Sequence record: NC_100331.1
Length of the DNA: 64,000 nucleotides
Source of the DNA: Escherichia phage vB_EcoS_HASG4
Strand: one strand, 5' to 3'
Of the stretch, positions 1-64,000 are shown one piece after another (the first letter of the stretch is position 1; each line of letters starts with the position of its first letter). The notes under the pieces are model-generated. The model was not told where the DNA came from and did not search any database. It was given only the letters and a program-made list of their open reading frames with translations. The position numbers were made by a program, and so were the translations under genes.

Positions 1-7639: not shown

Positions 7640-8587
7640 TTACTTGTTACGCATATCCATAATCATTTGGCCATCATAACCAGTGCCAACCACAGTCTGC
7701 GGTACACCACCTTGATACTTCTGAGCACGGATCATTTCAACTTCCAGTTGCTTCCAGCGAATCATCTCAGGAGTAATGGTACGTTGCAATGCGGCGTTAG
7801 CTTCAGCTTCTTTCTTAGCTGAGTACAGTTTAGCATCTGCGTCACGTTCATTAGCAATAGCTTGGTTGTTGCGAGCTTCACGATCTGCTTCTGCTTGTTT
7901 AACTTTTTGCTGTGCTTCCTGTTCAACACGAGCCAATTCAGCTTTCGCAGCGTTAACTTGTTCTTCACGAACTTTGGTATTCTGTACCTGTTCCATGATT
8001 ACAGGCGGCAAAGTAATATCCTGAAGGAACACTTGCTTAACTGTGTAACCATAAGGGCGTGCATACTCTTCAACTTCCTGTTGAATTGCAGTTTGCAATT
8101 GAGCCTGAATTTTAGCATCAAACAAATCTTGTGCTTTAGGAACAGACTTACCGAACTCACGAATAGTGGATAACAGCTTCTCAGTTACGTACTTATCTAG
8201 AGCCTGATCCTGAGTACCTGCATTAATACGGTTGATCGGTGCCTTAGAACCATCAAACTGCAACATAACAGTCAGGTCAACAGTGGATTTAAACTTATCC
8301 TGGCTAGGAACCTGAAGTTTATCTAATTTTACAGCAATATCTTTTGTACTAAAAGTATCGAAAGATGCAAATGGATTTACAAGATGAAAACCAGGTAATA
8401 CAGGATTAGGGTCTACTTTACCCAGAAATGTTTGGGTTTTAACCGTACCATCAGAAACAATAGTATATGAATTAAAAGCTAGGATTAAACCTGCTAAACC
8501 AACTACAGCACCAATACCCCAACGTTTAATAGTGCGAATTACTTTTTGCTCAGAAGTCAGTTCTTTCATATTTTTAGTATTAAACAT
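7640..8587 (-). CDS. SPFH/band-7 (stomatin/prohibitin/HflKC-like) membrane protein
   Basis: N-terminal transmembrane helix (IGAVVGLAGLILAF), then a band-7-like core and an Ala/Glu/Gln-rich coiled-coil tail; RBS AAGGAAA before ATG 8587. Confidence 0.65.
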   Translation of the reverse strand: MFNTKNMKELTSEQKVIRTIKRWGIGAVVGLAGLILAFNSYTIVSDGTVKTQTFLGKVDPNPVLPGFHLVNPFASFDTFSTKDIAVKLDKLQVPSQDKFKSTVDLTVMLQFDGSKAPINRINAGTQDQALDKYVTEKLLSTIREFGKSVPKAQDLFDAKIQAQLQTAIQQEVEEYARPYGYTVKQVFLQDITLPPVIMEQVQNTKVREEQVNAAKAELARVEQEAQQKVKQAEADREARNNQAIANERDADAKLYSAKKEAEANAALQRTITPEMIRWKQLEVEMIRAQKYQGGVPQTVVGTGYDGQMIMDMRNK

Positions 8588-8621
8588 ATATTTCCTTTGT
8601 TTTAGTTACAGTTAATAAAAT

Positions 8622-8696
8622 TGGCCGAGGTGACAGGATTCGAACCTGCATAAAGGAATTTAGAAGACTCCTGCCTCTCCCTTAGACTACACCCCG
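8622..8696 (-). tRNA. tRNA-Arg (anticodon TCT, tentative)
   Basis: Acceptor CGGGGTG/CACCTCG, T-arm GCAGG-TTCGAAT-CCTGT, anticodon stem GGAGT/ATTCC with loop CTTCTAA, encoded CCA. Confidence 0.55.
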
Positions 8697-9198
8697 TTTA
8701 AGTATTTTTAAGAACTCTCGTAAAAACTCTTAAAAATACAGACGATACCGGGAGAGTCATAAGTCTCACTCATTAAGTATTTCAAGACAAAATACAGTAA
8801 CGTCTATTATTTTCCAGTTTAAGTCAAGGTGACTTAGTGGTTATGTCCTGCGGTATACTGAGGACTCGGTTAGGTTAGGGTCATGACTCCCCACTTTTTT
8901 GCTGCTACTCAACAGGAGTTATCGCGAATTACCTGTGCTATTGTGCACCATTAGTGGCATCTCTCATGCCAGCATTTCCCACTTTGTGGATAGTTTGAAA
9001 AACTACTCCGATATGGAGAAAGAACTTCACTATCCTAGAATACCTTCTAAAGTTCTTCTTTAGCCTGGACATAGTTAAATCGTAATAAAACTATTCAGCA
9101 GACTGGTTGGTTAGTCTGGAACCAACTACCGCGTGGTTTAGGCAGTGCGCAACTAACCTCGGAAGCTTTTACATTAAAAGCACCAGTTATCCAGTTCT

Positions 9199-9270
9199 TA
9201 CCGACCGTAGGATTCGAACCTACATCTTCCACCAGTTACGGCTTGATAATACCGTTTATACTAGATCGGC
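9199..9270 (-). tRNA. tRNA or tRNA-like (anticodon unresolved, no encoded CCA)
   Basis: Good T-arm GTAGG-TTCGAAT-CCTAC and acceptor GCCGATC/GGTCGGT; anticodon arm not foldable by eye. Confidence 0.4.
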
Positions 9271-9493
9271 AGTGTTACTACATAAGTGATTTCCACACCC
9301 CACTATCAATAAATTAGAGAAGAGTTTAGGGGAGAGGTTTCAGACGCCTCATTTTACACGTTCTAGCCACTAACCGGGATTGCCGCCCCCTGTGTACTAG
9401 TTTTACAACTAACCCACCGACTCTATTCAATGCGCTCCGGTTGGGATTCTGCACTCAGCGTAATCGGCTCGCTGTTCTCTAATTTATGAATAT

Positions 9494-9522
9494 ATTATAC
9501 AGAATTTATAAGCATTTAGCAA
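9494..9522 (-). promoter_or_regulatory. early promoter (TTGCTA-N17-TATAAT on minus strand)
   Basis: Plus strand ATTATA at 9494-9499 and TAGCAA at 9517-9522. Confidence 0.55.
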
Positions 9523-9530
9523 ATAAATTT

Positions 9531-9965
9531 TTAGAAAAATTCACTAGCAATCAAAGCAGTTGTTTTACCATCATAACGCCCTGGAAACTCTGCCTTAATA
9601 GTTTTCATTAAGAGAGCTTTGGTAATACCTGGGTTTAATTTAACCAGTTCTGCAAAGTATTTACGAATTTCAGTTTCAGTCAGTTGACTTGGCTGATACT
9701 CTTGCAGCATGGAATAAAGCAGTTGTTCATAGTCTACATCAGTAGGGACTTTCATACCAACTTTAATAGCACGCTGCTTCGCAGTTTCTAGAGCTTTAAT
9801 CTGAGCTTTCAGATAGGCTACAAACTCGGTTCGAGTAACAACGTCTTTATTAATACGTTGCAAATCACCAATCATAGTCTGGAGATTAAGTGCCCTCTCT
9901 TTATCACCGTGAGTACGTGCTAGACTAAGCAGTCCACGAAGGGTCATTAGAATATTTTCACCCAT
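9531..9965 (-). CDS. hypothetical protein (144 aa)
   Basis: ORF-track ORF, co-oriented; no recognisable motif. Confidence 0.55.
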   Translation of the reverse strand: MGENILMTLRGLLSLARTHGDKERALNLQTMIGDLQRINKDVVTRTEFVAYLKAQIKALETAKQRAIKVGMKVPTDVDYEQLLYSMLQEYQPSQLTETEIRKYFAELVKLNPGITKALLMKTIKAEFPGRYDGKTTALIASEFF

Positions 9966-10166
9966 TATTTCATCCCCAATGCTTGGTTGAAAGATTGTTC
10001 TGTCATAACTGCTGAGACTTTGGCGAAATCAAACTTTTTAGGGTTCGTAGTGATTTCAGCAACGTTAGAAGTTTTAACCGTTTTAGTAGTACGAATACCG
10101 CGAGTGTTAACACCAATAATTACAACTGATTTCATATTTCGCTTCCTCTCATTAATTTATGAAAGT

Positions 10167-10195
10167 ATTATACAGAAGTTTAAGTATTTAAGCAA
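10167..10195 (-). promoter_or_regulatory. early promoter (TTGCTT-N17-TATAAT on minus strand)
   Basis: Plus strand ATTATA at 10167-10172 and AAGCAA at 10190-10195. Confidence 0.5.
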
Positions 10196-10203
10196 ATAAA
10201 TTT

Positions 10204-10671
10204 TTAAGTTTTAGTGACAACAGGCTTATAAAATGTATGTCCTTTAATCTTAGTTGTTTTCTTAAATTTCTTTGTCCAGTACGGTTTATCTTTACCACTA
10301 TGGAAGTATAAAGCTCCATGTGTAGGATCTTGTGGTAAATCAACGTAGTATATCACTCTAGCTAAATTCTTGGCGGTTTGCCAAGCCTCATCGGTTTTAT
10401 CAACTTTTGGTCTCTTAGATACCCAAGAGAACTGGTTAGACTGATATACTACTTTACAGTAGGAATCTGGAAATTTGCCGGAGTTTACACGGTTTTTAGT
10501 AACCTGTGCAACCGCCATCATTCCCTTTATGCCCTCACCACGACTCTCGAAATAGATATTTTTAGCAATGCAATCTATTTCTTTTGCATCGTGCGATGCC
10601 TGACTACTAAAGCTGAAGGTAAGGGCAGCTACTAAAAGCAAAGCTGCCTTCATTCTTTTTACTCCTGCCAA
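10204..10671 (-). CDS. secreted SleB-like cell-wall hydrolase
   Basis: Signal peptide MKAALLLVAALTFSFSSQA, then IYFESRGE...VAQVTKNRV...QFSW resembling the SleB/CwlJ hydrolase family. Confidence 0.6.
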   Translation of the reverse strand: MAGVKRMKAALLLVAALTFSFSSQASHDAKEIDCIAKNIYFESRGEGIKGMMAVAQVTKNRVNSGKFPDSYCKVVYQSNQFSWVSKRPKVDKTDEAWQTAKNLARVIYYVDLPQDPTHGALYFHSGKDKPYWTKKFKKTTKIKGHTFYKPVVTKT

Positions 10672-10976
10672 TCGTATTCAATACGATTGGGGTTTTCTTT
10701 ATACCCTAAGTCAAGCAAATCATTACGCATATTTTGCTTAGCTACGGGGTTCGAGGTTACTAGTACCACTTTCTTTGGTCTCTGCCCAAATTCTAAGAGT
10801 AAACGAAGAATTTGATAACCTTCCATACCATCTACAGCCAAGTCATTATCCATATAAACGAAGTGGCCTGTGGTATCAGTTTTATTCAGAAACTCGACAG
10901 CGGCTTCTGGGGTTCGAATGATAATGTCCATTCCGTGAAGATTACGCACATCATCAATCAAAATATGAAAAGTCAT
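10659..10976 (-). CDS. receiver-like (CheY/REC-fold) stand-alone domain protein
   Basis: ILIDDV...YMDNDLAVDGMEGYQIL resembles a receiver domain without an output domain; promoter directly upstream. Confidence 0.5.
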   Translation of the reverse strand: MTFHILIDDVRNLHGMDIIIRTPEAAVEFLNKTDTTGHFVYMDNDLAVDGMEGYQILRLLLEFGQRPKKVVLVTSNPVAKQNMRNDLLDLGYKENPNRIEYDWQE

Positions 10977-11006
10977 AATAGCCTCGTTTCATCAATTTAA
11001 AAATAT

Positions 11007-11035
11007 ATTATACAGAAAACTTAATAAATTAGCAA
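11007..11035 (-). promoter_or_regulatory. early promoter (TTGCTA-N17-TATAAT on minus strand)
   Basis: Plus strand ATTATA at 11007-11012 and TAGCAA at 11030-11035. Confidence 0.55.
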
Positions 11036-11418
11036 ATACATTTTTAAATTGTGAAACTAGTAAACCGATAAACAGCCTAGAGGCGCCACAGGCCATATCT
11101 TACGAGCCATGTACCTTTGATCTAGGGTTTGAATCATCAACGAATACTTTGCATCTTTTAGCTTTAGAAGTTTAGAAGTTTGAGTTCTTTAAACTTTTCA
11201 GCTTTCATACTTAAATGTTGATCTTTGAAGTTGTGTCGGTAATATCAACGACTCTTTGTTTTTACGTGTCAGATTAAATGTCTGATGTAATAAACATAAT
11301 CTCCAATAGATTATACTTTATAGTATGGTCAGCGGTCTTATTTAACCTCGTATTTCAACCGCTGCTGCGAGGTAAGATGCTTGGGCTTTCGTCTACCGAT
11401 TTACTAGCTTTTAAATTA

Positions 11419-12057
11419 TTACTCTACTTCAATGAAAGTAGAGGCATTAGACTCAGACAGAACAAAGTCAACATTAGTTGCAAAGTCCTGATATTCTTCG
11501 TCGTGCTGCTTGATCAGCTTTTCCAGTTCCAGCGGGTCAATCAAGAATGGGGTATTCTTGAGTTCCAGCAGGTTGAGCTGCATTTTAACTTCATCTTCGG
11601 AAGTTTTCTTATCGCGGGTAGCCATGCTATCCTGCAAACGCTCATATTTAGCATCAAACTGTGCTTTCTGCGTATTAAACTTAACCGTAGCGGCATGGAA
11701 CTGCTTACGCATATTAGCCAGCAACTGAGCTTTAAGCTCCATAGAACGCTTAGCTTCAATTGCTTCTGCAACAGTCATTTTACGAGAACCAATCTCAACG
11801 ATTGTTTCCGCATTGCTCTTAATCAAAGCTGCTTTGATTCGGTCACGCTGGGACATCATATCCAGCAGAGACTGGAAATCAGTCTTAATACGAGTAGACA
11901 GGGCGTCTACTTCGATTGCAGCGCCAACTACAACCTGGTTTTTATCCTTACCTTCACCAACAGCGATCAGAAGCTGTTGTTCAGTAGCTTTACGGATTTT
12001 AGCTTCCAGAGATTTGATGGTTGCCAGAGCACGAGTTTTAGAAATACGAGTGGTCAT
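11419..12057 (-). CDS. hypothetical coiled-coil protein (212 aa)
   Basis: ORF-track ORF; long charged alpha-helical sequence, fold not determinable. Confidence 0.55.
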   Translation of the reverse strand: MTTRISKTRALATIKSLEAKIRKATEQQLLIAVGEGKDKNQVVVGAAIEVDALSTRIKTDFQSLLDMMSQRDRIKAALIKSNAETIVEIGSRKMTVAEAIEAKRSMELKAQLLANMRKQFHAATVKFNTQKAQFDAKYERLQDSMATRDKKTSEDEVKMQLNLLELKNTPFLIDPLELEKLIKQHDEEYQDFATNVDFVLSESNASTFIEVE

Positions 12058-12109
12058 TGTTTCTTCCTTATATGAAGTTTAAGATTTGAATTTGTTTAAA
12101 GTTGGTCTA

Positions 12110-12292
12110 TTACAGACCCATTGCCAGTAAGGTACGCAGAACAGTATCTTTACTGTTATCAATTTTAGGATTAGCACGATTTAGCAGATCAAAGATTTTC
12201 TGGACACCTGATTGACGTTCAACCATACGACGGATACCCAGATTACGAGTAGCTTTCTTACCATTTTTACGAACATTTTTAGATACTGGCAT
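12110..12292 (-). CDS. small basic protein (60 aa)
   Basis: ORF-track ORF with promoter at 12333-12361; Lys/Arg-rich. Confidence 0.45.
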   Translation of the reverse strand: MPVSKNVRKNGKKATRNLGIRRMVERQSGVQKIFDLLNRANPKIDNSKDTVLRTLLAMGL

Positions 12293-12332
12293 ATTTGTTT
12301 TCCTTTTGTTGTTTTCTCAAATTTATGAATAT

Positions 12333-12361
12333 ATTATACAGAATTTTGAAGCTGGAAGCAA
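12333..12361 (-). promoter_or_regulatory. early promoter (TTGCTT-N17-TATAAT on minus strand)
   Basis: Plus strand ATTATA at 12333-12338 and AAGCAA at 12356-12361. Confidence 0.55.
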
Positions 12362-12362
12362 A

Positions 12363-13064
12363 TCAAATTTTGATTTTTTCGACCATAGCTGCAACACAAT
12401 AGCTCTCAACTAAGGCATCGAATGCTGGGTCATGTTTAACTGGGTAGATTCCATAACGAATGGTGTCCATCTTCTCCATCTTAGCTTTTGCCCAGCTAAT
12501 CCCCTCTGCTTCTAGGTCTTTGTAGCTATAACCAGCCTGCATCCAGAGATTGCGGAGAGATCGAACATTACCCAAATTCCAGAATTTCCACGGAATTATT
12601 TCCTCATTGGTTCCGGCATGGAAAGTGTTTGCAGAGTAGATAGTCATATCAAACTCTGGGCCATTGCCATAATACAAAGCATTCTCACCTAGAGCCAACT
12701 CCATAATATTTTGAGCCATAGAGTAAGCAGCATAGTTGGAGCCTAGTTTATTAGTACAATGATGTTTACCGTTTTGGAATGCAATCAGCTTTGGATTACG
12801 CTCGTTCATAGCTTCCATAATGTGGAGAGCAGATGGGCTATTTTTAGCTTGATCCATCCAGAATGCTAGAGTAGACGCTGTAACTTTAGCACCAGAATTA
12901 AACTGATCTTGCACATCCAAAGTAACAAATACCAGATCAGGGTCTTTATCAATTCCATGCATAGCCACAAAAGCGAAAGAAGGCATTGCGATATGAGTAG
13001 TACCACAATCTCCTGGAGTTCCTAGAGATTCAATATCTAGCATACCAAATGGTTTTACTTTCAT
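12363..13064 (-). CDS. putative DnaQ-like (DEDD) 3'-5' exonuclease
   Basis: N-terminal MLDIESLGT resembles exo motif I (DxE); weaker motifs downstream; assignment tentative. Confidence 0.45.
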   Translation of the reverse strand: MKVKPFGMLDIESLGTPGDCGTTHIAMPSFAFVAMHGIDKDPDLVFVTLDVQDQFNSGAKVTASTLAFWMDQAKNSPSALHIMEAMNERNPKLIAFQNGKHHCTNKLGSNYAAYSMAQNIMELALGENALYYGNGPEFDMTIYSANTFHAGTNEEIIPWKFWNLGNVRSLRNLWMQAGYSYKDLEAEGISWAKAKMEKMDTIRYGIYPVKHDPAFDALVESYCVAAMVEKIKI

Positions 13065-13092
13065 AACTTATCCTTTATTGTGTAGAAAACTA

Positions 13093-13329
13093 TTAAAGAG
13101 CTGTCTCTTTAATAGACTCCCACTTCTTGGGGTCTTTAAAACCAGGAAGCATATCCTCACTGACATCCCAGTTCTCTTCCATAGAGAAGTCGGGCCATTC
13201 ATTCCAGCTACCTTCCAGCTCTTCATAACAAGTATCCATTACCTCGTGACTAGAAAGTCGTGTATAATCTCTAGCGGACTTATGAGTGCTAGCACGGTTA
13301 AAATCATTCTTTGCTACAAAATTACGCAT
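13093..13329 (-). CDS. hypothetical acidic protein (78 aa)
   Basis: ORF-track ORF flanked by GGGGCTTTCGCCCC hairpins. Confidence 0.45.
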   Translation of the reverse strand: MRNFVAKNDFNRASTHKSARDYTRLSSHEVMDTCYEELEGSWNEWPDFSMEENWDVSEDMLPGFKDPKKWESIKETAL

Positions 13330-13371
13330 AGTTTCTCCAAACTAAGAGGGGCTTTCGCCCCCTAACTTAAA

Positions 13372-13587
13372 TTACTCGCCCAGCAGTTTAAGAATATTTT
13401 CCTTAATAGTTTGGGCAGATTTTTCGCTCTTATTGGTTTCAGCCAGTTTTAGAGCAAGTTCTTCCTGCTGTTTCTGAATATCAGCAGCAATTTTCTGATC
13501 AGCCTCAATACGAGCTTGAAGTTCATCAGTAATAGTAGTAAAGGAAGCAACGATTTCAGTAACGGAACGTGGTTTCTTAGAGAACAT
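13372..13587 (-). CDS. hypothetical coiled-coil protein (71 aa)
   Basis: ORF-track ORF flanked by GGGGCTTTCGCCCC hairpins. Confidence 0.45.
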   Translation of the reverse strand: MFSKKPRSVTEIVASFTTITDELQARIEADQKIAADIQKQQEELALKLAETNKSEKSAQTIKENILKLLGE

Positions 13588-13646
13588 AAAAATATCCTGG
13601 ATTGGTTAGAGAATTAGTTGACTGTAGGGGCTTTCGCCCCTATCTA

Positions 13647-14162
13647 TTACTTCACTTTACGTTTGCGAGCTGGTTTAGCTGATTTACGAGGGGAATCGCC
13701 TGTGAATTTAATACCCACACCGTAACACAGAGCACGAACATTATCCTTGCTATATTCTACGCCAAAGATATTTGGCTTAACAGAACCAAACTGGCCACGA
13801 GTGTCACGCAGTACATCTGCCGTTGGTTTACGCTTCTGGTTAACTGCTTTCTCATAGTCTTTCATGGCCATGCCATTACGAGAGAACAATTCAGCTCCAG
13901 CATTGAAACTCAGTGTTACTGGAACAGATTTGTGGCCATAACCCTGTACATAGGTCACAAGGCGGGCTACAGAACGAGTAGCATTCTTAGCCTTCGGCTT
14001 TTGACGAATCGGAGCCGGACGATTCAGTGCCTGTGCAGCTTGAGCATCAGTAGGGTGCTTGCGCAGGTGGCGTTCCAGACGAGCTTTGCGGTTAGCCTCA
14101 GTCTGCGGGAAAGTTTTAACTGTAGTAGCTACTTGAGTTTTTGCGTTTTTCTGCTTAGCCAT
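13647..14162 (-). CDS. basic Lys/Arg-rich protein (171 aa), possibly nucleic-acid binding
   Basis: ORF-track ORF, promoter at 14201-14229; basic termini. Confidence 0.55.
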   Translation of the reverse strand: MAKQKNAKTQVATTVKTFPQTEANRKARLERHLRKHPTDAQAAQALNRPAPIRQKPKAKNATRSVARLVTYVQGYGHKSVPVTLSFNAGAELFSRNGMAMKDYEKAVNQKRKPTADVLRDTRGQFGSVKPNIFGVEYSKDNVRALCYGVGIKFTGDSPRKSAKPARKRKVK

Positions 14163-14200
14163 TATTTGTTTTCCTTTTTGTTTATCAATTTATGAAGTAT

Positions 14201-14229
14201 ATTATACGAGAATTTGAAGCGTTTAGCAA
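14201..14229 (-). promoter_or_regulatory. early promoter (TTGCTA-N17-TATAAT on minus strand)
   Basis: Plus strand ATTATA at 14201-14206 and TAGCAA at 14224-14229. Confidence 0.55.
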
Positions 14230-14237
14230 ATGAATTT

Positions 14238-14687
14238 TTAATTTATTAACTGTAAGCTTCTTTTAATTTCAGACCTTACCTGCATCAAAAGAACTCCTAA
14301 AGTATTATCCCCGATGCCCCGGCAAACACCCCAATATGTATCCCCCCAGGTATTTCCTTCAATCAAAGTTGCATTTTCTGTTGCTAACAGTTTGTCTCTC
14401 AAATCAGGGATTGCAAACTTTAACCGTAAAAGCTCTAGCATTACATCATCTTTTACCTTATCCCAGTCAGAGCGTAGAATTAATTTACGTCCTCTACGTT
14501 TAGCAACTCCTGCATTTAGGGAGCGTAGTACATGAGCTACATCATCTTTTTGGTCGGATTTCATAGCCTGAAAAGCATGTTCTACAGTATCAGCATGCCA
14601 TATTTCATTTAGATATTCGAAAGTAATTGGTGATAAATAAAAGTTAGATAAGAAACTATAAGCACCTTTAAATTCAGTAATCTTCAT
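14238..14687 (-). CDS. NADAR-family (YbiA-like, DUF1768) protein
   Basis: FLSNFY...TVEHAFQAMK...W..VK...M...L..KF...TWGDTYWG...G.NTLG.LLMQVR matches the NADAR signature pattern. Confidence 0.75.
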   Translation of the reverse strand: MKITEFKGAYSFLSNFYLSPITFEYLNEIWHADTVEHAFQAMKSDQKDDVAHVLRSLNAGVAKRRGRKLILRSDWDKVKDDVMLELLRLKFAIPDLRDKLLATENATLIEGNTWGDTYWGVCRGIGDNTLGVLLMQVRSEIKRSLQLIN

Positions 14688-14968
14688 TTTTTACGCCCCG
14701 CATCTTTAGCCTCTTCGGCTGTATAGATATACTGATAAGCCCCTTTGGAGTAGGCTGGAGCAGTACACATTTTCTTACGCTCAATCTCTTCTTGAGCTTT
14801 TCTTTCGCGTTCAGCTAATTCTTCATCCAGATAGATTAAACGTTGTTCTGGAGGAGGTGGAAGACGTGTTTCTGGCTCACCAATATTAGCCTTTCTTATT
14901 TGACGAGGTGATTGTGCACGTTTTCTCAACGGTTTAAATCCTAATGAATTTGAGTTATAAATTCGCAT
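14684..14968 (-). CDS. hypothetical protein (94 aa)
   Basis: ORF-track ORF with promoter at 14996-15024. Confidence 0.45.
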   Translation of the reverse strand: MRIYNSNSLGFKPLRKRAQSPRQIRKANIGEPETRLPPPPEQRLIYLDEELAERERKAQEEIERKKMCTAPAYSKGAYQYIYTAEEAKDAGRKK

Positions 14969-14995
14969 AAAGCCCTCCTCACTTTCAATACGAAT

Positions 14996-15024
14996 ATTAT
15001 ACTAAATTAGAGGGCTTTAAGCAA
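14996..15024 (-). promoter_or_regulatory. early promoter (TTGCTT-N17-TATAAT on minus strand)
   Basis: Plus strand ATTATA at 14996-15001 and AAGCAA at 15019-15024. Confidence 0.5.
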
Positions 15025-15044
15025 GAAGATTTTTAATTTATTTA

Positions 15045-15521
15045 TCACATCTCAGCAAGTTCTTGCTCAGTAATAACTGTATTACATAGTGCATCTACAG
15101 CTTCATTACCACTAATACCAGAATGTCCTTTAACCTTAATAAAGGTAGGATTAGTATTATGAAAGTTGATATACTGCTGTGTTAATTTAAATGCTTCCTG
15201 CCAAAGTTCTAGATTAAGAGGAACTTCACCATCTGCTTTCTTCCAGCCTTTCCTTTGCCAAGAAAACATCCAACTTTCCATACCGTTTTTGCAATAAGCA
15301 GAATCAGTATAGATAACAATTGGTCTATTATCTTTTTTAACTGACCAACGTAGAGCCTCTACAATAGCCGTGAGTTCCATCTCATTATTTGTAGTTTTAG
15401 GACTATAACCAGATTTAGAACCTAAACGATCATCGTTATCATCATAGACAATAAATCCCCAAGCACCTGGACCTGGGTTAGACTTACAAGCACCATCTGT
15501 GTAAATGTGGAAAACCGACAT
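15045..15521 (-). CDS. rnhA: ribonuclease HI
   Basis: IYTDGAC..NPGPGAWG and downstream TNNEMELTA / YTDS motifs typical of RNase H. Confidence 0.85.
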   Translation of the reverse strand: MSVFHIYTDGACKSNPGPGAWGFIVYDDNDDRLGSKSGYSPKTTNNEMELTAIVEALRWSVKKDNRPIVIYTDSAYCKNGMESWMFSWQRKGWKKADGEVPLNLELWQEAFKLTQQYINFHNTNPTFIKVKGHSGISGNEAVDALCNTVITEQELAEM

Positions 15522-15790
15522 TATTTGCTCCAGTCAATTTCAAGCCAAAAACCTTCACGCTGCTCATACTTAGCTTCTACGACATAGCCTAGTTTAGTGA
15601 GTCGTTGCATAACGCTGTTTCTGGCGCTTTCTGAATATTCAGTTAACCCCTGAATATGGCAGTTAAATTCTTTTTCTTTGATTGCTTTATCAATCTCTAC
15701 GGCAATAAGTGACTCTAGATTAAGTACTTCCTGTTTAATAACAGCAATAGTATTTTGTTTTGCTTCTAAAGCAGATAAAAGAATAGACAT
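15521..15790 (-). CDS. hypothetical protein (89 aa)
   Basis: ORF-track ORF; stop/start junction with RNase H gene. Confidence 0.45.
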   Translation of the reverse strand: MSILLSALEAKQNTIAVIKQEVLNLESLIAVEIDKAIKEKEFNCHIQGLTEYSESARNSVMQRLTKLGYVVEAKYEQREGFWLEIDWSK

Positions 15791-16044
15791 TAGTTTTCGC
15801 CTTCTATAATTACCCTAGTCGCTGGAGGAATTGGCGGCATAGGAGGAATACATGGATGACCTCTCTGTGCATCATTTGGTACTCTTGGCGGTTCAGGTCT
15901 AGTTGCCTTTAATTCCTTTTCTAGGAATTGTTCTAACGCCCGTTCTACAAAATGATCGAAAGGTAAGTGATAATACTGAGACAGAGCTAAGAACCTACGT
16001 TCTTGACTTTGTGTTAAATAAACTTTCTTTTTAAAGAGTCCCAT
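15790..16044 (-). CDS. hypothetical Pro-rich protein (about 84 aa)
   Basis: Start moved to internal ATG (about 16044, RBS CGGAGA) because the annotated upstream start would overlap the promoter -10 at 16069-16074. Confidence 0.45.
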   Translation of the reverse strand: MGLFKKKVYLTQSQERRFLALSQYYHLPFDHFVERALEQFLEKELKATRPEPPRVPNDAQRGHPCIPPMPPIPPATRVIIEGEN

Positions 16045-16068
16045 AGTTGTCTCCGATTTATAAAATAT

Positions 16069-16097
16069 ATTATATCTAAATTTCACTCAGTAAGCAA
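16069..16097 (-). promoter_or_regulatory. early promoter (TTGCTT-N17-TATAAT on minus strand)
   Basis: Plus strand ATTATA at 16069-16074 and AAGCAA at 16092-16097. Confidence 0.5.
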
Positions 16098-16136
16098 ATG
16101 AAATTTAAATATAATAGCCCCGAAGGGCTATTTGAG

Positions 16137-16976
16137 TTAGGAAGACATTTTAGCTTTAAGAGCTGGGTGAGGATCATACCCTTCCAAATGGAATGACCAA
16201 GCTGCCGTATTATTTTCTAGCAAGTCGTAAAGATCTACAAACTCTGGCATTATTAGAGTTGGCAGAGGGCGTGGCTTGCGTTTTACCTGTTCTTCTACCT
16301 GTTCCATGTGGTCATTATAGATATGAGTATCCCCGCCACTAAAGATAAGATAACGAGGTTTTAATCCTGTCAGTTTTGCTAATATATGCGTTAATAAAGC
16401 ATAACTAGCAATATTGAAAGGTAAACCGAGGAAACAATCCACAGAGCGTTGTGTCCATTTAAGATCTAGGTATCCATCGTTACTTACATAGCACTGGAAG
16501 CCGTAGTGACAAGGTGGTAATGCCATTTTATCAAGTTCAGCTACGTTCCATGCAGAAACTAGATGTCTGCGGCCATGAGGATTATTCTTGAGTCCTTCAA
16601 TAAGTTCTAGAATCTGATCTCGCCCACCAAAGTTACGCCACTGTTTACCATATACTGGTCCTAGATTACCCTTATCATACCCCATACTTATAGCTTGGTC
16701 TTCATAATTTGGAGTCCAGATGGTCCACTGTCCTTCGTCACGACCAAATGTGAATACACGTAGATCATGAAGATTTGTGGAACCAGACAAGAACCATAAA
16801 AGTTCTCCTACTACTGATTTCCAGGCCAGGCGTTTAGTAGTTACAGCCGGGAACCCTTCACGTAGGTCAAACTTAGCATAGGAATCAAAAATTGAAACTG
16901 TGCCTGTTCCTGTACGGTCATTACGGGGTTCACCTAGTAAAATTACATCTGTCAAAATTTTTAAGTATTGTTGCAT
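16137..16976 (-). CDS. thyA: thymidylate synthase
   Basis: ThyA active-site region LPPCHYGFQCYV and overall length 279 aa. Confidence 0.9.
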   Translation of the reverse strand: MQQYLKILTDVILLGEPRNDRTGTGTVSIFDSYAKFDLREGFPAVTTKRLAWKSVVGELLWFLSGSTNLHDLRVFTFGRDEGQWTIWTPNYEDQAISMGYDKGNLGPVYGKQWRNFGGRDQILELIEGLKNNPHGRRHLVSAWNVAELDKMALPPCHYGFQCYVSNDGYLDLKWTQRSVDCFLGLPFNIASYALLTHILAKLTGLKPRYLIFSGGDTHIYNDHMEQVEEQVKRKPRPLPTLIMPEFVDLYDLLENNTAAWSFHLEGYDPHPALKAKMSS

Positions 16977-17509
16977 TAATAAGTAACCAATTCCTGTACA
17001 AATCGCAGGCTGTTATCACTGTTTGCGCCAACTGCATAGACTAATCGAGTGGATTCATAGTTATAATCCAGTATCATACTATCTAGGTGTATATCTGCCT
17101 CTAGCTTCTGCTCGCTAAAGATTGTAGATACAAAAGCACTTTCAATATGCCCATGTTGGTACATTTCTAGAAGAAGATTAGCTCCACCTAGAACTACTGT
17201 TTGCTGATCTTTTAGAAAAGTAGGTAATGTATCACCTATCATTGATATGGGAGTGTAAATATCGTGTGTAATATCATCTGGCAGTGGACGATCAGCACGA
17301 ATAAATAGGTCAGAAGCTCCAATCATACGTTCCCTAACGGCGTATGGAAGGGCTAAATAAGTACCTGCCCCAATAATAATATTATCAGGATTTAGTACAT
17401 CTAATTGTGAATAAAAAGCATCTAGTTCTTCTTTAAAAGAACCCCAGGGAAGCTTACCTCGGAGGCCGAACTCCCCATTCGGCCCAACTGCATACATTGC
17501 TGTAATCAT
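16976..17509 (-). CDS. dihydrofolate reductase
   Basis: N-terminal AVGPNGEFG...LPWG pattern, 177 aa, immediately upstream of thyA (stop/start overlap). Confidence 0.75.
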   Translation of the reverse strand: MITAMYAVGPNGEFGLRGKLPWGSFKEELDAFYSQLDVLNPDNIIIGAGTYLALPYAVRERMIGASDLFIRADRPLPDDITHDIYTPISMIGDTLPTFLKDQQTVVLGGANLLLEMYQHGHIESAFVSTIFSEQKLEADIHLDSMILDYNYESTRLVYAVGANSDNSLRFVQELVTY

Positions 17510-18651
17510 AGGAAATCTCCAAATTCATTGCCCAGATCTTTCAGAGTATCAGTAGAGGTCTCAGTTACCTGACCTACACGGTAAGCTGCACCAATCTGGA
17601 TTTCTTGTGGAGCAGGCTGTAGAGAAGTAGTATCCAACCAGTTCATGATCCACGGAATAGGGTTTTTGGTGATTACTGGTAAGTGACTAGGCCATTCTAC
17701 ACCAATGTGCATAAATGCGTTACGTCCCACAAAGTACAAGTATTCTTCTAGAAGTTCTGCATTCAAACCAATCAGACTACGACCTTTGAAGATGAAATGA
17801 CCCCATTCAATTTCAGTTTTCAGAGTTTTCAGGAGCTGTGCTGGTGCTTTAGCCACTGCTTCATCTACCAGATCTTTGTCAAACTGCTGGAACATAATCT
17901 GGATGATTGTTTTAGACATCTGAGTATGTAGGGCTTCATCTTTAGCAATCAATTGCAGATTTTTAGCAATACCTTGCAGAATATCGTTCTCTGCTAACGC
18001 AAAGGTACATGCAAAGGATGCGTAGAACTGCATTGCTTCCAGACCGTAGATTGCAAAATAAGCATCTAACAGTTTAGCCTGAGTTTCACGCTTAACTTCA
18101 GGGAACTCAGTTTCTGGATACGTATTGTCACCACGATGATCACGTACTGCAATGAAATACTGACCTAACTGGTACAGTTCATCAAACAGTTCAACAGAAT
18201 CTGCGATACGTGCAAATGCTTCTTGGTTTTTAGTTACAGAATCAATAAATTCTGCCGGATCAGTCAGCACATTACGGATAATGTTGCTATACGCACGGCT
18301 ATGCAGGTCTTCGAAGTAGCTCCACTGTTTTAGCATTCCTTCCAGTTCAGGGCGGCTTACAAGCGGCATAATAGCTGCTTCAGGCGCTCGACTGATAAAG
18401 GAATCAGTTTGAGTCTGCCATGCTAAGTTCAGGAGTGTAATTTCCTGAATTTCACGTGGGAGGTTAGGCCATTGTTTCTTATCTGCTTCCAGACTGATTT
18501 CAGTTTCAGTCCAAAATTGAGAGCGTTGCAGAAGTGCCAGACGCTCTAATTCTGGATGTGCTACACGTACATAATCTGCGATACCTAGAGAATCGCCCAG
18601 GAAAAGATCAGCGTTAGTATGATCCCAATTCAGGTTTAGTAAAGTAGTCAT
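17506..18651 (-). CDS. nrdB: ribonucleotide reductase class I beta subunit
   Basis: 381 aa with di-iron/tyrosyl-radical type helical core; coupled to nrdA. Confidence 0.85.
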   Translation of the reverse strand: MTTLLNLNWDHTNADLFLGDSLGIADYVRVAHPELERLALLQRSQFWTETEISLEADKKQWPNLPREIQEITLLNLAWQTQTDSFISRAPEAAIMPLVSRPELEGMLKQWSYFEDLHSRAYSNIIRNVLTDPAEFIDSVTKNQEAFARIADSVELFDELYQLGQYFIAVRDHRGDNTYPETEFPEVKRETQAKLLDAYFAIYGLEAMQFYASFACTFALAENDILQGIAKNLQLIAKDEALHTQMSKTIIQIMFQQFDKDLVDEAVAKAPAQLLKTLKTEIEWGHFIFKGRSLIGLNAELLEEYLYFVGRNAFMHIGVEWPSHLPVITKNPIPWIMNWLDTTSLQPAPQEIQIGAAYRVGQVTETSTDTLKDLGNEFGDFL

Positions 18652-18757
18652 TGATTTTCCTCTTTCTCACTATTTCAGGAATATTATAGCAAATCTGATA
18701 GCGATTAGCAAGTAAAATTTCAAAGAAAAAGGAGACCCGAAGATCTCCTTGTTTTTA

Positions 18758-21088
18758 TTAAATAGTACAACCGCCTGATGCACAACCGGCTGCTTCTTCT
18801 CCAGCACCTCCACCATTTGCAGTGTTGAAGTTAGCATAATACCAAGTTTTCCACCCGTATTTAACAGCAGTCATGAAATCACGAACTACTACTGGGCCAG
18901 GAATAATTTCATTCTCAAACTTGGTGTAGTCATAGTACATATTCGTACTGATAGACTGACTGAAGAATTTCTGCATAGTTGCTACCCATTTGATCCACTC
19001 GATACGATCTACATCATAAGCCAGTTTATAGCTCATTAACGTTTCCCAATCGGTTGCACCTGGAGCAATTGCAATTACTTTATTCACTGCACTACCCTTG
19101 ATAGATACAATCTTACGAGGTGGTTCAATAGAGTTAGTAACGCCTAACAGAACAGAGGAACTTTCTCCCGGCATCTGCGCAGTCAGAACAGAGTTACGCA
19201 TACCGTATTTAAGAATATCTGCACGCAGAGATTCCCAATCCATTTCTAGACCTACGGATACCAGCTCATCAACAGTTTTCTTATACGTGTCGATTACCAG
19301 AACTCCTTTGGAGGGTTTAGTACGATTAAACCATTCACATGCACCTTGTTCTTTAGCCAGACGTACAGAGGCTTTATGTAGGAAGTAAGACAGTTTTTCA
19401 GCCTCACGATGAATCCAGTTACGTGCTTCAACGCCTTCGTAGGCCAAACCTTCCGCCGCCATTGCACCTGCTGCGTTCATCAGACCAATACCAACATTAC
19501 GACGTTTCTTAGCCGTATATTCCATAGTTGGGAACGGATAATCCTGAATTTCAATGATGGTATCAACGAATTTCAGAAGAATATAGCAAGTCTTTTCCCA
19601 CTCAGCCAGAGATTCCATGCGTCCTAGTACAACACCACCTAAGTTACACAGAGATACTTCCCCAATATCCTCCGGCTTCATTTGATCAAGTTGTTCTTTT
19701 GTTTTATACAGTTCCGTGATATGATGGAACGGGCGTGTAGGCTGAGTAATTTCAACACAAAGGTTTGTCATACGGATCGGATCAAGGAAGTTACCGTGAC
19801 GATTAGATTCCCCGATGTGGTGAGCATACATACGTCCTGTTTCCATTCGGATACGTAGCCAAGTATCTAGGATTTCTTTTGCAGAGACTTTAGGAGCTGC
19901 TGGAACTGTTTTTCCTTCGTGGTCGATCTTTGTAAGAGATGCCACACGTTTCTCCGCTGCCACATAGATTTCTTCAAATTTAGCCTCGTCATCACTATAA
20001 AACGCTTCATGAACTTCTGGAGCATAGAAGTATGACATTAGCGTAATATCTTCATTTTTCAGATAACGTTTTAACAAAAGATTGTTGAAGCTCAGAGAAT
20101 AATCCATCTTATCGATTTTATTCTCGTCTGTAGCACGTTGTTGCTTAACCTGCATCAACTGGATGATTTCAGGGTCAAAGTATGGATAAGACACTGTAGC
20201 AGAACCACCACGAGTTTGCTGAGTATTGGCCTTTACTGAGCGGTCAATGTGTCGATAATATGGCAGTTTTCCGGAATGCGGGAATGCCCCATTTCGCACC
20301 GGATCAGCAATTGATCGGCTTTCAAGATGATACCCGATTCCCGCTCTGGCTGCAACCATTTTGAAGACGATGTGTTCGGCCGTGTCGATTGAATCCAATG
20401 TGTCAGTGGAATCAACGAGGCAACAACTAGCAAATCCACGATCACTAGAGCGTAAGCCAACCAATGGCGGCGTGGGAACGTTGATTTTGTGTAGCGACAT
20501 TGCGTTGTAGAGGTCGATTGCATCTAGAATTGTCCAATTAGGTTGAGATAACATTGCCATTGCCATACCCATATAGGCGAATTGCGGAGTTTCGTAAATT
20601 TCTCCAGTTGCTATATTACGGCGAGAATACTTATCAAAGAATTGTTTCAGTCCTCCACTAGTGAAAAGACGGTCACGATCATGGTCAATAACCTGATTCA
20701 AAGCCTCAAACTGCTCATCGGTAATCCATGCACTCATGTCTTCCCATGCACCTACACTAACCATATGATCATGGAAGAAGCGTAGAGAAGGTGGTTCAAA
20801 GGAATCATAAAGGCGTTTACGCATCTGCGCAAGACGTAATTCCTTTGCTGGCACGTCGTATGCTGGATTATCTTTGATAAGACTTTCAGCAGCTTTAATT
20901 AAAGCATCCATCAGAGTGTCGGAATCTACAACCCCTTTAGGCAGAGTTTTTTGAGCAGCCATAGTAATGGCTGACCAACTTACATCAACTGTTTTGCAAC
21001 CATACTCTGCCCAACCATTGAGTTTTTCAGGAGCAAAGTCTTCTACAGTACCGTCACGTTTAATTACTTTTTCAATGCGATGGCTCAT
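18758..21088 (-). CDS. nrdA: ribonucleotide reductase class I alpha subunit
   Basis: ATP-cone start MSHRIEKVIKRDG with RBS AAGGAAAA; catalytic region SLCNLG...NLCVEITQPT; start trimmed from ORF-track 21193 to 21088. Confidence 0.9.
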   Translation of the reverse strand: MSHRIEKVIKRDGTVEDFAPEKLNGWAEYGCKTVDVSWSAITMAAQKTLPKGVVDSDTLMDALIKAAESLIKDNPAYDVPAKELRLAQMRKRLYDSFEPPSLRFFHDHMVSVGAWEDMSAWITDEQFEALNQVIDHDRDRLFTSGGLKQFFDKYSRRNIATGEIYETPQFAYMGMAMAMLSQPNWTILDAIDLYNAMSLHKINVPTPPLVGLRSSDRGFASCCLVDSTDTLDSIDTAEHIVFKMVAARAGIGYHLESRSIADPVRNGAFPHSGKLPYYRHIDRSVKANTQQTRGGSATVSYPYFDPEIIQLMQVKQQRATDENKIDKMDYSLSFNNLLLKRYLKNEDITLMSYFYAPEVHEAFYSDDEAKFEEIYVAAEKRVASLTKIDHEGKTVPAAPKVSAKEILDTWLRIRMETGRMYAHHIGESNRHGNFLDPIRMTNLCVEITQPTRPFHHITELYKTKEQLDQMKPEDIGEVSLCNLGGVVLGRMESLAEWEKTCYILLKFVDTIIEIQDYPFPTMEYTAKKRRNVGIGLMNAAGAMAAEGLAYEGVEARNWIHREAEKLSYFLHKASVRLAKEQGACEWFNRTKPSKGVLVIDTYKKTVDELVSVGLEMDWESLRADILKYGMRNSVLTAQMPGESSSVLLGVTNSIEPPRKIVSIKGSAVNKVIAIAPGATDWETLMSYKLAYDVDRIEWIKWVATMQKFFSQSISTNMYYDYTKFENEIIPGPVVVRDFMTAVKYGWKTWYYANFNTANGGGAGEEAAGCASGGCTI

Positions 21089-21232
21089 TTGGTTTTCCTT
21101 TTTATAATTATCAGGATTTAGGAAATAGTTTACTTTATTCTCAGTCATTTGGCAAATAAAATTTTCTGATAGAAAAGGCCCGAGTATTTTCATACCCAGG
21201 CCTTCTGTGTTGTCAGTCTAGTTTTTGGCCAC

Positions 21233-21430
21233 TTAAGTTCTCAGCAGAATATCTATTGAGGTACTTAGTTCATTATAATTGAAGGGCCGATTTGGATTTG
21301 AGGTTACAATTTTCCACGCTAGGGTAGTCTTAGGACTTTCTTCCCCTTCCTTACGTGTAATCATATTAGCAGCACTCAATGAGGTACGGTGAATTTTAGT
21401 TTTACGGTGTAGATGTACGACGTTTCCCAT
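21233..21430 (-). CDS. small basic protein (66 aa)
   Basis: Internal ATG with RBS GGAAGGTG; abuts the PhoH stop. Confidence 0.4.
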   Translation of the reverse strand: MGNVVHLHRKTKIHRTSLSAANMITRKEGEESPKTTLAWKIVTSNPNRPFNYNELSTSIDILLRT

Positions 21431-21431
21431 A

Positions 21432-22193
21432 TTACACCTTCCCCATGTCTTTAAAAATATCGTAGAATGCTTTAGACTCAGCAGAACGAACGTTATCAAT
21501 CAATTCGATCATTGAGAATGGAGCATTTTCATATTTCTCATAAACTTCCATAAGAAGTGCTAGACCTGAGTCACCTTTAATGTCTTTCTGAGCTATATCT
21601 CCGCAGATAATTAAACGGCAGTCTTGTCCTACACGAGTTAGGAGACAAACCATTGCCTCAACGGAAATATTCTGAGCTTCATCGACAATTACATAGGAGT
21701 TGTTGAAAGTTCTGCCACGAGCATGTTCTATAGCCAAAAATTTAATTTTCTGACGTTCGACATATCCCTTATAGGCATGATCACCGATGGCCCATTTCAT
21801 ACCATCAGCTATTGGCTCCAACCAAGGCTCTAGCTTTTCTGCTAGATCACCAGGAAGCATACCAAGAGACTTACCTAGAGGTTCATTAGGACGTACGAGA
21901 ATCACTTGCTCAATATCTGAGTGAATGTCTACGAGTTCCTGAGCTGCAAGAACGGACGGGATAAAGGTTTTACCGGTACCTGGCTCACCAATGCCCACAG
22001 TCACTGTGTTGTTCTTGATCATATTGATATATGATTTTTGCTCTCGGTTTTTACCTACTAGGGATTTAGCAACTGGGTTAGCGTAATCATTAGAAAAATC
22101 AGCCTGAATTACGTTATTCTCATATTTGTTGCCACGCTTTCTTGAACCATTGCGGTTCTCTCTTTTTTGACGTGCTTTTCCCATAAATAACAC
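21432..22193 (-). CDS. phoH: PhoH-like ATPase
   Basis: Walker A GEPGTGKT and PhoH-family context; 253 aa. Confidence 0.85.
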   Translation of the reverse strand: MLFMGKARQKRENRNGSRKRGNKYENNVIQADFSNDYANPVAKSLVGKNREQKSYINMIKNNTVTVGIGEPGTGKTFIPSVLAAQELVDIHSDIEQVILVRPNEPLGKSLGMLPGDLAEKLEPWLEPIADGMKWAIGDHAYKGYVERQKIKFLAIEHARGRTFNNSYVIVDEAQNISVEAMVCLLTRVGQDCRLIICGDIAQKDIKGDSGLALLMEVYEKYENAPFSMIELIDNVRSAESKAFYDIFKDMGKV

Positions 22194-22257
22194 TCCTATA
22201 GTGTACTTCGCTAACAGAGGATCAACAAAAAGATCTTGTTTATCAACTTACAAATAT

Positions 22258-22286
22258 ATTATACCAGTATATGCAGTAAAAAGCAA
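22258..22286 (-). promoter_or_regulatory. early promoter P1 for phoH block
   Basis: Plus strand ATTATA at 22258-22263 and AAGCAA at 22281-22286, 17-nt spacer. Confidence 0.5.
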
Positions 22287-22398
22287 CTACAATTTTAAAT
22301 AAGCCTATGATATTGCATTTAAATAAAAAATTTGCTTGCTTTTAACTGGAAATGTATGGTATTAGATAATCATTTTATACCGCGTACATAGGCGCGTG

Positions 22399-22427
22399 AT
22401 TATACTATTTTAAGTACAAAATAGCAA
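22399..22427 (-). promoter_or_regulatory. early promoter P2 (tandem) for phoH block
   Basis: Plus strand ATTATA at 22399-22404 and TAGCAA at 22422-22427. Confidence 0.5.
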
Positions 22428-22496
22428 ATAAATTTTTTAACAATTTGCTAACTTTTTAGCACAGATCAAAATACAATATCTAAGAGAAAAATTATA

Positions 22497-22525
22497 TTGA
22501 CATTTGCCCTTGAATAAGCTATAAT
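22497..22525 (+). promoter_or_regulatory. consensus sigma70 promoter (TTGACA-N17-TATAAT) for nrdD block
   Basis: Perfect -35 and -10 hexamers with 17-nt spacer, about 30 nt before the nrdD RBS. Confidence 0.7.
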
Positions 22526-22554
22526 AGTAGTCTTAGTTAGAAAAGGAGGGTATA

Positions 22555-24429
22555 ATGAATCGCAATGATGAACTAAAATACAAGGAAATGCAGTCCTTGA
22601 TTAGAAACTGCAAAGAAATTATTGAGGGTTCTGCTGATGAAGAGCTCCTCTTTAATAATGCGAATAAACCCTCTGAGCGTTTCCCTACACAAAGGGATAT
22701 GCTTGCAGGGGAATTGAGTAAATATCTGATTCTAGAAGAAATGCCAATTCAGATTCGAAATGCTCATATGATTGGCGATATTCACTTTCATGATGCTGAT
22801 TACGCTGCTTTAGGCATGACTAACTGTTGCCTAGTAGCCCTGGAAGATATGTTGAAAAATGGTATGAAAGTTGGTAATGCTGAAATTAGCACTCCAAACT
22901 CTATCACTACTGCGGCGGCTATTACTGCTCAGATTATCACTCAGGTTAGCTCCCATCAGTATGGTGGTACTTCTGTAGATCGCCTTGATGAAGTATTAGC
23001 CCCTTATGTTCGTAAGTCCTATGATAAAAATCATGCGTTTGCAAAACGTTGGACTAAGGATGAAGCTAAAGCATCTGTAATGGCTACGGAGATGACTGAA
23101 AAAGAAGTCTATGATGCTTGTCAGGGTCTAGAGTATGAAATCAATACGATGTTCAACTCTAATGGTCAGAGTCCATTTATTACCTTTGGTTTTGGTCTAG
23201 GAACTTCTTGGGAAGCACGTCTAGTACAGAAAGCAATACTGAAAGTACGTATGGATGGCTTAGGTATCAATAAACGTACAGCTATCTTTCCGAAACTGGT
23301 GTTTGTTCTGCGTGATGGCGTAAATATGAAGCCAGGGGATGTTAACTATGACATCAAGAAGTTAGCTATGAAATGTACTGCTGAACGTATGTATCCAGAC
23401 TATATCAGCTATGATAAGGTTGTGGAAGTTACTGGTGACTATAAAGTTTCTATGGGCTGCCGTTCATTCCTAGCTGCTGCAGAAGATGGTGAAACTGCCG
23501 GTCGTAATAACTTAGGTGTTGTTTCTGTAAACTTGCCTAGAATTGCTATCGAAGCTGAAGGAAATATTGATCTATTCTTTGATTTGCTTGAGCTACGTGT
23601 TGATACAGCGTTAAAAGCGTTGGAGTGGAGAGTTGATCGCTTAAAATACATTCAAGCTAAAGCCGCGCCCATCCTCTATATGTCAGGGGCCTTTGGGTTA
23701 CGCTTAGGGCCTGATGAATATGTATTCGATCATTTCTATAACCGTGCTTCTGTATCTCTGGGGTATATTGGTTGCCATGAAATGCTACAGTTCATGTTTG
23801 GCAAAGATGTAGATACAATGTCAGATACCTGTATTAAGTTTGTACAACGTGTTCTACAGTATATGCGGGATAGAGTGGACCAGAAGAAGGAAGAGACTCA
23901 GTTAGGTTATAGCCTGTATGCTACACCATCAGAATCCCTATGTGATCGCTTTTGTCGCCTAGACCGTGAATATTTCCCGGAACATGAAGATATTATGTCC
24001 AAAGGTTACTACACTAACTCACACCACCTCGATGTGGAGCGTAAGGTTGCTCCAAACGTGAAGTTTGATTATGAATCTAATTTTACTCCAATTGCATCTG
24101 GTGGGTGTATTTCCTACGTGGAATTACCAGACATGAAACGATTCCCGGATGCACTGGAATGGGTTATTAACTATGCTGCTAGTAAGGTTCATTACTTTGG
24201 TATTAATACTCCAGTGGATTCTTGTGGTAAATGTGGGTTCTTGGGTGAGACAGTAGCTTCTGAAGATGGATTTAAGTGCCCTATCTGTGGTAATCATGAC
24301 CCTGAAACTCTTGAAGTAACTCGTCGAGTTTGTGGGTATCTTGGAAATCCAGGCGCTCGTCCGTTTAACCCAGGCAAACAACATGAGGTTATGGGCAGGG
24401 TGAAACATCAGGATATTCGAGCTAAATAA
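22555..24429 (+). CDS. nrdD: anaerobic ribonucleoside-triphosphate reductase (class III)
   Basis: 624 aa; C-terminal glycyl-radical motif RVCGYLG and Cys-rich Zn ribbon CGKCG...CPICG. Confidence 0.9.
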   Translation: MNRNDELKYKEMQSLIRNCKEIIEGSADEELLFNNANKPSERFPTQRDMLAGELSKYLILEEMPIQIRNAHMIGDIHFHDADYAALGMTNCCLVALEDMLKNGMKVGNAEISTPNSITTAAAITAQIITQVSSHQYGGTSVDRLDEVLAPYVRKSYDKNHAFAKRWTKDEAKASVMATEMTEKEVYDACQGLEYEINTMFNSNGQSPFITFGFGLGTSWEARLVQKAILKVRMDGLGINKRTAIFPKLVFVLRDGVNMKPGDVNYDIKKLAMKCTAERMYPDYISYDKVVEVTGDYKVSMGCRSFLAAAEDGETAGRNNLGVVSVNLPRIAIEAEGNIDLFFDLLELRVDTALKALEWRVDRLKYIQAKAAPILYMSGAFGLRLGPDEYVFDHFYNRASVSLGYIGCHEMLQFMFGKDVDTMSDTCIKFVQRVLQYMRDRVDQKKEETQLGYSLYATPSESLCDRFCRLDREYFPEHEDIMSKGYYTNSHHLDVERKVAPNVKFDYESNFTPIASGGCISYVELPDMKRFPDALEWVINYAASKVHYFGINTPVDSCGKCGFLGETVASEDGFKCPICGNHDPETLEVTRRVCGYLGNPGARPFNPGKQHEVMGRVKHQDIRAK

Positions 24430-24436
24430 GCTAATC

Positions 24437-24470
24437 AGCCAGGTTGCTAGTCGACCTGGCTTTTATTTTA
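24437..24470 (+). terminator. rho-independent terminator after nrdD
   Basis: Hairpin AGCCAGGT...ACCTGGCT followed by TTTTATTTTATTT. Confidence 0.7.
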
Positions 24471-24471
24471 T

Positions 24472-24500
24472 TTGCTTTCAGCTAAAAATTTATGTATAAT
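24472..24500 (+). promoter_or_regulatory. early promoter (TTGCTT-N17-TATAAT) with conserved leader
   Basis: -35 at 24472-24477, -10 at 24495-24500, followed by conserved ATAAATTTGAGAGGAG leader/SD. Confidence 0.6.
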
Positions 24501-24528
24501 AGATTTATAAATTTGAGAGGAGAAGACT

Positions 24529-24906
24529 ATGAAAGTAAAACCCTATATCATTGTTTCAACCTGTGGGAGCTACCAATTAGCAGTAGAAACCATAGAAGAA
24601 GCTATTTTTGCTGCTACGGGTGATTATTCTCGTCTTGAGGGGGTTGGTTATCCTAGCATTATGGGTAATTGGGTGGAAACTAATTTAGATGTTAATCCAT
24701 ATAATTCTGATTATGAAGATGAAGAAGAGGTACGGAATAACATTGAATTTGTATATAAAAGAATCTTAAGTATCTATGAGTATCAGGGCAGCCCTACTGA
24801 GTATGTGGATATTACTGAAGTAGCTAAGAAGCGCCTTAAATACGTTTATGCCAATTTTTCAAATGAAGACCTGGAAACAGTTGCAGTGGAGTTTAATAAT
24901 GACTAA
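24529..24906 (+). CDS. hypothetical acidic protein (125 aa)
   Basis: ORF-track ORF, first gene of the 24.5-27.8 kb operon. Confidence 0.55.
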   Translation: MKVKPYIIVSTCGSYQLAVETIEEAIFAATGDYSRLEGVGYPSIMGNWVETNLDVNPYNSDYEDEEEVRNNIEFVYKRILSIYEYQGSPTEYVDITEVAKKRLKYVYANFSNEDLETVAVEFNND

Positions 24907-25105
24907 GAATGTGAAACACCTTAAATATCGCTTAATCTATAACGGACGTATGGAAACAGAAGAGCTAGCTCAATTAGCTATTAACTCTAATGAGGTTATG
25001 GTGCGTGCGCTAGCAATTGAAAAGTTGCGGGCTTCTTATGAAAGTCGTATTATGGAACTAGAGGAGAAACTTTATGGCATTCTCGAAGCCGATGCTGCCC
25101 GATAA
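24899..25105 (+). CDS. hypothetical protein (about 68 aa)
   Basis: ATGACTAA stop/start overlap with the preceding gene. Confidence 0.45.
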   Translation: MTKNVKHLKYRLIYNGRMETEELAQLAINSNEVMVRALAIEKLRASYESRIMELEEKLYGILEADAAR

Positions 25106-25295
25106 TGGCTTAAATGCTGCACTGGAAAATGCATTGATGCAGCAGTGGGAGGCTGGATATAAGGATGGGGTTGAATCTTGTGCAAAAATAATGGATATTA
25201 TGGCTAATTCTGTAGTTGGGAAAGCCCATCCAGAAGTATCTGATATACTCCATAACCTTAGTAAAAACTTCAGAGAACAGGTGAAAAATGCGTAG
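25074..25295 (+). CDS. hypothetical protein (73 aa)
   Basis: ORF-track ORF, translationally coupled to neighbours. Confidence 0.45.
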   Translation: MAFSKPMLPDNGLNAALENALMQQWEAGYKDGVESCAKIMDIMANSVVGKAHPEVSDILHNLSKNFREQVKNA

Positions 25296-26109
25296 ATTAA
25301 TTATTATTAGCGGTGCAGGTTTGAGTGTTGAAAGTGGTGTACGAGCCTTCCGTACTGATACTGCTAGTGGTAAAGCATTGTGGGATGATTATGACTTAGA
25401 AGAGGTATGTAATATTCATGCCTTTCGTGGTAATTTTTATCATAAAACTCATATGTTTTACAACAAGCGTCGTGAAGAGCTAAAAACTGTTGAACCCAAT
25501 CTTGCACACTTGCGTATTGGTGAATGGTATAAGAAATATCCAGGTCAAGTAGTAAACTTGACTACCAACGTTGATGACCTTATTGAGCGTGCTGGAGTAC
25601 CAAAAGAAGACATACTCCATATTCATGGGTACCTGAAAGAAATTATCGTAGAGCACGCATTCGACCAGACACATGATATTATTGATATTGGATATAGTTC
25701 TATTGACCCCGATGACTTTGACTGGGTTAAACCTAATGTAATTTTCTTTGGGGAACATGCTCCAGCGTACAAAACAATGTATGAGATTTTTGATGGCATT
25801 ACCAGTCAAGATATGATCATTGTGGTTGGTTGCTCTAACCAAGTAATTAACTTCTACTGGGAATTATTTCCTGTTCTTAATCTGACTGCTGCAAAACTTA
25901 TGGTAGTTAACTACTATGATAGTGCCCTAGCAGCGGAACCAGGCTATCAAGGTATGACTCGTAGTGAGATGTACCAGTTGGAAGAACGTGGGATCCCTTA
26001 CTGGAGTAAAGGTGCGGTGGATGCTTTTAGTGACCCGGGTTTTATTGCTCGTGTAGAAGCTCATCTAGAGGGTAGACCTTATATGCCGGGGAAACAAATA
26101 TGTCCATAA
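25288..26109 (+). CDS. Sir2-like (sirtuin-fold) NAD-utilising protein lacking the Zn-ribbon Cys motifs
   Basis: GAGLSVESGVRAFR (sirtuin GAG.S.ESG..FR), TTNVDDL..AG, catalytic HG (LHIHGY), VIFFGE and VVGCS motifs; no CxxC pairs. Confidence 0.7.
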   Translation: MRRLIIISGAGLSVESGVRAFRTDTASGKALWDDYDLEEVCNIHAFRGNFYHKTHMFYNKRREELKTVEPNLAHLRIGEWYKKYPGQVVNLTTNVDDLIERAGVPKEDILHIHGYLKEIIVEHAFDQTHDIIDIGYSSIDPDDFDWVKPNVIFFGEHAPAYKTMYEIFDGITSQDMIIVVGCSNQVINFYWELFPVLNLTAAKLMVVNYYDSALAAEPGYQGMTRSEMYQLEERGIPYWSKGAVDAFSDPGFIARVEAHLEGRPYMPGKQICP

Positions 26110-26282
26110 TTAAATCTGTGTATACACACCCTGATGATATATTTGTATGGGCGGACGGTAGTTGGTGCTATCGCTGTGAGCTGTGGGAAATGGACTATAA
26201 ATCCGATGACTATGGTGTCATATATGTTGATACGGTTGAGTATGATACGTTCTTAGAAAGGGACAAAAGTGGAAATAAGTAA
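26100..26282 (+). CDS. hypothetical protein (60 aa)
   Basis: ORF-track ORF overlapping both neighbours by a few codons. Confidence 0.4.
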   Translation: MSIIKSVYTHPDDIFVWADGSWCYRCELWEMDYKSDDYGVIYVDTVEYDTFLERDKSGNK

Positions 26283-26775
26283 TACTCCGATTATTTTTCT
26301 AGACATTGATGGAGTGCTCAATTCGAGCATCTCCCACCATCATGCACCTGATGATGAAAAGATTTTCTTTGGAAGTGACTGGGTTTTCAAACCGCTTCTC
26401 AAGGCTTTTCAGGACTTTATTCGTCCTTCTCCGATAATGATTGTTGGAGTATCCTCATGGTTCTCTGTCAGGAATGAGGTGGAGAACGTTCACATTATGA
26501 CCGGATTAGGTCTTATCGATCGTTTTCTAGGTACAACGGATTTTACGGGGGGTGGATTATCTAGGGGTAATTCTGTTCTTCGTTTCGTTGAAAAGCATAA
26601 GCTCAAACATTGGTGTGTGCTGGATGACGCTGGTGCTATGATGTATCAGTATCCAACAGTTATAGTCAATGGTAGGACTGGGATAAATCTTCAAGATTTA
26701 AAAGCTGTTAGCTATATGCTAGAATTTAGCCCAGATCTTGAAATGTGTAAATCCTTACAACAATTTAAGGTGTAA
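26269..26775 (+). CDS. HAD-like hydrolase/phosphatase-fold protein
   Basis: N-terminal IIFLDIDGVLN (HAD motif I DxDG) and later WCVLDD; GTG start. Confidence 0.5.
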   Translation: MEISNTPIIFLDIDGVLNSSISHHHAPDDEKIFFGSDWVFKPLLKAFQDFIRPSPIMIVGVSSWFSVRNEVENVHIMTGLGLIDRFLGTTDFTGGGLSRGNSVLRFVEKHKLKHWCVLDDAGAMMYQYPTVIVNGRTGINLQDLKAVSYMLEFSPDLEMCKSLQQFKV

Positions 26776-26777
26776 AT

Positions 26778-27206
26778 ATGTTCAATAATGTATTCTCTAA
26801 AGAAGCTAACCCAATTTTGGTTAACTTTTGGCGTACTCTCCCGGCTAGCCTGTATAATGAGGCTATTAACTCCTTGAAAATATGGTGTGAGAATAACGAA
26901 ATCTCCTTTGCTTTTAAAGATGATATTGATGAGGCTCCCTGTATTGGTTTAATTGTTCAGGTAGAGGAGGGTCTTGAAGAAATTGTCGGCTGGAAAGAGT
27001 TAGATGAAATGGGCTTAGTTTTTGCGTTAAACTATAAGCTGTTTATGCCTGCTAAGCATCGCCTCGTTGTTAACTATAAAACTAGTGAATCTCCTGGTTT
27101 TCAGGTTAATGAACGTTACGGTTGGTCTTACTCACCGGAAGAAGTGAATGAGGGGATTCAGAAACTTCGACGTTTCGGGTATATGATCCCAGGTTTAACT
27201 GCTTAA
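26778..27206 (+). CDS. hypothetical protein, paralog A of a tandem pair
   Basis: Aligns by eye with 27216-27608 (W.R...SL....L..W......F.F.......PC.G......W.EL...GL..ALN..LF.P). Confidence 0.6.
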   Translation: MFNNVFSKEANPILVNFWRTLPASLYNEAINSLKIWCENNEISFAFKDDIDEAPCIGLIVQVEEGLEEIVGWKELDEMGLVFALNYKLFMPAKHRLVVNYKTSESPGFQVNERYGWSYSPEEVNEGIQKLRRFGYMIPGLTA

Positions 27207-27215
27207 GGAGGCAGA

Positions 27216-27608
27216 ATGGAACAAGTATATTGGCGTCAGATTGACCCTAGTTTGGTGAAACGTGCGGAGAAGCTGCTACAACGTTGGTTGGGGGTAAGAC
27301 AAGCCTCCTTCACTTTTCCGGAGCAGCAAATAGACGATCCTTGTGTTGGTGTTTTCCTATCAGGCTACGCTAGGGAATGGGAATTGGATTGGAATGAATT
27401 GTCTGCTATGGGTTTAATTGTTGCACTAAATTTCTCTTTGTTCCATCCCCGTGGTTTGGCCATATGTCGTGTGCCTGATGACGGTTGTTCGCCCCATCTT
27501 TTACAGATGGAAGATGATATTTGGGAGTACACTCCAGATATTCTCAAAGAAGCTAAAGAACAATTAAATCGTGTTGGAATCTATGTTCTGGGGCTAAATG
27601 ATGAATAA
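27216..27608 (+). CDS. hypothetical protein, paralog B of a tandem pair
   Basis: Shares conserved positions with 26778-27206; RBS AAGGAGG. Confidence 0.6.
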   Translation: MEQVYWRQIDPSLVKRAEKLLQRWLGVRQASFTFPEQQIDDPCVGVFLSGYAREWELDWNELSAMGLIVALNFSLFHPRGLAICRVPDDGCSPHLLQMEDDIWEYTPDILKEAKEQLNRVGIYVLGLNDE

Positions 27609-27795
27609 GGGATTTTGGAAAATAAAAGGTAAAATTTCTAAGTGGAATACTACAGGGAAAATTAGTAAGTCTCTAGAGATAGAGATAGCTAGAATGTTTA
27701 CTGATCCTGATTTTGATATAGGAAAACTAAGTAAAATAGATGCTAAAAAAGTAGATAAGTATATAGAAGAGATTAGAAGTATTTTAAGTGTCTAA
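27598..27795 (+). CDS. hypothetical Lys-rich protein (65 aa)
   Basis: ORF-track ORF, last gene before the terminator at 27803. Confidence 0.4.
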   Translation: MMNKGFWKIKGKISKWNTTGKISKSLEIEIARMFTDPDFDIGKLSKIDAKKVDKYIEEIRSILSV

Positions 27796-27802
27796 TACAC
27801 AT

Positions 27803-27832
27803 AACCGAGTCATTTTGGCTCGGTTTTATCCG
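27803..27832 (+). terminator. rho-independent terminator
   Basis: Hairpin AACCGAGTCATTTTGGCTCGGTT followed by a T-rich tract. Confidence 0.6.
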
Positions 27833-27871
27833 TACTCAAGACCAATGATAGCATTCTCTTTAAAAATTTAC

Positions 27872-27900
27872 TTGCACGATGCTCAAAATCTTGATATAAT
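27872..27900 (+). promoter_or_regulatory. promoter (TTGCAC-N17-TATAAT) driving the long leader and primase-helicase gene
   Basis: -35 at 27872-27877, -10 at 27895-27900. Confidence 0.55.
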
Positions 27901-28398
27901 AGTTATATTGAATTGAGAGACATTAGTAAAAATTGATTTTGCTAATTTTTCTTGTTTACAATCCGCGATACGGAACAGTTAGGCTGCCCCATTAAGGGTT
28001 GTTTTAACTGTTACGTGTTAGTTTTTAAACAAATAATTAATAGAATACTTAGCGATCTACACCCCGTAGGAACCCTGGTAAGGCCTCGAAGCAACCTAGT
28101 GTGAGGTGGTTGTGAAGTGAGACGGGAAGAGTGAAAAACTCTGAGAAGTGATGACGTAAGGTATACTGCATCTAGTATGAGCTAGTACATGAAGCATTAG
28201 GTGAGCAAATCTGGCTTAGCGGCCATCCTCAAGGATTTGTGCGGTATAGTGAAGCGGCAGTGTAGCGTGAAAGTGGAAGTTGCCACCCCACTTCAGTATT
28301 TGCAATTAATTTGTTGAGAAATTGACAGTAACAGTTGTTCTATTCTTTCTGAATAGTCCTAAAGAAAACTTATTTCATTTCCAACACAGGAGTATTGT

Positions 28399-31189
28399 TG
28401 TGTTTTCAATCCTACAAGGTCATGCAGGATTTCATCGCGATTTAGCCACAGGCAATTGGCGAGAAGTTAAAGCAGAAGACTATCTTTTTGCTAAAAGATT
28501 TTCCTCAAAGCATCCTGAAGGTAAACCAGCTTCAATGCCCTTCAAGTTTGATGTAATTGACGAAATTGATCCTCAAACCCTAGTAGAAATGCTTCCTCTT
28601 ATGAGACGTTTAACGTCTGACCCTCATATCGTTGCGGTACGAGGTCGATGTCTTGCACCTAAAAATAATGTGCGACGTAAGAAGGGCAACTTTAATGTAT
28701 CTAATCCAAGTCATATAATCGCAATGGATGTGGATGGTATTGTAGATACAGGAGGTTGTAACAAGTTTGATCTTGTTGGTATGGCTCGACATATTATTAG
28801 GATGTTAAATAGTATTAGTGAGGATATGTTTCCTCTTGATGCAGGGTTTATTGCTCATGCATCATCTTCGGCTGGCCTAAAACCAGGTATCCGAATGCAC
28901 TTAATACTAGAATCTAATGTTAAAGTTACACAGGGTCAGATCAAGTTCTTATTTACATCTATCAACGAAAGTAGTAGACAAAAGTATGGCTTTGATATTG
29001 CCGACTTAGCTTATTACTCCTCCGTACAGCTTCATTACTTTGCAGATCCTTTATTTATTGATGGTATAGTCGATCCGTTTAAAGCGGAGGGTGCTTCACG
29101 TCTGGTATTTGTTAAGGGTTCGAAGGTAAATTTGCCTAATAATCTAGTTGACTATGAAACAACTAGAGGTGAGTTTAAGGAGGAGTTCTATTCTTTACTC
29201 GACCAAATTAAAGGTAAAAAAGCTGCCTCTGATAAAGTAGAGGAAACTATCAGCGAACTAGAAGAAGCTGAGGATGGAGTGTATCTACGTATTATTCCAA
29301 AGCTATATCACCGAGCGCTAGAGGATGGAGTAGATTTTGGTTGGCTAGAAAAAGAAATCCGCCCAGCTTTATCAGAATATATTGCAACTAAAGATAATAG
29401 CCGTAATATTCAGGATTATTTCAATAACGGACGGAAGCAGGCATTAAAAGCCTTTGTGAATAACTCTAAGCGTGAGATCCCTGAAGTATTAAAAGGTATC
29501 CCCCTTAAAAAGCTAGAAACTAATTCACTAGAGACCGACAACTTCTTGAAATTAAATACTGTACCACCAGAAGGTTATATGACTTTTGTAAAAGCAAGTC
29601 TAGGTACAGGTAAAACTACGGCGGTTGTGCGTTGGTTAGATTCAGGAGTTATTAAGGGTAATTTCTTAGCAATTACCAATACTCGAGCACTGGTATCTTC
29701 AAATGCTAAGAAATTTAGTGCAGGACAATATGATAAGTCTGTAGATATGCTTAATTTTAAGCGTGGTGCTATTGACCGTATGTCCACAACTATTCACTCT
29801 TTGCATAAGTTCAAGAGTTTTATTGGTCAAATTGATGCAATCTTTATCGATGAATGTGATGCAGTAATGAATGACCTATTATTCGCCCCAGTTGTTAAGC
29901 AACGTCGTGAGTGTATTCAGGTTCTTCGTGATATTCTTGCAACTGCAAAAATCATTATACTATCAGATGGTGATATTAGTGCTGAAACAATTGAAGCATA
30001 TGGTTCTTTAATTGAGTTCGATAAACCAGTAGCATTTTACAATCATCACCGTAAAATGCTGTCAAAAGCTCATGCTTATGAGTTCCCTGATGAGTCCAGT
30101 ATTTGGGTTGCACTTCAGACTTCTCTAGAGATGGGTGAGAAATCTATTCTAGTATCTGATTGTGGCCCTGATGAGCTTAATGAGAAGGGTATGGCACTAC
30201 GTCGTAATACGGGTGCATTAGTTAAGGAAATCCATTCAAACTCTACCTCAGATGTGGATATTCGACGTATTCTGGATTACACAACTAATGAGTTAATTGA
30301 TCAACAAATTGATTGCTTATTATGTAGTCCATCCGTAACGAGTGGAGTTGACTTCAACTATTTTGATAACGTATTTGTTATTACTAGAACCAGTAATCAA
30401 GCGCCAAACATGCGTTTCCAAGCAATCAGGCGCGACCGTGGTGCTCAGAATATCTATTATTTTATTGATAAATCCACTAGTGGATTCTCCGCAGGTTCTG
30501 AACAGTATAACATTGATGAGGGTTGGCTGGAGTTAGCACAGCAATTATACGCACGTCGCAGGGAGCTGGAATCTAGGAACTATACTAGTACTTTACGTTA
30601 TTACTTGCTTGATCAGGGTGCAACTATTGATATTTTCAGCGAAAGCTGGGGAACTATTGAAGGTGCTGGTAAAGAGTACACAGAAGAGCGAATTAAAGCT
30701 ATTCTACATTCAACTCCGGATTATTGTGCTCCACGTCATGCGGATGCGTATGAAGCTAAGCTACTTCTTGTTCGCTATTATCATCTTGAGTCTATTAAAG
30801 ATGTAACAGTTGAGCATGTTGAACAATATATCAAGGATAAACCGAATGATCGAGCAGCATTCTTCCATAAAATGCACGCGATGTTCTGGGAAGATATTAA
30901 GAAGTGTTCAAATGTCACTATCAAACCTTTCATAGAAGCTCTGAAAGGTAAGAAGAAAGATTTCTTCCTTAAAACAGGTCAGAGTGCTAACCCAAAATAT
31001 GCGAGAATGTATCTTGGTATGATGGGTATTGGTAAGGATATGAACACTGAAAATATTGTAGACTGGTACAGAACCTATTGTAAAATCGAGTGTATGCCAA
31101 TTCCTTATAAGTTCATGACTGACGAGGAAAAACATATGCATGATGAAGCAATGTCAGAGCTAGGTGCTAGAAATGACAGTGAAGAATAA
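28399..31189 (+). CDS. replication primase/helicase-like NTPase (about 930 aa)
   Basis: Start placed at GTG 28399 (AGGAG 7 nt upstream); HIIAMDVDG acidic motif in N-terminal half; Walker A LGTGKTT and Walker B IFIDECD in C-terminal half. Confidence 0.7.
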
Positions 31190-31406
31190 AAAATGGGAAA
31201 CAAGGAAGTTTCCAGTAAAAGAGCGTAAAGTTCCTGTTTATGATACTTCGGAGAAGCTATGTAGGGTGGTACCGCACAGATTAGCTGGCATCCCTAACAT
31301 ATCCGAATGGTTACTTAAACAACGGAGGACTAGCGTATCCCTTCGCATAGGGTTTGAGTTAGATAAAGTATATGCTGAACTTTCTTCTTTGCTCAAGGAA
31401 TCGTAA
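31173..31406 (+). CDS. hypothetical protein (about 77 aa)
   Basis: ORF overlapping the end of the upstream gene; weak support. Confidence 0.35.
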   Translation: MTVKNKKWETRKFPVKERKVPVYDTSEKLCRVVPHRLAGIPNISEWLLKQRRTSVSLRIGFELDKVYAELSSLLKES

Positions 31407-31414
31407 AAATTTAT

Positions 31415-31443
31415 TTGCATAGTTCAAAAAATTTCTGTATAAT
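31415..31443 (+). promoter_or_regulatory. early promoter (TTGCAT-N17-TATAAT) with conserved leader
   Basis: -35 at 31415-31420, -10 at 31438-31443, followed by ATAAATTTGAGAGAGGAG. Confidence 0.6.
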
Positions 31444-31474
31444 AGATTCATAAATTTGAGAGAGGAGTTTAAAT

Positions 31475-32179
31475 ATGGCCGGTTCTCGCAGAAAGAAACA
31501 TATCCATGAAATCCCGGATGAAGTCTTTAAAAAGGTTATAGAGCATCTGGAGAACGGTGGTACCAAGAAAGCAGCTTGTGAAATGATCGGCGTATCATCC
31601 AATCCGACTATGGAAAGGATGATAGAAGAGTGGCAAGATCGCCAAATTCAAGTTGCCGAGATGAAGAAAAAGAAACGTGGTACACTCATTGAAGGTATTG
31701 AGTTGGCCAACGTTATTGAACAATATCTATCTGGTGATTCTTTTGAAGAGATTGCCGATCGTAATTACCGCTCTGTAGCAATGGTTAAATCTGTTCTGGA
31801 ACGCTATGGCGCTCTGCTTCGTTTGAATGATATTGTAGATCCATTGAATCCACCAATTATTCCTGATGATGCTGTAGCAGAAGAATTTGAGGTTGGAGAA
31901 CTTGTTTGGGTTCCTGGATACCAGTGTATCGGTGAAATCAAAAAAGCAATGGATAATCCTGTTGGTTGCTATCGTGTATGGCTTCTATCGGAAGGCAAAC
32001 AACAGAACGTTCATTATATGAATTATGAGCTGGCTTCTGTTAAACATCTGGAAAAGTTAGGGGTAGACGTAAAATCTCTGGGGTACAAATGGACTCGGGA
32101 AGAAGTCATTACGTTGATTAACGAAGCTGTTAAGGCTGCCTTGAAACTTGATAAAGAAAAAGGAAAACGCCGTGAGTAA
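31475..32179 (+). CDS. putative DNA-binding protein (234 aa)
   Basis: N-terminal helix-turn-helix-like region (GGTKKAACEMIGVSSNPTMERMI); Lys-rich C-terminus. Confidence 0.55.
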   Translation: MAGSRRKKHIHEIPDEVFKKVIEHLENGGTKKAACEMIGVSSNPTMERMIEEWQDRQIQVAEMKKKKRGTLIEGIELANVIEQYLSGDSFEEIADRNYRSVAMVKSVLERYGALLRLNDIVDPLNPPIIPDDAVAEEFEVGELVWVPGYQCIGEIKKAMDNPVGCYRVWLLSEGKQQNVHYMNYELASVKHLEKLGVDVKSLGYKWTREEVITLINEAVKAALKLDKEKGKRRE

Positions 32180-32423
32180 GCTAACAGATTTGCTTAAAGA
32201 TGGGGAAGTAAAGACTCTGTATCGTAGAAGCTGGGATAATGATAATACTGGCTTAGTATTACTAACTCTAGATGCTGACTCAGATGTAGTTACTCAGCAT
32301 ACCTGGGTAGCTGGCAATTATCCGTATAGCGAGGTTGTCACATTAACAGTATGCGAAGCTATTGCGGACGATTGGGAGGTTGCCAGCATCGATGATATGC
32401 TCGCTGTTGGCCTGGTGGAGTAA
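32172..32423 (+). CDS. hypothetical acidic protein (about 83 aa)
   Basis: GTG start with RBS AAAGGAAAA, overlapping the end of the upstream gene. Confidence 0.45.
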   Translation: MSKLTDLLKDGEVKTLYRRSWDNDNTGLVLLTLDADSDVVTQHTWVAGNYPYSEVVTLTVCEAIADDWEVASIDDMLAVGLVE

Positions 32424-32440
32424 CTGCAGAAAAATTTCAG

Positions 32441-32470
32441 TTGCTTAATCCTACAATTCTTGATATAATA
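32441..32470 (+). promoter_or_regulatory. early promoter (TTGCTT-N18-TATAAT)
   Basis: -35 at 32441-32446, -10 at 32465-32470. Confidence 0.5.
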
Positions 32471-32526
32471 TTCTCATAGTTTGAAAGAACTATTCTGTTT
32501 AATTCTTAATTAAGGAAATATAAAAT

Positions 32527-32937
32527 ATGACTACTCCAACTCAGTGGACTGATGAACTGTTCGAAAAAATGTCTTCCGAATATGTTGCTCGTATGGAGCA
32601 ATTCCCAGAGGATGAACGTCCGGGTGTTAGCATGGAAATTGTTAGCGAAATTGCCCAGGAAAATGGTGTAACTCCGAACGGTTTTCGTATGAAGCTGACT
32701 AAAGCAGGTTTGTATATTAAGAAAGCTGCTGGTTCTACTTCTAAATCTAGCGCATCTACTGGAGAAAAAGCTTCCGGTGGTTCTCGTACCTCCAAAGCTC
32801 AAGCCCATGCCGATCTTCGTTCAGCATTCTCTGATGCTGGCCTAGCACCAGATTTTCTGGATGATGCAATTATCGACAAACTGACCGGTAAAGCGGCTGC
32901 TCATCTGGCAGAAGCAATCCGAGCTATCACTAAGTAA
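32527..32937 (+). CDS. abundant small protein with one HTH-like repeat unit and a Ser/Thr/Lys-rich linker
   Basis: Codon usage typical of highly expressed genes (ctg/cgt/ggt/aaa); EIVSEIAQENGVTPNGFRMKL resembles the repeats of 35935-36702. Confidence 0.6.
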   Translation: MTTPTQWTDELFEKMSSEYVARMEQFPEDERPGVSMEIVSEIAQENGVTPNGFRMKLTKAGLYIKKAAGSTSKSSASTGEKASGGSRTSKAQAHADLRSAFSDAGLAPDFLDDAIIDKLTGKAAAHLAEAIRAITK

Positions 32938-32973
32938 TTTTTAGATAAATCCACCAACAAAAGGAACACAGTT

Positions 32974-33270
32974 ATGACCAAAGCTGAAATTATCGCACAA
33001 TGTGAAAAATTTGGTGAGTTTTATCTTCATTACGAGAAACTTCGTCAGAAAGGAACCACGTACCTCCAGGGTACAATGGAATTTGATCCAGCCCAAGATA
33101 AATATCTGGCTGAACGTATTAAACGTGAACGTATTCGTAAAGCGAAAGATGATGAAATCCTTGTCTTCTCTCGTACTAATGATAGCTTCCGTTTTATTCC
33201 TGTCGAGAAGGTCCGTCGTGTGACTAGCCTCCAATCAGAGTTAGATCGTGCTTCTCCAGTAGGCCGATAA
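32974..33270 (+). CDS. hypothetical protein (98 aa)
   Basis: ORF-track ORF followed by a terminator at 33281. Confidence 0.5.
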   Translation: MTKAEIIAQCEKFGEFYLHYEKLRQKGTTYLQGTMEFDPAQDKYLAERIKRERIRKAKDDEILVFSRTNDSFRFIPVEKVRRVTSLQSELDRASPVGR

Positions 33271-33280
33271 GAAACCAATT

Positions 33281-33303
33281 AGCCCCTATATGGGGCTTTT
33301 TGT
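33281..33303 (+). terminator. rho-independent terminator
   Basis: Hairpin AGCCCCTATATGGGGCT followed by TTTTTGTG. Confidence 0.65.
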
Positions 33304-33320
33304 GTATTTGGGATATGTAA

Positions 33321-33629
33321 ATGAGCGAACAGGTAAATCAAAACTATGAAGGACACGTTGATGACCAGTCCATCATACTTTGGGAGAAGGAGGGAGAACA
33401 AGTAAGATTAACAGTATCTGAATTTCGTGGGAATCTATACATGGGTATTCGTTACTGGCTTCTTGATATTAATGATGAATGGTTTCCAACGAAATCTGGC
33501 TTCTCTTTTCCTTACACCCTAGAAACAACATCACAGCTTTTCTATGCGTTTACTCAGATTCTTAGCGAATCTGAGGTTTTACATGAAGTACAGAAACGAG
33601 CTGAAGAACTCAAAGCCAAGAATGCCTAG
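33321..33629 (+). CDS. hypothetical protein (102 aa)
   Basis: ORF-track ORF followed by a terminator. Confidence 0.5.
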   Translation: MSEQVNQNYEGHVDDQSIILWEKEGEQVRLTVSEFRGNLYMGIRYWLLDINDEWFPTKSGFSFPYTLETTSQLFYAFTQILSESEVLHEVQKRAEELKAKNA

Positions 33630-33645
33630 TTCTTGGCTTTTTCTT
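33616..33645 (+). terminator. rho-independent terminator
   Basis: Hairpin GCCAAGAA-TGCCTAG-TTCTTGGC followed by TTTTTCTTT. Confidence 0.65.
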
Positions 33646-33656
33646 TATAAATGTAT

Positions 33657-33685
33657 TTGCTTTCAACTCAGTTTTGTTATATAAT
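33657..33685 (+). promoter_or_regulatory. early promoter (TTGCTT-N17-TATAAT)
   Basis: -35 at 33657-33662, -10 at 33680-33685. Confidence 0.55.
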
Positions 33686-33715
33686 ATTTATATAAATTAA
33701 TGAGAGGGTTGCAAA

Positions 33716-33988
33716 GTGAAAAAGATAAATATAAGTACACTTAAACCTTTTCCATATATCGGACAGCCTCTCATACTCATGTGGGAGGAAAAGATTAATG
33801 GGGAAAAGTATACTAAAACTAGAATTGGATATAAACTGATTTCACTTTATTACGAAAAAGAAGTATTAATAGCTGAAATATACTCTCCATTATCGGGCAG
33901 GCTAGTAAAAACTACATATTTGCATCTTTGCAAAAATTATACGTGGCACGGATCTACCAGACAACCCACGTACTATGAGGCAGAATAA
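33716..33988 (+). CDS. hypothetical protein (90 aa)
   Basis: GTG start; stop abuts the ligase start. Confidence 0.45.
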   Translation: MKKINISTLKPFPYIGQPLILMWEEKINGEKYTKTRIGYKLISLYYEKEVLIAEIYSPLSGRLVKTTYLHLCKNYTWHGSTRQPTYYEAE

Positions 33989-34960
33989 ATGACCAATGTA
34001 AAAGAATTTATTAAACGCTGTCAAGAAGCATATTATCAGGGTATGTCTTTAATCTCTGATGAGGAGTATGATTGCCTGGTAAAACGCTTCCCGTTAGAAG
34101 AAGAGATCGGGCCTAAGGGCGATATTCCACATCTGTATCGTATGTATTCTTTACAGAAAGTTTATTATAATCGTGGAGATAAACCCCCATTTAACCCATT
34201 AGGTCAGGTAGAAACTGACAAGTTAGATGGTTGTGCGATTTCTCTATTATATATTAATGGCGAATTTGTTCAAGCACTAACTCGTGGTAATGGTATTCTA
34301 GGGAATGATGTCACAAGCAACGTAAGACTGCTGAATATCCCTAAAAAGATTTCCCAAAAAGTACCAACTCAAATCACTGGTGAAGTTCTAATTACAAAAG
34401 AAGTAGAAAATAAACGTAACTTTGCCTCTGGTGCTATTAACCTCAAAGATAGCGATGATTTCGTACAACGTATCGGGGAAGGCGGTTTAATCTTCGTTGC
34501 ATACGGTATCCAGTGTTCTGCCGAATCTGTAGGTATTACAGAATCGTATTTAAAAGATATGCTTTGGCTAGAGAATGAGAACTTCTTAACAGTTGTTAAT
34601 GTGCGTTCCTTCTTTAAATGGATTCCGACTGACGGTAAAGTTGTTCGTATTAATGACAACAACAAATTCTTCCGTGAGGGCTGGACAAATAAATTCCCTC
34701 GTGGAGCATTCGCCATTAAAGAGGATGAAGAAGGCGAAATTACAACTCTTACTAAAGTTGAGTGGCAGGTAGGGGCTTCTGGTAAAGTAACTCCAGTTGG
34801 CTATTTCGAACCGGTAATTATTGATGATGCTACAATTGTTAAAGCGACTCTTAATAACGTTGATTATATTAACTCTCTCGATCTAGAGATCGGTTGCCAG
34901 ATTCGAGTGATTCGTGCTGGTGGTGTAATCCCGTGTATAGTAGAGCGAGTATACGATTAA
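33989..34960 (+). CDS. NAD-dependent DNA ligase, N-terminal fragment (adenylation and OB domains)
   Basis: LISDEEYD near N-terminus and adenylation motif TDKLDGCAISLLY (KxDG), typical of LigA-type ligases. Confidence 0.75.
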   Translation: MTNVKEFIKRCQEAYYQGMSLISDEEYDCLVKRFPLEEEIGPKGDIPHLYRMYSLQKVYYNRGDKPPFNPLGQVETDKLDGCAISLLYINGEFVQALTRGNGILGNDVTSNVRLLNIPKKISQKVPTQITGEVLITKEVENKRNFASGAINLKDSDDFVQRIGEGGLIFVAYGIQCSAESVGITESYLKDMLWLENENFLTVVNVRSFFKWIPTDGKVVRINDNNKFFREGWTNKFPRGAFAIKEDEEGEITTLTKVEWQVGASGKVTPVGYFEPVIIDDATIVKATLNNVDYINSLDLEIGCQIRVIRAGGVIPCIVERVYD

Positions 34961-35103
34961 TACATAACCCTTTGCTACCCATCTACCATATCGGAATTAT
35001 AAAGTGGTTATTGACATTTTCGCCGCTTAGGTATATACTATTATCATTCAGTTGAGGGATAGAAAGTTATGGCGAGGGTAAGCAAAGTTAGTTAAAATTG
35101 TAG

Positions 35104-35132
35104 TTGCTAAATGCTTAAATACTTGCTATAAT
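35104..35132 (+). promoter_or_regulatory. early promoter (TTGCTA-N17-TATAAT) between the two ligase fragments
   Basis: -35 at 35104-35109, -10 at 35127-35132. Confidence 0.55.
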
Positions 35133-35162
35133 ATTTATATAAATTGATAAGGAAGAAATTTG

Positions 35163-35942
35163 ATGAAAATCGAAATTCCAACACAATGTCCCTCTTGTGG
35201 TTCTAAGCTAGATCTTGTCAACGGACAATTATTCTGTCGTAATAAGTCCAACTGTCCAGCGCAATCAAGCAAGTTAATTGAGAACTTCTGTTCAAAAATG
35301 AAGTTAAAGGGCTTTGGCCCAAAAACTATTGAGAAGCTGGAGCTGACGAAGATTTCAGAACTATTTTACCTAACCGAAGAAGATTTGGTTAGAGCCGTGG
35401 GTAGCAAGGTTGCCGCTAAGTTAATTAGCGAATTAAATACTAAAGTTCGCGGAGACATTGACTTTGGTTCAGTTCTCGGTTCTTTAGGAATCCCTCTAAT
35501 TGGAGAAGTTGCAGCAAAGAAACTATCCCAAAATTGCACTAGCTTCCATGATGTGAAGGCTGACGGCAAGGCTGGAGAAAATTACAAAGCCTGGCTAAAT
35601 TCCCCACAAGGCAAGGATGTTATTGAACTACCGTGGAAATTTTCAACTGGTGTTAAGGGCACTAAAGCTGACGTCATCATTACAGATGAATTAGTTGCCC
35701 AGCCAAATGGAATCGCGGTATGTATTACCGGATCTTTGCAAGATTTTGCAAATCGAACGGATGCAACAAACTATTTAGAAGGTCTAGGATATACGGTTAA
35801 GAAATCCGTTACCAAAGACGTCAAATACCTAATCTGTGAGGATGAATCGAAGCGTTCTTCCTCATCTTATAAGAAAGCCGAAACGAATGGGATAGAAATC
35901 CTGTCGATTAAAGAACTATTGGAGAAAAATAATAATGTCTAA
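35163..35942 (+). CDS. NAD-dependent DNA ligase, C-terminal fragment (Zn finger, HhH, BRCT-like)
   Basis: CPSCGSKLDLVNGQLFCRNKSNCPAQ Zn-finger followed by helix-hairpin-helix-like GIPLIGEVAAKKL and a C-terminal BRCT-like region. Confidence 0.7.
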   Translation: MKIEIPTQCPSCGSKLDLVNGQLFCRNKSNCPAQSSKLIENFCSKMKLKGFGPKTIEKLELTKISELFYLTEEDLVRAVGSKVAAKLISELNTKVRGDIDFGSVLGSLGIPLIGEVAAKKLSQNCTSFHDVKADGKAGENYKAWLNSPQGKDVIELPWKFSTGVKGTKADVIITDELVAQPNGIAVCITGSLQDFANRTDATNYLEGLGYTVKKSVTKDVKYLICEDESKRSSSSYKKAETNGIEILSIKELLEKNNNV

Positions 35943-36702
35943 ACTGAACTGGAACGTAGAAGGTGTAACCGAGTCTCTGAAAGCAAAAGCCACTGCTCTG
36001 GGTGTTTCTGTAATCTCTCAAGAACAAGTAGCTGCTATCGCTGCTGAACTGGCTGCTGAAACCGGCAAAGATGTTACTGCTCGCTCTGTTGGCTCTAAAC
36101 TGCGTAAAGAAGGTTTTGAAGTACAAAAAGCTAACGAAGTACAGAAATCTCCGTGGACTCCTGAGCAGGAAGCTGAACTGGTTGATTTCCTGAATGCTCA
36201 TGCTGGTCAGTATACCTATGCTGAAATCGCTGCTGCTGTAGCTGGTGGTCAGTTCGGTGCTAAACAGGTACAGGGTAAGATCCTGAGTCTGGAAATGACC
36301 GCTTCTGTTAAGCCAACCGAAAAAGCTGCTGCTGTTCGTTCCTTCACTCCGGATGAAGAAACTGATTTTGTTAATCAGGTTGTTGCTGGTGCTACTATTG
36401 AAGCTATCGCTGCTCACTTCGGTCGTAATATCAAGCAGATCCGTGGTAAAGCTCTGAGCCTGCTTCGTGAAGGTCGTATCGCTGCTATGCCGGTACAGGA
36501 AACCTCAAGTGCTAAAACTCGTGAAGATCTGTTAGAAGGTCTGGATCTGGTTAACATGACTGTTGCTGAGATCGCTGAGAAAACTGGTAAATCTGAGCGC
36601 GGTGTTAAATCTATGCTGTCTCGTCGTGGTCTGGTTGCTAAGGACTATGATGGTGCCGCTAAGCGTGCTAAACTGGATGCAAAAGCTGCGGCTGCTGAAT
36701 AA
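35935..36702 (+). CDS. abundant protein built of four tandem HTH-like repeats (255 aa)
   Basis: Four roughly 55-aa units each with ..IAA..G.....VxGK.LSL.R.G; strongly biased codon usage. Confidence 0.7.
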   Translation: MSKLNWNVEGVTESLKAKATALGVSVISQEQVAAIAAELAAETGKDVTARSVGSKLRKEGFEVQKANEVQKSPWTPEQEAELVDFLNAHAGQYTYAEIAAAVAGGQFGAKQVQGKILSLEMTASVKPTEKAAAVRSFTPDEETDFVNQVVAGATIEAIAAHFGRNIKQIRGKALSLLREGRIAAMPVQETSSAKTREDLLEGLDLVNMTVAEIAEKTGKSERGVKSMLSRRGLVAKDYDGAAKRAKLDAKAAAAE

Positions 36703-36720
36703 TCTGGTAAATTAAACCTA

Positions 36721-36753
36721 AGGGGAGGGGGCTATGCTCCTTCCCCTTTTTGC
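36721..36753 (+). terminator. rho-independent terminator
   Basis: Hairpin AGGGGAGGGGGCTATGCTCCTTCCCCT followed by TTTTTG. Confidence 0.7.
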
Positions 36754-36784
36754 ATTTAGAAGGCACGAAAGCGTGCAAAGGAGA

Positions 36785-38257
36785 ATGACCTTGTTTAACG
36801 TGCAAGCTGTAGTGTTGAAGATGCTTCTAGCTTCCGAACAGAAGCAAATAGCATTGGAAACATTCTCAAAACTGCATAAAGATCATTTTAATGACGCTTT
36901 CTCCTCAATTTACCAAGCCGTCCAGAATTATTATAAAAAATATAACACAATGCCGTCCATTGACGCACTTATGCTTGAAGCTAATAGGAACGCCCGCCTT
37001 TCTCAAGCTCTAGTCGTCTTAGCTAACACTCAAATTCCAGAAGTGAGCATGGAACAGGCACTTGAAGTCCTAGAGGCCGAATATACACAGGATTTATTCC
37101 TGAAGCTTCTAGAAACAGACGTGCTTCAAGATTTAACAATGCTGGATCAGGGAGAAATTCTCAACCGAGTTGCCTCCCTTCACTTAAAATTAGAAGAGAA
37201 AGTAACGAATACTGGAAAAGTATTCAACGCAGATAACATGCGTATTTTCCAGAGAGAAGAAGATACCAAACTGAATTTAATCGCTCTTGGTATTTGTAAT
37301 GAGTTCGACGCTCAAATTGGTTTAGCTCGCACAGAAACGTTACTGCTTGGTGGTTGGCGTGGTACTGGTAAATCCATTATCTGTTCAAACATACAGGTTC
37401 AGCAATATTTGAATGGAGATATTGCTCCATACTTCTCAATTGAGATGAAAGAACATGAAGTATTTAGACGTAATCTAGCCATGTTAGCTGGTGTATCAGC
37501 ACTAGCAATGCGTAATAATACTCTAGAAGGTGCAGCTCTGTTGAGATTAGCCAGAACTAGAGCTAGGATGTTTAACGGTGGTGAAGAGCTTTTCGATAAC
37601 TTTGTTAAACAGTACACAATGGCTAAGATGAGTGATTTCTACGATATGGAGAGTAAGCTAATAGAGGGATATGAACTACATACTCCTATGATTATCGTTT
37701 ATGACCCTGAACTGTCCATTACAACAGTTGATGTAGAATTAAATAAATTAGTTGCTAGATATGGTGATAAAGTTACAGTAGCTTTACTGGACTATATTAA
37801 CCAAACCCGACTTCCAGATTCTAAAACCATTGATATGTATGACTGGAAAGAACAGATGGTTGTTAGCTCGTCTTTCAAATCCATCTGCCAGAAACATAAC
37901 GTGGCTGGTGTAGCTCCTTACCAGATCGATCAAGATGGTAGAACACGTATGTCAAAGGGGATTCTTGATTCCGCAGACATGGCTGCTAATCTTAATGCTG
38001 CAAAAGCCGATAATGGTCAAGGTGCTATTATGTTTGACTTCGTTAAGACTCGTTCTTCTGATAGCGTGAAGTTTATGCCTAAGATGAACTGGGAAACCTT
38101 GCGGATGGATAACACTACCAACCTAGCAATGGAAGATATATCTCAAATGGAAGCTGAGTTCGTTATCCCTATTGAGAAGGATAAGCCGGCTCAACCTAAA
38201 CGTGCTAAGAAAGACAAAACTGAAAATTCAACAGGTGAACAGGCCAGCGATATATGA
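36785..38257 (+). CDS. DnaB-like replicative helicase
   Basis: Start at ATG 36785 (RBS AAGGAG); Walker A GGWRGTGKS about 200 aa in, RecA-like C-terminal half. Confidence 0.65.
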   Translation: MTLFNVQAVVLKMLLASEQKQIALETFSKLHKDHFNDAFSSIYQAVQNYYKKYNTMPSIDALMLEANRNARLSQALVVLANTQIPEVSMEQALEVLEAEYTQDLFLKLLETDVLQDLTMLDQGEILNRVASLHLKLEEKVTNTGKVFNADNMRIFQREEDTKLNLIALGICNEFDAQIGLARTETLLLGGWRGTGKSIICSNIQVQQYLNGDIAPYFSIEMKEHEVFRRNLAMLAGVSALAMRNNTLEGAALLRLARTRARMFNGGEELFDNFVKQYTMAKMSDFYDMESKLIEGYELHTPMIIVYDPELSITTVDVELNKLVARYGDKVTVALLDYINQTRLPDSKTIDMYDWKEQMVVSSSFKSICQKHNVAGVAPYQIDQDGRTRMSKGILDSADMAANLNAAKADNGQGAIMFDFVKTRSSDSVKFMPKMNWETLRMDNTTNLAMEDISQMEAEFVIPIEKDKPAQPKRAKKDKTENSTGEQASDI

Positions 38258-39144
38258 GTAGAATAACAGAACTACTTGATCTGAAAGGCATTGAATATAA
38301 AGACACAGGTGGGGACATCCTCATCTGTTGTCTCAATCCAGATCATGACGATAAACACCCAAGTTTGCGTATTGATCCTGAAACAGGTATTATGCACTGC
38401 TTGAGTTGTGGCTTCGGTAAAGGTATACCGAGCATTTACCATTATTTTAATGAGACTCAGTACAGACAGTCCCCAAGACTATCGCAGGTACGTAAAAAGA
38501 TTTCAGAGATTAGGAATGGATCAACGAATCTTGCAATTCCTGAATCTGCTTACCTTTTCGAAGGTGATTTCCGAGGTATAAGTTCTAAGACCTTGAAGAA
38601 ATATTTTGCTTTCCAACACCAAGCAGACTGGGAAGGCAGAATTGTATTCCCAATCACAGATGCTGTTGGACGCAATATCCTATTTTTGGGTCGTTCTATA
38701 AACAGTTCTGCCCCTCCTAAATACTTAGTAAAACCAAAACAAGTTTCACCACCTATTTTCCCTGTACGATATAATACTCCAGTTCTTATTCTAGTTGAAG
38801 GTATCTTTGATATGCTGAACCTAGAGGATAATGGTATAGACTATGCTTCTTGCTGCTTTGGTACACATCAGTTCACTTCAGATAACATTGCAGATAAGTT
38901 CAGTCCTTATATTATTGCTGGTGTAAAAGTTGTTGTTATCTTACTAGATAATGATGCTTCTGGTAATAAAGCTGCACAAGCATTGGCTAAGCTAATTCGT
39001 ACAAAAACGCGTTTAACACCTGTAGTTGCTAACTTTCTCCTGCCTGAAGGTAAAGATCCAGGTGATTTAAACAAAGATGAAATTGATATGTTAGCAAAAC
39101 GTATTGAAATTTTAGTTGCTGAATCGCTTAAAGATTTGGTATAA
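38254..39144 (+). CDS. DnaG-like DNA primase (Zn finger plus Toprim)
   Basis: CLNPDHDDKHPS...HCLSCG Zn-binding motif; Toprim EGIFD...LDNDASG. Confidence 0.8.
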   Translation: MSRITELLDLKGIEYKDTGGDILICCLNPDHDDKHPSLRIDPETGIMHCLSCGFGKGIPSIYHYFNETQYRQSPRLSQVRKKISEIRNGSTNLAIPESAYLFEGDFRGISSKTLKKYFAFQHQADWEGRIVFPITDAVGRNILFLGRSINSSAPPKYLVKPKQVSPPIFPVRYNTPVLILVEGIFDMLNLEDNGIDYASCCFGTHQFTSDNIADKFSPYIIAGVKVVVILLDNDASGNKAAQALAKLIRTKTRLTPVVANFLLPEGKDPGDLNKDEIDMLAKRIEILVAESLKDLV

Positions 39145-39206
39145 TATATTGGTAAGTTAGAGAAGAAACACTGAAGTTATACTTACTTACCAAGAGGAGA
39201 TTAAAT

Positions 39207-41774
39207 TTGAAAATCGCAGTAGTTGATAAAGCTCTAAATAACACTCGTTACGATAAACATTTCCAGCTATACGGCGAGGAAGTTGATGTATTCCATATGT
39301 GTAACGAGAAGTTATCTGGTCGTTTGCTTAAAAAGCACATTACTATTGGAACACCAGAAAACCCATTTGATCCGAATGATTATGATTTTGTTATACTAGT
39401 AGGTGCTGAACCTTTCCTGTATTTCGCAGGTAAGAAAGGCATTGGTGACTATACTGGTAAACGTGTAGAGTATAATGGATATGCTAACTGGATTGCGAGT
39501 ATCAGCCCAGCCCAGCTACACTTTAAGCCTGAAATGAAACCAGTTTTCGATGCAACAGTAGAGAATATCCACGATATTATCAATGGTCGTGAGAAGATTG
39601 CAAAAGCTGGTGATTACCGTCCTATTACTGACCCTGACGAGGCGGAAGAATATATCAAGATGGTGTATAATATGGTTATCGGACCTGTCGCATTCGACTC
39701 CGAAACCTCAGCACTATACTGTCGAGATGGTTATCTGCTTGGTGTTTCTATGTCTCACCAAGAATATCAGGGTGTATATATCGATTCTGATTGTCTCACA
39801 GAGGTTGCAGTATATTATCTCCAGAAAATTCTGGATAGTGAAAATCACATTATTGTTTTTCACAACCTGAAGTTTGATATGCACTTTTATAAGTACCATT
39901 TGGGACTTACCTTTGATAAAGCACATAAAGAACGTAGGCTCCATGATACTATGTTGCAGCATTATGTTCTAGATGAACGTCGTGGTACTCATGGCTTGAA
40001 ATCTCTAGCAATGAAGTATACCGATATGGGTGACTATGACTTTGAACTAGATAAGTTCAAGGAGGATTACTGCAAAGCACATAAAATCAAGAAGGAAGAT
40101 TTCACCTATGATTTAATTCCGTTTGATATTATGTGGCCATATGCTGCGAAAGATACAGATGCTACCATACGTTTGCACAACTTCTTTTTACCAAAAATTG
40201 AGAAGAATGAAAAACTTTGTAGTCTGTACTACGATGTTTTGATGCCTGGTTGCGTATTCTTGCAACGTGTTGAGGATCGTGGAGTACCTATTTCTATTGA
40301 TCGTTTGAAAGAAGCTCAGTATCAGTTAACTCATAACCTGAATAAAGCCCGTGAGAAACTGTACACTTATCCAGAAGTTAAACAGCTAGAACAAGATCAG
40401 AATGAAGCATTTAACCCAAACTCTGTTAAGCAACTTCGTGTTCTTCTGTTCGATTATGTTGGTTTGACTCCAACTGGTAAATTAACAGATACTGGTGCAG
40501 ATTCTACGGATGCAGAAGCTCTGAATGAACTGGCTACGCAGCATCCAATTGCTAAAACTCTGTTAGAGATTCGTAAGCTGACTAAGCTAATCTCTACTTA
40601 TGTTGAGAAGATTCTTCTGAGTATTGATGCGGATGGTTGCATTCGTACTGGTTTCCACGAACACATGACTACTTCTGGTCGTCTAAGTTCTTCTGGTAAA
40701 CTGAACCTGCAACAGTTACCTCGTGATGAATCTATTATTAAGGGTTGTGTAGTTGCACCACCTGGATACCGTGTAATCGCATGGGACTTAACAACTGCGG
40801 AAGTTTATTATGCTGCTGTTCTATCTGGTGATAGAAATATGCAACAGGTATTTATCAACATGAGAAATGAACCTGATAAATACCCTGACTTCCACTCTAA
40901 CATCGCACACATGGTATTTAAGCTCCAATGCGAACCTCGTGATGTTAAAAAGTTATTTCCAGCTCTGCGTCAAGCAGCTAAAGCAATCACCTTTGGTATT
41001 CTGTATGGTTCTGGCCCAGCTAAAGTAGCTCATTCTGTTAACGAAGCTCTTCTGGAACAGGCTGCTAAGACAGGCGAACCGTTTGTAGAGTGTACTGTTG
41101 CAGATGCTAAAGAGTACATTGAAACTTACTTCGGTCAGTTCCCGCAGCTTAAGCGTTGGATTGATAAGTGCCACGATCAGATCAAGAATCATGGATTTAT
41201 CTATAGTCACTTTGGTCGTAAACGTCGTCTGCATAATATCCACTCCGAAGACCGTGGTGTTCAGGGTGAAGAAATCCGTTCTGGATTTAACGCAATCATT
41301 CAGTCTGCTTCTTCTGATAGCCTCCTTTTAGGTGCGGTAGATGCAGATAATGAGATCATTTCTCTTGGCTTAGAACAAGAGATGAAGATTGTTATGCTGG
41401 TTCATGACTCCGTAGTTGCTATTGTTCGTGAGGATTTGATCGACCAATACAATGAAATCCTGATTCGTAATATTCAGAAAGACCGTGGTATCAGTATTCC
41501 TGGCTGTCCGATTGGTATTGATTCAGATTCTGAAGCTGGAGGTTCTCGTGACTATTCTTGTGGTAAGATGAAGAAACAGCACCCATCAATCGCTTGTATT
41601 GATGATGATGAATATACTCGTTACGTTAAAGAAATGCTACTTGACGCAGAGTTCGAGTATAAGAAACTAGCTGCAATGGATAAAGAGCATCCAGATCATA
41701 GCAAATACAAGGATGATAAGTTTATTGCTGTATGTAAAGATCTGGATAACGTGAAAAGGATTCTTGGTGCTTAA
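39207..41774 (+). CDS. family A DNA polymerase with 3'-5' exonuclease domain
   Basis: 855 aa; exo motif FDSETSALY; pol motifs K...FGILYGSG and VHDSVV; TTG start after GAGGAGA RBS. Confidence 0.9.
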   Translation: MKIAVVDKALNNTRYDKHFQLYGEEVDVFHMCNEKLSGRLLKKHITIGTPENPFDPNDYDFVILVGAEPFLYFAGKKGIGDYTGKRVEYNGYANWIASISPAQLHFKPEMKPVFDATVENIHDIINGREKIAKAGDYRPITDPDEAEEYIKMVYNMVIGPVAFDSETSALYCRDGYLLGVSMSHQEYQGVYIDSDCLTEVAVYYLQKILDSENHIIVFHNLKFDMHFYKYHLGLTFDKAHKERRLHDTMLQHYVLDERRGTHGLKSLAMKYTDMGDYDFELDKFKEDYCKAHKIKKEDFTYDLIPFDIMWPYAAKDTDATIRLHNFFLPKIEKNEKLCSLYYDVLMPGCVFLQRVEDRGVPISIDRLKEAQYQLTHNLNKAREKLYTYPEVKQLEQDQNEAFNPNSVKQLRVLLFDYVGLTPTGKLTDTGADSTDAEALNELATQHPIAKTLLEIRKLTKLISTYVEKILLSIDADGCIRTGFHEHMTTSGRLSSSGKLNLQQLPRDESIIKGCVVAPPGYRVIAWDLTTAEVYYAAVLSGDRNMQQVFINMRNEPDKYPDFHSNIAHMVFKLQCEPRDVKKLFPALRQAAKAITFGILYGSGPAKVAHSVNEALLEQAAKTGEPFVECTVADAKEYIETYFGQFPQLKRWIDKCHDQIKNHGFIYSHFGRKRRLHNIHSEDRGVQGEEIRSGFNAIIQSASSDSLLLGAVDADNEIISLGLEQEMKIVMLVHDSVVAIVREDLIDQYNEILIRNIQKDRGISIPGCPIGIDSDSEAGGSRDYSCGKMKKQHPSIACIDDDEYTRYVKEMLLDAEFEYKKLAAMDKEHPDHSKYKDDKFIAVCKDLDNVKRILGA

Positions 41775-42264
41775 TTTCAAATTGCCCGTCTATGCGTTAC
41801 GGGCGTTTGTATCAATTGAGCAAGAAGGTGATTATTCCGTAATTACAACAAGATATAATAAATATGTGCTAGATAACAGGAAGTTGCCTGGCACGTTTTC
41901 TCAACGTAGGCTTATTCTATTTGAGAAACGGAAAGAATTACCATACAAGCTCTATCCTATTAGAGGTAGAATATCAATGTTGTCTCAATTAGTTGGGTCA
42001 AAGCGTAACCAATTTATAGATTCTGATGGAAATCTTATTAATTGGAAGAAAACTACGTTCTATGACGTTGTCACCTCTAAAGTTTTGCATTCAGCTAGAA
42101 TTTATAATGGAAAATACCAATGCTATGTGGCTAAAGTCCCTTATCCATTTGTATTATCCTACGTTCCAGCTTACATAAGCTATATTCTGGTAAATAATAG
42201 CCCTGTTATTTACCAAGTCCATCAAGAGGAGCCTGAAATTCCTAGACTTAGAATAAAATTATGA
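41764..42264 (+). CDS. hypothetical protein (166 aa) with AT-rich codon usage
   Basis: ORF-track ORF; codon usage (aga/ata/tta) differs from flanking replication genes. Confidence 0.5.
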   Translation: MVLNFKLPVYALRAFVSIEQEGDYSVITTRYNKYVLDNRKLPGTFSQRRLILFEKRKELPYKLYPIRGRISMLSQLVGSKRNQFIDSDGNLINWKKTTFYDVVTSKVLHSARIYNGKYQCYVAKVPYPFVLSYVPAYISYILVNNSPVIYQVHQEEPEIPRLRIKL

Positions 42265-43613
42265 AGGTTGTTATATCTAATAAAGCCTATTTCAAGCCCG
42301 ATGATGAACTTTGGGATTATTGTAGTAAGCAAACCACTTATCACATAGAGACAATGACTAGTAAATACCCTATTATGTATAAGAATAGTGGTGTTGTTGC
42401 CAAAGAGATTAAGTGGATTCCTATTACGCGTCTGGACTTACTAGATGCTAAAGGAGTAAAATACGAATTAGTCGATAAACGCACATTAGCACCGGTAGAT
42501 ATACCAAAACCGTCGTTTAAACTGCGTAAAGAAGATCAGCTTCCAATATATGAAGAATGCGATGATACCTGCATTATTAATGGTAAGCCTGGATTTGGTA
42601 AAACTATCCTAGCCCTTGCACTTGCGTATAAATTTGGCCAGAAAACTTTGGTAATCTGTACGAATACATCCATTCGTGAAATGTGGGCGGCAGAAGTTCG
42701 TAAATGGTTTGGGTTTGAACCGGGCATCATAGGTTCTGGGAAATACAATATTGATCCACCAATTGTAGTTAGTAATATTCAAACAGTGAATAAACATGCG
42801 AATAATCTTTCTAAAGTATTCGGTACTGTTATAGTTGATGAAGTTCACCATTGTGTGGCTACAACTTTCACTAATTTCCTAGAAATATCCTGTGCTCGCT
42901 ATAAAATTGGACTATCTGGTACACTAAAACGAAAAGATGGTTTACAAGTTATGTTCAAAGATTTCTTTGGATATAAGATATTTAGCCCACCGGTTAATAA
43001 TACTGTTGCACCTACAATCCATAGGTACTCCGTGCCTGTTGAGCTATCAGGAAACCAAAACGTACCATGGGCATTACGTGCTAATGATGTGTATAACCAT
43101 CCTGAATATCGAGAGACTATTATAAACCTAGCACATTTATATGTGAATATGGGACATAAGGTACTCATTGTAAGTGATAGAACAGAGTTAATCCAAACAG
43201 TACTAGAAGCACTATCTCAGCGAGAAGTCACAACCTATGAGATTATTGGCGCAACCCCCTTAGATGACCGATTAAAAATTCAGGAAGACATAGCAAAAGG
43301 TGGCCCTTGTGTACTTGCAGCAGCTCAAAGTATCTTCTCTGAAGGTATTTCCCTTAATGAGCTATCTTGTTTAATAATGGGAAGCCTCATTAATAATGAA
43401 TCTCTCATTGAACAGCTTGCAGGCCGTGTTCAACGTATTGTCGATGGTAAACTCGACCCTATTGTTGTAGATCTAATTATGAAAGGTGGCACTGGACTAA
43501 GACAGGCTTCTGGACGTATGGCAGTATATCGTAACAACGGGTGGAAAACTATTACTATGACTCCGGAGAAAGCAGTTCAATTAGCTAAAATTGCATTTGG
43601 CAACAGCTCATAA
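42261..43613 (+). CDS. SF2 (DEAD/DEAH-like) DNA helicase
   Basis: Walker A GKPGFGKT, Walker B VIVDEVHH, helicase C-terminal region. Confidence 0.85.
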   Translation: MKVVISNKAYFKPDDELWDYCSKQTTYHIETMTSKYPIMYKNSGVVAKEIKWIPITRLDLLDAKGVKYELVDKRTLAPVDIPKPSFKLRKEDQLPIYEECDDTCIINGKPGFGKTILALALAYKFGQKTLVICTNTSIREMWAAEVRKWFGFEPGIIGSGKYNIDPPIVVSNIQTVNKHANNLSKVFGTVIVDEVHHCVATTFTNFLEISCARYKIGLSGTLKRKDGLQVMFKDFFGYKIFSPPVNNTVAPTIHRYSVPVELSGNQNVPWALRANDVYNHPEYRETIINLAHLYVNMGHKVLIVSDRTELIQTVLEALSQREVTTYEIIGATPLDDRLKIQEDIAKGGPCVLAAAQSIFSEGISLNELSCLIMGSLINNESLIEQLAGRVQRIVDGKLDPIVVDLIMKGGTGLRQASGRMAVYRNNGWKTITMTPEKAVQLAKIAFGNSS

Positions 43614-43696
43614 ATGATGTATAATATATACATAAATTTGAGAGAGAAAGTTTCGGATTGATAAGAAAGTCCGAAGCAGAAAAATAAAAATTTTAG

Positions 43697-43726
43697 TTGC
43701 TAAATTCTCTCGAAATCTAGTATAAT
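43697..43726 (+). promoter_or_regulatory. early promoter (TTGCTA-N18-TATAAT); an orphan copy of the -10/leader lies about 80 nt upstream
   Basis: -35 at 43697-43702, -10 at 43721-43726; duplicate TGTATAATATATACATAAATTTGAGAGAG near 43620. Confidence 0.5.
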
Positions 43727-43833
43727 ATATACATAAATTCGAGGAGAAAACAAAAATTAAATTCTTCGATTATGAAAAGCTATACTTACTAGCTAGAGGA
43801 AATTCCGACCTAATTATTAAGCTATTCAAAAGA

Positions 43834-44118
43834 ATGCTTACCGAGCCTGATGCTCACCAATTGTTGGTCGGTTCCTCATTCATTTTGAATGAATCAACAA
43901 TAGTTGATAATCCAAATAAATTGTCTAATAGACAACTGGCAGAATATCTAGGAATTTTAAGTCTACGAAATTATGCCGAATACAAGTTTACAAACGATCC
44001 TAGTTTGGACATACAATATGTTCCAGTATGGATACCACGTTTAGTAATCGACACTAACCCACTAATCGCAATTAACAAATCGAAATTAATCTTTAAAGAG
44101 GAAATAAAATATGGCTAA
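43834..44118 (+). CDS. hypothetical protein (94 aa), AT-rich
   Basis: ORF-track ORF. Confidence 0.45.
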   Translation: MLTEPDAHQLLVGSSFILNESTIVDNPNKLSNRQLAEYLGILSLRNYAEYKFTNDPSLDIQYVPVWIPRLVIDTNPLIAINKSKLIFKEEIKYG

Positions 44119-44884
44119 GTCTTGGGGCGAAACTACTGGCGGTTCTAACGATAAAATCGAATTCCTGAAGTTCAACAACGGTATCACTCGTGTTCGTATC
44201 GTTTCTGGTGTTCTTCCACGTTATGTATATTGGCTGACTAATAAAGAGGGTAGCGTAGCTCCTTTCGAATGTCTCCGTTTTAACCGTGACAAAGAGAGCT
44301 TTGTTCGTGGTAAAGCTGATCCGGTTCATGAGATGGGCTTCTTTGAGAAAGAGCTGGATAAAGATGGTAATCGTGTTCCGCTGAAACCGAAGAAAAACTA
44401 TATCGCCTTTGTTATTGACCGTTCTGATAACAAACTGAAAGTAATGGAAGTCAAGGCTACTATTCTGAAAGGCATCCAGTCTATCATGAAGCAGTTGAAC
44501 CTGGCAACTCCGTTTGATATTGATATTTCTATCGAGAAAAAAGGTAAAGGTTTCGATACTGAGTATGATGTACAGCAGATTGCTGCTATGCAGTTCCAGA
44601 TTAAGCTGCAAGATCCTAACAGTGCGGAATCTAAGCAATATGCTGCGGATGTAGATCTGATCGGTGAAGCTATGTGTGATGAAGATGGCGACATCATTAA
44701 GTTCGAAAAAGTTCCTTCTCTGGAACAAACCTATCCGGTTCCTACCTATGAAGAGCAGAAAGAAGCAATTCTAGCCTTCATGGAAGGTCGTGAGAATAAA
44801 GATGATGATGCCAAATCTGGTAATAGCAATGCAGGTTCCCAGAAAGGTATTGACTCAGAAGCTGCAAGCGATCTGGACGACTAA
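44111..44884 (+). CDS. putative ssDNA-binding protein (acidic C-terminal tail)
   Basis: Highly-expressed codon usage, position inside replication module, acidic C-terminus DSEAASDLDD. Confidence 0.5.
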   Translation: MAKSWGETTGGSNDKIEFLKFNNGITRVRIVSGVLPRYVYWLTNKEGSVAPFECLRFNRDKESFVRGKADPVHEMGFFEKELDKDGNRVPLKPKKNYIAFVIDRSDNKLKVMEVKATILKGIQSIMKQLNLATPFDIDISIEKKGKGFDTEYDVQQIAAMQFQIKLQDPNSAESKQYAADVDLIGEAMCDEDGDIIKFEKVPSLEQTYPVPTYEEQKEAILAFMEGRENKDDDAKSGNSNAGSQKGIDSEAASDLDD

Positions 44885-44890
44885 TAAATA

Positions 44891-44915
44891 GAGGGGCTTC
44901 GGCCCCTTTCTTTTT
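44891..44915 (+). terminator. rho-independent terminator (UUCG tetraloop hairpin)
   Basis: GAGGGGC-TTCG-GCCCCTT followed by TCTTTTT. Confidence 0.75.
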
Positions 44916-44920
44916 AACCA

Positions 44921-45898
44921 ATGAGAATATTATTTAGTGCTGATCATCATATCAAACTAGGACAAGATAAAGTTCCAAAGGAATGGCAGAAGCGTCGTTT
45001 CCTGATGCTAGGAGAACGGTTAAATGATATATTCCATAATCATAACTGTGATCTTCATATTGCTGGTGGTGATATTCTTGATGTTGCCGACCCGTCGTCA
45101 GAAGAAATAGAACTGCTTGAACAGTTCATGTCAAGACTTGACCACCCAGGTAAAATCTTTACTGGAAATCATGAAATGTTAACTAAAACGATTTCATGTC
45201 TATATCATTATGCAGGAGTTATTAATAAGGTAACGAGTGGTAAGTGGGAAGTAATTACCAAACCATATCGTTCCCCTGAATTTGATATTGTTCCGTATGA
45301 TGAGATCCATAAATCCAAATGGAAACCGTCTGAATCAAAACTATGTTTCACGCATGTTCGTGGTGAAATCCCTCCACATGTAAAACCAGAAATTGATCTA
45401 ACTAAGTATAACTGTTATGATACTGTAATTGCTGGCGATTTACATTCTTATACTAATAGCCAGACTATCGGATCTACTAGACTTCTCTACCCAGGGTCTC
45501 CATTAACTACAACGTTCCATAGAGAACGCACAAAAGGTACAAATGGTTGCTTTATCGTTGATACCGACACATTAAAAGTAGAATGGATTGAACTAGGTGA
45601 TTTACCACAACTGATTCGTAAAACAATCGGAGCCGGTGAAGAGATGGAACCTAGTGATTATGATCGTGTAGTCTATGAAGTTACTGGTGACGTTGTTCAA
45701 TTAAAGTCTATCAAAGACTCTGATTTATTAGATAAGAAGATTAACCATCGAGTTACTAAAGACGCTAAGTTAAATCTTGTTGATCTTGATATGTTAGGTG
45801 AACTTGAACTTTACTTCCGTGAAGTCGAGAAGCTATCTCAAGGCGACATTGATAGAATCTTGGCTAGAGCTGCGAAATATGTCAAAGATTACAATTAA
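44921..45898 (+). CDS. SbcD/Mre11-like nuclease subunit
   Basis: Metallophosphatase motifs LFSADHH, GGDILD, GNHE. Confidence 0.8.
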   Translation: MRILFSADHHIKLGQDKVPKEWQKRRFLMLGERLNDIFHNHNCDLHIAGGDILDVADPSSEEIELLEQFMSRLDHPGKIFTGNHEMLTKTISCLYHYAGVINKVTSGKWEVITKPYRSPEFDIVPYDEIHKSKWKPSESKLCFTHVRGEIPPHVKPEIDLTKYNCYDTVIAGDLHSYTNSQTIGSTRLLYPGSPLTTTFHRERTKGTNGCFIVDTDTLKVEWIELGDLPQLIRKTIGAGEEMEPSDYDRVVYEVTGDVVQLKSIKDSDLLDKKINHRVTKDAKLNLVDLDMLGELELYFREVEKLSQGDIDRILARAAKYVKDYN

Positions 45899-47717
45899 GA
45901 CACTAAAATTTAGTAACGTTATGTCTTACGGTAAGGACATCGTAATTCATTTCGATAAGAATCCAGTTACTCAACTAATTGGTGGCAATGGGCTAGGGAA
46001 ATCCACCATCGCTACTGTTATCGAGGAATTGTTTTATAACAAGAACTCACGTGGTATTAAGAAGGATGCTCTATTCTCTTGGAATGCCCCTAAGAAAGAA
46101 TATGATATGCACGCTTATTTCTCGAAAGATGATGATGAGTATGAGCTGCATAAAGTAGTTAAGTCAACTGCTAAAGTAACGTTGATTAAGAATGGGGAAG
46201 ATATTAGTGGACATACGGCAACCCAAACATACAAGATGATTGAAGAGATTATGGGTGGTGACTTTCAAACATTCACCAAACTGATTTATCAATCAGTGGG
46301 TTCCAACCTAGATTTTCTAAAAGCAACAGATGCAACACGTAAGGCTTTTCTTGTTAATTTGTTCAATCAAGAACAATACAAAGAAATGTCGGAAACTGTT
46401 AAGGCTGACCGTAAAGAAATAGCAAATACCTTAAATAATTTGCAGGGCCAAATGGCTGTAATTACGAAAATTCTTAATGGAAAAAATAATCTAGGAACTT
46501 TGCAGGAACCTGTAGAAATACCGGAGTTTGATGAAGAGCCATTAGCACAAGAACTTACTGAATCGAAAATTAAGGCGGCATTAGCCAAGTCTCAAGAGGC
46601 TAATATTACTAAGTTGCGTAATTTGGACAAAGCTGTACAAGTTGCCGAACAATCTTTCGAACCTTTCAAAAATTTGCCCGCGCCCACCGACCAAAATGAA
46701 GAGATCTCAAGTGTTACACGTGACCTAACGATTGTGACCTCACGTGCGAGCGAAGTTAAGAAACGTTATCAGAAGTTCAAGCAAGAGGCTTCAAATACTG
46801 AATGCCCTACTTGCGGTACTCATCTGGATACAACTGCTGCTCAAAAAGCAATGGATATGGCTAGAATAGAATATGATCCTTTGTTCAAAGAGAAGCAATC
46901 TCTTGAAGCTAAGCTAGAACAGTTGAAGAAAGAACAACTTGAGTACGTTGCGTATACTAGAGCAAAGGATGCTTTGGATAAAGCAGTGGTAGCTAGAGAC
47001 GAGTTCAAAAATTCAATGAGTGATGCTTCTTTTGAAGAACTCAATGTGCAAATCCTACAGGTGCAAATCCGACAATTAGAACAGGAAATCGCTGATGGCC
47101 GCTCTAAGGTTGCAATTGCTAAAGAGCATAATGCAAATGTCGAATTAGCCAATGCAAAATATAAAGCGAAACTAGAACAGATTGAGAAAGCTGAGGCAGA
47201 AATGTCTGAGATTACTTCCAAACTGGATGAGGTATCAGAAGCTGTTGCTGATCTCGATATTCTGATTGCTGCTTTGAAAAATCTGGTGGGATATAAACTA
47301 GAGCATAGTGTGAAAGTATTTGAAGAACTAATTAATAAATACCTTTCTATTATGACTGGTGGTAAATTTGCACTTGGATTTGAACTTGATGAAACAAAAT
47401 TACAAGTAGTAATCTTCAATGATGGAAACCGTACCAGTATGGAGAATTGCTCTACTGGTCAGCAAAGTCGAATCAACTTAGCAACTCTGTTAGCTATTCG
47501 AATGCTACTAACATCTATTAGTAAAGTTAATATTAATCTTCTATTCCTTGATGAAGTAATTAGCTTTATTGATACAAAAGGACTTGATACTCTAGTTGAA
47601 TTATTAAATGAGGAAGAAAGCCTAAATTCTATCATTGTTTCTCACGGGCATACGCATCCATTAGCCCATAAGATTACTGTTAAAAAAGATGCAGAAGGAT
47701 TTTCCTACTTAGAATAA
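45879..47717 (+). CDS. SbcC/Rad50-like ATPase subunit
   Basis: Start at MSKITIKTLKF; Walker A GGNGLGKST, long coiled-coil, C-terminal LLFLDEV (Walker B). Confidence 0.8.
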   Translation: MSKITIKTLKFSNVMSYGKDIVIHFDKNPVTQLIGGNGLGKSTIATVIEELFYNKNSRGIKKDALFSWNAPKKEYDMHAYFSKDDDEYELHKVVKSTAKVTLIKNGEDISGHTATQTYKMIEEIMGGDFQTFTKLIYQSVGSNLDFLKATDATRKAFLVNLFNQEQYKEMSETVKADRKEIANTLNNLQGQMAVITKILNGKNNLGTLQEPVEIPEFDEEPLAQELTESKIKAALAKSQEANITKLRNLDKAVQVAEQSFEPFKNLPAPTDQNEEISSVTRDLTIVTSRASEVKKRYQKFKQEASNTECPTCGTHLDTTAAQKAMDMARIEYDPLFKEKQSLEAKLEQLKKEQLEYVAYTRAKDALDKAVVARDEFKNSMSDASFEELNVQILQVQIRQLEQEIADGRSKVAIAKEHNANVELANAKYKAKLEQIEKAEAEMSEITSKLDEVSEAVADLDILIAALKNLVGYKLEHSVKVFEELINKYLSIMTGGKFALGFELDETKLQVVIFNDGNRTSMENCSTGQQSRINLATLLAIRMLLTSISKVNINLLFLDEVISFIDTKGLDTLVELLNEEESLNSIIVSHGHTHPLAHKITVKKDAEGFSYLE

Positions 47718-47720
47718 AAC

Positions 47721-48203
47721 ATGGCTGTAGATAGTAGAGAGAAAGGTAAACGTGGTGAATATCAGGTAAGAGATATTTTACGTGAACGTACGGGTCTTGA
47801 GTGGGAACGTGTTCCTGGTTCTGGTGCTTTTGGCCAGAGCCACGGACTAAAAGGTGACATCTACCTTCCACCACAAAGCGGACACATTAGTAAATACTGC
47901 TTCGAAGTTAAGTGGTATAAAGATGATAATATATCAAGTAATTTATTTAATGTTGGTGAATCCACTCTAGAGAAGTGGTGGCAGCAGTGCTCACGTGAAG
48001 GTGAGCAGATGAACTCCAAACCTGCATTAATATTCAAAAAAGACAGAGGACAGTGGTTAATAGCTTTAGATAGCTCAGACCCGATGGTTGACAACTTAAT
48101 GAGTCGTACCCATATGGTGTTAAATAAGAAAGACATGGAAATCGTAATTGGTTTATTTGAGCCGTGGCTACATCATGCATCTGTTGAGGACTTAATTAAA
48201 TAA
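47721..48203 (+). CDS. hypothetical protein (160 aa)
   Basis: ORF-track ORF between SbcC-like and flap endonuclease genes. Confidence 0.55.
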   Translation: MAVDSREKGKRGEYQVRDILRERTGLEWERVPGSGAFGQSHGLKGDIYLPPQSGHISKYCFEVKWYKDDNISSNLFNVGESTLEKWWQQCSREGEQMNSKPALIFKKDRGQWLIALDSSDPMVDNLMSRTHMVLNKKDMEIVIGLFEPWLHHASVEDLIK

Positions 48204-49078
48204 TGAGTAAATCCTGGGGAAAATTTATTGAAGAAGAGGAAGCTGAAATGGCTTCCCGTCGTAACCTAATGATTGTCGATGGAACTAACTTAGGCTTTCG
48301 CTTCAAGCATAACAATAGTAAAAAACCATTTGCCTCAAGTTATGTTTCCACTATTCAATCTCTTGCAAAATCTTATTCTGCTAGAACTACAATAGTTTTA
48401 GGAGATAAAGGGAAGTCTGCATTCCGCTTAGAGCATTTACCTGAGTATAAGGGTAATCGAGATGAGAAATACTCACAGCGTACGGAAGAGGAGAAAGTGT
48501 TAGATGAGCAGTTCTTCGAGTATTTGAAAGATGCTTTCGAATTATGTGAAACTACATTCCCAACTTTCACTATTCGTGGGGTAGAAGCAGACGATATGGC
48601 AGCTTATATTGTTAAGCTGATTGGGCATCTATATGATCACGTTTGGCTAATTTCTACCGATGGTGACTGGGATACCTTATTAACTGATAAAGTTTCTCGC
48701 TTCTCTTTTACAACACGTCGTGAATATCATCTTCGTGATATGTACGAGCATCATAATGTTGACGATGTAGAGCAGTTTATCTCTCTGAAAGCGATTATGG
48801 GTGATTTAGGGGATAATATCCGTGGTGTCGAGGGTATTGGGGCAAAACGCGGGTATAATGTTATTCGTGAATTTGGTAATGTTCTGGATATTATTGATCA
48901 GCTTCCACTGCCTGGAAAACAGAAATATATACAGAATTTAAATGCTTCGGAAGAATTGCTTTATCGAAACCTAATTCTGGTTGATTTACCTACCTACTGT
49001 GTGGATGCTATTGCTGCTGTAGGTCAAGATGTATTAGATAAGTTTACAAAAGATATTTTGGAGATTGCAGAACAATGA
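48203..49078 (+). CDS. 5'-3' exonuclease / flap endonuclease
   Basis: N-terminal LMIVDGTNLGFRF and 291-aa length match the T5 D15-type FEN family. Confidence 0.85.
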   Translation: MSKSWGKFIEEEEAEMASRRNLMIVDGTNLGFRFKHNNSKKPFASSYVSTIQSLAKSYSARTTIVLGDKGKSAFRLEHLPEYKGNRDEKYSQRTEEEKVLDEQFFEYLKDAFELCETTFPTFTIRGVEADDMAAYIVKLIGHLYDHVWLISTDGDWDTLLTDKVSRFSFTTRREYHLRDMYEHHNVDDVEQFISLKAIMGDLGDNIRGVEGIGAKRGYNVIREFGNVLDIIDQLPLPGKQKYIQNLNASEELLYRNLILVDLPTYCVDAIAAVGQDVLDKFTKDILEIAEQ

Positions 49079-49521
49079 TTAAAATTAAATTAACTCATCC
49101 AGATTGTATGCCTAAGATTGGTTCCGAAGATGCCGCAGGTATGGATCTACGAGCATTCTTTGGTACTAACCCTGCTGCAGATTTACGTGCTATTGCACCA
49201 GGCAAATCCCTAATGATTGACACCGGTGTCGCGGTAGAAATTCCGCGAGGTTGGTTTGGTTTGGTAGTTCCTCGTAGTTCTTTAGGTAAACGTCATTTGA
49301 TGATTGCAAATACCGCAGGAGTGATCGACTCAGACTATCGTGGTACTATTAAGATGAACCTTTATAACTACGGTTCTGAAATACAAACTCTGGAAAATTT
49401 CGAAAGACTTTGTCAGTTAGTAGTAGTACCGCACTACTCAACACATAATTTTAAAATCGTTGACAAACTAGAGGAGACTATTCGTGGAGAAGGTGGATTT
49501 GGAAGCTCAGGAAGTAAGTAA
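49075..49521 (+). CDS. dut: dUTPase
   Basis: Motifs AAGMDLRA, RSSLG, GVIDSDYRG. Confidence 0.85.
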   Translation: MIKIKLTHPDCMPKIGSEDAAGMDLRAFFGTNPAADLRAIAPGKSLMIDTGVAVEIPRGWFGLVVPRSSLGKRHLMIANTAGVIDSDYRGTIKMNLYNYGSEIQTLENFERLCQLVVVPHYSTHNFKIVDKLEETIRGEGGFGSSGSK

Positions 49522-49747
49522 TTTTGTTGATCCTAATATGGTAGGTATTGATACTAATATGCCAACCTATCAGATTAAAACTACTGAACCAGAAAAGTTT
49601 GTGCTAAGAACAGATAAAGAAGGTAATGTTACTTTCTGGGATCCTGAAGGTTTTGTAGAGCTTTGTACTAATACAGATAATGAGCAGTTAAAATTACTAC
49701 TAACTATTTATAATCTTGGTATTATAGAAGGTTGTAGAAGCGAATAA
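49484..49747 (+). CDS. hypothetical protein (87 aa)
   Basis: ORF-track ORF overlapping the dut 3' end. Confidence 0.4.
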   Translation: MEKVDLEAQEVSNFVDPNMVGIDTNMPTYQIKTTEPEKFVLRTDKEGNVTFWDPEGFVELCTNTDNEQLKLLLTIYNLGIIEGCRSE

Positions 49748-49751
49748 TAGA

Positions 49752-49788
49752 AAAACCCCAGTGGATTTTGTCCACTGGGGTTTCTTTT
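49752..49788. terminator. bidirectional rho-independent terminator at the early/late convergence point
   Basis: Hairpin AACCCCAGTGG-ATTTT-GTCCACTGGGGTT flanked by A-run upstream and T-run downstream. Confidence 0.75.
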
Positions 49789-49793
49789 AGCTA

Positions 49794-52700
49794 TTATCTA
49801 TTTGCTAGTAGAGAGTTAACTACTAACGTTAGATCTGCAATTTGCTTTTTAAGATCAGATACTTCTGATTCTAGAGCTGTGATCCTGCTATCAGATTCCT
49901 TGCTTACCTGAACTAGCAACCCTGTAACAGCTCCATAATCTACAGAATAGAAACGCTCTTCACCCATAAGTGGTTCCCCATCTACAGTAGCGCCTGCCAA
50001 TTCTGTATATCTAGTGAAGCCACTTATTGCTTCTGGAAGAACTTCCATTACTTCTTGGGCAATCACCCCGGCGTATGGCATATCATCATCCTTAAAATTA
50101 TAGGTATATCCGCTAATTTTTCGGATAGATTGGGTTGCGTTTGGTATCTCCTGTATATTTTTCTTTAGATCCCTATCAGAAGTTTGATTAAACGCCCTTG
50201 CCTCAGCATTTCCGTTTATATTGAATACTCTACTTCCGTCAGAGTTTTCTTGAGCATACCATAAATATCCATTGTCAAGCTTACACTCAACAACAGTTGG
50301 TCTTCCGGTAGTGTTACCCCAAAGAAGAATAGATCCATTTCTAGCAGCAGTCATGTTATTCTCATATTTGAATTCACGACCGTTACTTCTTCTAACAGAA
50401 ACACCACTACCATCAACAAATATTCCACCGTTATAGCTGGGTGTTCTTAGTACAATATTATCAGAAACAGTAAAGTATGCTCCGACCATTTCGTTGCTAA
50501 GAGTAACACTCTTAGAAGAATCAGTCTTTCCAAAAAGCCACATTCTAGTATTATTAGCAGTTCTACCTGCTAAATAACCACTTTCAGAAGTATCATTAAC
50601 ACTAGATTTTAGGGTTAATGCCTCTCCATTTTTATATATAAAAATAGGGACTTTAAAATCAGCATATTGATCTGTAATTATACGATTCCATGCACCTATA
50701 GTGCCAGATTCAATACTTCTCAGATAATATCTATTACCCCTACCGGCTAGTTGAGTAGCATAGTTACCACTAAAACCTATATGTACACCACCAAAAACAA
50801 CATTGTTTTCAGGACTATTAACTTGACCCGCAATACCATAAAACTTATTGACAGTGTTATGTTGTGTATTCCAGTCTACACCAGTAGAAGATAAAATACC
50901 AGAAGGAGCTGAAAAGGTTCCATCCTTATTGAAGTTAAAGAATTTATGACTAGCAGAACTACTCATATCCCTAACAATAATTTGTCCTGCTTCCTCTGTT
51001 GCCCTAAACTCACTTTGTCCTACTATGGCATCGGCACTATTTACCAGTTGAGATGTGTACGTATTTTTTGTTACAGCATCACCTCTAGCAGAAAAACTAT
51101 TAGCACCAACAACACTACCATTAAAAGTAAAAGAAGGTGCAGTAGCAGAAAAAGCATCTCCAGTACTAAGGTTATTAGTTAGAGCAAAATTAGGAGATAA
51201 TCCAGAACGGAATGGATGATTAGAGTAAAAACCAGAACCACCACCAGTAAAGTTTAGAATATTACTCACATTACCTTCTGCGTTCCCATCACCCGCATCT
51301 GTTACTCCGAATTTAAATTTAACCCCATTAGTCCCTAATACATAGTCTTCAGTAGGAACATTTATAACAACCTTAGGATCTGTCATAACATGTACAGGGA
51401 ATGCTTTGTAGTGTACATAAACTGCTATATGCTGAGCATAGTCTTTATTACTACCTTTTATACATAGAATACCTAATTCTCTAGGATCATAAGCAGTAAA
51501 TACCCCATATGCTATATTAATACTATCACTCCAACCACCACATGTTACATATCCAGAAAAGACATTATTGTTCATTTCATGTGATGCAGATCTACCCGGA
51601 GTACGCACAGATATAGGTACTGGCAGAACACCATTACCATTAGTACCTCCGGTGTAAAATATAACTGGATAATATTTTCCATCTACAGCACCAGCAGGTG
51701 CATTGATAGTCTGGTAAGCACCCATAAATCCTGTAGTAGGTATTCCTAGATTTTGTTGAGTTGTGTTAAGATTTCTAACAGCTATAGTATCTGCATTCAG
51801 TTCATTAGGTACTAATAGTTGACCATTATTCTTAAACTGGAAGGTCTTATACGAGGGGCCAGTATCCTCCCCCATAATCTGTAGAGTTGCAGCCGCAACC
51901 CCCTCAGCAAGTTTCTCTGGGTATAAGCGCATACGTACCCTTTGAGTACCATCTGTAGCTCTTAGATAGCTATTAATAATACCGCCGGCAGCTACAGTAC
52001 TATCACTATATCCAGTTAAAGCCAAACCAGCAAATAAAGGAGCATGTTGAGAACCTAGTTCTATAAGCTGTCTACAATAACTAGGATCGTAGCTATTAAG
52101 AATAGACCCCCAAGGAGACCACGTTGAAGTACCTGGGTTATAGCTACGTTCATATATTCTATTAGAACTAAAGGTAATGTATATCTGACAACATCCTGGG
52201 GTTCCATTAGCACTATTTTGTAGTACCATTAAGTTTCCAGCTTCTTGAATAGGGTAATTACGGGCTGTAGTTGCATTAGCTGATAGGCTCTGGTAGTAGA
52301 AACCTGCGTAATCACCATTAAGGTCATTCAAGTTCTGTCCTGTTAAGGTAGAAAATCTACGGTACATTACTTCTAGATTTCTACGCGCATCAGAAGTATT
52401 ATTACCGCCAGTACCACCATGGGATACGTCTAGTGGAATCCACCTTTTTTCTGTGTCACTATATGCTCCCCAAGAATTGTCAGTAAGTCCTAGACGCATA
52501 GTCTTAGAAGCATTGTAAACCCAGGTTTCGCTTCCCCACTGATCTAACCTATCAATCTTCAAGTTTACTTTAGAAGTAGCTACATCTGACAAGCTTATGG
52601 CATTACCTATAAAATTTCCATTAATCTGAAAGTTTCCATCAATACTTAATCCTGCGTACTTATTAGTATTAGTATCTGATTGTAGGTGTATAGTAACCCA

Positions 52701-53870
52701 TTCTTTGTTATCGCCACGTACTTCGGAGTACAACCTGTAGCGTGCCCTCTGTGCACCTGAACTATTGTTTAAATATCCGCTTATAATACCAGAGGCTGCT
52801 TGGGCATTATCGGACACATTTACTAAATTAACATTCGCAAATTGAGGGTTATTGAGCGCTCCTAGACCAATTCTAGTTCTGTATGCATCAGAGGATTCAG
52901 GTGCGTAAAAGGCAGACCATGTAGACCATACAGATTTGGCAGAATCATACCACCTAGAAAAATAGTAGTCTTGTGTATTATATGGTCTATATATTTGGTG
53001 ACAACCATCTACTGTATTAGCAGCATTTTTTATTACCTCCAGTGATCCTGCTGCTCTAACTGGATAACCTTTTTCTGCTGTAGCAAGGGCATTAGCGGAC
53101 TGATAATAAAAACCGGCCTGACCCCCTCTAAGAGTATCTAAATTAGTATCATCTAGGTTTACTCTTGATTGATGGAATACTTCTAGATTAAGGCGAGCGG
53201 CAGATTTATTAGGTATATCATCTAAATTTTGGGATTTAGAAAGAAAATTACTAGGAGCAACTATATCCGCATATTCCTTAGCCTTTAACTCGCTAGCCTT
53301 TGCATTGGTCTCAGAAGTTTTAGCTGCTATTTCACCAGCCTTTGCCTTAGTTTCTGAAGTTTTAGCAGCAGATGCAGACGCAGCAGCATTAGTTTCTGAG
53401 GTTTTTGCTGCTGAAGCAGATGCAGCCGCAGCAGCTTTACTACTATTAGCATTAGTCTCAGAAGTTTTAGCAGCTGTCTCACTAGCTTTTGCATTGGTTT
53501 CTGAAGTTTTAGCAGCTGTTTCACTAGCTTTTGCATTGGTTTCTGAAGTTTTTGCAGCTTTAGCACTATTAGCAGAAGCAGTAGCAGAAGAAGCAGACTG
53601 AGTTGCAGATTGCTGGGAAGATGCTGCAGAAATTTCTGCCTCATTCTCAGAATCTTTAGCATTTAGTTCTGATTGCTTTGCATTGATTTCTGATTGTTTA
53701 GCTGCTGCAGCTGATGCTTTAGAGGATTCTATTGCAGTAGTTAGCTCACCAGCAGTGATAGAACTAATAGAATTAGAAAGCACAACTGTATACTTAGGAT
53801 ATTTACTTGCAGTTATACTATTCTGGTCCATAGTGACCATTTGCTGTAGAATTATTTTAGTTATAGCCAT
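49794..53870 (-). CDS. L-shaped tail fibre protein (T5 pb1-like)
   Basis: 1358 aa; N-terminal 14-aa tandem repeats, beta-rich body, C-terminal region resembling an intramolecular chaperone domain; position matches T5 ltf. Confidence 0.8.
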   Translation of the reverse strand: MAITKIILQQMVTMDQNSITASKYPKYTVVLSNSISSITAGELTTAIESSKASAAAAKQSEINAKQSELNAKDSENEAEISAASSQQSATQSASSATASANSAKAAKTSETNAKASETAAKTSETNAKASETAAKTSETNANSSKAAAAASASAAKTSETNAAASASAAKTSETKAKAGEIAAKTSETNAKASELKAKEYADIVAPSNFLSKSQNLDDIPNKSAARLNLEVFHQSRVNLDDTNLDTLRGGQAGFYYQSANALATAEKGYPVRAAGSLEVIKNAANTVDGCHQIYRPYNTQDYYFSRWYDSAKSVWSTWSAFYAPESSDAYRTRIGLGALNNPQFANVNLVNVSDNAQAASGIISGYLNNSSGAQRARYRLYSEVRGDNKEWVTIHLQSDTNTNKYAGLSIDGNFQINGNFIGNAISLSDVATSKVNLKIDRLDQWGSETWVYNASKTMRLGLTDNSWGAYSDTEKRWIPLDVSHGGTGGNNTSDARRNLEVMYRRFSTLTGQNLNDLNGDYAGFYYQSLSANATTARNYPIQEAGNLMVLQNSANGTPGCCQIYITFSSNRIYERSYNPGTSTWSPWGSILNSYDPSYCRQLIELGSQHAPLFAGLALTGYSDSTVAAGGIINSYLRATDGTQRVRMRLYPEKLAEGVAAATLQIMGEDTGPSYKTFQFKNNGQLLVPNELNADTIAVRNLNTTQQNLGIPTTGFMGAYQTINAPAGAVDGKYYPVIFYTGGTNGNGVLPVPISVRTPGRSASHEMNNNVFSGYVTCGGWSDSINIAYGVFTAYDPRELGILCIKGSNKDYAQHIAVYVHYKAFPVHVMTDPKVVINVPTEDYVLGTNGVKFKFGVTDAGDGNAEGNVSNILNFTGGGSGFYSNHPFRSGLSPNFALTNNLSTGDAFSATAPSFTFNGSVVGANSFSARGDAVTKNTYTSQLVNSADAIVGQSEFRATEEAGQIIVRDMSSSASHKFFNFNKDGTFSAPSGILSSTGVDWNTQHNTVNKFYGIAGQVNSPENNVVFGGVHIGFSGNYATQLAGRGNRYYLRSIESGTIGAWNRIITDQYADFKVPIFIYKNGEALTLKSSVNDTSESGYLAGRTANNTRMWLFGKTDSSKSVTLSNEMVGAYFTVSDNIVLRTPSYNGGIFVDGSGVSVRRSNGREFKYENNMTAARNGSILLWGNTTGRPTVVECKLDNGYLWYAQENSDGSRVFNINGNAEARAFNQTSDRDLKKNIQEIPNATQSIRKISGYTYNFKDDDMPYAGVIAQEVMEVLPEAISGFTRYTELAGATVDGEPLMGEERFYSVDYGAVTGLLVQVSKESDSRITALESEVSDLKKQIADLTLVVNSLLANR
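53290..53640 (-). repeat. tandem 42-nt (14-codon) repeats inside the tail-fibre gene, about 8 copies
   Basis: Repeated GCATTGGTTTCTGAAGTTTTAGCAGCTGTTTCACTAGCTTTT units encoding AKASETAAKTSETN. Confidence 0.8.
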
Positions 53871-54292
53871 TATTGAGTTACCCCATCACTAATATAAACT
53901 TTGCCTTCCATAATACGGAAAGAACTAGCAGCACTACCAACAGCTGTTCTAGTAATAATTACATCATAGTATCCAGCCAATCTCTGTCTAGGGTTATATC
54001 TATCTCTTTCTTTGGATGCTTTGGAAGCAATAGTAGTTACAGCACTAACGGGTAGACTTATAGATGCTACACCTTGCTTCGCATCAACAATAGATGTAGT
54101 AAAAGATGCTAAAGTTTCAGCTCCATCTTCTAAACTACTTTTAATATTTCCTCTAAGAGAGAAGCCAGTAAGATCTACTGGCTTAGATGTAGCAGGATAA
54201 ACACTATCATCTACATCCATAAATTGCATAAGTAAACCATAAGGTACGTTCTCATCTACTACTAAATCAATAACTCTATTTTCTGTACTCAT
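53870..54292 (-). CDS. tail protein (140 aa), collar/fibre-attachment candidate
   Basis: TAATG stop/start overlap with the tail-fibre gene; position corresponds to T5 p132. Confidence 0.55.
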
Positions 54293-54296
54293 TATT

Positions 54297-56399
54297 TTAC
54301 CTTATATGGATATACCCGTTTTGCAGGTCTATCTTCATTTTGTAAGATCCCTCTGGGTTAGAGGATAGTGCTGCTGCACGATCATATATAATATTTACAC
54401 CAATTTGTGATAAGAAAGCATTGTTAGCAACAATTTTACTAGCAGTTACCGTGCCATTAACTATCATATCCCCATGTAAAACCATTGCAGGGCTAGCCCA
54501 TGCTGAACCATTCCACTGCCTAGTAAACGCTGTTCCCGGTGCTCCACTTTTATACTCGGTTAATACATCATATTTAACAGGACCAGTACCAAAGTTAGAT
54601 GTAAAAAACGCATTAGCCTGAGAATCATTCCATGCCGTTAAATTAGCAATAGCAAGAGAGTACATTCCAGGACCACGTTGCCCATTATCACCTGGGCGTC
54701 CATCAGCTCCTGGCCTACCATCTGCTCCGGGTCGTCCATCTACCCCTTCTGTACCACTCCATTGAACTACGTCTGACCAACTAGTTCCAGATACTAATTG
54801 ATTAGTAACTGGGTCTAAAGTACCAGTAGAACAATAAATATTCTGAGTATTAGACGTTCTATTCGGTGGAGTCTTTGACCAACCAGAAGGTGGGTATGCA
54901 GGACTTGTTGGTTTAGCAGGTAATGAAGTACCTAGAGTATAAATAAATACTGTTTGCTTACCTTGTATACCTGTTGCTATATCGATGTCACCGTTAGGTG
55001 TACCAATTACAACCCCACTAGAGATTCTTAATGTATCACCATCATAACGTATATACTGAGTAGCATTACCAATATCCAGTTTTGGCTTCGCAGTAGCATT
55101 ATCCATGCCCATCCAGATACCCGATTTTGTATCACCCCAGGTTTTACCCTGAGTATAGATTGCTGGGTTATCTTGACCGGTTAAATTAGTCATGACAAAG
55201 TTAGCAGCATTAATAGTTTTAGTTATTACACTTCCATCAACGTTAACTATCTTTTTAATAGGGTCGAAAGATATTGGTGCTTTTCCTTCAGCATCTAGAA
55301 GACCTATATTAATAGCACCGGTGGCGGCATCTATTAGGAAGGTTTGTTTCCAGGTAGATCCATCTTTGACCTTACCCTTAATGTACGCGTAATTTACTTC
55401 TATACCAGTTTCATTAACAAAATTATTGTCTAACGGTGTACTCTCATTTAATATAAATGTCTGTACTGCGGAATCAGTAACATCTTGAGCATCTGGTCCC
55501 CAGGCAATAGATGACACTTTAAATTTATGCTCTACTTTCCATGGGAATGATATAATTGTTGCCGATTGGGCAGCCCCCACGTTGATTTTTTGTGCCTTAG
55601 TCCATCCAGTTCTAGCAAACTCTGCTGAATCTATATAGGATAGAACGAATTCACGAACATTAGCACCTGCACCTCTATTCCAATCCCACTGAACACGAAG
55701 ATCATAGCGTTCTTTACCGTCAGCTATACGTGCTGCTTTGAATTCAATATTAGTAGGTGCGGTAGGAGGAACAAAATTATAGTTAACTTCAAAAACAGTA
55801 GGATACTCATAGTATCCAGACGAATCAATAGTAACACCGTCTGGTAGGCTTATTTGACCAGAAATTCTTACTTTATAGAACCCGATTGGCACACCACCAA
55901 ACATAATAGTTGGCATCAACGCACCAACATAATATTTAACCCATGGATTATCGGCATTAGAATTATTTTTTAATTCTATAGTACAATAATCAGCTTCTCC
56001 TGTAGTATCTATATAAACTATTGGCGCTCCAACACCTACGTCTACAGGTTCTGATTCACACCTAGCACCTGTAATTCTAGGTGCTGACTTCATTTTAAAA
56101 GTTTGTTTATCAGATAGATTAATACCTATCTGAGCATTAAGCAGTTCAGAGTCTATTATAGAATCATAAAATGCACCCTGAACTTCATAAGTTGTTGTAG
56201 GTTTTAGATTATTAATAGTTACAGAGAAGGTATCAACTCCAGTAAAATCTCTACGAGTAACATTGCTACCTTCTTTAAGCCAAAAAGACCTGCCTATAAC
56301 GTCATAATCAGAGTAGATAGAATGCTGGATATACGCCAACGTATATCCAGTTAAGACGCTATTTAGGACCATTTTAGCTGGTGCATTATTTGAAATCAT
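54297..56399 (-). CDS. baseplate/central fibre protein (T5 pb4-like)
   Basis: 700 aa, contains collagen-like [19 protein letters not shown] triplets; synteny with T5 tail module. Confidence 0.65.
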
Positions 56400-59249
56400 T
56401 TAAATAGTAGCCCAACCAACAGATTGCTCACCATTTTCCCCCTCTGCTCTAATCCTAAATCGTAGTTTACGATTAATTCCTAAAGCACCGGAGTTTAATA
56501 GTGCAAAATCCGCCTTATTATATGTTAATAGATAGTCATAGGTATAGGCATCCTCTATCCTAATACTACGAAGCATTCTATCCCGAGAATCATGTATTTC
56601 TAGAGTGTAATAGATTTCTGGAATTATTTCTTCCTCAGGTATCTTATCCCAAGCAAGTTTCACATCTGGACCAACAAATTCGGTTACATCTCCAGAAGCT
56701 GTATTAATTACTCTGAAGTTACTAACTACACTCAAGTTTCTAGCAGAGTTAAGATCCACGGAAAGAGTAACAGGAGAGCTACGTCTACCATTAATATCAA
56801 CAGCACGTAGTTCAAAAATAGCTAAACCAGCAGGCTCACCTATAATCTCCTGAATCATCCTTTCATTAGGATTATTCTCTAATTGCTGAATTATATAAGG
56901 ATCTACATGACCGGAATGGGCTATAGAATAATACACTACGTTATTAGTAAGACTAGGTAGCCAAGATAGTTCCCCATTTTTACCTATAGCACCTATCATA
57001 CCACCAGGAGTTGGTGTATACTTAAAGTCTCTAGGAGGAAGGACATTATTACTAATATCTGGAATATCATTACCACTGTTATCCACTTGATCAGAGTTGA
57101 TAAATACATCTTCACCATACTCTTGTAGTGTTAAGTTAATCTTACCATCACGAGTATTTTCTACTTCATCTACTAGGAAGAACTTGTCTTTCCACCCATA
57201 ACGCTCATAAGTAAAAGCAATCGGATCATTTGGCTCTATACCAACGAACTTATATGGTACTGAGAAACTAAGTGTACGTGAGTATCTAGATTTTTTAAGC
57301 TCTCTATCTGCGTAACTACGAGCAGTGTAGTAGTTAGTAATATTTGCAAAAGATAGCTGAAGTTTTTTATCTAAACCCTTATCCTGTTCTTTAAACTTAG
57401 AATTGTAGAATGTAATAGAGTTTGTTTTCCAGCTTAGTGCAGGATCTACTAGAGATGCTTGTACTGAGTTAAACTTATTTCTACCAGTAGTATCAGATAA
57501 GTCTAAGTCCCCATAAGTATCTAGAAAACTTATATTCAAAGGAGTTGTAGAGTGCTTCTCTACAGTTATTCTATACTCACCAGATAAGTTATTTATAGCT
57601 CCGCCAAAAGAATCCAGTACTCCTTGAACATTTTTAAATACTGATTCGGAGGTATCTAATATAGTGTTTAACTGAACTACTTGGCGATGTTCAGAAATAG
57701 AATCACTCCAACCAACATATCTCCAATATGGTTGCCAGCTAACCTGATAAGACTCATCAATTATATCTAGAATTTTTGCTTCTGATATAATCTTTTGTAG
57801 TGGGAACTGATCTAGAGTTATATTAGCTCCATAACGTTCAGAGGTTAGATAGTCCATAAGCTGCCAGATACCGTTAAGGCTAGTTTTATCAGCTTTAACA
57901 GATCCATCCGAACTATATACTTTGACTTTCTTACCTTGTACTTCAGCACTAATTTCTGGAATTTCAGTTCTATTCTCATTAATAGTAAATCTAACTACAG
58001 CGTAGGCTGTGTCTAAGAGCTTATAACGAGAATCCCAGTATTCTGGTCCATTGCCATTTTGGTTCTGTAAATAGAAACCTTTTCTTTTAGCAATATCCAC
58101 TAATACTTGAGCTGCTGTCTGGTCTGGTTTGCCATGAAAAGTCCATATTCTTATGTCACCATTACCATCATTATACTTATACTCCTGACCATGAACAGAA
58201 GGTTGAGACGTGCTTGTACCAGCAGCTAGTCTATGCATTGTATCACCCACTAGTTTCTTACGACCGAAGCAGGTTCTAGCATTGGAATCTGTTTCATCGA
58301 AACAGATCATTGGGCTGTCCCCAATATAGAAATCTAGGAATCCGTCAATTTCTCCTTCCGAAAACGCATAGACTACATACACTATATTAGGGTTATTTAG
58401 CTCAGTATCTGCAAAAATAGGGATACCAGGAATTTTCTGAACTCCATATACAACAGGTATAAATTTAGCAGCTAAGTTAAAGTCTAGGTCAACTTCTTTA
58501 GTTACAGTCTCATAATACTTTTTAAGACTGTAACTTCTTGATAGACCAAAGAGTTTCTTCTTGGACTGAAGTTTATAACGCTCTTCTTTTACTTGATATT
58601 TAGCTAATATAGTGGTACTTTTATTAGAATGAAAGAAGCCATAGTCTTCCTGATATTCAGGACGTTTAGCACCATTAGAAGGCTGTAATTGTCCATTAAC
58701 AACTTCAAGTCCTCGGTGAGAAGCATCATCGGTATAACGACCGTTTACTCTATCAAAGTCATAGAACTGGTTAGAACAGTTCCATGTTATAACAGAAGTT
58801 CCTATACCAGAAGTACTAACATTATCCTTTATTCCACCTCCAGTAATTTTACCACGAAAGAATAGTAAAGGCCCGTTAGTATCAGGATCTACAGGAAGAA
58901 TATTACCTTCTTCATCAATTATAGCTTGATGTATAGTGATAGTTCTATCTAAGAAAGATACCCCATTTTGAACTAGTTTTAATACTTCATCTTCTGCTGT
59001 ACCAGTTATGGTAAAAGATAGGCTACCAATAGATAGTTCACGATTTTGTTTATGAGAGCCGATACTTTTTACTTTACCAGATCTATACAAGATTCCATTA
59101 TAAGTAATATCTCTAAAGTAGTCAGTTAAATAAATATAAGTAGCAGCAGAGCCTGATGAACTAGGAAGCTCTAAAGCTATAAGACAAGCTGTTTTTAGCT
59201 TGTCATGAGTATTAAGATATGTTTTAGCACTATCGAGTATCTGCTTCAT
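56400..59249 (-). CDS. baseplate hub protein (T5 pb3-like)
   Basis: 949 aa, same length and position as T5 pb3. Confidence 0.7.
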   Translation of the reverse strand: MKQILDSAKTYLNTHDKLKTACLIALELPSSSGSAATYIYLTDYFRDITYNGILYRSGKVKSIGSHKQNRELSIGSLSFTITGTAEDEVLKLVQNGVSFLDRTITIHQAIIDEEGNILPVDPDTNGPLLFFRGKITGGGIKDNVSTSGIGTSVITWNCSNQFYDFDRVNGRYTDDASHRGLEVVNGQLQPSNGAKRPEYQEDYGFFHSNKSTTILAKYQVKEERYKLQSKKKLFGLSRSYSLKKYYETVTKEVDLDFNLAAKFIPVVYGVQKIPGIPIFADTELNNPNIVYVVYAFSEGEIDGFLDFYIGDSPMICFDETDSNARTCFGRKKLVGDTMHRLAAGTSTSQPSVHGQEYKYNDGNGDIRIWTFHGKPDQTAAQVLVDIAKRKGFYLQNQNGNGPEYWDSRYKLLDTAYAVVRFTINENRTEIPEISAEVQGKKVKVYSSDGSVKADKTSLNGIWQLMDYLTSERYGANITLDQFPLQKIISEAKILDIIDESYQVSWQPYWRYVGWSDSISEHRQVVQLNTILDTSESVFKNVQGVLDSFGGAINNLSGEYRITVEKHSTTPLNISFLDTYGDLDLSDTTGRNKFNSVQASLVDPALSWKTNSITFYNSKFKEQDKGLDKKLQLSFANITNYYTARSYADRELKKSRYSRTLSFSVPYKFVGIEPNDPIAFTYERYGWKDKFFLVDEVENTRDGKINLTLQEYGEDVFINSDQVDNSGNDIPDISNNVLPPRDFKYTPTPGGMIGAIGKNGELSWLPSLTNNVVYYSIAHSGHVDPYIIQQLENNPNERMIQEIIGEPAGLAIFELRAVDINGRRSSPVTLSVDLNSARNLSVVSNFRVINTASGDVTEFVGPDVKLAWDKIPEEEIIPEIYYTLEIHDSRDRMLRSIRIEDAYTYDYLLTYNKADFALLNSGALGINRKLRFRIRAEGENGEQSVGWATI

Positions 59250-59860
59250 AGACTTTCCCTCAAGGAAAGTGAAATACCAGAGTAAGTACCATTGTTATTT
59301 AATGTAGAACCAAAAGAATCAGCATTCATTAGCTTAGTTCTAAATAAGATACCATTAAAAACTGGTTTTTCACTACCCGTAGTAGTAATAAATAGGTCAG
59401 GATATAAGGATAAGTTCCATACATTTCCTGAGCTAGTAAAATTTGTTATTTTATAGACTTTTGGGTGGTTGGATAATTTAAATAGATCTCCAGCTTTTGG
59501 TAGTCCTGTTAAGGTTCCATTAGTATTTAGTATAATCTGGGAACCTTTCTGTCCGGCTGGTATAGTAACACTTTTAGTATCACCACGTACTCTAAATGCT
59601 TCATACTGAGGTAGAAGTACTTCTAGATAATCTCCAGTTCTTTTATATTCTAAAATTTTAGAATCTAGGAACGCATATTCATCTGGGAAAAGTTCCGGGT
59701 ATGAGATATTAATTCCCCAGTATTGAGCAGATATTTTAACCTCTTTGACTTTACCATTAGGTAATTCATCACGAATCATAGGGTCATTATCTACTACGTT
59801 GACGCTTTCAAAACCTAACCCTGGGTACTCTGGGTTCGTGTATGGATCTGGTAGTCTCAT
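59246..59860 (-). CDS. distal tail protein Dit (T5 pb9-like)
   Basis: 204 aa, same length and position as T5 pb9; start/stop overlap with hub gene. Confidence 0.65.
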   Translation of the reverse strand: MRLPDPYTNPEYPGLGFESVNVVDNDPMIRDELPNGKVKEVKISAQYWGINISYPELFPDEYAFLDSKILEYKRTGDYLEVLLPQYEAFRVRGDTKSVTIPAGQKGSQIILNTNGTLTGLPKAGDLFKLSNHPKVYKITNFTSSGNVWNLSLYPDLFITTTGSEKPVFNGILFRTKLMNADSFGSTLNNNGTYSGISLSLRESL

Positions 59861-59887
59861 AGTTAATTTCTCCTCTTTAATAACAAT

Positions 59888-59916
59888 ATTATAATAGTAT
59901 TGGAAAATTTTATCAA
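59888..59916 (-). promoter_or_regulatory. sigma70-like promoter (TTGATA-N17-TATAAT) upstream of the Dit gene
   Basis: Plus strand ATTATA at 59888-59893 and TATCAA at 59911-59916. Confidence 0.4.
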
Positions 59917-59929
59917 GAAATTTTTATTT

Positions 59930-59962
59930 TTCCATAAAGAAAAGGAGGACATAAAGTCCTCC
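59930..59962 (-). terminator. rho-independent terminator after the tape-measure gene
   Basis: Hairpin GGAGGACATAAAGTCCTCC with a T-run on the minus strand. Confidence 0.6.
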
Positions 59963-59969
59963 TCCAATA

Positions 59970-62900
59970 TTACATATTACCAAGAGATTTAAGGGTGGAT
60001 CCATTCTCATTAAGAGCCAGTTCCACGGCATCTCTTAAAGCAGTGCTGTTATTCGATGCAAAATCTCTAAAGCTAGCAGCATCCATTGTGCTAATATTCA
60101 GAATGATTGGTCTTCCAGAGGTAGTCTTTGATCCATCGGAAAGCTGATCATTAGGTGTAGCTTTCATAGGAACCATGGGAGTAATTACCTCGGTACCGTG
60201 CTCACCCATTTGATAGCTTACTCCAGGGTACATCATACCGCCTTCCGCACGTGGAACAAAGGAGTTAGCATTACCGATACCTTTATCACCACGTAGGTAG
60301 GATAATTCTCCTGAGCTAGCCTGCATAGATACATCAACGTTCTTCTGTCGTTCACCTAGAGTTAAATACTGAGTAGTATCTGCTCCAGAGTCAGCGATAG
60401 AAGACATACCAGATGCAGAAGATGCCTGAGCAAGAGCTAGTGCACCTGCCAAACCTGCCGCCACCATTAGAGGAATAGAGAACGGATATGGTACAGCTGT
60501 TGCTGCTTGCATTACTGCTACTGCTGTCTGAATGATAATCTGTTTCTTAGCTGCATCCTGTTGAATTTTAAGCTTTTCAGCTTCTAATTTCTTCAGTTTA
60601 GCTTTAGATGCCTCAGATTTACCATCACGCTTCTGTTCTGCGGCAATAGCCTGATCAATTGCACTAACCTGCTGACTAGTACTATATTGAATCATAGAAG
60701 CCACAGTTTGCATACCAGAAGCAATCATAGACGTAGTATCTAAAGATCCCTGAGAGAATTGAATCATAGAGTTGGTTAAATTACCCATACTCTGAGCCAC
60801 AGCGGTTGCTTCAGAATTTAATTCAGACAGCTTAGAGATTGCCTGATCATAAGAAGCCATTCTATTTTGCATATCAGCAAAATCTTTATCTTCTCCAGAT
60901 AACCCCGTTGTAGGAGTGTACACAGCACCCACAGAGGATCCTACCTGTTGTTGCATTTGAGCATTACGTTGCGCTGTTAAAGCAGACATTTGAGCCCTTG
61001 TCTTAGCTATTTCAGCATTCCAGCGCATCTGCTCATTAGCATTACCTTTAGTAAGTTCCTTCATCTGAGTATAAAAATCTAGCTGCATTTCCATTTTCTG
61101 CATTTCCCCAGCCAGAGGGAACATGGAAGTTAGTGTATTTTCAAAGGCTTCTTGCCTTTTGCGGGTCATTTCAGCTTGCTGATCTTGGCGGAATTTCCAG
61201 ATTTCACGCTCTATCTGTGCTTGAGCACGCCTAGATTGTTCAGCCTCTTTTTGTTTATCAGCTTGTTTTGTATACCATTCGTACTTCTCTTTTTCAATGG
61301 TCAATTCAAGATTTAACTGTGCTAGACGATACTGAGTATCTGTCATAGTACGGTTATTTAAGAGAGCTATCTCACGATCTACACCAAGAATTTTATCTGT
61401 GTAATCCTTGACCTTCTTCTGAGCTTCCATACCCTGATTGGTAAGTTTAAGTTTCTCCAGCTGAATTTTTTCAATTTCTTTCTCAACAGCTTTATTTCCC
61501 TGGTTTGTTTGAAGAACGCGGCGTAAAGCAGTTTCTTGCTCTTCTAACTGTTGCAACTCTAAACGTCTACCAGCTTCCTGAGCTTTTTCCTTATCCTTAG
61601 TTTGATTATACACATCAGCTATTTTCTGTTGAACTGCTAACTGATTTTTAGTTTCATTACCCGTTAGTTTAACGTACTCGGATAAGGCTTGGGAAGCAGT
61701 TTTCATCTCAGATAAGGTGTTAAACCCTAAGTTGAGACTTTTAACATACTCATCCGCACTCTTACCAGTTCCTGCGGAGAGAGATTCTACATTTCTAATT
61801 ACCTCTTCAAAAGTTGCACTAGTTTTAGCAGCGGTATCTGTACTACTAGCTATATTTTGAAAGTCATTAGCTAAGTCACTAGCAGTTTTCTTAGTCTGAT
61901 TATATGCTTTTTGTTGTTCAGTTAGTCCTTTTAATACAGTAGAGTTAAAATCGTATACAGCATCAGGATCAGTAGTATCTCTCTGTAGATTAATCTGTTT
62001 CTGAAACTCTGGATTAGCCTTTGCAGCAGCAGCCCCAGCAGCTTGATACGCTGATTTCCAAGCATTGAGGTTCTCTGTAGAATCCTCTACTTCCTTACCG
62101 AGTCTAGTTACTTGTAGACCCATAGCTGCGGTTTCTTCTACAAACTTTTTATTAGCTTCGGAAGCACCCGCGGCTGCAAGACCAACAGGAATACCTTCAC
62201 CAACTTGACGTATAGCTAGTTTTGTATAGAAATCTGCTTGTTCCATTCGTTTATCGAACTCAGATTTTAGCTTATTACGCTTATCAAGAGATTCCTTATA
62301 CATATCTAGAGCTTTATTATAGCCTTCTTCAGAAGCAGCTAAACTTAAAGCAACAGCACCAACGTTGGTAGGGTCTATTTGTCTATTAGTTTTTTCTTGA
62401 GCCCTAGCTGCCTCAGCAGATATAGAAGCCTGAGATGTATAAAATACTGTGTTGATAGCATCAATTACTGGCCCTAAATACTTAGCAGCAGCTTGTTGTA
62501 TTTTTCTTAGTGCAGCATCTGCATTAGCAGCAAATTGCTCCCATGGAGTTGCACGTAGTACTTCATCTAGGTATCCAAACCGTTTAGTAGATTCAGCAAT
62601 TACCGCATTAGCATATGCTTGTTGTTTCTGGAAAGTGGTAAGGCTATTAATATTATATGTTATACCTGTGTTTGCAGCATTTAACTGTTTAACGTAATCA
62701 GCATAAGCATCGTTAAGACGAATAGTAACACCAAGTTCATCCAGAAGTTCGATTTCTTGTTTAGATACACCCTTAATTACACGGTTAAGTGCATCAGTCA
62801 TATCAACTCCAAGAACAGCAGCAGCACGACGAGCTACTAAACCAAATTTATTGAGTTGTTCGGCATCAAATCCATAAGCGGACGCTGAGGATGCTTGCCT

Positions 62901-63653
62901 CATAGCTTCTTCAAAAGAGATTGCATAGCCAGCTGCCTCTTGCAGTGATCTAGCAAGGGACTGAACAGGAGTACCTGTCTGAGTACCTACTATAACACCA
63001 AATTTTTCTAGACGATTTAGCTGGTCACCTAGTTTAAGTTGTTCGAATGCAGATTGCAAAACGAAGATGTTGGAAGCAAGAGCTGCATACATAATAGGTA
63101 AACTACCACCTATCTTAGCCATTGCTGCAAAATCACGAGTTGCACCGCGTGCTGAACCAGAAGTATTACCAATAGCTCTAGAGGCTCTACCAGCGGCACC
63201 AGCAGTATCATTAAAACCTCTAGCTGTACCGCCTAAAACTCTATTGGTATCATACAATCTATCTTGAACTTTTTCTGTTGCAGCTGCAACATCATTACCC
63301 ATTGCTTTAACAGATCTAGAAACTCCGTCGAATCCAATCTCTAGTTTATCTGTTACTTCAATAAGTTGGATAGCCAGGTAATCTAGCTTATCACCAATAC
63401 CATCAATGGATTTAGTGATACCAGCCATACCCCTACTAGCTTGCATTTTAGTAAGACTTTTCGCTGCCCTATCCGCTGCCCTCTCAATGGAGTAAAGGGT
63501 TTTGGGCATTTTACCTAACTGCTCATTTGTCAGTTCGGAAGCAGCAGCAGCGTTTTCTAACGCATCAGATACGTTTTCAATAGACTTTGCAGTACGAGTT
63601 GCCCCCTTCTGTTTAACGTCTATTAATAATTCTCGTATTAGCTTATCAGTCAT
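59970..63653 (-). CDS. tail tape measure protein (T5 pb2-like)
   Basis: 1227 aa, long Ala/Gln/Lys-rich helical coiled-coil, Gly/Ala-rich hydrophobic segment, C-terminal globular region. Confidence 0.85.
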   Translation of the reverse strand: MTDKLIRELLIDVKQKGATRTAKSIENVSDALENAAAASELTNEQLGKMPKTLYSIERAADRAAKSLTKMQASRGMAGITKSIDGIGDKLDYLAIQLIEVTDKLEIGFDGVSRSVKAMGNDVAAATEKVQDRLYDTNRVLGGTARGFNDTAGAAGRASRAIGNTSGSARGATRDFAAMAKIGGSLPIMYAALASNIFVLQSAFEQLKLGDQLNRLEKFGVIVGTQTGTPVQSLARSLQEAAGYAISFEEAMRQASSASAYGFDAEQLNKFGLVARRAAAVLGVDMTDALNRVIKGVSKQEIELLDELGVTIRLNDAYADYVKQLNAANTGITYNINSLTTFQKQQAYANAVIAESTKRFGYLDEVLRATPWEQFAANADAALRKIQQAAAKYLGPVIDAINTVFYTSQASISAEAARAQEKTNRQIDPTNVGAVALSLAASEEGYNKALDMYKESLDKRNKLKSEFDKRMEQADFYTKLAIRQVGEGIPVGLAAAGASEANKKFVEETAAMGLQVTRLGKEVEDSTENLNAWKSAYQAAGAAAAKANPEFQKQINLQRDTTDPDAVYDFNSTVLKGLTEQQKAYNQTKKTASDLANDFQNIASSTDTAAKTSATFEEVIRNVESLSAGTGKSADEYVKSLNLGFNTLSEMKTASQALSEYVKLTGNETKNQLAVQQKIADVYNQTKDKEKAQEAGRRLELQQLEEQETALRRVLQTNQGNKAVEKEIEKIQLEKLKLTNQGMEAQKKVKDYTDKILGVDREIALLNNRTMTDTQYRLAQLNLELTIEKEKYEWYTKQADKQKEAEQSRRAQAQIEREIWKFRQDQQAEMTRKRQEAFENTLTSMFPLAGEMQKMEMQLDFYTQMKELTKGNANEQMRWNAEIAKTRAQMSALTAQRNAQMQQQVGSSVGAVYTPTTGLSGEDKDFADMQNRMASYDQAISKLSELNSEATAVAQSMGNLTNSMIQFSQGSLDTTSMIASGMQTVASMIQYSTSQQVSAIDQAIAAEQKRDGKSEASKAKLKKLEAEKLKIQQDAAKKQIIIQTAVAVMQAATAVPYPFSIPLMVAAGLAGALALAQASSASGMSSIADSGADTTQYLTLGERQKNVDVSMQASSGELSYLRGDKGIGNANSFVPRAEGGMMYPGVSYQMGEHGTEVITPMVPMKATPNDQLSDGSKTTSGRPIILNISTMDAASFRDFASNNSTALRDAVELALNENGSTLKSLGNM

Positions 63654-63667
63654 GTTTTATTTTCCCA

Positions 63668-63700
63668 ATAAAAAAGGCTCTGGGCAAATCACCCAGAGCC
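63668..63700 (-). terminator. intrinsic terminator/attenuator immediately upstream of the tape-measure gene
   Basis: Minus-strand hairpin GGCTCTGGGTGATTTGCCCAGAGCC followed by TTTTTTT, about 15 nt before the TMP start. Confidence 0.6.
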
Positions 63701-63735
63701 AAGCCTCATCGTGGAACGCCCATTGGAGGAAACTT

Positions 63736-64000
63736 TTATCGTGCACGAGATTTAGCATGTGGCTTAACGTTAGGAATCCTTCCGTTTTGCGGCTTATGCT
63801 TCTCAGCACGTTTACGTGCAGCATCTACAGCTTTAGCATCAAATATATTGATGATGTGTAGAACAAATTCTTTTTCTATAGGATCAGTAATCCCATAAAT
63901 ATCAAATAAAACACCTAGAGCTGCTTTATCTTTACCTATAAAGATAGGAAAGTCACCAGGTATGAAACAGTCAATTAGACTATTATAAATATTCATACTA
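63736..64000 (-). CDS. C-terminal part of upstream tail gene (chaperone/tube candidate), truncated by window end
   Basis: ORF open to the window edge; basic C-terminus; position upstream of tape measure. Confidence 0.45.
   Translation of the reverse strand, partial: SMNIYNSLIDCFIPGDFPIFIGKDKAALGVLFDIYGITDPIEKEFVLHIINIFDAKAVDAARKRAEKHKPQNGRIPNVKPHAKSRAR

What the first reader, a model, noticed from the sequence alone, without database searches (positions are those of the whole stretch)
7640..8587. Phage-encoded SPFH/band-7 membrane protein
The protein has an N-terminal transmembrane helix, an SPFH-like core and an Ala/Glu/Gln coiled-coil tail, the architecture of HflK/HflC/flotillin proteins that scaffold membrane microdomains and modulate FtsH. 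In a lytic phage it might regulate a host membrane protease or organise a membrane site for DNA entry or superinfection exclusion.
Basis: partly seen in the sequence, partly recalled or inferred. Interest (0 to 1): 0.45.

Follow-up and report, generated by a model that had tools for sequence, protein, structure and literature searches.

The report
Phage T5-type SPFH membrane-cage protein
This is a real, well-conserved but non-essential gene of T5-like phages encoding a membrane-anchored SPFH (prohibitin/HflK-like) scaffold protein; its domain identity is already in the databases and its role in infection is still unknown.

Summary
Window 7640-8587 (minus strand) encodes a 315-aa protein with an N-terminal TM helix, an SPFH/Band-7 core (Pfam PF01145, 68 bits against a 23.6 cut-off), a 76-residue helix, a second helix and a short tail. 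All top structural matches are cage-forming SPFH proteins. The window is phage vB_EcoS_EASG3 and the gene is the ortholog of T5.080.

This is not new. The GenBank record already notes Band_7, and orthologs were listed as SPFH in 2006. New details:
- The inherited "lipoprotein" label is wrong here, because the protein has no cysteine.
- A few relatives carry true lipoboxes at the same position, which argues that the SPFH body is periplasmic.
- It is not HflK or HflC: a single gene, no NfeD partner, nearest to prohibitin/erlin/QmcA.
- The helix length predicts a cage of about 24 subunits. Helix indels are always +11 or +22 residues.
- The gene is its own early transcription unit.
- It is deleted in the propagated T5 st(0) mutant, yet kept in about 99% of T5-like genomes under strong purifying selection (dN/dS 0.02-0.10).

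Function is unproven. My best guess is a periplasm-facing cage that modulates inner-membrane protein quality control, for example through FtsH. Interest is modest.

The parts
7640..8587 (-). Coding sequence of the 315-aa SPFH/Band-7 protein (ortholog of T5.080 / YP_006908.1); the stop codon is 7640-7642
   Evidence: ORF list; Pfam Band_7 68.4 bits; 99% identical to T5.080 by tblastn; annotated EASG3_00101 with a Band_7 note
8522..8587 (-). Residues 1-22: basic N-terminal tail (6 K/R, net +4), predicted to be cytoplasmic
   Evidence: Charge count. In 30 of 39 family members there are more K/R on the N-terminal flank than on the C-terminal flank; mean net charge is +2.4 against +0.3
8468..8521 (-). 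Residues 23-40: single transmembrane anchor (WGIGAVVGLAGLILAFNS). It is not a lipoprotein signal peptide, because the protein has no Cys
   Evidence: Hydropathy maximum and zero cysteines; helix in the model; relatives with a lipobox Cys at the equivalent position
8012..8467 (-). Residues 41-192: alpha/beta SPFH core (SPFH1+SPFH2), including the invariant motif VPSQDKxK
   Evidence: Pfam residues 52-225; model strands and helices at pLDDT 77-90; invariant columns; Foldseek matches to SPFH domains
7778..8005 (-). Residues 195-270: long wall helix (CC1), 76 residues
   Evidence: Model helix 194-269 in model numbering, which is protein numbering minus 1. All indels here across the family are +11 or +22 residues. 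The length predicts about 24 subunits by the published regression
7718..7771 (-). Residues 273-290: second helix (CC2)
   Evidence: Model helix 272-289; conserved TITPEMIxWKxL motif
7643..7717 (-). Residues 291-315: conserved C-terminal tail (Y.GGVPQTVVG..Y.G.MIMDMR.K), low confidence in the monomer model; candidate cap element of the cage
   Evidence: pLDDT below 50 in the monomer model but strongly conserved. SPFH C-termini form the cage cap in solved complexes
8593..8597 (-). Shine-Dalgarno AAGGA, 5 nt before the ATG
   Evidence: Read directly from the sequence
8622..8696 (-). tRNA-Arg(TCT) in the leader of the same transcription unit
   Evidence: ARAGORN; Rfam tRNA 49.3 bits; same arrangement in T5
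9198..9271 (-). tRNA-like element (anticodon ACT) in the leader, in the region annotated 'RNAX' in T5
   Evidence: ARAGORN; Rfam tRNA 36.8 bits; T5 annotation
9494..9522 (-). Sigma-70-type promoter-like site TTGCTA-17-TATAAT (10 of 12), at the position of T5 early promoter P16-17
   Evidence: Consensus scan; T5 annotation of promoter P16-17 directly downstream of T5.081. A consensus match only; the number of sites found in the region is not above the shuffled expectation
7585..7616 (-). Intrinsic terminator (13-bp stem, 8 G-C pairs, T-run) ending the SPFH unit. A second hairpin just downstream serves the convergent operon
   Evidence: Terminator scan; sequence; annotated terminator in EASG3 and 'efficient bidirectional terminator' in T5

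Best explanation
The gene encodes an accessory, early-expressed inner-membrane protein of the SPFH superfamily. SHOWN: It has one N-terminal TM anchor, an SPFH core, a 76-residue wall helix, a second helix and a conserved tail. This is the protomer plan of cage-forming SPFH proteins (prohibitin, erlin, HflK/C, QmcA, stomatin). It forms a one-gene transcription unit: sigma-70 early promoter, tRNA leader, ORF, terminator. It is dispensable for propagation in the laboratory, yet retained in nearly all T5-like phages under strong purifying selection. It has been exchanged among unrelated virulent phages and some Gammaproteobacteria. INFERRED: The N-terminus is cytoplasmic and the SPFH body lies in the periplasm. 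With no second paralog and no NfeD partner, the protein assembles by itself into a domed cage of roughly 24 subunits on the periplasmic face of the inner membrane. MOST LIKELY MECHANISM (speculative): The cage fences off patches of inner membrane and so changes the fate of membrane proteins during infection. The most plausible route is capturing or insulating the host AAA protease FtsH or its substrates. HflK/C does this in the same compartment, and prohibitins do it with m-AAA proteases. The benefit would be conditional, depending on host or environment, and not essential. The confidence value refers to the whole statement including the mechanism. The identity and architecture alone I hold at 0.95 or above, the periplasmic orientation at about 0.8, and the FtsH link at about 0.3.
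For: Identity: Pfam Band_7 at 68.4 bits. AlphaFold model with pLDDT 77. The top 50 Foldseek PDB hits are all SPFH cage proteins aligned over about 270-325 columns, with erlin1/2 at 2e-14, prohibitin, HflK/C, stomatin and QmcA. Sequence hits to QmcA and prohibitin-1/2.
Topology: positive-inside bias in 30 of 39 members. Lipoprotein signal peptides with a lipobox Cys replace the anchor end in L118, L058, L048 and P0115, and lipoproteins are exported.
Homo-oligomer: a single copy per genome, 739 places in 738 records. There is no second SPFH ORF in the window; the next best score is 3.3 bits. No NfeD domain was found in the neighbours.
Cage size: CC1 of 76 aa gives 23.8 subunits by the regression in PMC12624060. 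Helix indels come only in units of 11 residues, as expected if helix register in a packed helical wall must be kept.
Expression: promoter, tRNA leader, SD and terminator.
Accessory but selected: the T5 st(0) deletion removes wild-type 33,681-41,878, which includes T5.080. Phage NG_S8 has an in-frame internal deletion. About 437 records carry the gene at >=80% identity, against about 442 carrying the T5-type DNA polymerase. dN/dS is 0.017-0.10.
Mechanistic analogy: HflK/C is the periplasm-facing, TM-anchored SPFH cage of E. coli and it modulates FtsH. Prohibitin and erlin, the closest structural matches, are linked to AAA-protease or ERAD quality control on the non-cytosolic face.
Against: No direct evidence links this protein to FtsH. 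It has no detectable sequence similarity to HflK or HflC (absent at E<=1 and at E<=0.001) and no NCBIfam HflK/HflC hit. The one published HflK-FtsH contact (HflK Arg191) cannot be mapped at under 20% identity. The bacterial relatives sit in unrelated housekeeping neighbourhoods that give no functional clue. Oligomerisation and topology are predictions; the monomer model has pTM 0.49 and an unresolved C-terminus. No benefit of FtsH modulation for a virulent phage has been demonstrated, and st(0) grows without the gene.
Confidence: 0.4

Rival explanations
1. Membrane-homeostasis scaffold without a protease link. The cage stabilises or organises the inner membrane (lipid order, respiratory complexes, proton-motive force) so that the infected cell stays energised until lysis. 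It would act like a phage-supplied extra dose of a prohibitin/HflKC-type organiser.
For: Loss of E. coli HflK/C lowers respiration, ubiquinone and ATP, in parallel with prohibitin defects. The protein is closest to prohibitin/erlin. Chromosomal relatives sit among housekeeping genes such as trpBA-accD-folC. The gene is non-essential but nearly universally retained, as expected for a burst-size optimiser.
Against: In E. coli the HflKC respiration phenotype is itself attributed to altered protein stability, so this is not cleanly separable from the protease model. There is no evidence that T5 infection limits membrane organisation, and host HflK/C is presumably still present during infection.
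Confidence: 0.25
2. Competition or counter-defence factor. The cage sequesters or blocks inner-membrane proteins used by host abortive-infection effectors, or by superinfecting phages for DNA entry. This is one of the first reader's alternatives.
For: The gene is an early, accessory, horizontally mobile single-gene cassette in hyperplastic regions of unrelated virulent phages. This is the typical profile of anti-defence and exclusion genes. It is dispensable on laboratory hosts but conserved in nature.
Against: There was no hit in PADLOC, although that library holds host defence proteins and not phage counter-defence proteins. High sequence conservation with dN/dS below 0.1 is unlike the fast evolution common in arms-race genes. 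Chromosomal orthologs lie in housekeeping contexts in many Gammaproteobacteria. T5 already has Llp for receptor blocking (my own knowledge).
Confidence: 0.15
3. Envelope module acting together with the secreted SleB-type cell-wall hydrolase. The SPFH cage would position or restrain the periplasmic hydrolase (T5.083 homolog, window 10204-10671) at the inner membrane.
For: The Hydrolase_2 gene lies within 0.18-2.2 kb of the SPFH gene, on the same strand, in four phage lineages and in three different arrangements: T5-likes, a ~153-kb type, Proteus Privateer-type, and E. coli phage PJNS034. Both products are predicted to act on the periplasmic side; the hydrolase has a signal-peptide-like N-terminus.
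Against: The hydrolase is absent within +/-5 kb in all T4-like carriers, in K470, in L111, in L116-L119 and in all 61 bacterial loci. Hydrolase_2 genes are common in phages, with 1226 records. T5 st(0) deletes the SPFH gene but keeps the hydrolase. The two genes are in different transcription units in T5.
Confidence: 0.1
4. Cytoplasm-facing QmcA/YqiK/flotillin-like microdomain scaffold. The topology would be opposite to the one I infer.
For: The best single sequence hit in the PDB is E. coli QmcA, at 4.5e-6 and 2.5e-7 with the profile. Topology has not been measured.
Against: The QmcA match with the profile covers mainly the helical region, profile positions 155-253. No NfeD partner gene is present. 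The positive-inside bias favours N-in. Relatives with lipoprotein signal peptides must be exported.
Confidence: 0.1

Closest known systems
Prohibitin (PHB1/PHB2) and erlin1/2 complexes
   Same: These are the best structural matches over the full length: erlin 2e-14 and PHB about 4e-13 to 1e-12. They are also the only families besides QmcA with significant sequence matches across the SPFH core: PHB2 at 7e-5 and PHB1 at 8e-4. They share the protomer plan of N-terminal TM anchor, SPFH, CC1, CC2 and C-terminal cap. The body lies on the non-cytosolic face of the membrane, as inferred here.
   Different: Prohibitin and erlin are eukaryotic hetero-oligomers of two paralogs with 22 and 26 subunits. 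The phage has one gene. Identity is only 14-19%.
E. coli HflK/HflC-FtsH holoenzyme
   Same: Same compartment and anchoring as inferred here: inner membrane, N-terminal TM helix, periplasmic cage. It has 24 subunits, and about 24 are predicted here. Foldseek E-values are 1e-12 to 1e-8.
   Different: There is no detectable sequence similarity and no NCBIfam HflK/HflC hit. There is a single gene in place of an hflK-hflC pair. HflK's long cytoplasmic N-terminal extension is absent, since the tail here is 22 residues. FtsH binding is untested.
E. coli QmcA-YbbJ (SPFH-NfeD) complex
   Same: The best sequence E-value in the PDB. It is a homo-oligomeric cage made of a single SPFH protein with 26 copies and a single N-terminal anchor.
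   Different: QmcA works with an adjacent NfeD-family partner, and none is present here. The opposite membrane face is inferred for the phage protein.
Orthologs already annotated in phages (T5.080; 44RRORF098c, Aeh1ORF064c, RB43ORF139c; Proteus phage Privateer 'band-7-like membrane protein'; PHROG 200)
   Same: The same family: 99% identity to T5.080 and PHROG 200 at 4.7e-86. These were listed as SPFH/Band 7 in 2006 and in many GenBank records.
   Different: Nothing substantive. Many records call it 'lipoprotein', which the cysteine-free T5/EASG3 sequence cannot be.
SPFH/Band-7 proteins of other viruses (Vibrio, Rhizobium and Streptomyces phages; Tupanvirus, Marseillevirus, Pandoravirus)
   Same: The same fold and overall architecture by Foldseek against BFVD, with E-values from 9e-18 to 1e-12. 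All are functionally uncharacterised as far as the searched literature shows.
   Different: Only 13-22% identity, so these are probably independent captures of cellular SPFH genes.

Membership tests
SPFH / Band 7 superfamily (Pfam PF01145) | Sequence match to the Band_7 profile above the curated gathering score | tested here: met
   68.4 bits against a cut-off of 23.6, E=1.1e-18, residues 52-225 covering profile positions 13-176 of 176
SPFH / Band 7 superfamily (Pfam PF01145) | Alpha/beta SPFH fold followed by long CC1 and CC2 helices and a C-terminal segment (the cage-protomer plan) | tested here: met
   AlphaFold model with pLDDT 77. The 50 best PDB matches are all SPFH cage proteins, probability 1.0, most aligned over about 270-325 columns
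SPFH / Band 7 superfamily (Pfam PF01145) | Assembly into a ring or dome-shaped oligomer on a membrane | not testable with these tools
   Only a monomer could be modelled. About 24 subunits are predicted from the CC1 length. The 11-residue quantisation of helix indels is consistent with a packed helical wall
HflK / HflC (FtsH modulators) | Recognised by the HflK or HflC equivalog models, or by detectable sequence similarity to HflK/HflC | tested here: not met
   No NCBIfam family at E<=1. HflK/HflC chains in the PDB were not matched at E<=1 with the sequence or at E<=0.001 with the profile
HflK / HflC (FtsH modulators) | Two adjacent paralogous genes whose products form heterodimers | tested here: not met
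   One copy per genome. No second SPFH ORF in the 64-kb window; the next best score is 3.3 bits. The rest of the genome outside the window was covered only by tblastn
HflK / HflC (FtsH modulators) | N-in, TM-anchored, with the body in the periplasm | tested here: inconclusive
   Supported by the positive-inside bias and by lipobox-bearing relatives, but not measured
HflK / HflC (FtsH modulators) | Physical association with FtsH | not testable with these tools
   The only reported contact (HflK Arg191 with FtsH residues 62-64) cannot be transferred at under 20% identity
SPFH-NfeD pairs (QmcA-YbbJ, YqiK-YqiJ type) | Adjacent NfeD-family partner gene | tested here: not met
   No NfeD domain in the flanking ORFs of the window, Aeh1 or PJNS034 or in the Morganella and Methylophagaceae loci. 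No neighbour is conserved across all lineages
Prohibitin family | Closest sequence and structure relationship to PHB1/PHB2 | tested here: inconclusive
   PHB2 at 7e-5 and PHB1 at 8e-4 across the SPFH core, and among the top structural hits. However, QmcA scores better by sequence and erlin better by structure. 'Prohibitin-like' is the safe wording, not membership
Bacterial lipoprotein (the label inherited from T5.080 / PHROG 200) | Signal peptide ending in a lipobox with an invariant Cys | tested here: not met
   The protein contains no cysteine. 33 of 39 aligned relatives also have none. True lipoboxes occur only in a few distant members: L118, L058, L048 and P0115
Known anti-phage defence proteins (PADLOC) | Match to a defence-system protein model | tested here: not met
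   No family at E<=0.1

The most novel reading that the evidence does not exclude
A virulent phage makes its own periplasm-facing homo-oligomeric SPFH cage that takes over or insulates the host FtsH quality-control microdomain, or neutralises membrane-acting abortive-infection or exclusion factors. This would reprogramme which inner-membrane proteins survive during infection. It would be the first assigned function for the widespread virus-encoded SPFH proteins, and a new class of phage host-takeover factor.
Probability: 0.2. Interest if true: 0.65.

Novelty: already known. Interest (0 to 1): 0.3.

Why it matters
SPFH proteins are universal membrane organisers whose functions are still debated, and virus-encoded copies occur from T5 to giant viruses without any assigned role. 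T5 offers an unusually clean test system. It has a single gene in its own transcription unit, a ready-made deletion strain (st0), near-universal natural retention under strong purifying selection, and a well-understood host with three SPFH systems of its own. Finding the condition under which the gene pays would say what a minimal, partner-less periplasmic SPFH cage does. It could also reveal a new way in which phages manipulate inner-membrane proteostasis or integrity. On the practical side, the widespread 'lipoprotein' annotation of this family should be corrected.

Tried and rejected
1. HflK/HflC orthology was rejected: no NCBIfam hit, no sequence match to HflK/C chains, and a single gene.
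2. An NfeD partner, as in QmcA/YqiK operons, was not found in the window, Aeh1, PJNS034 or the bacterial loci.
3. The lipoprotein label was rejected for this protein, which has no Cys.
4. Membership of a defence system: no PADLOC hit.
5. A neighbour conserved across all lineages: clustering of flanking ORFs in 18 loci found none. Only lineage-specific synteny and the partial Hydrolase_2 link appeared.
6. A prophage origin for the bacterial copies was rejected for the two loci examined, which are housekeeping or ordinary chromosomal contexts.
7. Literature searches for T5.080, T5p078, SPFH + T5, SPFH + Tequintavirus, and SPFH + phage-encoded found no functional study.
8. In the 2026 membrane-nuclease paper, FtsH was used only as a labelling control, so it is irrelevant here.
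9. The PhageMaP Bas63 essentiality map has no SPFH entry.
10. AY543070 turned out to be wild-type T5 and not the deletion strain. AY692264 is the st0 record.
11. Mapping the HflK Arg191-FtsH contact onto the phage protein was abandoned as unreliable at this divergence.
12. Multimer modelling was not possible with the tools available.

Full report
**What is there.** The window is 100% identical over the tested segment to Escherichia phage vB_EcoS_EASG3 (MK373799.1), a T5-like Tequintavirus. The ORF at 7640..8587 (minus strand, 315 aa) is real. It is preceded by an AAGGA ribosome-binding site 5 nt upstream of the ATG. It is the ortholog of T5 gene T5.080 at 99% identity.

**Domain and fold.**
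- Pfam places an SPFH/Band_7 domain on residues 52-225, at 68.4 bits against a gathering score of 23.6.
- An AlphaFold model built from a 39-sequence family alignment has mean pLDDT 77. It shows an N-terminal TM helix, an alpha/beta core, a 76-residue helix, an 18-residue helix and an unresolved C-terminal tail that is nevertheless strongly conserved.
- The 50 best Foldseek matches in the PDB are all SPFH-superfamily proteins: erlin1/2, prohibitin, HflK/C, stomatin, QmcA, flotillin and major vault protein. Most align over about 270-325 columns.

**Is it new?** No.
- The EASG3 record itself notes "conserved domain Band_7 pfam01145".
- Several related records say "SPFH domain / Band 7 family protein", "band-7-like membrane protein" or "prohibitin family protein".
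- The orthologs in phages 44RR, Aeh1 and RB43 were tabulated as SPFH/Band 7 in 2006 (PMC1524935).
- The function is not known. A June 2026 paper states that the reason for an SPFH gene in a phage genome "remains unclear" (PMC13239085).
- I found no paper on T5.080/T5p078.

**Correcting the annotation.** RefSeq T5 and PHROG 200 call this family "lipoprotein". The EASG3/T5 protein contains no cysteine, so it cannot be lipid-modified. 33 of 39 aligned relatives also have none.

A few distant members do carry textbook lipoprotein signal peptides whose lipobox Cys sits exactly where the TM anchor ends in the others. These are viral locus L118 (…LALLLGSC|SIETV), a Myxococcota chromosome L058 (…LGVLSC|CVTTV), L048, and the Morganella phage protein P0115. 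Lipoproteins are exported. This is therefore independent evidence that the SPFH body of the family faces the periplasm. It agrees with the positive-inside bias: more K/R on the N-terminal flank in 30 of 39 members, with net charge +2.4 against +0.3. This orientation is inferred and not measured.

**Which kind of SPFH protein?** It is not HflK or HflC.
- No NCBIfam model matches.
- HflK/C chains in the PDB are not detected by sequence.
- There is one gene per genome, and no second SPFH ORF in the window.
- It is not a QmcA/YqiK-type operon either: no NfeD partner was found beside it in the window, in other phages or in bacterial relatives.
- By sequence the nearest solved proteins are QmcA (mostly through the helical region) and prohibitin-2/1 (across the SPFH core). 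By structure they are erlin and prohibitin.
- I call it a partner-less, prohibitin-like, TM-anchored SPFH protein.

**Cage inference.** Solved SPFH complexes show a linear relation between CC1 length and subunit number: y = 0.1782x + 10.22, accurate within about two subunits (PMC12624060). The 76-residue helix gives 23.8, which is about a 24-mer like HflK/C. All length variation in this helix across the family is exactly +11 residues (8 sequences) or +22 residues (1 sequence), produced by duplication of an 11-residue unit. That quantisation, about three helical turns, is what one expects if helix register in a tightly packed wall must be preserved. Oligomerisation itself could not be tested.

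**Expression and dispensability.** The gene is the only coding sequence of its transcription unit.
- A sigma-70-like promoter (9522→9494, TTGCTA-17-TATAAT) sits at the position of T5 early promoter P16-17.
- The leader carries a tRNA-like element and tRNA-Arg, and is followed by the ORF.
- A 13-bp-stem terminator (7616→7585) abuts the terminator of a convergent operon.

The record for the T5 st(0) deletion mutant (AY692264) marks its recombination junction here. Alignment shows that wild-type positions 33,681-41,878 are missing. T5.080 (39,791-40,738) lies inside that interval, and tblastn finds no trace of the gene around the junction. Phage NG_S8 carries a natural in-frame deletion fusing residues 1-18 to 274-315. 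So the gene is not needed for adsorption, DNA entry, replication, assembly or lysis on laboratory hosts.

Even so, about 437 phage records keep it at >=80% identity, against about 442 with the T5-type DNA polymerase at >=80%. dN/dS is 0.017-0.10. This is the signature of a conditionally valuable accessory gene.

**Distribution and origin.**
- The family is compact. It has 951 representative clusters at E<=0.001 and 171 at E<=1e-10 among 1.84 billion.
- It is spread across unrelated virulent phages: T5-likes, Slopekvirus/RB43-type and Aeromonas T4-likes, ~90-kb Proteus/Cronobacter phages, a ~153-kb type, Vibrio phages, and a 65-kb coliphage.
- Chromosomal relatives exist in Morganella and Providencia (57-59% identity) and in methylotrophic and other Gammaproteobacteria (33-41%). 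The two neighbourhoods I examined are ordinary chromosomal contexts.
- In a neighbour-joining tree, the enterobacterial and Aeromonas phage genes and the Morganellaceae genes form one clade (100/100 bootstrap). Other phage copies sit on separate deep branches. This indicates repeated phage-bacterium exchange.
- SPFH proteins with the same architecture also occur in many other viruses, including giant viruses.

**Mechanism.** What is shown: the identity, the architecture, the early single-gene expression unit, dispensability, and selection. What is inferred: the periplasmic orientation and a homo-oligomeric cage of about 24 subunits.

For function I commit to the following, at about 0.3 for the FtsH-specific part. 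The cage encloses patches of inner membrane from the periplasmic side and alters membrane-protein quality control. Most plausibly it captures or insulates FtsH or its substrates. This rests on analogy with HflK/C, the only periplasm-facing SPFH cage of E. coli, and with prohibitin and erlin, the closest structural relatives.

The rivals are:
- A protease-independent role in membrane and respiratory homeostasis.
- A counter-defence or exclusion role.
- Cooperation with the nearby secreted SleB-type hydrolase. That gene is linked to the SPFH gene in four phage lineages in three different arrangements, but it is absent in the T4-likes and in all bacterial loci.
- A cytoplasm-facing, QmcA-like orientation.

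None can be decided computationally. The experiments that would decide are listed under next steps.

**Verdict.** The finding is an already-annotated protein family of unknown function. It is of modest interest as it stands, with a reasonable experimental path to something more interesting.

Noticed in passing
window 10204-10671 (-); also L006 2748-3197, L097 6332-6823, L098 6343-6837, L099 6593-7015, L100 6872-7306: A SleB-type cell-wall hydrolase (Pfam Hydrolase_2; T5.083 homolog, with a signal-peptide-like N-terminus) lies 0.18-2.2 kb from the SPFH gene, on the same strand. This holds in four phage lineages in three different arrangements. It is absent within +/-5 kb in T4-like carriers and in all 61 bacterial loci. 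RefSeq calls it 'endolysin', but it sits in the early region, and the T5 st0 deletion leaves it intact.
   Followed up: partly
window 7640-8587 (-); T5.080 in NC_005859; PHROG 200: The 'lipoprotein' product name propagated through RefSeq and PHROGs is wrong for the T5/EASG3 protein, which has no cysteine. Genuine lipobox signal peptides exist only in a few distant family members: L118, L058, L048 and P0115.
   Followed up: yes
window 5825-6877 (+), 6899-7315 (+), 7325-7519 (+): A convergent three-gene operon (T5.077-T5.079 homologs) ends at the same bidirectional terminator. The 350-aa product has an acidic Asp/Glu run, a Gly-rich hydrophobic stretch (GFGGFGGFGG) and a Q/N/S/T-rich tail with a CCCE motif. 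The 138-aa product is extremely Gln-rich. Neither has a Pfam hit, only PHROGs of unknown function. All three genes lie inside the T5 st0 deletion.
   Followed up: partly
window 9198-9271 (-): A tRNA-like element with anticodon ACT (ARAGORN 'tRNA-Ser'; Rfam tRNA 36.8 bits) lies in the leader of the SPFH transcription unit. In T5 this region is annotated as 'RNAX, stable RNA with unknown functions'. ACT is an unusual anticodon, so it may be a degenerate or non-canonical tRNA.
   Followed up: no
L008 2962-3129 (Escherichia coli phage NG_S8, LC788711): A natural in-frame deletion of the SPFH gene leaves a 55-aa ORF that fuses residues 1-18 to 274-315. A different small ORF follows tRNA-Arg. This is independent evidence that the gene can be lost.
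   Followed up: yes
L011-L023 (Morganella and Providencia chromosomes): Chromosomal copies at 57-59% identity cluster with the enterobacterial phage genes (100/100 bootstrap), not with the other bacterial homologs. In M. morganii the gene sits between a TetR/ADH pair and a HlyD/ABC-C39 bacteriocin-export pair. This suggests transfer between phages and Morganellaceae in one direction or the other.
   Followed up: partly
Alignment A1, columns about 263-296 (protein residues about 245-250): Length variation in the long helix is quantised. Eight sequences have +11 residues and one has +22, through duplication of an 11-residue unit resembling A[YF]A.[KR]Q[ED]AEA[KR].
   Followed up: yes
window 9531-9965 (-) and 9965-10135 (-): Upstream of the SPFH unit lie a YqeY/GatB-like protein (below the Pfam threshold at 21.4 bits; PHROG 'tRNA amidotransferase') and a 56-aa DUF7616 protein. 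The T5 st0 deletion ends inside the YqeY-like gene.
   Followed up: no

Follow-up and report, generated by a model that had tools for sequence, protein, structure and literature searches.

The window analysed in this work is a stretch of 64,000 nucleotides from Escherichia phage vB_EcoS_HASG4 (NC_100331.1), and it carries on its minus strand an intact gene with an ATG start, here named adfN, whose product has 149 amino acids (Table 1). The original prediction had placed a 149-residue NADAR protein at this locus; its coordinates proved exact, and the match to the NADAR family is far above chance. The minus-strand block around the gene encodes RNase H, ThyA, DHFR, NrdAB and small ORFs without an assigned function, and corresponds to the early region of T5. 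No riboflavin (rib) genes were found around adfN in the window, and the gene is neither fused nor linked to ribA or ribD.

The start codon of adfN overlaps the TGA stop codon of the preceding gene, orf94, in the sequence ATGA, so that both genes are probably cotranscribed and translationally coupled. The orf94 product is 90% identical to T5.090, and the differences are concentrated in the last ~15 residues, beside the insertion junction. A required functional link between adfN and orf94 was considered and rejected, as T5 keeps T5.090 without any NADAR. A promoter-like sequence occurs upstream of orf94, at the place where rnh and T5.090 of T5 flank an annotated promoter, and it is followed by a ribosome-binding site. 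Judging from its sequence, it probably serves the orf94-adfN pair as an early promoter; it was missed in the consensus scan because its -35 hexamer matches at only three of six positions. Early expression of adfN would start from this upstream promoter. The promoter of the DUF7022 gene, equivalent to P-H207 of T5, begins 9 nt past the adfN stop codon and thereby delimits the inserted gene on its 3' side.

Table 1. Features of the adfN locus and other features of the window mentioned in the text
Feature	Position in window	Strand	Description
adfN	14238..14687	-	stand-alone NADAR-domain protein (reading frame, Pfam match, identity to the Bas32 protein, fold)
orf94	14684..14968	-	94-aa ORF of undefined role, T5.090 homologue, phrog_4593; upstream of adfN
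Start/stop overlap	14684-14687		ATGA, orf94 stop and adfN start
Ribosome-binding site	14973-14980		GAGGAGGG, before orf94
Promoter-like site	14996..15024	-	TTGCTT-17 nt-TATAAT, recognised by eye; probable promoter of orf94-adfN
Promoter-like site	14201..14229	-	TTGCTA-17 nt-TATAAT, found by scan; DUF7022 gene (T5.089 homologue), P-H207 of T5
71-aa ORF	13372-13587	-	phrog_2380
233-aa ORF	12363-13064	-	exonuclease matches
Two ORFs between RNase H and thyA	15521-16086	-	89 aa (phrog_13270) and 98 aa (phrog_17630, Pro-rich C-terminus)
Sir2-like gene	25288-26109	+	N-terminal GAGxS motif
NAD-dependent DNA ligase, subunits A and B	33989-34960 and 35163-35942	+	separate subunits
SbcC/Rad50-like nuclease gene	45798-47717	+	one continuous ORF
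TTGC insertion	46670-46680		relative to MK373799.1
Single substitutions	15902 and 26334		relative to MK373799.1

The early region contains further variable genes. A further small accessory gene of this region lies two genes downstream of adfN, the 71-aa ORF, which is present in EASG3, Bas32, slur09, Lindwurm and KPP2018 and missing at the same junction in T5 and Bas33. EASG3 and HdH2 have the two ORFs between RNase H and thyA, Bas32 and T5 lack them, and Lindwurm has an HNH endonuclease there, indicating that the content of this slot is variable. The 233-aa protein is labelled 'putative metallopeptidase' in Bas32 and Bas33 and 'exonuclease' in T5. Since it matches the Pfam Rv2179c-like 3'-5' exoribonuclease family (E 3.4e-8) and an exonuclease family in PHROGs, the metallopeptidase label looks wrong. 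Elsewhere in the window, NAD-linked genes encode a Sir2-like protein and the two subunits of a NAD-dependent DNA ligase.

The adfN product is a NADAR-superfamily protein

The adfN product belongs to the NADAR superfamily. Residues 9-142 match the Pfam NADAR family PF08719 with an E-value of 2.3e-21 and 77.2 bits (gathering cut-off 35.1), and the protein also matches phrog_1017, a family without assigned function, with an E-value of 1.5e-44. The motifs FLSNFY, VEHAFQAMK, TYWG and LGVLLMQVR can be read in its sequence. The NADAR/YbiA signature proposed earlier is thus present, its FSNF element having in the actual sequence an extra Leu between Phe and Ser. Among solved structures, E. coli YbiA (PDB 2b3w) was matched with an E-value of 7e-15 by the single sequence and 1.5e-37 by a profile of 53 homologues, and the NADAR of the oomycete Phytophthora nicotianae (8bau) with 1e-6 and 8e-19, respectively. 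Solved NADARs other than these two were matched neither by the single sequence (E<=1) nor by the family profile (E<=0.01).

The AlphaFold2 model, obtained from the alignment of the 53 homologues, has a mean pLDDT of 97.2 and a pTM of 0.91. It contains helices at residues 35-41, 47-54, 59-67, 75-90, 94-101 and 129-148, together with small strands. In a Foldseek search, the model matched YbiA (TM 0.83) and the P. nicotianae NADAR:ADP-ribose complex (8bau; TM 0.78), with no further structure at E<=0.001. No DarG1 structure was matched by sequence, profile or Foldseek, and kinship of the adfN product to DarG1 is therefore at the superfamily level only.

All NCBIfam matches fell short of their cut-offs. 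The best NCBIfam match was TIGR02464, 'riboflavin biosynthesis intermediates N-glycosidase', at 65.4 bits, which is below its cut-off of 73.7. Membership in the NCBIfam family 'DS32_2 NADAR family anti-phage protein' was rejected, since the score was 43.6 bits against a cut-off of 240. PADLOC gave no DarG-type match for the adfN product, only a weak match to PDC-M42C (E 1e-6) and chance-level matches to Drt5.

Conservation of the active site

Schuller et al. 2023 (PMC11543638) have listed the residues contacting ADP-ribose in the crystal structure of the P. nicotianae NADAR (PnNADAR). We mapped them onto the adfN product through sequence and profile alignments, correcting for a +2 offset of the PDB chain. 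In this mapping the contacts E43, K50, K75, R79, D86, W89, E125, D130 and W133 all find a counterpart, at E36, K43, K63, R67, D74, W75, E110, D116 and W119, respectively, which are the predicted catalytic and ADP-ribose-binding residues of the protein. PnNADAR R93 corresponds to K79, and the adenine-stacking Y84 is replaced by R72. The P. nicotianae protein (189 aa) also differs from the adfN product in having extra N-terminal and internal insertions.

Six of the predicted residues (E36, K43, K63, E110, D116 and W119) are invariant in 53/53 homologues, which are 46-60% identical to the query, and the others are predominant (R67 in 41/53, D74 in 43/53 and W75 in 52/53). The invariance of these six residues is the signature of an enzyme. 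E36 and K43, within VEHAFQAMK, are the Glu and Lys of the E-x6-K motif, formed by E43 and K50 in PnNADAR and by E88 and K95 in E. coli C7 DarG1. In the latter, guanine de-ADP-ribosylation needs E88, K95 and D171, and K115 is required as well for rescue in vivo (PMC11543638). The third catalytic position varies among the subfamilies described, being Glu in YbiA-type and stand-alone NADARs, Asp in the DarT1-associated DarG1 and His in those of T4-like phages (PMC11543638; PMC11825919). The adfN product has a Glu, E110, at this position.

The adfN product is a one-residue variant of AdfN-Bas32

An anti-DarT factor NADAR (AdfN) has been described by Johannesman et al. 2025 (Nat Commun 16:1598, PMC11825919), who report that Bas32 and Bas33, presented as 'Markadamsvirinae closely related to T5', encode a NADAR named AdfN-Bas32. 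Bas32 is Escherichia phage IrisVonRoten (locus tags bas32_xxxx) and Bas33 is HildyBeyeler. When the family HMM was run on six-frame ORFs, bas32_0066 was the single NADAR in the complete Bas32 genome, and the window likewise gave a single match. As bas32_0066 is the only NADAR ORF in that genome, we equated it with the published AdfN-Bas32.

The adfN product and bas32_0066 are both 149 aa long, are encoded at syntenic loci and share 148 of the 149 residues. In both Tequintavirus genomes the gene lies between the upstream T5.090 homologue, whose stop codon it overlaps in the same ATGA, and the DUF7022 gene. The sole difference is I70 in the window against T70 in Bas32, and T70 is also found in Bas33, slur09, Lindwurm and KPP2018. 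Since position 70 is hypervariable among the 53 homologues (T, K, V, S, D, Q, P or E), this difference is unlikely to matter, and inactivation of the protein by I70 was rejected on the same grounds. The Bas32 and Bas33 NADARs are given as identical in PMC11825919, whereas in the deposited genomes (Bas32 locus extract 4238-4687 and Bas33 locus extract 1001-1450) they differ at two residues, A9T and E104K, and at 12 synonymous codons.

According to Johannesman et al., AdfN-Bas32 neutralises the DarT1 toxin in uninfected E. coli, and its ectopic expression lets RB69, T5 and Bas25 regain full titre on a DarTG1 host, with no effect on DarTG2, which modifies thymidine (PMC11825919). The evidence set out there for AdfN-Bas32 is in vivo, and the explicit accounts of in vitro hydrolysis and of mutants in the catalytic site concern AdfN-T4 (PMC11825919).

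adfN is an accessory gene of T5-like phages

The presence of adfN is patchy among T5-like phages, which makes it an accessory gene. T5 has the same flanking genes, and there the P-H207 promoter directly meets the end of T5.090 with no gene between them; the alignment of the window with T5 is identical up to window position ~14239 and then diverges. Copies with at least 95% nucleotide identity are found in 94 phage records, from T5-like phages of Salmonella, Escherichia, Shigella, Citrobacter and Klebsiella, and the flanking DUF7022 gene in 431-519 records. These counts indicate that about one fifth of T5-like phages carry the adfN cassette. No class of intermediate similarity was found, the next relatives being at most 60% identical and belonging to unrelated phages and metagenomes.

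Pairwise comparisons of six T5-like orthologues gave 3-15 synonymous and 0-4 non-synonymous codon differences, an excess of synonymous changes that argues for purifying selection on adfN. A NADAR with 60% identity is encoded by Salmonella phage vB_SenS_UTK0009 (Epseptimavirus) between rnh and the T5.090 homologue (locus extract 2487-2936). The different slot of the UTK0009 gene points to a separate gain, so that the early region would have captured NADAR genes more than once and may be a local hot spot for anti-defence genes.

Database records of adfN and of the window

The DNA of adfN is identical to EASG3_00114 (QBQ81630.1, labelled 'hypothetical protein, DUF1768') in the record of EASG3, a T5-like Escherichia phage from duck dung (MK373799.1; Demerecviridae, Tequintavirus). 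Some 90 other T5-like phage records, from phages of Escherichia, Salmonella, Shigella, Citrobacter and Klebsiella, hold the gene at 96-100% nucleotide identity. In GenBank its copies are labelled 'hypothetical', 'swarming motility protein YbiA', 'GTP cyclohydrolase II' or 'N-glycosidase'.

Over the ~57 kb compared, the window differs from MK373799.1 only by a handful of substitutions, single changes at two positions among them, and a 4-bp indel far from adfN (Table 1). With the inserted TTGC, the gene of an SbcC/Rad50-like recombination nuclease becomes one continuous ORF; the same nuclease is split in GenBank into two CDS, EASG3_00154 and EASG3_00155, probably by a sequencing frameshift.

Two short records (2-3.5 kb) of 'Listeria phage LM 4-14-1 / 4-11-1' (OR848833.1 and OR847649.1) contain a 98%-identical copy of adfN and are probably mislabelled or contaminant fragments. 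In Klebsiella phage KPP2018 (extract 410-925 and 130-345) and several Salmonella phage records, the annotations seem to be shifted by one gene: the DUF7022 gene, rather than the NADAR gene, bears the label 'swarming motility protein', and early ORFs of 71 or 52 aa that of 'tail length tape-measure protein'.

Comparison with other NADAR proteins

The adfN product would work like DarG1, yet it is a member neither of the DarG1 subfamily nor of the T4 AdfN clade. With DarG1, the NADAR antitoxin of DarTG1 in E. coli C7 and Geobacter lovleyi (BC4488 subfamily), it shares the superfamily and, as predicted, hydrolysis of ADP-ribose from the N2 of guanine and neutralisation of DarT1. However, DarG1 is encoded beside DarT1, whereas the neighbours of adfN are the T5.090 and T5.089 (DUF7022) homologues, RNase H and ThyA, with no ART gene. 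DarG1 also has an N-terminal beta1-beta2-alpha1 extension, proposed to form a groove for ssDNA, which is absent from the adfN product. The alignment of the latter with the YbiA core begins at residue ~5-10, so that no space remains for such an extension. A further difference lies in the catalytic Asp of DarG1, D171 in E. coli C7, which is replaced by E110.

AdfN-T4 (T4 gp30.3) resembles the adfN product: both are stand-alone phage NADARs that lack the N-terminal extension, and the positions of E36 and K43 coincide. AdfN-T4 is described as countering DarTG1, and not DarTG2, through removal of ADP-ribose from guanine in DNA (PMC11825919). Nevertheless, the T4 clade has His where the adfN product has E110, and BLAST and PSI-BLAST searches seeded with AdfN-T4 are reported to miss the Bas32 type (PMC11825919). 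The same source states that AdfN-T4 depends on a T-even infection to neutralise DarT1, whereas the Bas32 type acts alone. AdfN-T4 and Bas32-type AdfN were gained independently. The position of the adfN product outside both the DarG1 and T4 clades agrees with the view expressed by Johannesman et al. that NADARs were co-opted by phages several times (PMC11825919).

The closest solved structure is E. coli YbiA, with 36% identity over the Foldseek alignment, a minimal core without extensions and the same Glu. A Glu at the position of PnNADAR E125 is the criterion given by de Souza & Aravind for the YbiA subfamily (PMC11543638); the adfN product has this Glu, although its TIGR02464 score does not reach the cut-off. 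YbiA hydrolyses guanine-ADP-ribose in vitro but gives cells no protection against DarT1, unlike AdfN-Bas32. The genes also differ in context, since ybiA is found with the LexA-controlled dinG-ybiB and adfN in a phage early operon.

Function of the adfN product

Taken together, the data point with a probability of about 90% to the adfN product being a Bas32-type AdfN, a stand-alone ADP-ribosylglycohydrolase that counters DarTG1 and is made early by some T5-like phages. That the NADAR protein reverses DarT-type ADP-ribosylation of guanine as a counter-defence had been proposed in the original prediction, and the published phenotype of the 148/149-identical AdfN-Bas32 supports it. The scope of the proposal has to be narrowed, as it holds for DarTG1, which acts on guanine, and not for DarTG in general, given that AdfN-Bas32 is reported to give no rescue from DarTG2 (PMC11825919). 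The idea was thus right yet already known, the product being, by its sequence, a one-residue variant of a characterised protein. T5, which lacks adfN, is described as strongly restricted by DarTG1 and rescued by AdfN-Bas32 in trans (PMC11825919), which amounts to a natural knock-out and its complementation at a near-identical locus.

The following mechanism can be proposed. Once triggered in the host, DarTG1 acts through its toxin DarT1, which places ADP-ribose on guanine of the phage DNA, at N2, and stalls its replication. AdfN would grip the ADP-ribose at the adenine and pyrophosphate with K43, K63, R67, W75, D116 and W119, with E36 and E110 predicted to lie around the distal ribose. It would then hydrolyse the N-glycosidic bond between ribose and guanine, leaving unmodified DNA on which replication could go on. 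AdfN would in effect be an orphan antitoxin carried by the phage, and early expression would suit an enzyme that has to clean replicating DNA. Thymine-linked ADP-ribose would not be attacked, hence the lack of protection from DarTG2. Such a catalytic mechanism is what we infer for the Bas32-type clade, and the native phage would be expected to rely on adfN.

It is conceivable, though improbable, that the main targets of the enzyme are broader than, or other than, DarT1-modified DNA, such as ADP-ribosyl-cytidine, ADP-ribosylated RNA or soluble ADP-ribose immune signals, a reading that is compatible with the AdfN model. The action against DarTG1 would then be a single aspect of a more general eraser of ADP-ribose. 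NADAR/YbiA enzymes of the Glu type clear ADP-ribose from cytidine and RNA, an activity that DarG1 (Asp) and the T4 NADAR (His) lack (PMC12945103), and the adfN product carries the Glu, E110. It has also been suggested that phage NADARs may target low-molecular-weight (soluble) derivatives of ADP-ribose (Iyer et al. 2022), and Johannesman et al. speculate on other ADP-ribosylating defences (PMC11825919). However, no cytidine-ADP-ribosylating defence is known in enterobacteria, and AdfN-Bas32 is reported to have no effect on the products of DarT2 (PMC11825919). By analogy with the YbiA/NADAR-type Glu, it may still be suggested, tentatively and with more doubt than confidence, that T5-type AdfN is a broad-spectrum eraser that also acts on ADP-ribose in cytidine and RNA. 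If so, T5-like phages would be shielded from undiscovered ADP-ribosylating defences besides DarTG1.

The alternative offered in the original prediction, a housekeeping N-glycosidase of the YbiA type that destroys reactive intermediates of riboflavin biosynthesis to the metabolic gain of the phage, is poorly supported and in our view very unlikely. YbiA, from a family with a reported metabolic role, is the closest relative of known structure in both fold and sequence, TIGR02464 is the best NCBIfam match and E110 is the Glu that defines the YbiA subfamily. Nevertheless, the TIGR02464 score is below the cut-off, the neighbours are T5 early genes and those for RNase H, ThyA, DHFR and Nrd rather than riboflavin genes, the gene is dispensable and patchy among T5-like phages, and the near-identical AdfN-Bas32 has a demonstrated anti-DarT1 phenotype (PMC11825919). 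As YbiA itself removes guanine-ADP-ribose in vitro, similarity to YbiA is no argument against DNA de-ADP-ribosylation. A non-catalytic block, in which DarT1 is bound and occluded as by mimics of the AdfA/AdfB type, is the least credible reading: other anti-DarT factors do act by binding and the account of the Bas32-type protein in PMC11825919 describes no catalytic mutants, but the catalytic residues E36, K43 and E110 do not vary in the homologues, AdfN-T4 is reported to need E36 and K43 and not to associate stably with DarT1, and according to the authors enzymatic activity is required in these NADAR proteins (PMC11825919).

The assignment of the adfN product as an enzyme that counters DarTG1 is conceptually nothing new beyond the work of Johannesman et al. 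2025. Its practical value lies in correcting the annotation of ~90 copies that are now mislabelled or called 'hypothetical', since the EASG3 gene and its near-identical copies can be renamed adfN (anti-DarTG1). Moreover, the presence or absence of the 450-bp adfN cassette should predict the plating of T5-like phages on DarTG1 strains, which bears on their host range and on phage therapy.

Follow-up and report, generated by a model that had tools for sequence, protein, structure and literature searches.

The Sir2/CobB protein of KVP40-like vibriophages was described by Skliros et al. (2016), who proposed that it activates Acs by deacetylation and who named T5 among the phages having such a protein (PMC5107563). 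Like the sirtuin considered here, the vibriophage protein lacks the Zn ligands, retains the catalytic His, and was modelled on CobB, but it occurs in a different genomic context, that of a phage with NAD salvage. In the T5 record, the gene is annotated as Sir2, citing Wang et al. (2005). For Tequintavirus SP15, a neighbourhood of a sirtuin and a SAK-HAD protein has been described (Iyer, Burroughs, Anantharaman, and Aravind 2022, Viruses 14:1977), and KptA-like removal of RNA 2'-phosphates has been predicted independently (PMC9503650). The unit analysed below is thus already annotated in T5, and both Zn-less phage sirtuins and the sirtuin–HAD neighbourhood have been published (PMC5107563, PMC9503650). 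Here, we compare a further T5-like locus with these systems and tentatively propose, with a probability of roughly 0.4, that its sirtuin and HAD phosphatase heal broken RNA ends in an NAD+-dependent manner, the RNA substrate and the chemistry being inferred.

The locus lies in a 64,000-nucleotide stretch of Escherichia phage vB_EcoS_HASG4 (NC_100331.1; hereafter ‘the window’), of which positions 24400–27900 are 100% identical to Escherichia phage vB_EcoS_EASG3 (MK373799.1), a Tequintavirus. There, nrdD (22555–24429) is followed by nine plus-strand ORFs and then by an origin-binding/helicase gene of 929–955 aa. The nine ORFs, which a first-pass annotation had correctly placed between nrdD and a replication initiator, are GenBank CDS EASG3_00126–00134. 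The same annotation had taken them for a promoter-to-terminator accessory operon, and the nine genes are indeed flanked by an early promoter resembling T5 N25 and by a terminator hairpin. The promoter (plus strand, 24472–24508) is of the sigma-70 T5 N25 type, with a −35 hexamer TTGCTT (24472–24477), a −10 hexamer TATAAT (24495–24500) at a spacing of 17 nt, and a predicted +1 at A24507. From −12 to +2, 13 of its 14 nucleotides are those of the N25 non-template strand (PMC7472727), and eight T5-like phages, T5 included, all have the −35 TTGC and the TATAAT; a simple consensus scan missed it because the −35 hexamer fits TTGACA at just three of six positions. Upstream, the unit is delimited by the intrinsic terminator of nrdD (plus strand, 24437–24470; GenBank-annotated), whose 10-bp GC-rich stem precedes a run of T. 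Its hairpin (24437–24461) has a predicted folding energy of −16.1 kcal/mol (z=−4.2), and the stem shows compensatory changes in two divergent phages. The downstream boundary is a second GenBank-annotated intrinsic terminator (plus strand, 27803–27830), consisting of a 10-bp hairpin (27803–27825; −13.5 kcal/mol, z=−4.6) and UUUUAU. Equivalents of the nrdD terminator, the promoter, the genes, and the downstream terminator are annotated in the T5 reference record.

All nine genes are on the plus strand. Gene 1 (125 aa, 24529–24906; phrog_11748) is variable among T5-like phages, being only 46–61% identical, or missing, in many relatives, and has no match in Pfam, NCBIfam, or PADLOC. Gene 2 (phrog_5236) encodes 68 aa from its GenBank start (24899–25105), as compared with 85 aa for the maximal ORF (from 24848), and is followed by gene 3 (73 aa, 25074–25295; phrog_5827). 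Gene 4 (25288–26109; phrog_2162), the orthologue of T5.102, encodes a 273-aa Zn-less class III (CobB-like) sirtuin, and gene 5 (60 aa, 26100–26282; phrog_5116) usually comes after the sirtuin gene in T5-like phages. Gene 6 (168 aa, 26269–26775), the orthologue of T5.105, encodes a HAD_SAK_2 phosphatase. Genes 7 (142 aa, 26778–27206; T5.106 orthologue) and 8 (130 aa, 27216–27608; T5.107 orthologue) both match DUF7415 (Pfam PF24187, E=5e-36 for gene 7) and are 31% identical to each other (E=2e-18), so that the paralogy of these two neighbours, stated in the first-pass annotation, is confirmed. Gene 9 (65 aa, 27598–27795; phrog_29527) completes the unit. Protein identity across Tequintavirus is 86–100%. 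In another T5-like phage, a natural 1,309-bp deletion takes out the sirtuin and the catalytic motif of the HAD protein; the sirtuin–HAD module is therefore dispensable, and the sirtuin is not a conserved core gene. The operon is early-transcribed, dispensable, accessory, and common to T5-like phages, and a counter-defence role for it is plausible.

The sirtuin carries GAGLSVESGVRAFR, TTNVDD, HIHG, FFGE, VVGCS, and VVN and matches Pfam SIR2 (PF02146; E=1.8e-23, 83.9 bits against a cut-off of 24). It has three Cys in total and no CxxC pair, and the four Zn cysteines are absent from it and from all 26 aligned members of its clade, in agreement with the first-pass description of sirtuin motifs without Zn-ribbon cysteines. 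The clade is phage-restricted, and many of its members have an insert of ~35 residues. Invariant in the clade alignment are G9-A10-G11-x-S13, F21, R22, Y58, R61, N94, D96, H113, G114, F154, E156, S183, and N208; all catalytic motifs (His113, Asn94/Asp96, and the class III YxxR) are retained. By sequence as well as by fold, it comes closest to the deacylases CobB, SIRT5, and Sir2Af, and among these to E. coli CobB (1S5P; E=4.5e-18, or 1.8e-27 with a profile; Foldseek TM 0.83 for an AF2 model of pLDDT 89). With CobB and the other class III enzymes (SIRT5, Sir2Af1/2), the phage protein shares the fold, the GAGxS, F-R, and FGE motifs, the catalytic His, the N/D nicotinamide pocket, the YxxR pair, and the GTS-motif Ser (GCS in the phage sirtuin); it differs from CobB in the absence of the four Zn-ligand Cys, in TTNVD for TQNID and VIN for VYP, and in an invariant Cys41. 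The three-stranded sheet of the Zn module persists in the AF2 model, according to which only the metal ligands have been lost and the small-domain sheet has been kept. Judged by its sequence, the protein is derived from CobB/class III deacylases, with the NAD+ site preserved in full along with the catalytic His, and is apparently an active enzyme.

The class III Tyr/Arg pair binds succinyl- and malonyl-lysine, and with this pair and all other deacylase hallmarks kept, the sequence fits a plain protein deacylase just as well. The sirtuin would then simply be the phage's own CobB, deacylating protein lysines at the expense of NAD+ (as a deacetylase or desuccinylase) and resetting host or phage protein acylation soon after infection, and the HAD and DUF7415 proteins would be functionally unrelated to it. 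This possible, if doubtful, reading is favoured by the matches to known deacylases, by the invariance of His, Asn, Asp, FGE, and the YxxR acyl-carboxylate pair, and by the NCBIfam matches, all of which are to CobB-type deacylase models; most GenBank annotations follow it, as did Skliros et al. (2016) in interpreting the vibriophage sirtuins that lack Zn ligands (PMC5107563). However, the sirtuin falls far under every CobB equivalog cut-off (87.8 versus 320 bits, NCBIfam), its clade has specific changes at highly conserved substrate/NAD-ribose positions (TQNID to TTNVD, GTSxxVYP to GCSNQVIN), and the host already has CobB. Nor does a deacylase explain why RNA ligase, kinase, and phosphoesterase genes recur beside the sirtuin in several phage lineages.

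The HAD protein begins, as the first-pass annotation had noticed, with a DxDG motif (FLDIDGVLN) and matches HAD_SAK_2 (PF18143; E=1e-19), a family that Pfam built on ‘Swiss Army Knife’ RNA-repair proteins. Motifs I (D12xD14), II (S62/S63), III (R99), and IV (D119 D120) are invariant in 13 homologues, and the catalytic motifs are thus intact; by sequence, no PDB chain was detectably similar to the protein, not even T4 Pnkp. Some records mislabel this protein as ‘Sir2’ via phrog_18062.

The linkage to RNA-processing genes is seen in the neighbourhoods of homologues. In V5/Ro1-like phages, sirtuin homologues lie in clusters of the order Metallophos–Rnl1 (RNA_lig_T4_1)–cREC–AAA_33 kinase–SIR2–DNA ligase, and in Erwinia pEa_SNUABM_55-like phages in clusters of Metallophos, Rnl1, kinase, and, further on, SIR2; these sirtuins are 47–63% identical to ours, and the two kinds of Rnl1-containing clusters make up ~15 of 55 IMG/VR loci. 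A 608-kb jumbo-phage contig encodes a sirtuin of 36% identity, with Rnl1 two genes upstream of it, and in three loci of other phages distant HAD relatives lie ~1.7 kb from Metallophos–Rnl1–kinase clusters. The combination of a cREC/CPDase, a kinase, an Rnl1-type ligase, and an NAD+-consuming enzyme mirrors the fungal/plant Trl1 plus Tpt1 pathway. The Rnl1, kinase, and phosphoesterase neighbours of close homologues therefore support the published prediction of Tpt1/KptA-like RNA repair (Iyer et al. 2022). Other neighbourhoods point elsewhere. Three divergent T5-like loci have the sirtuin and DUF7415 genes and are missing the HAD gene. In two ~150-kb ChuuTotoro-like phages, HAD_SAK_2 homologues (38–39% identity) are part of a wHTH–HAD–Prs–Nampt NAD+-salvage operon, with neither a sirtuin nor Rnl1 detected within 7 kb (precomputed Pfam hits, tblastn), so that a small NAD+/ADPR metabolite is a possible substrate of the HAD protein. 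The sirtuin operon of Ro1 and pEa55-like phages runs divergently from Prs–Nampt, and Ro1 has an NADAR gene downstream.

Under the RNA-repair reading, the likeliest of those considered, the targets would above all be tRNAs cleaved by anticodon nucleases or toxins of the host. The sirtuin would act in a Tpt1/KptA-like manner: an RNA 2'-phosphate would attack C1'' of NAD+ and displace nicotinamide, after which the His-activated 2''-OH of ADP-ribose would attack the phosphate, yielding 2'-OH RNA and ADP-ribose 1'',2''-cyclic phosphate. The HAD phosphatase may then take off terminal RNA 2'/3'-phosphates or the phosphate of the ADP-ribose by-product. As tblastn of the EASG3 genome detected no RNA ligase, polynucleotide kinase, or cREC, the phage lacks an RNA ligase of its own, and sealing would fall to one from the host, for instance RtcB. 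His113 would presumably be as necessary for the two-step Tpt1-like reaction as for deacylation, and the at least 23 tRNA genes carried by the phage are potential sources of substrates. Against this reading, we know of no sirtuin with demonstrated activity on RNA, no 2'-phosphate arises in T4-type healing and sealing, and adjacency of genes in phage early regions is weak functional evidence.

T5 relies on an NAD+-dependent DNA ligase, and depletion of NAD+ would hurt a phage that does so. This argues against a Zn-less sirtuin that, as an NADase or a protein/nucleic-acid ADP-ribosyltransferase, manipulates the NAD+ pool or modifies a host target for takeover or counter-defence. The first-pass annotation had suggested such a role and had compared the missing Zn ligands with those of NAD-cleaving or ADP-ribosylating Sir2 variants; that inference is not supported, given homologue neighbourhoods that favour RNA-end repair and a protein that matches PF02146 only, resembles deacylases, and keeps His and YxxR. 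Although the NAD+ site is intact, the gene is accessory and early-expressed by promoter type, the adjoining Prs/Nampt salvage genes of V5-like phages would fit heavy NAD+ use, and ADP-ribosylation is known for some sirtuins (PMC4518038), we consider this role improbable. The defence SIR2 NADases (ThsA, DSR1/2, SIR2-HerA) and SirTM belong to the same NAD+-consuming superfamily, but the phage sirtuin matches neither Pfam SIR2_2 nor any PADLOC defence model. The characterised ADP-ribosylating SirTM class has the opposite pattern, with the Zn domain kept and His replaced by Gln (PMC4518038), and a Pfam search of the operon returned no macrodomain or other reversal enzyme.

More improbable still is that small metabolites derived from NAD+/ADP-ribose, and not macromolecules, are the substrates of the sirtuin and HAD (e.g. 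processing or detoxification of ADPR-phosphate or signalling nucleotides, or base exchange/phosphoribosyl transfer followed by dephosphorylation), the two enzymes being part of phage NAD+ homeostasis against NAD+-targeting immunity: the Prs–Nampt and NADAR associations, and the original finding of CobB as a phosphoribosyltransferase substitute (cited in PMC9503650), speak for it, but those associations are based on few loci and the record's annotation lists no Prs/Nampt for T5-like phages. We also know of no sirtuin with a dedicated small-molecule role.

The proposed RNA repair by the sirtuin and HAD proteins has functional parallels in two systems. With Tpt1/KptA, only a functional analogy is proposed: both enzymes would consume NAD+ in two steps, via C1'' attack and then the ADP-ribose 2''-OH, and the V5-like sirtuin gene adjoins ligase, kinase, and CPDase-like genes, whereas the folds, ART-like in Tpt1/KptA and Rossmann in the sirtuin, are unrelated and sequence similarity is absent. 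With T4 Pnkp and Rnl1, the locus shares a HAD DxD phosphatase, as in the C-terminal domain of Pnkp, and the logic of countering a defence by anticodon nucleases; homologues of the phage sirtuin adjoin Rnl1 and a kinase, whereas the T5-like genome has neither. The KptA-like prediction made for SP15 is directly applicable here, although that paper is silent on the DUF7415 pair, the missing phage RNA ligase, and the HAD–Prs–Nampt linkage. The operon, the sirtuin–HAD pairing, and the RNA-repair prediction are all on record. T5.100–T5.107 form an operon identical in kind to that of EASG3, with the same promoter, genes, and terminator, the differences being the 65-aa gene 9, which EASG3 has in addition, and T5.103, which is found in T5.

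The analysis confirms the operon of nine plus-strand genes between nrdD (22555-24429) and the gene for an origin-binding/helicase protein, the interpretation of which has for the most part been published previously; the reading we favour, at a probability of roughly 0.4, is that it heals RNA ends by means of a Tpt1-like sirtuin and a HAD phosphatase. The nrdD gene is closed by a terminator hairpin (24437-24461; -16.1 kcal/mol, z=-4.2), directly after which the operon begins with a promoter read from the sequence as TTGCTT (24472-24477), a 17-nt spacer, and TATAAT (24495-24500), and at its 3' end stands a second hairpin followed by a U run (27803-27825; -13.5 kcal/mol, z=-4.6). Besides sequence reading, the promoter was identified by its conservation and by its match to the T5 early promoter N25: positions -12 to +2, TATAATAGATTTAT (24495-24508), differ from N25 by a single base (13/14 positions; N25 sequence from PMC7472727). 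The match implies strong early transcription by the host sigma-70 RNA polymerase. N25 is also the promoter of the commercial 'T5 promoter' expression vectors. A consensus promoter scan did not pick up this promoter and gave matches no commoner than in shuffled sequences, and an Rfam scan of 24300-28500 returned a chance snoRNA as its sole match (E=0.97).

The promoter and the nrdD terminator are kept in eight T5-like phages including T5, the terminator stem with compensatory changes, and the T5 reference genome annotation contains the same promoter, genes T5.100-T5.107, and the same downstream terminator. The first-pass annotation, which had described a promoter-to-terminator operon at 24472-27832, was therefore correct in both coordinates and description. 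Over 24400-27900 the window shares 100% identity with Escherichia phage vB_EcoS_EASG3 (MK373799.1; Demerecviridae, Tequintavirus) and 86-93% identity with more than 100 T5-like phages. Downstream of the operon lies a second N25-like promoter (about 27868-27900), followed by some 420-500 nt without a convincing open reading frame up to the origin-binding/helicase gene, the start of which differs among records (28322 with TTG, 28400, or, in NBSal005, a site further upstream); the predicted RNA fold of the 27830-28400 region is moderately more stable than that of shuffled sequences (z=-2.75) and has no Rfam match.

Gene 4 (25288-26109) encodes the 273-aa sirtuin, which matches Pfam SIR2 (PF02146) at 83.9 bits (threshold 24), with residues 9-186 covering model positions 1-178 of 180. 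Among 26 aligned members of the clade (55-80% identity), G9, A10, G11, and S13 (GAGxS), F21, R22, N94, D96, H113, G114, F154-x-E156, S183 (the GTS Ser), and N208 (the adenine-ribose Asn) are invariant, and these NAD+-binding and catalytic residues align to those of Escherichia coli CobB, including the catalytic His and Asn. The sirtuin motifs picked out in the first-pass annotation are thus upheld, as is the absence of a Zn ribbon: the two CxxC pairs of Zn ligands occur in 0/26 members, all of which are free of Cys from H113 to F154. CobB is the closest solved structure (E=4.5e-18 for the sequence alone, 1.8e-27 with the clade profile), followed by Sir2Af and SIRT5. The AlphaFold (AF2) model (pLDDT 89, pTM 0.88) has the two-domain sirtuin fold and matches CobB structures 1S5P and 6RXQ in Foldseek (E about 1e-16, TM 0.83); the sheet of three strands in which Zn is normally bound is still predicted (E114-122, 129-133, 147-151).

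The class III pair Tyr58-x-x-Arg61, which binds acidic acyl groups, is also invariant and aligns to the CobB FYNARR motif. With every deacylase hallmark present, a plain CobB-like protein deacylase stays compatible with the sequence, and we consider it a possible, if doubtful, account. The clade departs from CobB in TQNID becoming TTNVD (Gln replaced by Thr), in GTSxxVYP becoming GCSNQVIN, and in an invariant Cys41, and the protein scores far below all CobB equivalog cut-offs in NCBIfam (NF040867, 87.8 bits against 320; NF001753, 98.2 bits against 243).

Less probable by far is the interpretation offered in the first-pass annotation, in which loss of the Zn ligands marks an NAD-cleaving or ADP-ribosylating variant. 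The ADP-ribosylating SirTM class shows the opposite pattern, retaining the Zn domain, replacing the catalytic His with Gln, and being linked to a macrodomain gene (PMC4518038), whereas the sirtuin of the window retains H113, has no Zn ligands, and has no macrodomain gene in its operon by Pfam scan. The defence NADases (ThsA, DSR, SIR2-HerA) belong to a separate profile family: at E<0.1 the sirtuin has no SIR2_2 match in Pfam, its only hit besides PF02146 being a chance match to Pellino, and 0/9 operon proteins match PADLOC defence models.

Gene 6 (26269-26775; 168 aa) was noted earlier for a HAD-like DxDG start, an assignment confirmed by its match to HAD_SAK_2 (PF18143; 71.7 bits, threshold 27.5, E=1e-19) and by intact motifs I (D12/D14), II (S62/S63), III (R99), and IV (D119/D120), invariant in 13 homologues down to 38% identity; no PDB entry matches the sequence, even at E<=10. 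Several RefSeq- or PHROG-based records call this gene 'Sir2 (NAD-dependent deacetylase)', as at window 26269-26775, T5.105 (4089-4595 of fetched locus L127), and NBSal005 gp075 (L002, 3376-3882), so that many T5-like records appear to have two 'Sir2' genes; we rejected it as a second sirtuin, the label having been transferred via phrog_18062 and the Pfam family being HAD_SAK_2. A 187-aa gene beside Prs in Raoultella phage Ro1 was likewise considered as a possible HAD and rejected, being a wHTH protein.

Homologues of the HAD protein (38-39% identity) sit inside an operon of wHTH, HAD, PRPP synthetase (Prs), and Nampt-like genes in two phages of about 150 kb (L063, Serratia phage vB_SmaM-ChuuTotoro, 6603-10217; L064, 6606-10569), within 7 kb of which neither precomputed Pfam hits nor tblastn found a sirtuin or Rnl1. 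Other distant relatives lie near Metallophos, Rnl1, and kinase genes (L085, L091, L092). As its relatives occur in both NAD+ salvage and RNA-repair settings, the HAD protein could act either on RNA ends or on a phosphate derived from ADP-ribose/NAD; phosphatase action on RNA 2'/3' ends is only the predicted role of the HAD_SAK_2 family. That the module would serve a purely small-molecule role in NAD+/ADPR metabolism, as the salvage operons with no sirtuin or Rnl1 detected nearby might suggest, is the most improbable of the alternatives.

The two adjacent genes taken earlier for paralogues are indeed so: genes 7 and 8 share 31% identity (E=2e-18), and both belong to DUF7415 (PF24187; 123 and 107 bits, threshold 27). 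A profile search gave 161 representative clusters at E<1e-3, mostly small phage proteins sharing a core of about 55 residues with the motif WNELS..GL...N..I.HP.GLA. Many are stand-alone phage proteins of 70-100 aa, and in representatives P0208, P0223, and P0225 the core is fused to a MazZ-like dATP/dGTP pyrophosphohydrolase (PF04447) or a thymidylate kinase. The five small open reading frames of the operon match solely PHROG families without assigned function. Comparison by hhalign among HAD, cREC, kinase, Metallophos, DUF7415, gene 1, and two unrelated 161-aa proteins encoded beside the sirtuin, one of the Erwinia and one of the ECO340P2 type, gave probabilities below 2% throughout.

Neighbours of the sirtuin were typed at 55 IMG/VR loci encoding the clade and three from protein look-ups. 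Some 30 T5-like loci have the order of the window (NrdD, small genes, Sir2, gene 5, HAD, DUF7415 a, DUF7415 b), three divergent T5-like loci have the sirtuin and DUF7415 genes and no HAD, and one short contig reads NrdD, HAD, two small genes, Sir2. V5/Ro1-like phages have Metallophos, Rnl1, cREC, AAA_33 kinase, Sir2 (61-63% identity), and DNA ligase; Erwinia pEa_SNUABM_55-like phages have Metallophos, Rnl1, kinase, an unknown gene, Sir2, and DNA ligase; and a 608-kb jumbo contig encodes a 36%-identical sirtuin with Rnl1 two genes upstream. Other phage groups pair the sirtuin with unrelated proteins without known function, and little came out of Pfam scans of the genes around it in ECO340P2-like loci and in several metagenomic ones. 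Escherichia phage ECO340P2 has, 4 kb upstream of the sirtuin and in the same direction, an Acb2/Tad1-hairpin family gene (L004, 3940-4215), of the anti-CBASS/Thoeris sponge type. The sirtuin neighbourhoods typed here independently reproduce those of Iyer, Burroughs, Anantharaman, and Aravind (PMC9503650, section 3.7.3). Genes for a Nampt-like protein and PRPP synthetase run divergently from the sirtuin/RNA-ligase operon in V5-like and Erwinia phages (L003, phage Ro1, 1-2209 and 14608-15114; L005, 622-3416), and in Ro1 a NADAR gene lies 6 kb downstream of that operon, so that NAD+-consuming and NAD+-regenerating functions are clustered.

The sirtuin-HAD module is dispensable for propagation, as follows from a natural deletion. 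A T5-like genome of 108,050 bp (L080, IMG/VR UViG 2706796320) has lost 1,309 bp in frame, equivalent to window 25149-26457, and with them the catalytic aspartates (DxD) of the HAD protein as well as the sirtuin and gene 5; gene 3 is fused after its 24th codon to HAD residue ~64 (L080 6929-7315). In Shigella phage SHSML-45 (KX130863), the blastn match is confined to the HAD 3' end. When Rnl1, kinase, and cREC of Ro1 and pEa55 were used as tblastn queries against the whole EASG3 genome, none of them did better than E=0.059, and the one hit obtained was a weak Metallophos match (E=3e-4) elsewhere in the genome. With Rnl1, polynucleotide kinase, and cREC undetected, a T5-type system could heal RNA and would need a host ligase to seal it. 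The tRNA genes of the phage number at least 23 (window 173-9271 and MK373799.1 27793-31486, L061), among which ARAGORN assigns 9198-9271 to a tRNA-Ser with the unusual anticodon ACT.

Under the RNA-end healing reading, the sirtuin would have converged with Tpt1/KptA on NAD+-dependent RNA 2'-phosphotransferase activity. Together with the HAD phosphatase it would, in T5-like phages, heal nuclease-cut tRNA ends, which a host ligase would then seal. The DUF7415 pair may be a new kind of accessory that binds RNA or a target, and the HAD protein might have a second task in clearing the ADP-ribose phosphate by-product, whereby RNA repair would be linked to NAD+ salvage. This reading as a whole we regard as possible, though less likely than not. 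If the reading is true, RNA becomes a new substrate class for sirtuins, this would be the first sirtuin working on nucleic acid, and T5-like phages, in wide use for phage therapy and as model systems, acquire a defined means of countering immunity that cleaves tRNA. At present the genes are a feature of T5 annotated long ago, for which a hypothesis has been published: the operon was annotated in T5, both the Zn-less phage sirtuins and the pairing of sirtuin and HAD have been described before, and Iyer et al. 2022 (PMC9503650) put forward the core RNA-repair idea. Literature searches turned up no biochemical work on a T5-like sirtuin. What is added here is the link from HAD to NAD salvage, absent from the 2022 survey, and the DUF7415 co-occurrence; the contribution is one of confirmation and of constraints, namely that the module is dispensable, that neither a ligase nor a kinase encoded by the phage itself was detected, and that the HAD protein is also tied to NAD+ salvage genes.

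Among known systems, class III sirtuins and CobB share the YxxR pair and the fold with the sirtuin of the window, yet the latter falls under the equivalog cut-offs. In T4, the Pnkp/Rnl1 repair kinase and RNA ligase are phage-encoded, whereas neither was detected in the EASG3 genome. The likeness to Tpt1/KptA is a proposed functional analogy and not family membership, no operon protein having such a Pfam match. Sir2/CobB proteins without Zn ligands have been reported in KVP40-like phages, with T5 listed as a Sir2/CobB carrier (PMC5107563). Sirtuins of neighbourhoods such as this one have been proposed to strip 2'-phosphates from RNA as KptA does, and the named prototype of the sirtuin plus SAK-HAD type is Escherichia phage SP15 (PMC9503650), itself a Tequintavirus.

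Follow-up and report, generated by a model that had tools for sequence, protein, structure and literature searches.

Organization of the locus upstream of D2

The window is the whole stretch of DNA analysed here, 64,000 nucleotides of Escherichia phage vB_EcoS_HASG4 (NC_100331.1), and all coordinates refer to it. The region under study is 100% identical to Escherichia phage vB_EcoS_EASG3 (MK373799), a Tequintavirus and relative of T5. It consists of a non-coding gap (27796–28399) with the gene of a 65-aa hypothetical protein as its left neighbour and the gene of the 929-aa D2 protein as its right neighbour. Three elements define the transcriptional organization of the locus:

27803–27825, + strand: terminator hairpin, inverted repeat AACCGAGTCA/TGGCTCGGTT followed by TTTTAT; it ends the upstream gene cluster
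27872–27900, + strand: early promoter, −35 element TTGCAC (27872–27877) and extended −10 element TGaTATAAT (27892–27900)
28400–31189, + strand: D2 gene, 929 aa, GTG start, UL9-like/CyRepA1-like SF2 helicase annotated as 'replication origin binding protein'

The terminator is annotated in both EASG3 and T5, where it marks the left border of the gap. The promoter corresponds to the 'putative early promoter T5P32' of the T5 annotation (AY587007), which is equivalent to window positions 27856–27925, and its TTGC...TATAAT elements are kept in all Markadamsvirinae-like lineages. From the position of the promoter, transcription would start near 27907, giving a leader of about 493 nt. Between this putative start and the D2 start codon there is neither an intervening gene nor a terminator on the coding strand, and a search of positions 27300–28800 found no terminator-like site.

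No credible gene was found in 27796–28399, where the ORFs are 20–60 aa long, begin with TTG or GTG, and have no Shine-Dalgarno sequence. They shift in frame and position between lineages, the 50-aa TTG ORF of the window being 21 aa long in T5, and no leader peptide or small ORF that combines a ribosome-binding site with a conserved frame and position was found across the compared lineages. The claim of a first-pass annotation that no ORF with a ribosome-binding site lies in the leader is thus borne out, and the conserved translated small ORF that it had named as grounds for refutation was not encountered in any lineage. Its start coordinate for the downstream gene, 28399, is corrected to the GTG codon at 28400. 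Database records leave the gap empty or fill it with dubious small ORFs. No tRNA or tmRNA was detected in the locus with ARAGORN.

In T5 this protein is D2, which has received the annotations 'replication origin binding protein', 'DEAD/DEAH helicase' and 'DNA primase C'. The T5 protein has been characterised as a bipolar SF2 helicase that is kin to herpesvirus UL9 (PMC3632103). A Pfam search with D2 returned Herpes_ori_bp alone (residues 394–533), and the NCBIfam search returned only the core of the CyRepA1-like plasmid replication helicases, with an E-value of 6e-35, a match that falls short of the family cut-off. For the N-terminal 390 residues, the PDB search gave a single weak match, to a ribonuclease (E 0.025), and no primase-like match. 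Consequently, of the label 'primase-helicase' previously given to the product, the helicase part stands, and the primase part finds no support in Pfam, NCBIfam or the PDB. D2 is 65–93% identical between lineages, and about 93% identical between phages with the EASG3-type leader and those with the T5-type leader described below.

Predicted architecture of the leader RNA

The fold was evaluated on two alignments, A3, which comprises 34 distinct leaders representing about seven effective lineages, and A4, which comprises only the core of 14 EASG3-like sequences. The predicted leader would be composed of hairpin P1, a P2 block, a closing helix, P3, that surrounds a core of about 265 nt (P5–P10, including the CUUAGCGG hairpin), and the hairpins P11 and P12. 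The elements are as follows:

27915–27953, + strand: P1, 5'-proximal hairpin, GAGAGA-CAUUAGUAAAA ... UUUUGCUAAU-UUUUCUU, obtained by both MFE folding and RNAalifold
27958–28002, + strand: P2 domain, containing the most conserved block AUACGGAACAGUUAGGCUG (27969–27986), with invariant columns in A3
28005–28040, + strand: 5' arm of the closing helix P3, pairing with 28304–28337
28057–28067, + strand: 5' arms of P5 (CUACAC, 28057–28062) and P6 (CCCGU, 28063–28067), mutually stacked long-range helices
28085–28142, + strand: P6b/P6c hairpin (GCAACC/GGUUGU), 3' arm of P6 (ACGGG, 28122–28126), and P7 (AGAGU-GAAAA-ACUCU, 28128–28142)
28162–28248, + strand: Domain II, a three-way junction (P8, P8a, P9) that encloses the invariant hairpin GGCUUAGCGGCC (28213–28224)
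28162–28168 with 28242–28248, + strand: P8, UAUACUG/CGGUAUA
28169–28203, + strand: P8a hairpin, part of Domain II
28205–28212 with 28233–28240, + strand: P9, GCAAAUCU/GGAUUUGU, which encloses the GGCUUAGCGGCC hairpin
28260–28265, + strand: 3' arm of P5 (GUGUAG), partner of 28057–28062
28271–28293, + strand: P10 hairpin, AAGUGG-(AAGUUGCCACC)-CCACUU
28304–28337, + strand: 3' arm of P3, pairing with 28005–28040
28340–28356, + strand: P11 hairpin, CUAUUC-UUUCU-GAAUAG, 92% paired
28383–28404, + strand: P12, translation-initiation hairpin, AACAC (28383–28387) pairing with GUGUU (28400–28404)

In the 5' part of the leader, 89% of the P1 cells are paired in A3, and the hairpin is formed from a different sequence in the Klebsiella lineage, in an unassigned IMG/VR phage (L057), and in Pectobacterium phage My1. 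Within the conserved block, the CAGU/GCUG hairpin of P2 (27976–27979 with 27983–27986) changes from CAG/CUG to CGG/CCG in a metagenomic relative (L084). A CsrA site in this block was considered and dropped, the GGA being lost in the Klebsiella lineage and in L084.

The closing helix P3 is an interrupted duplex of 30–50 bp with a stability of −30 to −41 kcal/mol. It is present in 8/8 representative leaders from six lineages, always joins the stretch that precedes P5 to the one that follows P10, and is built there from unrelated sequences. Its outer nine pairs are 100% paired in A3, and four of the nine are changed on both sides.

Inside P3, the long-range helix P5 occurs in five haplotypes (CUACAC/GUGUAG, CUGCGU/GCGCAG, CUGUGU/GCACAG, CUGUAU/GUACAG and CUAGAA/UUCUAG), whose arms are always about 205 nt apart, and is 95–96% paired. 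A GATC/Dam site at the base of P5 was rejected as a candidate feature, as it is lost in L057 and My1. Compensatory changes within the EASG3 type convert P6 from CCCGU/ACGGG to CCCAU/AUGGG and P7 from AGAG/CUCU to GGAG/CUCC, and P8 passes through C-G, U-G and U-A. In the T5-type leaders, P3, P5, P8, P9 and P10 are kept and the P6–P7 half is different; P8 reads GUACAG/CUGUAU in T5-type leaders and GUCCAG/CUGGAU in another variant of that type. P9 has all 8/8 pairs changed on both sides and is 98% paired, and the CUUAGCGG sequence within the hairpin that it encloses is invariant across all Markadamsvirinae-like leaders. P10 changes from U-A to G-C in two EASG3-type leaders (L037 and L078), and its site holds a hairpin in T5 (AUAUGA/UCAUAU) and in other lineages as well.

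On the 3' side of the core, P11 is found in other lineages as CUUUCC/GGAAAG, CUAUC/GAUAG and ACUAU/AUAGU. P12 is 98% paired and involves the start codon of D2, which lies within the stem, paired to bases just 5' of the Shine-Dalgarno sequence AGGAG (28388–28392) at the 5' side of the loop. The stem co-varies with the first base of the start codon: GUG is paired to CAC, AUG to CAU in the Klebsiella lineage, and UUG to CAA in L084.

Conservation and strand specificity of the fold

The minimum free energy of the leader is better than that of dinucleotide shuffles (z = −3.0), and its helices covary, in agreement with the local hairpins noted in the first-pass annotation. The folding z-scores of some other lineages are unremarkable (Klebsiella −1.2, L084 −0.5, Vibrio −0.9 to +1.5). 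When the EASG3-type and T5-type groups were folded separately with RNAalifold, the same architecture was obtained from cores that are just about 50% identical, and RNAalifold on 12 mixed sequences recovered P1, P5 with P6, P9/P9a, the outer part of P3, and P11 independently.

In A3, 87.3% of 3389 cells are paired, compared with 36–47% when the 3' partner is slid by 1–3 columns, a percentage that is inflated to some extent because the structure under test was derived partly from the window sequence. Both sides are changed in 52/102 pairs, against 19–31 in the slid controls and 28.1 ± 2.8 in shuffled alignments, none of which (0/500) reaches the observed value; the covariation score is 0.258, and does not exceed 0.099 in the controls. 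The core alignment A4 behaves similarly, with 91.6% of cells paired against at most 44%, and changes on both sides in 33/59 pairs against 9–14. In the rows for Klebsiella, L057 and My1, MAFFT sets some helices in the wrong register, which lowers these counts and does not raise them. It also puts the helix arms of Domain II and of the CUUAGCGG hairpin out of register where junction lengths vary, the full core occupying 243 columns. Covariation across these T5-like leaders, the kind of check that had been proposed, shows the structure to be conserved.

The pairing is also specific for one strand. The minimum free energy of the + strand lies 16–44 kcal/mol below that of the − strand in 12/12 leaders, with about twice the G-U pairs. 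In the supported structure, there are 461 G-U cells versus 93 A-C cells, and G-U is the commonest pair type at 13 pairs. A DNA cruciform in the duplex is unlikely given this asymmetry.

The same strand-specific pairing would also form in single-stranded DNA of the + strand, which might serve as a priming or helicase-loading signal on the opened duplex, in the manner of plasmid single-strand origins. The conserved loop TAGCGG resembles the CS-6 loop element TAGCGT of ssoA-type origins, a likeness that extends to just 5/6 bases. However, G-U accounts for 13% of the paired cells, and its counterpart in DNA, G-T, is weak; a single-stranded DNA signal is in our opinion very improbable. Because of the strong promoter and the start-codon hairpin, RNA is the economical reading of the fold.

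The suggestion that the region is a structured regulatory leader or a non-coding RNA is accordingly supported by compensatory substitutions over six lineages, by the + strand bias, and by the lack of a conserved small ORF. Together, the alignments show, as far as comparison of sequences can do so, that the leader forms a large, strand-specific and evolutionarily conserved RNA fold with about 440 structured nucleotides.

GTGARR motifs, base composition, and the question of an origin

The first-pass annotation had drawn attention to many GTGARR-type motifs, and their enrichment is real. The leader contains six copies of GTGARR, in comparison with a window mean of 0.46 per 499 nt (13-fold enriched), starting at 28101, 28112, 28117, 28131, 28249 and 28267. 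Only 7/1271 sliding windows reach six copies, all of them over the leader, and 0/2000 mononucleotide shuffles do so. All six lie within 28101–28272 with irregular spacing (11, 5, 14, 118 and 18 nt), and four of the six are carried by the P6b–P7 stretch (28085–28142). The description of the region as GC- and purine-richer than its surroundings is valid for the core alone: at 28095–28290, the GC content is 0.48 versus 0.39 and the purine content 0.61 versus 0.50, whereas the GC content of the whole region equals that of the window (both 0.391).

The idea of a double-stranded DNA origin, in which the repeats would be iterons bound by D2, draws on this enrichment and on the annotation of the adjoining gene as 'origin binding protein'. 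The hexamers are, however, just 6 nt long and irregularly spaced, and their number drops from 5–6 per leader in the EASG3 type to one in the T5 type and 0–2 in other lineages, despite D2 identities of 65–93%. The leader contains no set of at least three direct repeats of about 17–22 bp at regular spacing; the longer direct repeats are absent, only two-copy direct repeats of 10–17 nt being present, and there are no DnaA boxes. Moreover, variation in the region obeys the rules of base pairing and not those of repeat conservation. The GTGARR motifs are confined to 28101–28272 and to one lineage, and therefore are not iterons. The proposal of an origin with iterons thus fails the refutation test that had been attached to it, T5-type leaders being short of the repeats (one copy) next to a D2 that is about 93% identical, and we regard it as scarcely credible. 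In one allele of the RNA, the GTGARG motifs form purine-rich parts of loops and junctions, and they are not protein-binding DNA repeats.

A transcript-dependent origin has more in its favour. RNA from the early promoter would form an R-loop or a leading-strand primer beside the gene of an initiator helicase, and the fold would govern the hybrid. The promoter that is directed into the region is strong, the RNA strand of the core is rich in G (GC skew about +0.34), with AT-rich stretches on both sides, and in T5 the locus is found near mid-genome (about 49%). The downstream gene codes for a UL9-like/CyRepA1-like helicase of the initiator type (PMC3632103). Replication of T5 is stated to begin at several origins inside the genome (Bourguignon 1976, as cited in PMC3632103), and a sequence-level map of T5 origins was not found in the literature available. 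The arrangement is similar to ColE1 RNA II, T4 oriF/oriG and the T7 primary origin in that a promoter-driven, folded RNA of about 500 nt, whose strand is purine- and G-rich, lies next to replication genes. It differs from them in that the fold of the leader abuts a ribosome-binding site, and in that no RNase H site or hybrid-forming element was identified in the leader. Furthermore, the intramolecular pairing that is under selection throughout the RNA competes with an RNA-DNA hybrid, the G clusters are few and modest, and the fold ends at the ribosome-binding site of D2 and not at an unwinding element. We thus consider a transcript-primed origin distinctly unlikely.

Alleles and distribution of the leader

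The gap is matched by 533 phage records. Within Tequintavirus, two alleles are found, whose flanks (27801–28019 and 28327–28399) are about 90–97% identical, and whose central part of about 300 nt (28020–28326) is equal in length and barely alignable between the EASG3 type and the T5 type. The surviving island GGCUUAGCGGCC (28213–28224) also occurs in Klebsiella phages, Pectobacterium phage My1, L057 and L084. Providencia and Proteus phages keep just its CUUAGCGG core, and CUUAGCGG hairpins recur in Providencia, in Proteus, and twice in Aeromonas phage TS3. A second GCTTAGCGG in the window, at 36656–36664 on the − strand, falls inside a + strand ORF and is probably a chance occurrence.

The conserved block of P2, scanned for as a 19-mer, is found in IMG/VR once per T5-like genome, always upstream of D2; two further matches, in coding sequence of high-GC contigs, were set aside as chance. 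In bacterial genomes (596 Gb), its 83 matches are consistent with chance, and TTAGCGG follows none of them. Little diversity was gained from the metagenome scan. These searches show the structured RNA to be restricted to T5-like phages.

In every member of the Demerecviridae examined, the D2 homologue is immediately preceded by a long non-coding gap in the same orientation, and the genes further upstream differ. Outside the Markadamsvirinae-like lineages, the gaps before the D2 homologue are as follows:

Providencia PR1: about 610 nt
Proteus Stubb: about 760 nt
Vibrio VPG01 and Skimmer: 712 nt
Vibrio D51 and D145: about 600–700 nt, filled with doubtful ORFs of 30–55 aa
Aeromonas TS3: 1590 nt

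The Vibrio leaders display compensatory changes of their own, and contain a AGUGAUCU motif followed by a long-range helix. An nhmmer profile built from the 34 leaders gave nothing significant in the Providencia, Proteus, Vibrio and Aeromonas leaders, so that support from sequence ends with the Markadamsvirinae-like lineages, and homology of the RNA across the Demerecviridae is a possibility. In D51, D145 and TS3, a terminator-like hairpin with a U-run closes the gap about 80 nt before the D2 start, a hint that these phages make the RNA from a transcription unit of its own. The U-run overlaps a −35-like element, TTGCAC, in D145 and TS3.

These observations bear on the possibility of a stable non-coding RNA that acts in trans, as a cofactor or scaffold of D2, with the core excised at P3 in Tequintavirus and made from its own transcript in other genera. 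Its position immediately 5' of D2 is strict throughout the family, its size and complexity go beyond known operators, the flanking helix of 30–50 bp resembles the processing stalks of rRNA, and the terminator-like ends in D51, D145 and TS3 point in the same direction. In addition, each of the two core alleles goes with its own haplotype of D2 residues 1–600, residues 600–929 being 95–100% identical in both allele groups. This co-segregation could equally reflect linkage, however, and represents one evolutionary event; the discrete RNA species is itself a prediction from sequence, and there is no terminator between the RNA and D2 in Tequintavirus. A trans-acting RNA is, on balance, rather doubtful.

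Comparison with known structured RNAs

No Rfam 15 family reached its gathering threshold, the families including riboswitches, T-box, group I/II introns, 6S, tmRNA and RNase P. A search of window positions 27000–29000 gave a single match, sR17, with 17.4 bits versus a threshold of 36 (E 0.46); a C/D-box or k-turn RNA was dropped as a candidate, since this sole match is sub-threshold. The loci of nine other lineages produced sub-threshold chance matches, none in the leader core, and the covariance models of GOLLD, ROOL, OLE and HEARO did not match even in permissive mode. A published description of the RNA, or a T5 transcriptome that covers the leader, was not found in the searchable literature, and the RNA may appear unnamed in large candidate lists (e.g. 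PMC10690425). The leader RNA is a new class within a known kind, the large structured non-coding or leader RNAs.

The leader shares with GOLLD, ROOL, OLE and the HEARO/IscB omega RNA a length of several hundred nucleotides, many covarying helices and a phage-borne location, and with HEARO a position directly 5' of one particular gene for a nucleic-acid enzyme. Unlike these RNAs, it is limited to T5-like phages, is predicted to be co-transcribed with the downstream gene, and gives no sign of independent termination in Tequintavirus.

A second group of comparable RNAs includes the phage translational operators and processed leaders, such as the T4 gene 32 leader pseudoknot, the T4 gene 43 and RegA operators, the lambda N leader and the RNase III sites of T7 early mRNAs. 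The features in common with this group are RNA structure ahead of a replication-related phage gene, a start codon and ribosome-binding site placed in a hairpin, and a long double-stranded segment that is a candidate RNase III target. By contrast, these operators and leaders measure tens to about 100 nt, and the D2 leader has about 440 structured nucleotides in at least 12 helices. As in the precursor stalks of rRNA, the flanks of the structured RNA pair into a helix of at least 30 bp, long enough for RNase III; the RNA enclosed here is about 265 nt, and its cleavage is a prediction.

Proposed control of D2 expression

The reading that we prefer is that the leader RNA acts in cis on the expression of D2, the start-codon hairpin limiting initiation and RNase III cleavage in P3 remodelling the 5' end of the mRNA. 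We assign to it a probability of roughly 45%. From the strong early promoter, about 27907–28399 would be transcribed as the 5' leader of the mRNA for the D2 helicase, and P12 may restrict the initiation of translation on it. E. coli RNase III cuts double-stranded RNA of at least about 20 bp, for example in rRNA precursor stalks and T7 early mRNAs. The P3 duplex exceeds this requirement, with 30–50 paired positions on an intramolecular helix in each of the eight leaders, and is therefore a likely processing site for the host enzyme. Cleavage in P3 would free the core RNA and leave a shortened D2 mRNA with its 5' end near P11, and would set the stability and translation of this mRNA.

A terminator-type attenuator or riboswitch is not apparent in the leader: no intrinsic terminator was found from the structured domain to the ORF, P11 is ruled out as one by its lack of a U-run, and no obvious alternative pairing was seen that couples the large domain to the ribosome-binding site. 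No switch mechanism is therefore visible. At 440 nt, the fold far exceeds the size of any phage translational operator known to us, and this may indicate that the RNA does more than simply control D2.

One such function, which we regard as unlikely, is that the RNA is a dedicated partner of D2 at the start of T5 replication, serving either as the transcript of the origin, in the form of a primer or R-loop, or as a stable cofactor released from the leader. If so, the RNA would mark the long-unmapped T5 origin and represent a new RNA-dependent start of phage replication.

Significance for T5-like phages

T5 is a classical model phage, with hundreds of sequenced relatives among therapeutic and environmental isolates. 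A covarying RNA of 440 nt is among the larger structured phage RNAs, has no Rfam family, and here precedes the gene that is thought to start T5 replication. The two alleles of the RNA, which have diverged deeply in near-identical genomes, constitute a natural experiment for the evolution of RNA structure. If the RNA controls D2 or cooperates with it, it would provide a direct handle on the timing or the start of T5 replication, and would correct genome annotation throughout the family.

Allelic Divergence of the RNA Core and D2

The central ~300 nt of the structured RNA leader (the core, 28020–28326) precede D2, the gene for a 929-aa UL9-like SF2 helicase, and occur as two deeply diverged alleles among otherwise near-identical Tequintavirus genomes: the EASG3-type, to which the window belongs, and the T5-type. 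The haplotype of D2 residues 1–600 (codons at 28400–30200) co-segregates with the core allele. Over these residues, T5-type phages display 77–99% identity per 100-aa window, and residues 600–929 are 95–100% identical in both allele groups. The 75-nt segment connecting the core to the start codon keeps ~90–98% identity in most T5-type phages.

A sub-threshold match (17.4 bits, E 0.46) to an archaeal C/D-box sRNA model arises at 28118–28182 from CUGA and GUGAUGA motifs. A CUGAGAAGUG block is common to the EASG3-type leaders and those of My1 and L057, an unassigned IMG/VR phage, with the variants CAAGAAGUG in Klebsiella and GGAGAAGUG in the metagenomic relative L084. A k-turn-like motif is conceivable but unsupported.

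Promoter-Like Site, Insertion and Duplication at the 5′ End of the Leader

The 5′-proximal hairpin of the leader (P1, 27915–27953) contains a further promoter-like element that is kept in Tequintavirus leaders only:

27933–27962, inside the 3′ arm of P1: second sigma-70-like site (TTGATT, 18 nt, TACAAT)

The start predicted from this site would lie just before the conserved block of the following domain, P2 (27958–28002). An insertion of ~97 nt, nearly identical in the leaders L041, L055 and L064 (leader positions 47–143), separates P1 from P2 at a site equivalent to ~27953 in the window. It is found in EASG3-type and T5-type leaders alike, is bounded by a TTTTTCTT direct repeat and forms hairpins of its own; no copy is present elsewhere in the window. 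The insertion may represent a small mobile insert. Leader L063 carries a tandem duplication of the promoter and P1 hairpin (positions 1–125), upstream of a normal leader.

Regions Upstream of D2 in Vibrio and Aeromonas Phages

Terminator-like hairpins are located directly before the D2 homologue in Vibrio phage D145 (L073, ~2400–2440) and Aeromonas phage TS3 (L074, ~2210–2250), with a U-run that overlaps a TTGCAC −35-like hexamer. Vibrio phage D51 (L072, ~2250–2290) retains the hairpin and U-run, but has TTGCGT and lacks a clear −10. T5 early promoters lie in a AAAAATTTACTTGCA context, to which the terminator–promoter junction is similar. For the D51 homologue (L072, 2501–2636), the annotated start looks too far downstream, because an ATG 135 nt upstream yields MFVILS..., in agreement with D145. 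The 30–55 aa ORFs annotated in the gaps of L072 and L073 (1800–2500), some of them on the opposite strand, look spurious.

Other Features of the Window

Additional genes in the window include the following:

173–9271, − strand: tRNA cluster, 14 genes
9198–9271, − strand: within the cluster, a predicted tRNA-Ser whose anticodon, ACT, is unusual
27216–27608: gene with a Pfam DUF7415 match (E 4e-31)

The last gene is adjoined by one of similar size (26778–27206) that may be its paralogue; the T5 counterparts of both are annotated solely by similarity to ORFs of Aeromonas phage Aeh1.

The sequence CCGCTAAGC (36656–36664, + strand), in the ORF at 35935–36702 and close to its 3′ end, is a perfect 9-nt complement to the conserved GCUUAGCGG loop, and likewise occurs ~7–8 kb downstream of the leader in the related loci L088, L096, L097 and L120. 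The chance expectation is 0.3 per window. The complementarity is probably a coincidence; alternatively, it could reflect an RNA–RNA contact.

Follow-up and report, generated by a model that had tools for sequence, protein, structure and literature searches.

The window analyzed here, meaning the whole 64,000-nt stretch of DNA, comes from a T5-like coliphage and was 100% identical at the DNA level to Escherichia phage vB_EcoS_EASG3. It contains D5 and D3, two early genes of this T5-like phage of the family Demerecviridae. The preliminary description had correctly placed ORFs of 136 aa and 255 aa on the forward strand at 32527-32937 and 35935-36702, but it did not identify them as T5 genes, both of which have long been named and studied. 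The genes and signals at the locus are as follows.

32441..32469, forward strand: putative early-type sigma-70 promoter before D3 (TTGCTT-17-TATAAT then ATT)
32527..32937, forward strand: gene D3, ORF of 136 aa, 14.5 kDa, pI 5.7
35011-35039, forward strand: putative early-type promoter 1 in the ligA-ligB gap (TTGACA-17-TATACT then ATT)
35104-35132, forward strand: putative early-type promoter 2 in the ligA-ligB gap (TTGCTA-17-TGnTATAAT then ATT)
35935..36702, forward strand: gene D5, ORF of 255 aa, 27 kDa, pI 6.8, dsDNA-binding protein of T5-like phages with four tandem helix-turn-helix (HTH) units
36720..36748, forward strand: strong intrinsic terminator after D5 (13-bp stem, 8 G-C pairs, T run)

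The D5 and D3 region was approximately 97% identical in DNA to T5-like phage records in which the genes are labeled 'D5 protein/DNA-binding protein' and 'D3 protein'. Residues 1-253 of D5 matched PHROG 323, 'transcriptional regulator, D5-like' (E=1.4e-71), and residues 1-136 of D3 matched PHROG 1725 (E=4.9e-50); D5 is also labeled 'transcription factor D5' in databases. D5 is the same protein as the T5 D5 product (T5.118; PHROG 323), with the same length of 255 aa and the same neighbours, ligB on one side and the DnaB-like helicase gene on the other, and D3 is the same protein as T5 D3 (PHROG 1725), several homologues of at least 95% identity being annotated 'D3 protein'. Both are already known and annotated core genes of the Demerecviridae, and their classification is unchanged.

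D5 was found in 901 phage records, 889 of them at full length (at least 80% coverage), all with genomes of ~100-127 kb. By tblastn, D3 was found in 559 phage records (558 with at least 80% coverage) and homologues of at least 95% identity in 432; cluster representatives at E<=1e-3 numbered 201, nearly all of 110-150 aa. D5 lies in the early replication module between the NAD-ligase subunit B and DnaB-like helicase genes, an order kept in the marine relatives L003-L005, and the larger order D3...PC4-ligA-ligB-D5-DnaB-primase-PolA was kept in marine relatives whose D5 is 47% identical.

Expression signals and codon usage

The ATATT discriminator at the putative D3 promoter has been described as the signature of early-class promoters (PMC7472727), and the two putative promoters in the ligA-ligB gap (35011..35132) would drive ligB-D5. 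The ATG of D5 overlaps with the stop codon of ligB (ATGTCTAA) and is preceded by GGAG. Codon adaptation index (CAI) values were calculated with weights after Sharp & Li 1987. With a CAI of 0.72 (z=4.2) D5 ranked first of the 63 ORFs, followed by a putative SSB and by D3 (CAI 0.54, z=2.4), and an index-free principal component analysis of relative synonymous codon usage again placed D5 and D3 at the extreme. Compared with the other ORFs, D5 used CTG (81% vs 15%), CGT (83% vs 48%) and GGT (86% vs 54%) far more often. Its GC content was 0.47 vs ~0.39 in the window, with a low GC3 of 0.31. The earlier claim that both genes use biased codons typical of abundant proteins was therefore borne out by these ranks. 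A D5 orthologue was also among the most abundant proteins detected by mass spectrometry in virion preparations of phage phiR2-01 (PMC8624392).

Unit architecture of D5 and D3

The repeat architecture of D5 is one of four HTH units. D3 combines a single N-terminal unit with a linker and a separate C-terminal domain.

35935..36141, forward strand: D5 unit 1 (aa 1-69), three-helix HTH with W6 and recognition helix ARSVGSKLRKEG
36142..36324, forward strand: D5 unit 2 (aa 70-130), three-helix HTH with W74 and recognition helix AKQVQGKILSLE
36325..36495, forward strand: D5 unit 3 (aa 131-187), three-helix HTH with F137 and recognition helix IKQIRGKALSLLREG
36496..36699, forward strand: D5 unit 4 (aa 188-255), HTH SERGVKSMLSRRG, then a conserved C-terminal helix beginning DYDGAAKRAKLD
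32527..32727, forward strand: D3 N-terminal unit (aa 1-67), homologous to D5 unit 1, with W7 and recognition helix NGFRMKLTKAG
32728..32793, forward strand: D3 linker (aa 68-89), Ser/Gly/Lys-rich and predicted to be disordered
32794..32934, forward strand: D3 C-terminal three-helix domain (aa 90-136), with invariant DKLTGKAA

Unit profiles of D5 were built from 41 homologues and compared pairwise with hhalign. All six unit pairs matched in register, the best being units 2 and 3 (Prob 96%, E=4.2e-9), followed by units 3 and 4 (E=1.1e-4), 1 and 2 (E=1.8e-4 over 50 columns), 1 and 4 (E=3.9e-4), 1 and 3 (E=8.9e-4) and, as the weakest, 2 and 4 (E=9.4e-3). In the self-alignment proposed earlier as a check, plain Smith-Waterman alignment with shuffles strongly supported units 2 and 3 only (z=7.3; other pairs z -0.6 to 2.6), whereas the profile comparison supported every pair. 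No duplication was found within D5 at the DNA level, where only short, codon-driven matches appeared. Measured between the conserved helix-3 glycines (G53, G114, G171 and G223), the repeat period was 52-61 aa, close to the ~55 aa of the preliminary description.

The AlphaFold2 model of D5 (mean pLDDT 93.9) contained four HTH modules, three of which were complete three-helix bundles (unit 1, helices 11-22, 29-43, 49-58; unit 2, 76-88, 95-101, 109-118; unit 3, 139-150, 155-162, 166-178). Unit 4 consisted of helices 210-217 and 221-231 plus the C-terminal helix 240-254; its first helix was not predicted in the model, and what it has in common with the other units is the HTH part only. Because the pTM of the model was only 0.54, how the units are placed relative to one another is uncertain; the model of a Vibrio phage D5 superposed on it globally with a TM of 0.70. 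Together, the in-register profile matches and the modeled HTH modules bear out the four tandem units that had been proposed.

Conserved positions were concentrated in the third helix of each unit: together these helices account for 44 of the 255 residues and hold 22 of the 53 conserved positions (p=1.4e-6). Most of the invariant residues lie there, namely R50, K55 and R57 in unit 1, Q113, G114 and K115 in unit 2, G171 and K172 in unit 3 (with R170 nearly invariant), and G223, R230 and R231 in unit 4. In composition D5 is 17% alanine and free of cysteine. Its pI is neutral (6.8) and not basic, which counts against a DNA-coating protein.

Residues 1-67 of D3 aligned end to end with residues 1-66 of D5 (Prob 90%, E=1.7e-6, hhalign), in agreement with the earlier claim of one similar unit in D3. 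Broader alignments of the D3 N-terminus with unit 1 gave Prob 88% and E=2.9e-6, and its match to unit 4 gave E=1.1e-4 (hhalign). When 536 translated segments of the window were compared, the best non-self HMM match of D3 was D5, and vice versa. In the structure model the D3 N-terminal helices spanned residues 9-23, 31-46 and 50-59, secondary structure was absent from 60-89 and the pLDDT fell below 50 at 68-72 and 84-86. Residues 84-136 showed no similarity to any D5 unit by hhalign, and no informative match was found for the C-terminal domain. D3 is acidic (pI 5.7) and cysteine-free, and its DNA binding is stated in a database label only (PHROG 1725).

Fold class of the D5 modules

The D5 modules are of the type formed by the GcrA DNA-binding domain (DBD), sigma-70 region 4 and Myb repeats, and the units previously called HTH-like are, by these fold-class matches, genuine HTH DNA-binding modules. 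All four D5 units and the D3 N-terminus aligned with the GcrA sequence (E=6.3e-6 to 1.7e-3), units 1-3 covering almost its entire length and the other two most of it. The best match of the GcrA DBD was unit 3 (Prob 85%, E=6.3e-6, 46 columns, hhalign), with unit 1 at E=4.5e-5 (hhalign), and the W...IA..LG...V.GK..RLG signature of the N-terminal three-helix DBD of the GcrA family was present. In the alignment, the invariant G-K pair of units 2 and 3 falls opposite G38 and K39 of GcrA, two DNA-contacting residues (PMC5887438). Caulobacter crescentus GcrA (PDB 5yiu; Pfam PF07750) has a single DBD, joined through a linker to a CCCH zinc-finger domain whose target is sigma-70 region 2 (PMC5887438), whereas D5 has four DBD-like modules. 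The zinc-finger domain is absent from D5 and D3, neither of which contains cysteine. PF07750 itself gave no match on full-length D5 or D3 at E<=1, and one of 30 isolated units matched it (E=0.013).

Profiles of D5 units matched the Myb repeat proteins c-Myb, SNAPC4 and MYB21 (E=3e-7 to 2e-6), and the pooled profile of units 2 and 3 matched c-Myb R1R2R3 (E=1.2e-6). The Pfam Myb_DNA-binding model (PF00249) scored 17.6 bits on D5, below its cut-off of 24.4, and 9/30 units matched at E<=1. Like the Myb/SANT proteins (c-Myb R1R2R3, SNAPC4), D5 appears as a tandem array of three-helix HTH repeats of ~50-60 aa that open with a conserved aromatic residue, but Myb proteins are eukaryotic and have three regularly spaced Trp per repeat. 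Pfam Sigma70_r4_2 matched residues 204-230, in unit 4 only, at 28.8 bits (cut-off 25.7); D5 does not belong to the sigma-70 family, as region 3 stayed below cut-off and region 2 was unmatched. HTH_23 matched at 151-184 (unit 3), and the whole-D5 profile matched designed engrailed homeodomain variants over unit 1 (E=7.5e-4). The closest folds to the D5 units were those of GcrA, Myb, resolvase and Tc3, which are sequence-specific readers. Domains of the GcrA and Myb type mostly recognise particular sequences, a property compatible with a specific regulator and with a coating protein alike.

DNA binding and the probable role of D5 in infection

T5 D5 has been known as a DNA-binding protein since the 1970s. 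Its binding to duplex DNA was reportedly found to be cooperative and sequence-independent by Rice et al. in 1979 and by Fujimura & Roop in 1983. Replication and late gene expression both require the protein (McCorquodale 1979, as cited in PMC12630848). D5 is also predicted by AlphaFold3 to bind retron msDNA and triggers retron-Kva2, and mass photometry showed that it remodels the retron complex (2026 retron preprint). In the same preprint, escape mutations from retron-Kva2 arose in D5 (G53D and G232D), in D3 and in a gene named D2, and D3 did not trigger the retron. Both D5 escape sites, G53 in unit 1 and G232 in unit 4, are nearly invariant glycines.

We consider it probable (roughly 0.75) that D5 is an abundant, architectural and largely stoichiometric binder of phage DNA with four HTH modules, and that D3 is its smaller, likewise abundant relative. 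D5 would be produced at a very high level shortly after second-step DNA transfer. The third helix of each module would sit in the DNA major groove, so that one monomer would grip several successive grooves of phage dsDNA, and many monomers would coat that DNA. Such binding would support phage DNA replication, shut off early transcription and turn on late transcription. D3 probably has the same DNA, or the same nucleoprotein complex, as its target.

The preliminary description had suggested histone-like or nucleoid-remodelling proteins, of which the first survives in part. The phi29 p6 protein, also termed histone-like, is an abundant dsDNA binder that complexes the phage genome and is needed for replication and the early-late switch (PMC4974454), and the reported D5 phenotype, in replication and late expression, resembles it as a functional analogy only. 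p6 is small and multimerises on bendable DNA, with no tandem HTH array and no fold or sequence relationship to D5. By this analogy the histone-like label may be said to fit D5. Remodelling of the host nucleoid by D5 or D3 is unlikely: the T5 pre-early protein A1 degrades the host chromosome ahead of the delivery and expression of early genes, D3 and D5 among them (bioRxiv 10.64898/2026.04.02.716235), and the DNA available to D5 is phage DNA because the host chromosome has been destroyed beforehand. Kinship of D5 or D3 with HU, IHF or H-NS was considered and rejected, as no fold or sequence similarity to these proteins, or to phi29 p6, was found and the pI values are 6.8 (D5) and 5.7 (D3).

D5 could instead be a conventional sequence-specific transcription factor in which the four heads recognise a composite operator close to promoters of the early or late class, acting catalytically and not by coating. 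The database labels and the specific reading of DNA by its nearest folds would agree with this, as would the failure of D5 mutants in late gene expression (PMC12630848) and an early-late switch in T5 that is still unexplained (PMC7472727). We nevertheless consider it unlikely. The codon adaptation of D5 is the strongest in the window, at or above the level of the putative SSB, which argues for stoichiometric amounts, and classical work is said to have found that D5 binds duplex DNA in general and cooperatively. The abundance of its orthologue in mass spectrometry (PMC8624392) and the predicted binding of D5 to unrelated DNA, the retron msDNA stem-loop, also stand against a dedicated operator.

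Quite unlikely, in our estimate, is that D5 is itself the early-to-late switch of T5, its four heads telling early from late sigma-70 promoters (for example by the ATATT discriminator), silencing the former and permitting the latter, while D3 modulates or competes and the retron-Kva2 escape mutations reflect one complex. We regard it as highly unlikely that D5, D3 or both serve as GcrA-like cofactors, bound to the host sigma-70 RNA polymerase and steering it towards late promoters. The GcrA DBD-like modules, the sigma region 4-like match and the late-gene phenotype (PMC12630848) point that way, and the conserved D5 helix 240-254 and the D3 C-terminal domain could be protein-interaction modules. 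However, the cysteine-free proteins lack the sigma-interacting CCCH domain of GcrA, high abundance is unexpected for a polymerase-bound cofactor, and the proteins found on polymerase purified after T5 infection were gpA1, a pb8 fragment and gpT5.026, with D5 and D3 not among them (PMC7472727). Finally, the view that both the repeats and the codon bias of D5 merely reflect the composition of a gene rich in alanine and higher in GC (17% Ala; GC 0.47 vs ~0.39; most unit pairs not significant in plain pairwise alignment) is refuted by the significant, in-register profile comparisons, the confident AlphaFold2 model, the alignment of an external protein, GcrA, with every D5 unit, and a codon bias that runs to specific E. 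coli optimal codons at low GC3 (0.31).

The original observation on these proteins was correct, but the proteins are not new. The 2026 retron preprint credits D5 merely with 'a helix-turn-helix motif', and the literature searched yielded no description of D5 as four GcrA/sigma-4/Myb-like modules. The kinship of D3 to D5 unit 1 and its predicted two-domain layout are likewise additions of the present analysis. With the 4x GcrA-like architecture made explicit and D3 linked to D5, the annotation of the two genes is modestly refined. By published account (PMC7472727), the mechanism that moves host RNA polymerase from early to late T5 genes is still unexplained. From the four-headed D5, with its conserved residues in the recognition helices, concrete mutants and binding experiments follow; the same view helps to explain how a retron senses D5 through its msDNA (2026 retron preprint), and the kinship with D5 offers a first handle on the role of D3.

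Identity and genomic setting of D3 and D5

The two DNA-binding candidates are already known, named proteins that occur in hundreds of sequenced phages. The features of the locus are as follows.

31475-32179, plus strand: 234-aa ORF; some records carry the label 'D2 protein', PHROG 3611 the label 'helicase'
Upstream of D3: putative promoter, TTGCTT-17-TATAAT
32527-32937, plus strand: D3, 136 aa, named 'D3 protein' in annotated relatives
ligA-ligB gap: two putative promoters for ligB-D5
35935-36702, plus strand: D5, 255 aa, named 'D5 protein/DNA-binding protein' in annotated relatives
36720-36748: strong terminator after D5, 13-bp stem

The 4.4 kb around D3-D5 were 100% identical in vB_EcoS_EASG3 and 93-98% identical in hundreds of Tequintavirus and Epseptimavirus genomes. 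D5 was assigned to PHROG family 323 ('transcriptional regulator, D5-like', E = 1.4e-71) and D3 to family 1725 ('DNA binding protein', E = 4.9e-50), with 901 phage records carrying D5 and 559 carrying D3. At E <= 1e-3 there were 759 D5 homologues, nearly all of 240-260 aa, with identity down to 47%. The T5 'phage-encoded DNA binding protein' of the DRT4 paper is ORF55 and hence not D5.

Both genes lie in the early replication module, in the order large helicase, 234-aa ORF, D3, 98-aa ORF, PC4-like ssDNA-binding protein, NAD-ligase subunits A and B, D5, DnaB-like helicase, primase and DNA polymerase, and this order around D5 is kept as far out as the marine relatives. The NAD-dependent DNA ligase is encoded by two plus-strand ORFs (33989-34960 and 35160-35942) separated by a gap of approximately 200 bp with two putative early-type promoters, and the ligB stop codon overlaps the D5 start codon (ATGTCTAA). 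Between D3 and the ligase, the 102-aa PC4-like ORF (33321-33629, plus strand; transcriptional coactivator p15, PF02229) scored 32.1 bits, exceeding the Pfam cut-off, and is kept in the marine relatives L003-L005. A 91-aa ORF (32148-32423, plus strand) between the 234-aa ORF and D3 matched PHROG 643 'transcriptional regulator' (E = 2.3e-21) and, weakly and below cut-off, the Tad2-like (Thoeris anti-defence 2) Pfam family (E = 0.0075, 17.2 bits). Downstream of D5, the ATG from which GenBank relatives annotate the DnaB-like helicase (36734; ORF 36734-38257, 507 aa) falls inside the loop of the terminator hairpin, and similarity to the 450-aa marine orthologue starts only at residue 32; the true start is probably further downstream, at ATG 36785 or ATG 36821.

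The 234-aa ORF was considered as a third family member and rejected: it gave a Smith-Waterman z of 4.4 against D5, but the unit HMMs gave only E = 0.2-1.6. Its Pfam matches were generic HTH types alone (HTH_23 at 21-42, HTH_28 at 79-113), with no helicase domain by Pfam. The biochemically characterised D2 bipolar helicase has its Walker A motif near residue 400 (PMC3632103) and corresponds to the large upstream ORF 28322-31189 (plus strand); the 'D2' label appears to have been moved onto the wrong gene.

Tandem units of D5 and their kinship with D3

The preliminary description had proposed four tandem HTH-like units in D5 and one in D3. When D5 was cut into four arbitrary quarters and compared with itself by Smith-Waterman with 300 shuffles, this held for the second and third units alone (z = 7.3), the remaining pairs giving z of -0.6 to 2.6. 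An alignment of 41 of the D5 homologues was then cut into the four units (aa 1-69, 70-130, 131-187 and 188-255), and on comparison of these profiles by hhalign six out of six unit pairs aligned in register across the helix-turn-helix part. Units 2 and 3 were again closest (Prob 96%, E = 4.2e-9), followed by units 3-4 (1.1e-4), 1-2 (1.8e-4, 50 columns), 1-4 (3.9e-4), 1-3 (8.9e-4) and 2-4 (9.4e-3). The AlphaFold2 model built from the same alignment (mean pLDDT 93.9, pTM 0.54) contained three full three-helix modules and a fourth of two helices, beyond which a C-terminal helix spans 240-254, and the independently predicted BFVD model of a Vibrio phage D5 superposed on it globally (TM 0.70). The profiles and the modelled modules together bear out the four-unit arrangement. 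No long repeats were present in the D5 DNA, where matches of just 12-28 nt were due to biased codons of the ATCGCTGCT type, which makes the unit duplication an ancient one, not a recent one. The four third helices, comprising 44 of the 255 residues, hold 22 of the 53 positions that are invariant or nearly so (hypergeometric p = 1.4e-6).

The single unit of D3 was likewise recovered: its N-terminal 67 residues aligned end to end with D5 1-66 (hhalign Prob 90%, E = 1.7e-6). With enlarged alignments from an exhaustive profile search (201 representatives) the match to unit 1 persisted (Prob 88%, E = 2.9e-6), with secondary matches to the HTH of unit 4 (4e-5) and unit 3 (2.8e-4). When 536 stop-to-stop translations from the window were scanned, the best non-self match of the D3 N-terminal HMM was D5, and that of the unit 1 and unit 4 HMMs was D3. 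The exhaustive search itself, a D3 profile against 1.84 billion representatives, gave these 201 matches, and among the 150 listed none was of D5 length (240-260 aa); HMMER alone thus fails to bridge the two proteins and profile-profile comparison is required. In the D3 model (pLDDT 76.8) a disordered linker of Ser, Gly and Lys joins the N-terminal three-helix module to a second domain, also of three helices, whose DKLTGKAA motif is invariant; this second domain matched no D5 unit and nothing informative in the PDB. Precomputed Pfam annotation placed PF26822.1 on some D5 homologues (P0045, P0046, P0049, P0062, P0074) and also on some D3 homologues (P0165, P0167, P0171). This may be a recently built family spanning the common unit, and its presence on both would be independent support for the kinship.

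Codon usage and expression signals

The 63 ORFs were ranked by CAI using E. coli relative adaptiveness weights (Sharp & Li 1987). D5 ranked first (CAI 0.72, z = 4.2) and D3 third (0.54, z = 2.4), in agreement with the strong codon bias already attributed to both genes. A PCA of RSCU, which uses no external index, placed D5, D3 and the second-ranked 257-aa gene at one extreme. Leu CTG made up 81% in D5 and D3 combined vs 15% in the other ORFs, Arg CGT 83% vs 48% and Gly GGT 86% vs 54%; since GC3 is low (0.31), the bias is not a GC effect. [quoted passage not shown] Further small ORFs of high CAI were found on the minus strand at 13647-14162 (0.49, DUF7022, E = 3.8e-77) and 13372-13587 (0.48, no Pfam match).

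All three putative promoters, that of D3 and the pair for ligB-D5, are directly followed by ATT, the discriminator signature of the early class (Klimuk et al., PMC7472727). In virion preparations of phiR2-01 the D5 orthologue was among the highest spectral counts, though it is no known virion component (PMC8624392).

Fold class and function

Each D5 unit had a single HTH-type Pfam match, namely HTH_33 (32-68), Myb (71-100), HTH_23 (151-184) and Sigma70_r4_2 (204-230), and only the last exceeded its cut-off. A pooled profile of units 2 and 3 matched the sequences of SNAPC4 (3e-7), c-Myb R1R2R3 (1.2e-6) and MYB21 (2.3e-6), and GcrA weakly (0.18). Whole-protein PDB sequence searches returned designed engrailed homeodomains alone, at unit 1, and a single-unit phmmer search returned no match. 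By hhalign, the GcrA sequence taken from the PDB aligned in register throughout, nearly full length on units 1-3 (4.5e-5, 7e-4 and 6.3e-6, respectively) and over most of unit 4 (1.7e-3) and the D3 N-terminus (1.1e-3). The motif '..IAA..G....VxGK.LSL.R.G' by which the units had been recognised has 'SQIAKQLGGVTRNAVIGKVHRLGL' as its GcrA counterpart. In GcrA crystallised with DNA, helices 2 and 3 occupy the major groove and the DNA contacts include G38 and K39; this DNA-binding domain (DBD) is itself sigma-region-4-like (PMC5887438). The second domain of GcrA is a CCCH zinc finger binding sigma-70 region 2, which D5 and D3 lack; both proteins have zero cysteines. Their modules thus resemble the GcrA DBD, but the proteins do not belong to the GcrA family.

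From the work of Rice et al. 1979 and Fujimura & Roop 1983, D5 is said to bind duplex DNA cooperatively, and T5 polymerase functions are reportedly inhibited on duplex regions. Taking this reported duplex binding together with the extremely biased codons and the location in the replication module, D5 is best read as an architectural protein of the phage chromosome that binds dsDNA and is abundant, a functional parallel to phi29 p6. Of the preliminary suggestions, the histone-like role fits D5. A GcrA-like role for D5 and D3 on RNA polymerase (RNAP), to which the shared DNA-binding fold might point, is not favoured: the polymerase isolated from infected cells contained gpA1, a pb8 fragment and gpT5.026 without D5 or D3, so that a stable association is unsupported by published preparations (PMC7472727). 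The host nucleoid is an unlikely target of remodelling, since host DNA has been destroyed by the pre-early nuclease A1 by the time the early genes arrive (bioRxiv 10.64898/2026.04.02.716235).

A 2026 preprint identifies T5 D5 as a trigger of the type IX retron-Kva2 and shows remodelling of the retron complex by D5, whose binding to the retron msDNA is an AlphaFold3 prediction. Escape mutations described there include G53D, W74*, V149I and G232D in D5, G85D and E30Q in D3, and E76Q in the gene that the preprint calls 'D2'. G53, W74 and G232 are nearly invariant repeat positions, which the GcrA alignments place as the Gly of the unit 1 G-K motif, the Trp at the head of unit 2 and the Gly ending helix 3 of unit 4, respectively.

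In the searchable literature we found no explicit mention of the four-fold GcrA/sigma-4/Myb-like architecture of D5, of the concentration of conservation in its four recognition helices or of the homology between D5 unit 1 and the N-terminus of D3. The three points are annotation refinements, useful for designing experiments on the still unexplained T5 early-late switch (PMC7472727), and do not constitute a new kind of system.
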